This document shows, one piece after another, positions 1-20,000 of a stretch of DNA of 20,000 nt (its first letter is position 1; the number at the start of each line of letters is the position of its first letter). Location of the stretch: the NCBI GenBank assembly GCA_000934665.2, contig KZ538595.1, positions 45,062-65,061 of the forward strand, written 5' to 3'. The translations under genes were made by a program, and so were the position numbers. This DNA comes from Catajapyx aquilonaris (lineage: Eukaryota). The notes beneath the pieces were generated by a model. The model did not search any database and was not told where the DNA came from. It was given only the letters and a program-made list of their open reading frames with translations.

Positions 1-247
1 ATGGGTTCATCTTCAAACTTGGATGCCACCTCTTTGTACTCTGATGAGTTTGAATTGAGTGGTATCAACTGCAAACCTCCATCCGTATCTTTCCAGTGGC
101 TGGGACGACGAACTTCTTGTTTTGGGCCACTTGTGCCCACCTCAGTGCGCCGCACATCCCGAACCTGACGTGTAGCCATGTCAGTTTCCTTCAATTTAGT
201 AAAATCAATAATGCTTCCAGATTCACCCCCTTCGTGGTGCATCATGC
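1..247 (-). CDS. PARP12-like gene, coding exon 7 (end of WWE3 plus start of PARP catalytic domain), truncated by window edge
   Basis: Strong acceptor ttttttcttgtag at 248; open frame MMHHEGGESGSIIDFTKLKETDMATRQVRDVRRTEVGTSGPKQEVRRPSHWKDTDGGLQLIPLNSNSSEYKEVASKFEDEP. Confidence 0.87.
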
Positions 248-3200
248 CTACAAGAAAAAAGAGAAACTTGCAAATATTATAAATGTGCATAAACAAAAGG
301 GAAGGATGTGACCATGCCAGACGTAATAGAGATGATAATATGTCAGCTAAAATTGGCCATAGCAGGAAGTAAGTCATGCCCCTCCAGTGTATACCTCATC
401 AGGTAAAATAATATTAAAGCTGGAAACATCAACCTTTACACAAAATAATCCCTCCCCAATTAAGGGTGCTGCTAATTACCAGTACAATTTAAAATACATG
501 CCTGAAGGGTGTTTTACAAAATCCTTCTCAATCTTCTCAGAGTCGGTGAACTCGACCCAACGAGAACCATCTTTAAATTCCCACTGCACTCGAGTGGAAG
601 GCAGAGGACGCCTCCTGACTGCAACACTCCCAAGCAGGTCACCAGAGGTCACCTGATCCATCATGTTGAGATAGACAACGCGATCAGGATAGTCCAGGTG
701 CACTTGCCCGGCAGGATCCTTCTTGAATGCAGCTTCCAGTTTGCATCCATCACGCGGAGGATACATCTCCCACTCGTCATTGTTGGAGCTGGAGTGGTAC
801 CAGCGCCAGTTTGAGGGATGGGCTGAGGTCAAGCGACGCAGCTTCAGTTCGGGCTGGTCAGGTGACCTCAACACCATTTTCCCATAATCTGCTTCCCACT
901 CAAAATTCTTAAGGAGGCTTTTCAGTGGGTCGATCTGCATGCAGGAAAGTAATCAATTTTAGACAAACAGTATTTGATTTGATACAAATTGGGCTTTTTG
1001 TCTGTAAATCAGAGCGCTACAATAAACATAAATTCGTATTACGTGAACTTACATTAGGAGTGGCATGGACCAATGGAGGCAGCTTCTGCATATTAACAGA
1101 CACTTGCGTAAAGTGATGCTCCATGTGCGAGTCCTGATGATCCTTTAGGTTGACCCAAAGTGACCCATCTTGGCTTGCTTGCCACAGGTAGGGTCGACTG
1201 CAGTGCACCATGGAACAGGATGCCTCTGGACAGACGCCCTCACTCTGAAAGCTGTGGCAGAGTACGGCCTGCTCTGATGGATACGGAGGGGGTAACTTGG
1301 AAAGATCCATTGCGTCATCCACAAGGGCCTCCAAAGGCAGCTCCATGCAGCTGAAGTGGGCAACGCCCTTCTTGCTCTCAACAAACACCAGCATCCAGGA
1401 GTGGTCATCACTACCAGATGACCGTGGGGTTTCTGTAGCTGAAATAAACACCATCAACATGTCAGTAGGGCAGGACGCACATGGAGAGCACAGTGCAGCC
1501 AAAAAGCAATGATAGTTTTCTTTGGTGCCGCAAAGAAACATGCATCTCATTCCCTGACTCCAGGGCCCTCTTCTCATTTAAATCAATTATGGACTGGCAA
1601 AGGTTATTGAAAATGCAGTAGGTCACCTGCTCGGATTGTACTTATGATCCTGTCCGTACCAGAATTTTCATCCGGCCTGGCACGTTCCTTCCGGCCAGGC
1701 TTATTTTTCTTCTTTCTCTGGCGTTTTTCTTTCTTAGTGGTGCTCGTGGTGCTGGTCTCTGATTCTTCACTTTGGTCTGACGACCCGTCCCCATTTTTGC
1801 CAAGCTCCTCTGCAGCTGTGGATGCGGGTTGAGCCTCAGCAGTTGGCACAGAGCTCACAGGAGTAGTTGGAACCTGCAACTGACAGAAGTGACTCACAGG
1901 TCACTACTAAAAAGAAATACTGGCAGCTACTTACATTTAGTGCTATCATATATAGTAATACAACATAAAAAATAAGTAGTGTGTAATATGCTAACGATAA
2001 TAATCAACTGACTGCTCAATTCATCTCTACCCACAGTTTGGAATGTTAATAAAACAATTACAAATTACTGGTACAACTGGCTAACCACAAAATTGTAAAA
2101 CTGCCAAAAATGTGCAATTCTTATTAGCAGGTATTGCATTAGCCCAACACCATAGATTTTAACCTGTAATCTGTGGTGCAGCTGTCTCTAAGGATTATTC
2201 TGACTTACATCAAATTCATTGTGACGCAGTTTGCACTCCCAGTCGCGGCACTTGCGCTCCTTCCATGCAGGGCACACCACCGTAGCAGTCCTGGCCGGTG
2301 CGTAATGGCGGTACAGGCACTTATCAAAAGGCTGAAATCACACTGTCATTAGTGAGTTGCAAGAATCTGCACAGACTATCTCAAGTGAGTACGCTGTAAC
2401 AATGACCTGAATGACTGAATGGATGCTCTCGCACACAATACGCTTTCTTTGCCCATGCTGCTGCATTATAACATTGCATGAGGTAAGGCACACTGTTTAT
2501 AAATATCACAATTAAAACCAGAGGTCCATCATTTGAATCTGATTGTCAGTGCATATTATTTGCGTACCAATTTTACAGTTCTGCTACATCAATTTCACGA
2601 CCTTCTAAAGTGCAGGATTCAAAACTGTCACTGCCTCAGAATCGCAAATCTTGACGTGCGAATCTGAATCAGTTGCCTGCATTCAATAAAGAACACGATT
2701 ATTCAATTTACCGTAATTAACAAGTAAAAAGTGATGTGGCAATGTATGCTAAGGTTTATCAGCTTGTTTGTGAATCTCGATGATAGCAAGTCTGCTAACC
2801 TGCACAGAGCTGTGGCTTTAAAAGTGCGAATAGGTTTCAAGTATGTGAAAAAATACTTCTCCTGTAAGCAATATCTATCTACTGGTACAAAGTGCAAATG
2901 AAATTGGTATGCAGCTGCACAGTTGCATGGAGTAGTGCATATGGAGTGGGGAATCCCCTTACACATATCACACCCTTTCACAGTGCAGTTATCAGCTTTC
3001 ACCCTCTTTCATTCTCAAACCATTCCGCTCAATCAGAGGGTCTTCCATTATATAACAATCCATTTGTCACTTGGCTTTGCACCAATTTCAAATTCACAGG
3101 AGGGAACGTCAATTCAAAGTGTAATATTCTACTCTGAAAAGTGCGTGTGGAAGTTCTAATGTTGCGATACTGAATTGTGAATAAAATCTCATGAATGCAC

Positions 3201-5698
3201 TGACCTTAAAGCACCTGCCAATCATAAACCACTTGCAGTCGCTAATGCTCTTCTTAAGTGTCACAGTTGTGCCGTCATCAGGGGCACCCTTATTGCTGGA
3301 GGCCTCTGCACCTCTGGGCCCTCCCTTATCGGCGTCTCTGCCTTCTCCTTGGTCCCCACCGGCACCTTCCCTCTTGGCTGGCCTGCTTCCCCTGGCGTCA
3401 CCTTGCATCGCGTCTCTTTCTGCCAGCCTCTTTCCAAGCTCAATCAGCTGCCTGGCGGAGATGGTGTTGTCCTGCACTTCTTGAGACAATGGCCTTCCTT
3501 GCCGAGGCATGTTTCCACCTCTGCCACCCCTCTGAGGCCTTCCTTGCCCTTTCTTCCCCTTGTTAGTGGCAACCTCATCACTCTCTCCAGAGTCATCCTC
3601 ACCACTGCTTTCCTGCTCCTTCTTTGCTGACTTGCGGGGCCCTTTCTTTGCTTGAAACCCGGTAGCAAATTTCTCATGCCTCACAGACTGTTCATATGAT
3701 GGGGGATTTTCTGGGTGGGGTTGGGGGTTCATGGGATGTGGTTGTGGAGGATGCCCAGGGTGCGGGCCAGTTGGATAAGCCTGCTGGGGGTGGGGCTGCT
3801 GTGGGTAGGAGTAGGGTTGGCCAGGGGGGTAGTAAGGGGCAGCGTATTGGGGTGGTGGAGGAGGAGGAGCAGCAGGTGGGTAGTGCTGAGGAGGAGGTGC
3901 GTATCCATGATGTGGAGGATACGCCGAGTAAGGAGGAAGGGGGGAAGGCTGGTACGGGCCTTGATGGCTGCCGCGACCTGAGTCATCCCCGTGGTGGTGG
4001 TGGTGACTGAAAGATAAGCCACAGCGAATATTAAAATCAGCATCAGAACCCCCTCGCATTAGGTTGAAACTGAAGCTTAGTAAGACAACAGTTTAATGGC
4101 CAATCCATTTCCAAAACTCGGCCACCTCAATAGGCATGAACACTGAATGAATACTGTTTCACATCCACGTATAAATTCATGCAATATGATGTAAATAAGC
4201 CTGCTTCAAGCTCAGACTTTGCACTGACGAGGCAGCTGGATTCCAGCCCAGAGCACATCAGCAGTACTGACTAGAAGGATCTGAACCGTTAAAATACATG
4301 CAGATATTCTGATAACAAATGCATCATATGGGGAATGTCTTCATTTTTAAAATTAAAATCGGCACACCAGAGATTAATGAGTAGTTACAAATAAGTAAAT
4401 TACGAGGATTTTTCTAAACTGACGCAGAAACTCCGACCACTTGAATCGCGACAAAATCAACATTTTCAAAAATTTCTCTTGAACCCAATTTTGGTCCAAA
4501 AAATTTGGAAAATAAAAATTTGATGTCACCTCATACGTAGCTGCTCATGTTAAAATTTTGAAAAACATCTGAGATGTGAGAGCACATGGCACCAGGTGAT
4601 CTGGCGTGGAATGACCCATGGCTGATATATGCAGAGCTTGCAGCATTAGCCAATGCGTGACATTGATAGGATTTGTCTGCTCTGTGCCAAACACTGACTA
4701 ACTTCTCCTTCTTCGTGCATGCAGGGAAAAAGTAGCTGGCACCTTTGTGCTGGTGCTGTACAGTACGACTGACACTGCATAAGCGGGCAATCAGATTGAA
4801 AATTATGAGTCCCGCACGAGTGCTCAAATACATTCCTCTCCACAACTGTCCACAATAAACAGCATTCCAAACTGTGGTAAATTAATAATGTCACTTTTCT
4901 AATTTTCATTTGATGATTCCCCCTCGTATGTTGGCAACTTGAATAACCATCGTAGGCATAGGGGTGGGGGTCAACTGACCATCACAGCGCATTCTGGCAT
5001 TGAAAAGGCATTTCCTTGGGAATTTTCCTTATTGCCAATAAAATATTATGTAACCATATTATTTTTAAACTGATTTGAATCCCCGTTAGTAAAGTTGTAA
5101 TTAGAAAATCACGAAGAAGAGGGAATTTTTCTGAACATTCGGCAACTATGCACAGGGCCAAAAGAAAGCTGGGATTTTGCTGGAGGGCTTCCTGCCAGTA
5201 CCATTATCAGTTCTGGCATCGTCTATAATCCTGTCTGGTATGCAGACTCTGTAGGTATGAAACCGTGAATAACAACAATGTCAACACAATAATGGACATT
5301 TCCAGGCATCCAAACCATCTTCTCTAAAAACTATATAAAACCAGTGTAATACACAGTGACGGACTGAACAATAACATTGCGAATTATGTTATTCTTTAAA
5401 TATAAAAAAATGATTATCCTGCAATGTAGATTTTGCAAGAAATGAAACGTGGAGTCAGCTGGGCATGGTCACCTCCACAGGGCATCACTTTGGACACTTA
5501 CACTTTCACGTTCACATACCGCACCGATGTTCCTCCTCCTCTGGCGTTGCTGCTGGCCCCCCTTTTATTGGCTGCTCCTGGCTGATAGTGCTGCCCACCA
5601 CCAGATGATGATGGAGGAGGCCTATTATTATTCTGCCCCTTATTATTATTATTTGCAGCTCCTCCTCTCTTATTGTTTGGGTCTGACTTGGCCGGCAT
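1..5698 (-). CDS. PARP12/ZAP(ZC3HAV1)/TIPARP-like CCCH zinc-finger, WWE and PARP-domain protein (mono-ADP-ribosyltransferase family); 3' end outside window
   Basis: Seven phase-consistent exons: 5698-5502, 4006-3205, 2331-2209, 1873-1660, 1438-1053, 934-502, 247-<1 (2402 nt, ~800 aa). CCCH finger CHSFQSEGVCPEASCSMVH is followed by RPYLWQ, as in PARP12/TIPARP. WWE motifs: WRWYH..WEMY..LEAAF..VRRRP and WEFKDGSRWVEF..IEKDF..IDF..VRR. The last exon has PSHW..LIPLNSNSSEYKEVASKF, typical of the start of the PARP catalytic domain. Exact orthology not established. Confidence 0.88.
502..934 (-). CDS. PARP12-like gene, coding exon 6 (end of WWE1, WWE2, start of WWE3)
   Basis: ttcctgcatgcag|IDPLK...; within ORF 476..940; ends TCA G|GCATGT (GC donor, phase 1). 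Confidence 0.87.
1053..1438 (-). CDS. PARP12-like gene, coding exon 5 (CCCH finger 3 plus N-half of WWE1)
   Basis: tttatttcag acceptor (alternative at 1433, same phase); donor AAT|GTAAGT at 1052; within ORF 1017..1577. Confidence 0.85.
1660..1873 (-). CDS. PARP12-like gene, coding exon 4 (Ser/Thr/acidic linker plus basic NLS-like patch)
   Basis: gttgcag|VPTTPVSS...KKEKRQRKKKNKPGRKERARPDENS-G|gtacgg, phase 0-1. An alternative phase-1 donor at 1626 is possible. Confidence 0.75.
2209..2331 (-). CDS. PARP12-like gene, coding exon 3 (end of CCCH finger 1 plus CCCH finger 2); absent from the ORF track
   Basis: tgatttcag|PFDKCLYRHYAPARTATVVCPAWKERKCRDWECKLRHNEFD|gtaagt; 123 nt, phase 0-0. Confidence 0.88.
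3205..4006 (-). CDS. PARP12-like gene, coding exon 2 (poly-His, Pro/Tyr/Gln-rich, RGG, start of CCCH finger 1)
   Basis: Acceptor ttatctttcag at 4007; lies within ORF 3109..4059; donor AAG|GTCAGT at 3204 splits CKWFMIGRCFK from PFDKCLYRH. Confidence 0.85.
5502..5698 (-). CDS. PARP12-like gene, coding exon 1 (Asn/Gly-rich low complexity)
   Basis: ATG at 5698 with an in-frame upstream TAA; MPAKSDPNNKRGG...VNVK-V; GTAAGT donor at 5501 (phase 2) matches the next acceptor. Confidence 0.75.
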
Positions 5699-6043
5699 TC
5701 TCACTAGTTACTTTTCCTGCTTATTATTATTTTGCTCTTCTTCTCGTGGCAGCCTGTACAGGAGAAGGAAGCGGCACTGTCAGCAACGTATAAAGTCACA
5801 CTGTGAGTCATCAGGCAAAAGAGATAGTCCTTTATACTTGCGGAGAGAGTGTGTTGTTTGCCAAGTGATGCAGCAATCAGGCCACTGAGATAAGGAAGGC
5901 CCCCTCAAACGAGAGGAGGAAACGACCGCCCTTCTATATAAACAAACCTGGTCAATCGTCTGCTGCCTCTTCTTCTTGACGAGCCTCTCTTTCTATCTGC
6001 TGCTCTTTTTTTTTTTTTTAAATCATGCAACGCACCTTGGTCG

Positions 6044-6322
6044 GAGCCTTCCCATTGGTCCTCCCGCGCATTGGGACCCAACATGGCCTCCCTCCCCTCT
6101 ACGACACTCGCTCTGAGGGGATTCCCCGCTCCGAATGCCTCTCTCCGTTTGCACTCAAACTCGCCTGAAACTCATTTCCAGATTAGATTAGAGTTTAGAG
6201 CTCATCAGGCAACTTTTCATTTTCCTGATTATAATTATTATTATTGTTGGGATTGCAGGTGCTGCCATCTGGACTGCCTGGATGAAATGCCAGCTACCGT
6301 ATCCCCCGCGCAGATACGGTTG
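6044..6322. promoter_or_regulatory. Putative cis-regulatory module upstream of the PARP12-like gene (CCAAT block, AGATGGCAGCAC motif, ACCGTAT..ATACGGT palindrome), shared with 15410-15691
   Basis: Three collinear blocks are repeated at 15410-15691 with nearly the same spacing, and both copies lie 5' of a minus-strand gene. Confidence 0.5.
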
Positions 6323-6668
6323 AGCAACAGGTGTATATGATACACGTCCTCATCATTCCTCCTCACTCACCACGATCAAAAATCCGTCGCAGCGCACGTT
6401 CATGGACATTAGTCATGAAAGAAAGCGTCCCTTATTCTTATGACCAGGCCGTCACTCCGGCAATCCTGCAAAAGGTGCCTCATGTCATTTGAACCATATC
6501 GCATATTATTATTCCTATACCTGCTTTATTGCTGTCTAATTAAAATCATTAACTAGGAAAACCCTCGCGTCGCTCACATTTTTCTATGGCGCAGGCCAAG
6601 AAAACCACTCGCTTCGCTCGCCTTTTTGTAGGCCTGCGGTGTAGGGCATGTTGTTAATGATGCGCTGA

Positions 6669-6760
6669 ACGGGGGCCAATCGGAGAGGTGGTGGTAACAA
6701 TGGACGGGGGCCAATAGGAAGAGGTGGCGGCAACTATGGGGGGGGGGCGGACCAATCAGA
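6669..6760. promoter_or_regulatory. Triple CCAAT (NF-Y-like) box cluster with GC box
   Basis: CCAAT at 6676, 6711 and 6752 in degenerate repeats (acgggggccaat.gga.gaggtgg.gg.aac twice); GGGGCGG immediately precedes the third; CpG-rich context upstream of the PARP-like gene. Confidence 0.45.
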
Positions 6761-7402
6761 GGACTCATACACACAACGCAAGCATTTTAATATTGTAGGT
6801 AAGGTTTAGAAGAAAAATTCCCCTTTATATTTATACACTCATCCTAATAAAGGTCCTCGGGAGAAGAATGTCTGTAGACACATTGAAGGTGTATATTTCT
6901 GGCTGTGTTTCCAAGTACATTACACTTAAATGTAATCTCACAACTATTTTTACATGCTTGAATAATACCCTGTGTAACGACTGGTCAGTTCCAGTTGGGC
7001 CACCGCCACACCTGCAATTCAGCACAATTATTATATCTTCCTATTAACAACTTTGCATAATATCATCAGCATTCAAGTGAAACACAGTATATTCAAAAAA
7101 ATTAGTTTGGAGATCAACCAGAGCAAAAAAAAACATTGAATGCATCGTTTTATTAACAACACTTTTTTTACACTATAAAAATACTGCCATGAGAATATGC
7201 AGCATGAAACAGGTTGAAACAGCTCACGTGTTTATTAGGTTGGCAAGTGGCATTGGGATGGTAATTATGTTGGGTTACATGAAAATTTGGAGAGTAACAA
7301 TAATGGATCCCACTGCGTGATATAGTGTGACTGAAAGCTAATAAGATATAGTGCTTCTGCTTGACACACATAAACTGGATGGCACACAAAGCCTCCACCA
7401 TC

Positions 7403-8105
7403 TTACACTGAAAAGAAAAGGTTTGGAACCAGTTGATTGGTATGATCAGCGATATCAATAAATTCGATCTCAAGGTCTTCACATGTGAATTTCTCTAAGC
7501 AATGTGAAGATGTCGATATGAGTGATTTCTGGCCATTATCCTGCATGGTGACCTGAATGTGGCATTCTGACCCTTCTTTTAATTTTAAGGGACTGTCAAA
7601 TGTGATCTTGAATGGTGAGCGCAGTATGTTTCCAGGGCAAGGAAACACGGTGTCACCAGACTTCCTGTCTTGAACAATGCAGATTAGCTGAAATGATTTG
7701 ATTTCAAACGGTCCGCATCCCCAGATGTCATATTCTCCGTAGTATTCAGTGACCTGAAAGCCTGTAAACAAGCAGCTTGAAGGGCACTTGACTACTCTGA
7801 ACTTGAGCCCAAATGGTGAGTACTGAACCCTAGTCATCGCCATGTTAACGCTTCGACAGCAGGTGATCTGCCTCATAGGACCTCCTGGAACCCTCGCCGC
7901 TTCCTTTTCTTTGGTGGGGGAGATATTCATTCGTGCGATCACACCACCCATCAGCTGGATCAGCTCTCTGTTACTCAGTACTCCCGACAGCATGACATTT
8001 TGGCTCAATTCTTCCGAAGTCAGACCCTCATATTTGATGTGTGGTTTGAAAAGGCCAAACCTCTGTTGCACAGTCTCATCATCCGACTTTCCACTGCCCT
8101 TGGCC
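7403..8105 (-). CDS. BTB copy 1 exon 5 (BACK end plus PHR)
   Basis: tttccgtag acceptor, phase 2; ORF 7403..8206 ends QLVPNLFFSV-stop. Confidence 0.88.
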
Positions 8106-10292
8106 CTACGGAAATGACCAGACCCATTCAGTTCTAAATGCATGGACATACTCAAGTGACTGCACTGGCCACACTTACCACTTTGCTGCAGCATTGAAAA
8201 TGGCAATATTTGAGGCTTTCAGGTGTGGGCTGGTTATGATCTTCAGAGCCAAATCCTCAGACAGCTCAGAAAACTCATCCTTTTGCATCACATGCTCAGC
8301 ATGCTGTCCAATCACCTTTGGAAAAAGCGACTGCTATACAAAATGCAATATTGATTTTCTCACACTGCACATCAGGAGCTTCAATATCACTTTCGTGGCT
8401 ATTGGGGAAGTAGCCATTTGAAATAATTTTGCACAATATTACAATGTTATTCAAGTCCTCTGATTATATTGGCTATTGAGTGGTTCTTTCTTATTTTCAG
8501 GTAGGGATTACTGATTAATCAACAAATACTCAGCAGTCAGTGCACACCTTGGGGACCATGAAAAGTACAAAATAATACTTACTTGGAAGCACGGAAGCTG
8601 CAGCTCCTCATCACCGTAGAGAGCAGCCTTCATCAGACAGTCAAGGGCATTGTCAGGTGTTAACCCATTGACGAGGTACTGTAATTTTTAAACCACCAAC
8701 TTAAATATTCACACATATAACTACTAACATAAAGGCCATTTCACAAAAAAAATGTCGCGCGGCAAACGGCGCGACTTGCGGCAAATTTTTATTTACATTT
8801 ATTGTTGCCAATTGTTGGCAACAATAAAATTTGCCGCAAGTCACGCCGTTTGCCGCGCGACATTTTTTTTGTGAAATGGCCTTAACAATGCTTAATGCAT
8901 GTAGCAGTTATCACAAAAATGAATGCTTTCAGAAATTGAAACTTCTAGAGGCAATAACTGCAGTGTCAGTGCCATCCTACCACAAAAAAGGCACATCTGC
9001 ACATTGCAAAAAAATGGCCATATTTTCTATCTAGTTGTCTGGCACGAGTGACCTTCTCCCAGTGCGCAGATGTGCCTTTATCCAATAGCACTGGACTCAC
9101 ACGGTAAAAGTCTCACCCTACCTCTCTCGTCTTGTCAGCCAGGTGTTTGATCTGAAGTTTCCGAGCCAGCTTCCACACATCCCAAGCTTCGGCCAGGGAG
9201 GACAACATCAGCTCGTCTTTGTAGATGTAGTCCAGAAGTTTCTGGAACACTCCAGGACTAGTGTATGGAATCTTCATGGTGATTGGTCCTGGTTCTTCAC
9301 ACACCTTAGCCTCCAGGACAGAACTGGACATGGCCAAAATCAACTTGTGGGCCTGGTAAAAACGCATTATTTGTCACATGTTGACTAGGCTGATTTTACA
9401 CTAATAACTTTAGCGACAAAAATTTTATCATTTCCATCTCATGGCCTGTTGTTCATTTGTAACAAGTAGTACAAGAGCGAGGAATTATTTTTAAAAAATT
9501 GCAACATGGTTCCGTTGTCATGAAAATGCTTCATCAGGTCAAAAGTAGCACTAATGAAATGGGACCCAGTTTAAAAATGGATTGGATTGATAGCACTTCT
9601 AGTGGTGCAAGAACAGCTTCGGTAGCCACGCTGCACCAGACAAAATCCAGGTTGGACGCCCACTCTGTTTGCACACTTATGCTTAGATCCAAATAACTTT
9701 GTCCTGCATGTATAGTGAGAGACACAATAAATATTCTTTCAATCCTTATCAAACTTGTATTTGGTATAATCTTATCTGACAAGTGATTTTCCTGGTATGT
9801 GATTCACAATAAGATGGCTCTTGCATTATGTTGAAAACCCACAAGGTTATTTATATCACATTTAATTCATAATAGACTGAGCATATCCCAATGGTTCAAA
9901 CTGGTCACCACATTTAAAATTACTGATGCTAATGGTCAAAAGTCTTCATGAGAAACTTTTCTTGTTCTAAGATGTTGTAGTGGGCCTTTCAGATTCGCAG
10001 TATCCTTTTCAGGCAAATGCGTAACAAAAATGCAATAATAATTAGACGGCATGTGAGAGTCCTGCATGTAGCCTACCAGAAAGGTGACGAAGCCCTCTTG
10101 TCCTTGAACAATGATGGTGGCATCGCCCAGAGCCCCAGATTTCAAGATGGAGGCAGCTCTCTCCTTCAGGGAAGTGGTGCTCTCCTGCCACCCTGCCGGA
10201 TTACCACCTCCACTTGTCCAGTCCTGCTGTGCACTAGCACCAGCCCCTTCAGACTGTGCGGCTGAACTCTCTCCTGCCATGGGGCGGGTCAT
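7403..10292 (-). CDS. BTB/POZ-BACK-PHR domain protein, copy 1 (BTBD1/2/3/6-like), ~460 aa
   Basis: Exons 10292-10077, 9352-9122, 8678-8583, 8315-8179, 8105-7403; all GT-AG and phase consistent (1383 nt). BTB signature DATIIV..AHKLILAMSSSVL..FQKLLDYIYKDEL; BACK region YLVNGLTPDNAL..FSELSEDL..IFNAAAKWAK; PHR-like C-terminus FKITFDSPLKLKEG..QLVPNLFF. Confidence 0.88.
8179..8315 (-). CDS. BTB copy 1 exon 4 (BACK)
   Basis: tttttccaaag|VIGQHAEHVMQKDEFSELSEDLALKIITSPHLKASNIAIFNAAAK-W|gtaagt, 137 nt. Confidence 0.86.
8583..8678 (-). CDS. BTB copy 1 exon 3 (3-box/BACK start)
   Basis: ttacag|YLVNGLTPDNALDCLMKAALYGDEELQLPCFQ|gtaagt, 96 nt. Confidence 0.86.
8733..8882. mobile_element. PIF/Harbinger-type MITE (150 bp) in intron 2 of BTB copy 1
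   Basis: ~57-bp TIRs AGGCCATTTCACAAAAAAAATGTCGCGCGGCAAACGGCG(C/T)GACTTGCGGCAAATTTT with one mismatch; TAA on both flanks (8730-8732, 8883-8885), matching the Harbinger TSD. Confidence 0.85.
9122..9352 (-). CDS. BTB copy 1 exon 2 (BTB core)
   Basis: tttaccag|AHKLILAMSS...LADKTRE|gtaggg, 231 nt. Confidence 0.88.
10077..10292 (-). CDS. BTB copy 1 exon 1
   Basis: MTRPMAGESS..WQESTTSLKERAASILKSGALGDATIIVQGQEGFVTFL|gtaggc; the start could be either Met. Confidence 0.8.
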
Positions 10293-11487
10293 CTTCTCAA
10301 TTTACTCAAGTGCGCTGCAATACCTGCTTCATAAAAATACTGTAGTCATGCAGATGCCCCGAGTCACCCCCAATGCTGCCAAACAAAGGAACAAACCACA
10401 ACTGATGGCGCACGGGAAAATGTCTCTCAGATATCCTGATAACATGCAGTGAGATAAGATAGTCGTTGGACTCTTTCATTTTTAAACAGTCACATGAGTT
10501 CCAGTCACTTTATTCTTAACTGAAACAGGTACAGCCTACATATTATAATAAAGAGAGAATGGTCAGTTCCATCAACAGTGCTTGGGCAGTACACAGGCCA
10601 TTTTAGATGCTTCATCTCAATTTTTGCTTTCCATCCACAAACCATAAATTTTCTACGAGCAGTTGACTTACACGCAGCCGAACCCCAAACAGACGGGACT
10701 CGCCATTCTCAAAAAGAAGGATCATTTTCACTTGAAATTGGCTTGGCTCTTCCAAGAATGTGTACACACTCAGAAGAGCAAAATTGTATGAAGAAAATAA
10801 TTTAAGCGTGTAAATGACGTGGACAAATGCAAAAGTGTCACGTTATGAAAATGGGTTGCATTACTGGTACCTGTAGACGTGCTTAATTTCTTAACAAAGT
10901 ACCTCCCTTTATAAGCAGGGTATAAAACTATTACAGTATTGCTGCTCATGTGTAGATTACAAATCAGTTGTCAGATGACTTTCAAACACACGGCTATCAC
11001 ATGCGTTTCACTTCACCATCCAAGCTTCTAACATGGGGTGGTTGGATACAAGGGAATGTGCTGGAGAAAATGGGTGGGTTTTGCCCTCAATTACATCAAT
11101 GTGGAAATATGGTACTTATATTATATTACAAAATGGCACATAAATGTTGAACACGTATTACAAACCTATACCCGTATATATATATCCAACAGTAAACGGA
11201 GTCCTCTGTCAAAAAGTGTACATGAAATTGCAAGACTTCACCTTACACACTTTTACAGAGCTCATTAGAGTAACTACAGTATCTAGAAATTCTAATGGGC
11301 AAGATTCGACCATCAGATAGCAATTCACCTACGCCCAACATGCATCCAAGAGATTCCCCATTTTACTTGGTAGTATGCTTCTTCTTTTTCGAGCGACATG
11401 ATCTAATGTGGCCTTTGCAACCATAAGAACAGGGCAGGAGGACATTGCTGTTGACACGACAGAAAAGAGTTCCAAGTACTTGGCACA

Positions 11488-12172
11488 TTATCGCACAAAG
11501 TACAAGTTTGGCACTAGTTGCTGGGAACTGGACATGTTGCTGAATTCAACTTCAAGGCCATTGAATGACACTTTCTCAATGCACTGTGGAAAGGTTGAAA
11601 TAGTTGTTCTGTCCCCATAGATGCGCGTCAAGGTGACTTCAATGCAGTACTCAGATCCTGCCTTCACCCTGATTGGAGTGTCAAACATCACTTTGTATGG
11701 AGCATCCAGTTGATTGTCAGCGCAAGTGAACAAAACCCTCTGCCAGGACCCATGATCTTTTACTACACAACTAAGCGATACTCTACTGTTATGACGCCCG
11801 TAATAGGAATCCCACGAATCACAATAATCAGTGACTTGTATTCCCGTGAAAGAGCAAAATGGAGGAGTCTCAACTTTGAAGTTGAAATTAAAGTTGTGAG
11901 AGGCCTCAATGTTTGTCTTCACCATGTTGAGAGAGCGGCAACAAGTCACTTCCCTCACTTTCCTCCTGGTTTCACTCTCAGTTTCCTTGGCAATCTGCAT
12001 CTTGGCAATCATCCTGAGCAGATGTGTCGTCAGTTCTTCATGGCTCACCAGCCTTGTGGGCATCACCACGTTGCTCAGTTCACTTGCTGTCATGGCATCA
12101 TATTCGAGGTGCGGTTGAAAAGGGGAAAACACCTCCTGGATGGAATCCTCTCTGGGTGCATTTCTCTTAGCC
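11488..12172 (-). CDS. BTB copy 2 exon 5 (BACK end plus PHR)
   Basis: ttattcttag acceptor, phase 2; (W)AKRNAPREDSIQEVFSPFQPH...QLVPNLYFVR-stop. Confidence 0.88.
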
Positions 12173-14564
12173 CTAAGAATAAGAGGACTTCACATGAAAC
12201 GCAACTGATTCAATCAAGTGCAATTTGTACAGGAACTTACCATTTGTAGGCGGCGCTAAATATGGTAACTTCCTTGGCCTCAAGTTGAGAAGTGGCAATT
12301 ATCTTCAAGGCCACATCTTTAGGGAGGGCAGGAAATTCTTCATCCTGCAGCACATTCTCAGCATGCTTCTCAATCATCTGGTAAGAATATGACAATGTCA
12401 AACCCTTACTTAAAACTTCAACACAGACACTAGCAGTGGCTCGAGTGGGTCGCAGTGCCAGAAGGACGCAGTACGTATCCCAATCTGATACAACTTTCAG
12501 GACAGGAAGTTGAAGTTTCACAGCCGAAGCATTCTTCGCCACTTATTTCTGTCAATCATAGGGAGTTTTGCTATCTATTTTTCCCCATGGCTTGTGCCCA
12601 ATGATCACTTCAGGCTGTGATGTTTTGTATCATGGGGTTGAAAATATGTCTTGCACCACAACACACATGTTTGTGCAAGGCAAAATTGAGTATCCCAGTC
12701 TCTATGAACTTTTTTACCTTGATGATATGCTACGGTATATTATATGTTTTGGGTGCAAAAGTTGAGTTTTGAACACTGGTTAGGATACACCTACTGTCTC
12801 TTATTCCACCAACCTACTGGATTTATTGGCACACCATTGCACCCAACCAACCCGTGCCTCTCTCTGTCCAACAGCTGGTTTATTTTATCCTTGGGCCATG
12901 AACAGGAACAAAGTATTTTCCAGGAGTGACATGTTCGCTTGGACCCACGATTTGTCTCTGGCATGCAAGGTGGGTGGCAGAGAGAAAGTGCAAGGAAGGA
13001 GGAGAGATAGGAGGTGGTGGCGGAGAAAAGTATGTGATTCCTCATGTGCTGGGTGGTGGGAGGGGTAGGAATAATATCATAATACTGTTGTGTCATGTTT
13101 TCATACCAGGATATTCCATTGGAAGTGAATGCCATTTGAACGTGGGAATCTACATGGAAGTGTGTGCCAGAATGGATGGGCTTATCATGGGTGGTCTTAT
13201 GCAACAAGATTGGGCAGCTTGGGGCAGTGCAGTGGCATGTTGTGACTATTGGTGACCCACTGGCACCAGAGATCGGTAACACATTCCTTGCAACTTAAAC
13301 TGTCTTGCAGCACTTAAAGGGTTTCTCTTTCACCTATGAGAAGCTAATTTTTAGGTAGCTTGCAAAAATAACATCTGAAAAGTCCTTGTAACAAACAGAC
13401 TACAATGAAAAAATTGCTAACTAAAATATACACCATAATTATTGGAACATAGGATTTGCTTTGTGTAGTGTATACAAGATTGCAACCTGATACCAGTCGG
13501 TGCATCACATGTGACTTACTTCAAGGCACTTCGCTTCCAGCTCATCGTCATTGTAGAACACCGCCTTCTCTAGTGACTCCAGCACATTTTCAGCTGAGAT
13601 ATTGGTGGTGATGTGCTGCAATGCACAAAAAAGAAAGTGTTAAATTGTACCTGAAGCACATTTCCCAATTTACTTGGTCAAGCTACATTGTCACGTGAAC
13701 ACACGTATACCTCTCTGGTCTTGTCAGCCAGGTGCTTCATCTTGAACCTCTGAGCCAACTTCCACAAATCCCATGTGTCTGCCATGGAATCAAACTTGAG
13801 CTCCTCCTTGTAGATGTAGAGAAGCAAATTCCGGAAAACCCTTGGACTGGTGTCCGGAATCTTCAGAGGTTGAGATGACTCTTTGTAAAGCATTCCTGCC
13901 AGAACAGAGCTGGACATGGCCAGGATGACCTTGTGAATCTGCAACAAATCATCCAAAACAGCCATGAGAAGCCATTTTAATGGGAGGATATGACGACAAT
14001 TGGCATAGCTCTAAGTAAGTGGTAGAGGTGGTAGGGGACTTCAGTTTTAACACTAGACAAGTCACCAATCTGCCTTCCCTATTTTATTGGCCGAAGTGTT
14101 GTCAAACTAGGAATCTGACAATGTGTAGAATTTATTGCAAAACCCAGTAAATCACATCAGAACAACTGATCACATGTGAAATGTCTGTCCACACTTGCAT
14201 GCCATTGAGTTAGAAATCCCATATTGAGCCGTGCACATACCTGAAATGTCTTTTCGTCTCCGTCTGTTCCTCTGACAATGACAGATGAGTCTTCAGGAAC
14301 TTGGAAGGTGAGCAGTTGCGCAACCCTCTCCGTTATGCTGTTGGCTTCATTCCATTGGGTCTCACCTGGCAGGTCCAGTTCCAGGGTTGAGTCTACCTGT
14401 CGATCAGTGTCAGATGTCCCATTGCTGGCAGCACTCCCATCACGCTGTTCTTCATGGTCACCACTTCCTCTGCCAGTCAACAAGCTGACTCCCATCAGTC
14501 CCATGTCACTCCATGGTTCCTCCTCACTTGATATTATTGACACACTACTCATCTCATCATCCAT
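11488..14564 (-). CDS. BTB/POZ-BACK-PHR domain protein, copy 2 (BTBD1/2/3/6-like), ~489 aa
   Basis: Exons 14564-14241, 13938-13711, 13615-13520, 12377-12241, 12172-11488 (1470 nt), GT-AG, same phases as copy 1 with the same 96- and 137-nt exons. IHKVILAMSSSVL..FRNLLLYIYKEEL; C-terminal YKVMFDTPIRVKAG..QLVPNLYF. Probable 5'UTR intron 14606-14799. Confidence 0.88.
12241..12377 (-). CDS. BTB copy 2 exon 4 (BACK)
   Basis: ttcttaccag|MIEKHAENVLQDEEFPALPKDVALKIIATSQLEAKEVTIFSAAYK-W|gtaagt, 137 nt. Confidence 0.87.
13520..13615 (-). CDS. BTB copy 2 exon 3
   Basis: ttgcag|HITTNISAENVLESLEKAVFYNDDELEAKCLE|gtaagt, 96 nt. Confidence 0.86.
13711..13938 (-). CDS. BTB copy 2 exon 2 (BTB core)
   Basis: ttgttgcag|IHKVILAMSS...LADKTRE|gtatac, 228 nt. 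Confidence 0.88.
14241..14564 (-). CDS. BTB copy 2 exon 1 (acidic N-terminus, BTB start)
   Basis: MDDEMSS...WNEANSITERVAQLLTFQVPEDSSVIVRGTDGDEKTFQ|gtatgt. Confidence 0.8.
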
Positions 14565-15079
14565 GGTTCAACAGTGTCCCTTGTGCAATTACAGCAGACT
14601 GGCTCCTGTGTGGTGGGAAAAAAAGCAAGTCAGAGTCGCCCATTGCACACCCCCTACGTAGGATCAGTTGATGGAGTACCCTTATATTGTCAGTCTCTCT
14701 TGGCCATTGGGCGTCTGTCTCCTCTTCACCCTGTAGCCTACTGTACAACTACATATACCATCAGCAGAGTGCCGGTCAGCGCAAAGTGTATTTAATTACC
14801 TGCGAGAATAATAAGCCAGGAATAATCTTTCTTCCGTATGTAGAGCCGGGATATGTCCACAGCAGCAGCAGCAGCGAGATGAGTGGACGCGAGTTCCCTT
14901 ATTGCCTCTAGACGAGGAGAATACTACTTGTTGCCGTAGTGTGAGACTACTACTTGTGCGATGCGGAGAGAAGTAATCAGTCAAAGTAATAATCGAACAG
15001 GCTACAACAGAATAAGGCCACACAAACAGACACGGGACAGAAACCTTCGGCAATATTCTGTGGCTTGAACAAAGAGAGA

Positions 15080-15362
15080 CCCTGGCCTGCCCTGGCCTGC
15101 CCTGGCCTGCCCTGGCCTGCCCTGGCCTGCCCTGGCCTGCCCTGGCCTGCCCTGGCCTGCCCTGGCCTGCCCTGGCCNNNNNNNNNNNNNNNNNNNNNNN
15201 NNNNNNNNNNNNNNNNNNNNNNNNNNNNNNNNNNNNNNNNNNNNNNNNNNNNGCCCTGGCCTGCCCTGGCCTGCCCTGGCCTGCCCTGGCCTGCCCTGGC
15301 CTGCCCTGGCCTGCCCTGGCCTGCCCTGGCCTGCCCTGGCCTGCCCTGGCCTGCCCTGGCCT
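15080..15362. repeat. Perfect 10-bp tandem repeat (CCCTGGCCTG)n interrupted by an assembly gap
   Basis: About 10 units before and 11 units after a 75-N gap (15178-15252); true length unknown. Confidence 0.97.
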
Positions 15363-15409
15363 TCCCGCCAGCCTGCCTGCCCACCACGGAGCATGCGCAC
15401 AGGCCGAAC

Positions 15410-15691
15410 GAGCCTTCCCATTGGTCCCCCTGCGCACTGGGACCCCAACACCCTTCCTCCCTAGCTACGCCACTCTTCCCCGTCCATAATGTCTCGGACC
15501 TTTTTGGGTTTTCCCTGCATGCACCAGGAATCTATTTACTTCGCAAAAACCGGTAAGAACTTACTGAAAGTAGAGGGATTGGAGGCGCACCCTGGTTTTT
15601 GCGGCCGATTGCTGGCTGCCGGCTGCAAGTGCTGCCATCCCAGTCGAAAAACCGAGGGAACATTATTATACCGTATTCCCAGATACGGTTG
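15410..15691. promoter_or_regulatory. Putative cis-regulatory module upstream of BTB copy 2, homologous to 6044-6322
   Basis: gagccttcccattggtcc.c..gcgca.tgggaccc(c)aaca block, tgca.gtgctgccatc block, and taccgtat..agatacggttg palindrome; NRF1-like GCATGCGCA adjacent at ~15391. Confidence 0.5.
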
Positions 15692-16465
15692 CGCATCAGG
15701 CTGCATAATGTGGTGGACCGTCTTATTAACATCACATTGCCAATATTTTCGCATGATGGTGCAACATAAAGCTTTTGCAAATAGCAGAGTAACAGTGAAA
15801 GCCTTAAGCATGTCTACAAAAACTTTGTTTATTAAAATGATACAAAAAAAAACACACACACAACACACCACAGCAATGCCATGAAATCTGGGTGTTGGAG
15901 AGTACTTGGCTGCAAAGCATTGTTGAAATTACATATCTGAATATGCAAGTAACAAACATTTTTTTCTCTAAACGAACCCTTAGCTTATTGAGGAATGGAA
16001 GTTACACACTTTTAATCCTCAGCGTAACATCTCAAGTTCCAACAGCGGAGCTAGTAAATCATTATGGCTTCGACTGTGTGACAAAATGAAAAGCAATTAC
16101 ATAATGCTGAACACCAGCTCCCTGAATAAATATCAAAATCCTGCATGATTACTGGCCAAATTTCTCCAACCTTCCCTTTGAGGCATGGTAGAACAGCTCT
16201 AGATGATCATTAAGTATTGATATTGTCAGTTTCCACAATCTAATTATCCAGATAATTAGCATTCGGGTCTTTTGCCGCTTTCACCTGATGTGTCACTGCA
16301 TTTGCACTCCCTTCTACAAGACATGCCTAGGGACATTAGAAAAGTCCAGAGGGTCCAAAATGACTTGAAAACTACCCATGAGCCCCCCTCCCTTGGGAAC
16401 CTCTCCCCTTTCCCATTTCAGTAAGGTAAAAATAAAAATCAAATAATACCACCTGCATATGATAT

Positions 16466-17008
16466 CAGTGCTCTCCGCTTTATTGGTGCCCAGGTTTATC
16501 GGGTCCCCGCATTTTTGGACCAAATCGCCAGGACCGGAATCAAATCAATGCCATCAATGTAATTTTCCCCCGCATAGCTGGTGATTTCCCCGGTTAGTCA
16601 GACCAGTTTGGTTGCTATAATGCTATTCTGTGGCTATTTTAAGACGATTTTTTAATGCAAGTAGGGCATGACTGTGACTGCACTCTACACCTGCACGGAC
16701 TTTTGTCAACATGATGTCAAAGACAAGAACTCGACAAGTGTTAGCCTAGACAATTTTTACAATGGAGTGAGAACTAAAATTACTGTACAGCACAGTACTT
16801 TGCACTTTCATGACAGTTGCATGACACAGTCACTTATTTTAGCCATCGATTTTACCTACACCTGTTGTGCAATAATTTGTGAGGATTAAAGCTGGTACTG
16901 CTGCAGTGTACTTTTTTTTGTGTTTTTTCCCCTTGGTTAATCAAACCCCCACTTTATTGGGCCAAAATGCCATGGCCCCGATGTGGTCCAAATAAGCGGG
17001 GAGCACTG
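16466..17008. mobile_element. Non-autonomous Tc1/mariner-superfamily (pogo/Tigger-like) DNA transposon, ~543 bp
   Basis: Imperfect TIRs: left CAGTGCTCTCCGCTTTATTGG, right (reverse complement) CAGTGCTCCCCGCTTATTTGG. TA follows the right end; the left flank TAT is degenerate. Subterminal repeats of the ccc.c.tttattgg type. Confidence 0.65.
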
Positions 17009-17341
17009 TACCCCATTGCGGTGAATCACTACTACCCAATTATCATAGCATCTTCTATGTTGCAGATACAGCATAAGACAACTTCCATCATCTGGTACAT
17101 TGCGTGGTACTGTACACCTAATGGGATCATATCCTAAATTTAGATTGCATGGTTAATTTAATATAGAAATAACAGTGATGATAATGATGACAATGATGAT
17201 CAGGCCAGTGTTAAGAATCAATATATTGCTTACAGACACCCCAACTAGAATGTGTGTTGTGTGACCAACTTATTCCCTACATTATTTGATCATTTTTGAA
17301 GTTAATAAGGGAAAGAGTTTCAAGTATCAGTACTTAGCACA

Positions 17342-18059
17342 TTACAACATAAAGTACAAGTTTGGCACTAGTTGCTGTTGGGGGCTGGATACGTGGCTGA
17401 ATTCAACTTCAAGGCCTTTGCATGACACTTTCTCAATGCACTGTGAAAAGGATGAAACAGTTACTGTTATTGGGCTTCTCACTCTTCTGTAATCAGGCAT
17501 GATGGAGCTGTTCAAGGTAATTTCAATGCAGTACTCAGAACCTGACTTCACTTTGATTGGAGTGTCAAACGTCACTATGTATGGAGCATCCAGTTCATCA
17601 CCAGTGCATGAGAACAAATCCCTCTGTGAGGACACATCTTCTACTACACAATCAAGCAGCACTGAACTACTGCAATTCCCAGATTGCCGATCGTATACAT
17701 TGTAATTATTGGCGACTTGTAATCCAATGAAAGAGCAAAAAGGAGGATTCTTTACTTTGAAGTTGAAATTAAAGTTGTGAGAGGCCTGAATGGTTATACT
17801 CCTCACACTGACTGTGAGAGATCGACAACATGTCAATACCCTCCCTTTCCTCCTGGTTTCACCCTCTGTTTCCTTGGAAACCTGCATCTTGGCAATCATC
17901 CCGAGCAGATGTGTCGTCAGCTCTTCATGGCTCACCAGCCTTGTGGGCATCACCACGTTGCTCAGTTCACTCGCTGTCATGGCATCGTATCGGATGTGCG
18001 GTTGAAAAGGGGAAAACACCTCCTGGATGGAATCCTCTTTGGGTGCATTTCTCTTAGCC
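17342..18059 (-). CDS. BTB copy 3 exon 5 (BACK end plus PHR)
   Basis: ctcatcctcag acceptor, phase 2; ORF 17342..18019. Confidence 0.87.
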
Positions 18060-18264
18060 CTGAGGATGAGAAGGCATCATGTGAAATGGAACTGATTCAA
18101 TAAAGTGCAACTTGCACAGTAACTTACCATTTGTAGGCAGCGCTAAATATGGTAACTTCCTTGGCCTCAAGATCAGGTTTGGCAATTATCTTCAAGGCCA
18201 CATCTTTAGGGAGGGCAGGAAATTCTTCATCCTGCAGCACATTCTCAGCATGCTTCTCAATCAT
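17342..18264 (-). CDS. BTB/POZ-BACK-PHR domain protein, copy 3 (last two exons; 5' exons lie beyond the right edge)
   Basis: Exon 4 18264-18128 (137 nt, 43/46 aa identical to copy 2) and exon 5 18059-17342 (open, ends QLVPNLYFML-stop). Intron 3 is homologous to that of copy 2 at 18265-~18510 and ~19696-19909. Confidence 0.86.
18128..18264 (-). CDS. BTB copy 3 exon 4 (BACK)
   Basis: MIEKHAENVLQDEEFPALPKDVALKIIAKPDLEAKEVTIFSAAYK-W|gtaagt. Confidence 0.86.
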
Positions 18265-18580
18265 CTGGTAAGAATATGACTATGTCAAACCCTTAATTAA
18301 AACTTCAACACAGACACTAGCAGTGGGTCAGTGGTAGGAGGACTTGTCCCAATCTGATACAACTTTTCAGGCCAGGAAGCTGAAGTTTTACAGCTGCAGC
18401 ATTGTCGGCAGCTTATTTCTGTCAATCCTTGGAGTTTTGTTATCTATTTTTCCCCATGGCATGGTTTGTGCCGAATGATCATTTCAGGATGTGATGTTTT
18501 ATATTATCATGTGGGTTTGGCCATCTGCGCAGACTAAAGACCACTGAGATATTGAAGGTTTGTCTGGCTTTATGGACTAC

Positions 18581-19643
18581 CAGTGGTTTTCGAAGTGGGG
18601 TACATGAACACAATTTCGGGGGTACGCGAAAGATTTTGGGCAATAGCGTCCGCTTTCTATATTTTGTGAGAACCACGCTAATCTTTCAACAAGAATGAAC
18701 CAACTTAATTTTGAGGAAAATACAAAAAAAGGTCCTACTCATTCCTTTTCTCATTTCTTTTTGCTATTAATACGACGTAGACGTATTATACGCGAGGCAT
18801 TTTCTGACTGCTGCCATTTTCATTCAGCCCATGTGTTGAAACTCATGAAGCAACATGGCAGTGTTAACTTGAACAACTACTGCTTCTATCATTGAGCTTT
18901 GAAACGTTGTGAAGGCTTTTAAAATAAACTCTGGCTGCAGAGGCTGATCTCCCTGGCCTAAAAATTTTCGAGTCTCAACAAATGAAACTGGGGACTTCCA
19001 ATATATTTTAATGTGCAAAGTAAAATAGATGGATTGGTCAAAAAATTCCAGTTTTGGGGAAAATGTTGTATACAAGGTCGCAACTTTCATTGCTTTCCAA
19101 CACTCCAAAAATTTCAAAGCGACAGCGACAGTGGAGGCCCAGTGGACATCAGTACATGAATCAATTGTCACTATAGTTATTAGAAAATATCCTATTCGAA
19201 ATGGACATGCCATTCAATTGCGTCAGGAGTTTCAGATTTATTTACCCATCCAGAATCAGGAAGGTCATCATTGGAAGTTTGAAATTTGAAAATACCCTTT
19301 TGAACTGTTGGGCACTTGGGCTGAATAATTGGAAGACTATCCAGGGCTGGCAACTAGTACTCTGAAGTACTAACTACCTATTTGTCAAGCTGTTTTTCAC
19401 ACAAAGTAGGCTATAGGTACCGTTATTAACTCTGTGTTGAGAAAGACGTCAGGCTTAAATTGACGCCACTACTATTTTTGTCCCCAATATTAACCATAAG
19501 TGTGAAAGAAAGAAATCACACTCGTCACATTAACTGATATTTGCCCACAGTTACTGCTTATTTTCAGGTAACAGGTCAGAGTGGGGGTACAAACTGTCTT
19601 GACGTAAAAGGGGTACGCGACAAAAAAAGTTTGGAAACCACTG
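18581..19643 (+). mobile_element. Decayed, internally deleted hAT transposon (Buster/Charlie type) in intron 3 of BTB copy 3
   Basis: TIRs CAGTGGTTTTCGAAGT and CAGTGGTTTCCAAACT (13/16). Frameshifted transposase remnants on +: VKAFK../KLWLQRL (~18910), QLRQEFQIYLP (~19215), DYPGLATSTLK..TTYL/QAVFS (19335-19400), YRYRY*LCVEKDVRLKLT, and PNINHKCERKKSHSSH* (ends 19533), matching the hAT C-terminal dimerisation region. No clean 8-bp TSD. Confidence 0.8.
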
Positions 19644-20000
19644 GATTATACAATGAAATGTTAAGGTTTCAACAACCACAGCCCCACCCATTGAGAGATC
19701 AATAGCGTAACACAATCCTTGCATGTTAGACTGGTCTTGCAGACCTCTAGGGATAGGTTTCTCTTTCACCCATGAGAAGCTAATTTTTTGGTAGCTTGCA
19801 AAAATAACATTTGAAAAGTCCTTGTAAGAAAAGCAGACTACAATGAAAAGAATGCTTGCTTAAACTTACACCATAATTGGAATATAGGATTTGCTTTCTG
19901 TAGTGTATATGTCGTGAGCCAATTGTGCGCTTGGCCCAATAGTCCGCGAGTGAATTGGCAGCCGGCCAACTGTTCTGCCCCTCCAAGCCACCACCACCCC

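Follow-up and report, generated by a model that had tools for sequence, protein, structure and literature searches.

The window analysed here, a stretch of 20,000 nucleotides from Catajapyx aquilonaris, contains three tandem BTB-BACK-PHR genes of five exons each (Table 1). Copy 2 gave Pfam matches to BTB (PF00651, E 1.9e-13) and, in exon 4, to BACK (PF07707, E 7e-07); the BTB-BACK module is distributed over four exons and the helices of the BACK region are present in the predicted models. Copy 1, an older paralog, matches the BTB profile PF00651 with E 4.3e-13, and its exon 5 is 38% identical to that of copy 2. Copy 3 continues on a second contig, and its BTB exon is 95% identical to the counterpart in copy 2. 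Spliced transcripts exist for copies 1 and 3: in run X5, which consists of spliced contigs from a second sample, three splice joints of copy 1 were supported and exons 2-5 of copy 3 were joined in one contig carrying the letters of that copy. None of the X5 contigs listed carried copy 2's own letters, which has no bearing on its expression. A signal peptide was ruled out for copies 1-3; in each, an in-frame stop lies directly 5' of the start codon and the N terminus is polar. The copies share their domain order and PHR fold with BTBD1, BTBD2, BTBD3 and BTBD6, and are best explained as intact members of a lineage-specific BTB-BACK-PHR family related to these proteins.

Table 1. Features of the BTB-BACK-PHR locus; positions are those of the window unless a contig is named
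Feature	Position	Strand	Remarks
Upstream block of WWE-PARP gene	6044..6127	-	palindromic kappaB-like site (6117-6127); 82% over 66 bases
Copy 1, older paralog	7403..10292	-	460 aa
Copy 1 exons	10292-10077, 9352-9122, 8678-8583, 8315-8179, 8105-7403	-	
Copy 2, BTB-BACK-PHR gene	11488..14564	-	489 aa; splice sites and open frame
Copy 2 exons	14564-14241, 13938-13711, 13615-13520, 12377-12241, 12172-11488	-	
Copy 2 PHR-fold domain	11491..11955	-	exon-5 residues 73-227; AlphaFold model pLDDT 86.6
Copy 2 variable segment 1	11911..11928	-	at conserved Trp position of canonical PHR domains
Copy 2 variable segment 2	11782..11832	-	after canonical Gly-x-x-x-Tyr-Gly strand end
Copy 2 variable segment 3	11593..11628	-	
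Copy 2 upstream block	15371..15515	-	CCAAT box and kappaB-like site (15506-15515)
Copy 3, part in window	17342..18264	-	496 aa in total; exon 4 (18264-18128), exon 5 (18059-17342)
Copy 3 exons 1-3	contig G000:C6554 2879-2568, 1556-1329, 561-466		
Copy 3 variable segment 1	17792..17815	-	two codons longer than copy 2
Copy 3 variable segment 2	17663..17713	-	
Copy 3 variable segment 3	17450..17512	-	nine codons longer than copy 2; one helical turn in model
Terminal-inverted-repeat element, left end	19910..20000	.	intron 3 of copy 3

The preliminary description had assigned a PHR domain to these proteins, and structure comparison, Foldseek, hhalign and Atlas all agree with the assignment. The copy 2 model was found to match the PHR structure of BTBD2 (3NO8) with Z 17.0 and rmsd 2.2 over 138 residues; three PHR structures score 17.0, 16.8 and 16.6, and the next, unrelated chain 9.0. 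The top four Foldseek rows are PHR domains (E 1.8e-06), hhalign to PHR gave E 2e-22 with a profile match probability of 99.5, and the Atlas score to PHR clusters was 0.96. As judged from models whose folding alignment included canonical PHR proteins, the C-terminal domain of the copies is a PHR fold. At its cut-off the Pfam PHR profile (PF08005) gave no match for copies 1-3; it matches two of the seven family rows (best E 0.008), a genome search with it retrieved canonical genes only, and a sequence search of the PDB returned chance matches only.

On comparing 11 canonical with nine family rows, it was observed that the canonical loop residues (Trp, Tyr-Gly, Gly-x-x-Gly, Asn and Gly-Gln-Ile-Pro) are lost in the family. 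Among the canonical rows the variable positions are conserved, with Trp in 9/11, Tyr-Gly in 9/11 and 8/11, Gly in 11/11 and Asn in 10/11; the copies in the window carry family-specific cysteines. The order of the strands suggests that the variable loops, the apical loops of the fold, share the end of the sandwich remote from BACK, a part that is conserved in canonical PHR domains. With regard to the clustering on one face that had been put forward for checking, hairpin and strand order in two models would place the loops at one end.

Between copies 2 and 3 the identity is 91% over BTB-BACK and 36% over the three loop segments. Exon 4 is identical at 43/46 amino acids and segment 2 at 3/17, both as counted originally; the start of exon 5 gave 53-54/58, depending on start offset, against the 52/58 claimed, so that the high identity stood and the exact count did not. 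Every indel in exon 5 has a length divisible by three and is in frame, as had been stated, and the framework motifs that had been named were found. The three divergent segments are real, but two further stretches differ, at exon-5 residues of about 140-156 and 211-217, and the three segments are peaks of a divergence that is spread over the whole domain. Amino-acid differences in the PHR region are clustered: of 154 codons 59 differ, and up to 14 of these fall within a single window of 17 codons (permutation p 0.008). In segment 2, 29/54 bases differ; in alignable intron, a 51-base window contains at most 16 differences. The introns had been said to align; this holds fully for intron 4 (14/68 bases differ) but for only about 500/1142 bases of intron 3.

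An alternative is that copies 2 and 3 represent alleles of a single gene or reflect a faulty assembly, and the window does stop at a contig end, with an N gap between the copies. Nevertheless, depth rises about twofold where the two copies lay together on copy 2, the letters of both copies are present in 3/3 DNA runs, flanks and intron insertions are private to each copy, and non-coding divergence is at least 13%; this alternative is highly improbable. The term "antibody-like" was applied to the loops at the outset and survives as an analogy only. Still less probable, to the point of being negligible, is a truly antibody-like system with loops diversified somatically or by cassette exchange; its sole attraction is the look of the pattern, namely variable loops on a fixed beta-sandwich. 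The fold does not appear to be that of an immunoglobulin: an antibody domain was absent among the best 50 structure matches, the best being PHR domains by a wide margin. Donor cassettes were absent among the four paralogs tested. In the copy 3 transcript from the second sample the gaps are as long as in the assembly, and the listed letters agree at 29 of 32 positions, the other three adjoining a gap. In a single sample, one unbranched contig covers loops 2 and 3 of copy 2 in 3/3 DNA runs; contigs, from which rare variants are dropped, showed neither somatic nor allelic variation of the loops.

The family comprises at least 13 loci in this genome (14 matches at 13 loci). The nine exon-5 sequences placed in a tree group together as a single clade (support 100/98), and canonical BTB-BACK-PHR genes are retained as well; the family is a lineage-specific tandem expansion. 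A quick tree of the BTB exon was poorly resolved and was set aside. Outside this genome the best relative has E 4e-10, a profile search gave 31 distant proteins, and protein searches, limited to longer proteins, found no close relatives among 231 and 21 candidates. Orthologs did not emerge from these searches, and the tests of selection cover paralogs. In a second, independent subfamily, a trio for which the segments were fixed beforehand, 35/64 loop columns are variable as compared with 21/110 elsewhere (p 2e-6). The variable positions overlap across subfamilies (p 0.0095; 3/156 circular shifts reach as high), and both have their variation focused on these loop segments.

The claim that the loops diverge faster than the introns was confirmed for copies 2 and 3, with a loop dN of 0.67-0.77 against a distance of 0.14, or 4.7-5.4 times as much; this calibration covers alignable intron pieces only, flanks and intron middles being unalignable, and the value of 0.14 may underestimate the age of the duplication. 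With introns as calibration, loop omega is 5.4 and falls to 4.7 if double and triple changes are admitted (p < 1e-9), and with PHR-wide dS it is 2.4-2.5 (p 0.003; 0.017 with multi-nucleotide changes), for loops that were picked in this pair after their divergence had been seen. Under a loop-specific synonymous rate the pair gives 1.58-1.62 (p 0.31, not significant). At the DNA level 31 of the 45 loop codons are different, and 20 of these differ at two or three bases. In the trio, a shared dS gives an omega of 1.53 (p 0.051) and the loops' own dS one of 0.58; the value is 1.22 (p 0.52) when the poorly alignable loop 2 is left out. The comparison of M8 with M8a gave p 0.027; those of M2a with M1a (p 0.15) and of M8 with M7 (p 0.077) were not significant. 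Loop omega thus spans 0.58 to 5.4 depending on subfamily and calibration. Diversifying selection on a substrate-binding surface, as originally suggested, draws support from the PHR fold, the predicted position of the loops at one end, the second subfamily and the excess of dN over introns, but the significance of omega is calibration-dependent. Positive selection on the loops is likely but unproven.

Relaxed constraint on mutation- or indel-prone loop DNA, where clustered changes and misalignment mimic an excess of amino-acid change, is very unlikely. Allowing double and triple changes does improve the fit, by 15-17 log units, indels abound in the trio's loop 2, and a site model of the pair gave an unrealistic omega of 55 (p 4e-7) driven by multi-hit codons; that value was discarded as evidence, two sequences with such codons being insufficient. 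However, even when multi-base changes are permitted omega stays at 2.4 or 4.7, adjacent intron differences number just 18 against 12.8 expected, and loop 2 of the copy 2/3 pair has no net indel.

The effect of gene conversion is more difficult to separate, and the statistics cannot yet fully part it from selection. Synonymous divergence in BTB-BACK amounts to 9/176 sites as compared with 99/759 in introns (p 0.002), and the corresponding dS of 0.045-0.053 is below both the intron value of 0.14 and the PHR framework (p 6e-5), an indication that the 5' exons have undergone conversion. Because BTB-BACK synonymous divergence is lower than that of the introns, the "near-identical" background of the preliminary description is inflated by conversion. 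The suspicion that conversion had homogenised only the 5' part is partly substantiated, in that BTB-BACK lies below the introns, but synonymous change in the PHR framework is like that of introns. It is possible, if rather doubtful, that copies 2 and 3 are old duplicates subject to patchy conversion without selection, the drifting loops being too different to convert and the conserved exons and intron ends being homogenised. Homology is indeed absent from several parts: the 3' flank, the 5' non-coding sequence and the central portions of introns 1 and 3 show similarity no higher than shuffles, and the central, unalignable portion of intron 3 in copy 2 has itself as its sole genome match. Neutral loops at a distance of 0.6-0.7 fit equally well, a neutral model with older loops being within 2.3 log units of selection and better in 2/4 settings. 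The trio loops require a 3.6-fold higher synonymous scale, and domain-specific conversion is known from zebrafish NLR-B30.2 genes (PMC4852459). Against this, same-residue codons with a synonymous change number 8/79 in the PHR framework (2/16 in the loops), which makes the framework between the loops intron-like and young. Conversion would therefore have to skip each loop, alternating with loops every 20-40 codons in two subfamilies. Moreover, the loops of copies 2 and 3 resemble neither copy 1 nor a fourth paralog as donor. If patchy conversion does hold, the locus is a neat case of gene conversion mimicking hypervariable loops.

The explanation that we favour, with somewhat more than even confidence, is that these genes encode BTB-BACK-PHR adaptors with loops diversified by selection and with conversion in BTB-BACK. 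BTB-BACK would dimerise and dock on Cullin-3, and the PHR sandwich would point away with its loop-bearing end toward substrates. An ancestral conserved surface at that end may have been released, after which selection following duplication would favour new loop sequences and lengths, each paralog recruiting other targets for ubiquitination. Conversion between neighbours would keep the BTB-BACK exons alike and sharpen the contrast with the loops. The PHR domain was proposed as the substrate module of BTB-BACK-PHR proteins (PMC1257465), and in Btbd6 BTB-BACK binds Cul3 with the PHR domain directed away (10.1101/575910). The 3-box and the alpha3-beta4 loop have a role in Cul3 binding (PMC3597819), and Cullin-3 binding is not assured here because the BTB alpha3-beta4 loop of copies 1-3 is non-canonical. 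The substrate Plzf of zebrafish Btbd6 is bound via BTB, not PHR (10.1101/575910), an observation that counts against substrate binding by PHR loops.

Fast loops on a conserved adaptor are an evolutionary pattern that is well known from other families and typical of defence genes. Fish finTRIM and NLR-B30.2 genes and primate TRIM5alpha likewise have a C-terminal beta-sandwich with hypervariable strand-connecting loops, and finTRIM and NLR-B30.2 genes are also tandem paralogs with conversion differing by domain (PMC2657112; PMC4852459). Here, in contrast, a PHR domain sits on BTB-BACK, a different fold and scaffold; moreover, those families have positive selection documented from many sequences and, in TRIM5alpha, a known ligand. 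Nematode F-box and MATH-BTB genes are also tandem-expanded cullin adaptors, in which the cullin-binding part is conserved and the substrate part evolves fast (Thomas 2006, summarised in PMC8120010; for the MATH-BTB expansion, PMC1257465), but they number hundreds and dozens, respectively, as compared with at least 13 here, and their substrate domain differs. In the survey of PMC1257465, metazoan genomes contained four to seven canonical BTB-BACK-PHR members each; unlike the few, conserved BTBD1/2/3/6 genes, the window copies miss the Pfam PHR profile, have lost the apical residues and belong to an expanded clade. A literature search, with most subscription papers and supplements outside its range, found no report of selection or expansion in PHR domains. 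The surface of PHR1 is flat and conserved according to a review (PMC4806438). Natural paralogs whose differences lie mainly toward one end of the fold point to a binding surface and provide ready-made loop swaps.

The likeliest targets would be fast-changing foreign or selfish proteins (of a virus, symbiont or transposon), a proposal made because of the analogy and of an upstream block in common with the WWE-PARP gene. Copies 2 and 3 share this block, with its putative CCAAT box and kappaB-like site, with that adjacent gene; upstream of copy 3 the homologous block lies at C6554:4088-4216. It is conceivable, though on the unlikely side, that the PHR domain, which is not known other than as a conserved module for protein binding, serves in this animal lineage as a variable recognition scaffold in NF-kappaB-inducible Cullin-3 adaptors that are co-regulated with the adjacent PARP12-like ADP-ribosyltransferase, each paralog directing other viral or selfish proteins to degradation. 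If so, they would be an invertebrate counterpart of the TRIM5/finTRIM restriction factors, made of different parts. Any defensive role would make PHR a new recognition scaffold for invertebrate cell-intrinsic immunity, in genes that are missed by Pfam PHR searches.

The contig break within copy 3 is due to a terminal-inverted-repeat element in intron 3. Its right end lies at C6554:325-421, where 97/97 bases match in reverse, and comparison of the target site with copy 2 showed TATA duplicated on both sides.

Fast-varying loops in the PHR domain are a real feature of the three tandem BTB-BACK-PHR paralogs (copies 1-3) found in the window. Between copies 2 and 3, identity is 91% in BTB-BACK (267 codons) and 79% in the PHR strands, and falls to 36% in the three variable loop segments (segments 1-3) taken with their immediate flanks (45 aligned codons). 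The clustering of the differences exceeds chance (p 0.008) and, as the preliminary description had stated, every indel preserves the reading frame. Its residue identities of 43/46 and 3/17 between these copies were reproduced on recount; the near-identity at the start of exon 5 was kept as well, at 53-54 rather than 52 of 58 residues. The rare BTB-BACK differences in exons 1-4 are clustered, for instance at three adjacent residues of exon 4. In literature searches that covered few subscription papers, no report of hypervariable PHR domains was found.

Pfam matched BTB in exon 2 and BACK in exon 4. The right end of the window (C1054:45062-65061) coincides with the end of its contig, and exons 1-3 of copy 3 were located on contig C6554. 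An element that has inserted into intron 3 of copy 3 supplies the terminus of both contigs, one of its inverted ends on each; TATA is duplicated at the insertion site, and the equivalent site in copy 2 is empty. In run X5, from a second sample, contigs contain three splice joints of copy 1, and a single contig links exons 2-5 with the letters, gap lengths and 3' end of copy 3; hence, spliced transcripts bear out the gene models of copies 1 and 3. Intron 3 of copy 3 also contains a presumably hAT-like insertion with 10-base inverted ends (window 18581-19643), which is missing in copy 2 and has an inexact target duplication. Intron 2 of copy 1 holds a palindromic, MITE-like high-copy element (window 8732-8883; depth 6000-7000 in DNA runs).

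Coordinates of the paralogs, the neighbouring gene and the shared upstream block
Feature	Position	Strand	Description
Copy 1	10292-7403	minus	five-exon gene, 460 residues, open frame
Copy 2	14564-11488	minus	five-exon gene, 489 residues, open frame
Copy 3, last two exons	18264-17342	minus	five-exon gene, 496 residues once joined with C6554, open frame
WWE-PARP gene	window 3-6000, onward at L012:6632-7303	minus	multi-exon; two WWE and a PARP catalytic domain
Shared upstream block	window 6044-6127, 15371-15515; L047:4088-4216		ahead of WWE-PARP gene, copy 2 and copy 3

Pfam PF08005 gave no match in copies 1-3 and a weak match in two of seven rows of the family that they form with their relatives in the genome. 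A family profile search retrieved 31 proteins, with a PHR match in 21 of the 24 scanned. The model of copy 2 (pLDDT 86.6), folded with an alignment that contained canonical PHR proteins, matched PHR domains of BTBD2 and MYCBP2 with Z of 17.0, 16.8 and 16.6, the next chain reaching 9.0. Foldseek concurred, and profile comparison (E 2e-22) and an Atlas search (0.96) bear out the original assignment, the domain being a strongly diverged PHR. Family-specific cysteines of exon 5 (copy 2 numbering) occur at 77 and 106 (9/9 each), 197 (8/9) and 203 (8/9; Phe in copy 2); they lie near the BACK-facing end and could possibly form a metal site or disulfide.

Judged by strand order, strands 92-102 and 105-112 form a tight hairpin that would set the end of segment 1 beside the start of segment 2. 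Hairpins 131-139/146-154 and 160-170/174-183 would put segment 3 and the 151-158 loop at that end too, and the first PHR strand would come in from BACK at the end opposite the loops. The models suggest that the variable segments share one end of the sandwich, opposite the BACK entry. The positions concerned are those at which 11 canonical PHR rows are best conserved (Trp, Tyr-Gly, two Gly, Asn and Gly-Gln), and the residues in question are lost in the family. A passage of a review describes a flat, conserved and likely protein-binding surface in the PHR1 structure (PMC4806438), which would correspond to the loop-bearing end here.

By analogy, copies 1-3 and their relatives may be Cul3 adaptors with interchangeable recognition ends. 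Excerpts on Btbd6 describe BTB-BACK as binding Cul3, with the PHR domain facing away from the cullin and a known substrate bound through BTB (10.1101/575910); a PHR domain is proposed as substrate module in part of another report (PMC1257465). The paralogs may likewise bind Cul3. In KLHL11, an extract states, Cul3 is clamped by a BTB loop (PMC3597819); the equivalent loop is non-canonical in copies 1-3.

Genome searches gave at least 14 exon-5 matches at no fewer than 13 loci and at least 12 BTB-exon matches, and canonical PHR genes lie on three other contigs. Nine exon-5 sequences form one clade versus 22 other rows (support 100/98) in a tree that left out four distant loci (C6533, C823, C2362 and C656). 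A second young group comprises C1992a, C1992b and C12445, the last being a paralog or divergent haplotype. Variation in this trio was counted over segments defined in advance: 35 of 64 columns are variable in the homologous segments, versus 21 of 110 in the rest of the domain (p 2e-6). Segment 2 contributes most of this (21/32) and segment 3 least (5/15). In C1992b, a local duplication (L049:4280-4140) spans the exon 4/5 boundary and gives an extra short exon, in frame by eye.

Synonymous divergence varies along the genes of copies 2 and 3. Codon models (our own implementations, not PAML) put dS at 0.045-0.053 for BTB-BACK, 0.21-0.24 for the N-terminal tail and 0.28 for the PHR framework; intron divergence was 0.14 across 759 alignable bases. 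The BTB-BACK value falls significantly short of intron divergence (p 0.002), a deficit best explained by gene conversion. Residue-keeping codons changed synonymously in 8 of 228 cases in BTB-BACK, 8 of 79 in the PHR framework and 2 of 16 in the loops; therefore, multi-hit codons account for much of the high PHR dS. Loop dN was 0.67-0.77, and loop omega was 4.7-5.4 calibrated on introns, 2.4-2.5 on PHR synonymous sites (p 0.003; 0.017 allowing multi-base changes) and 1.6 on the loops' own synonymous sites (p 0.31). Relaxed constraint alone cannot outpace the neutral rate, which leaves either selection on the loops or a greater age than that of the sequence around them. It is plausible that the loops are merely older, with conversion covering the rest, because flanks and intron middles of the pair no longer align, and this model fits as well as selection (difference -2.3 to +0.8 log units); conversion must, however, spare every loop yet cover the intervening 20-40 codons, in two subfamilies. 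Trio omega was 1.53 with shared dS (p 0.051) and 0.58 with own dS, and site tests gave p of 0.027, 0.077 and 0.15. The diversifying selection suggested originally is partly supported, by calibration on introns and PHR dS but not by the loops' own dS or by model fit; that selection favours loop difference is considered somewhat probable. In exons 1-4, omega on own dS is ~1 for copies 2 and 3 and 0.22 for C1992a/b.

The loops had been called antibody-like; as far as the data go, no such mechanism was seen. Portions of the finTRIM and NLR-B30.2 literature describe a similar arrangement, with variable loops on a beta-sandwich and conversion by domain (PMC2657112, PMC4852459), and the paralogs can be likened to nematode F-box adaptors as partly described (PMC8120010). 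The present family is a divergent BBP member outside all three families.

The neighbouring WWE-PARP gene (PF02825 E 4e-07, PF00644 E 2e-12) also has an exon rich in Cys/His, its N-terminal region is Pro-Tyr-rich, and its architecture is one which we take to be PARP12/ZAP/TIPARP-like. In the genome search, a block of 66-110 bases had only three occurrences, ahead of this gene, of copy 2 and of copy 3; copy 1 lacks it. It contains what we name a CCAAT box, and what we name a kappaB-like site adjoins in each of the three; one search pattern was drawn up after the sites were seen, and an equally good site lies at 2948, within the PARP gene. Copy 2 has a deletion of the aligned kappaB-like site and carries another ~25 bases upstream, which looks like site turnover. 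A ten-base tandem repeat flanks an assembly gap (window 15080-15366) directly downstream of the copy 2 block. The neighbour and the shared block hint at a defence role, for which a weak precedent may be human BTBD2, whose knock-down, according to part of one report, increased permissiveness to HIV-1 two- to three-fold (PMC3002306). A 5-formyltetrahydrofolate cyclo-ligase family gene (L012:3498-4353, minus strand; PF01812 E 1.5e-13) is located downstream of the PARP gene.
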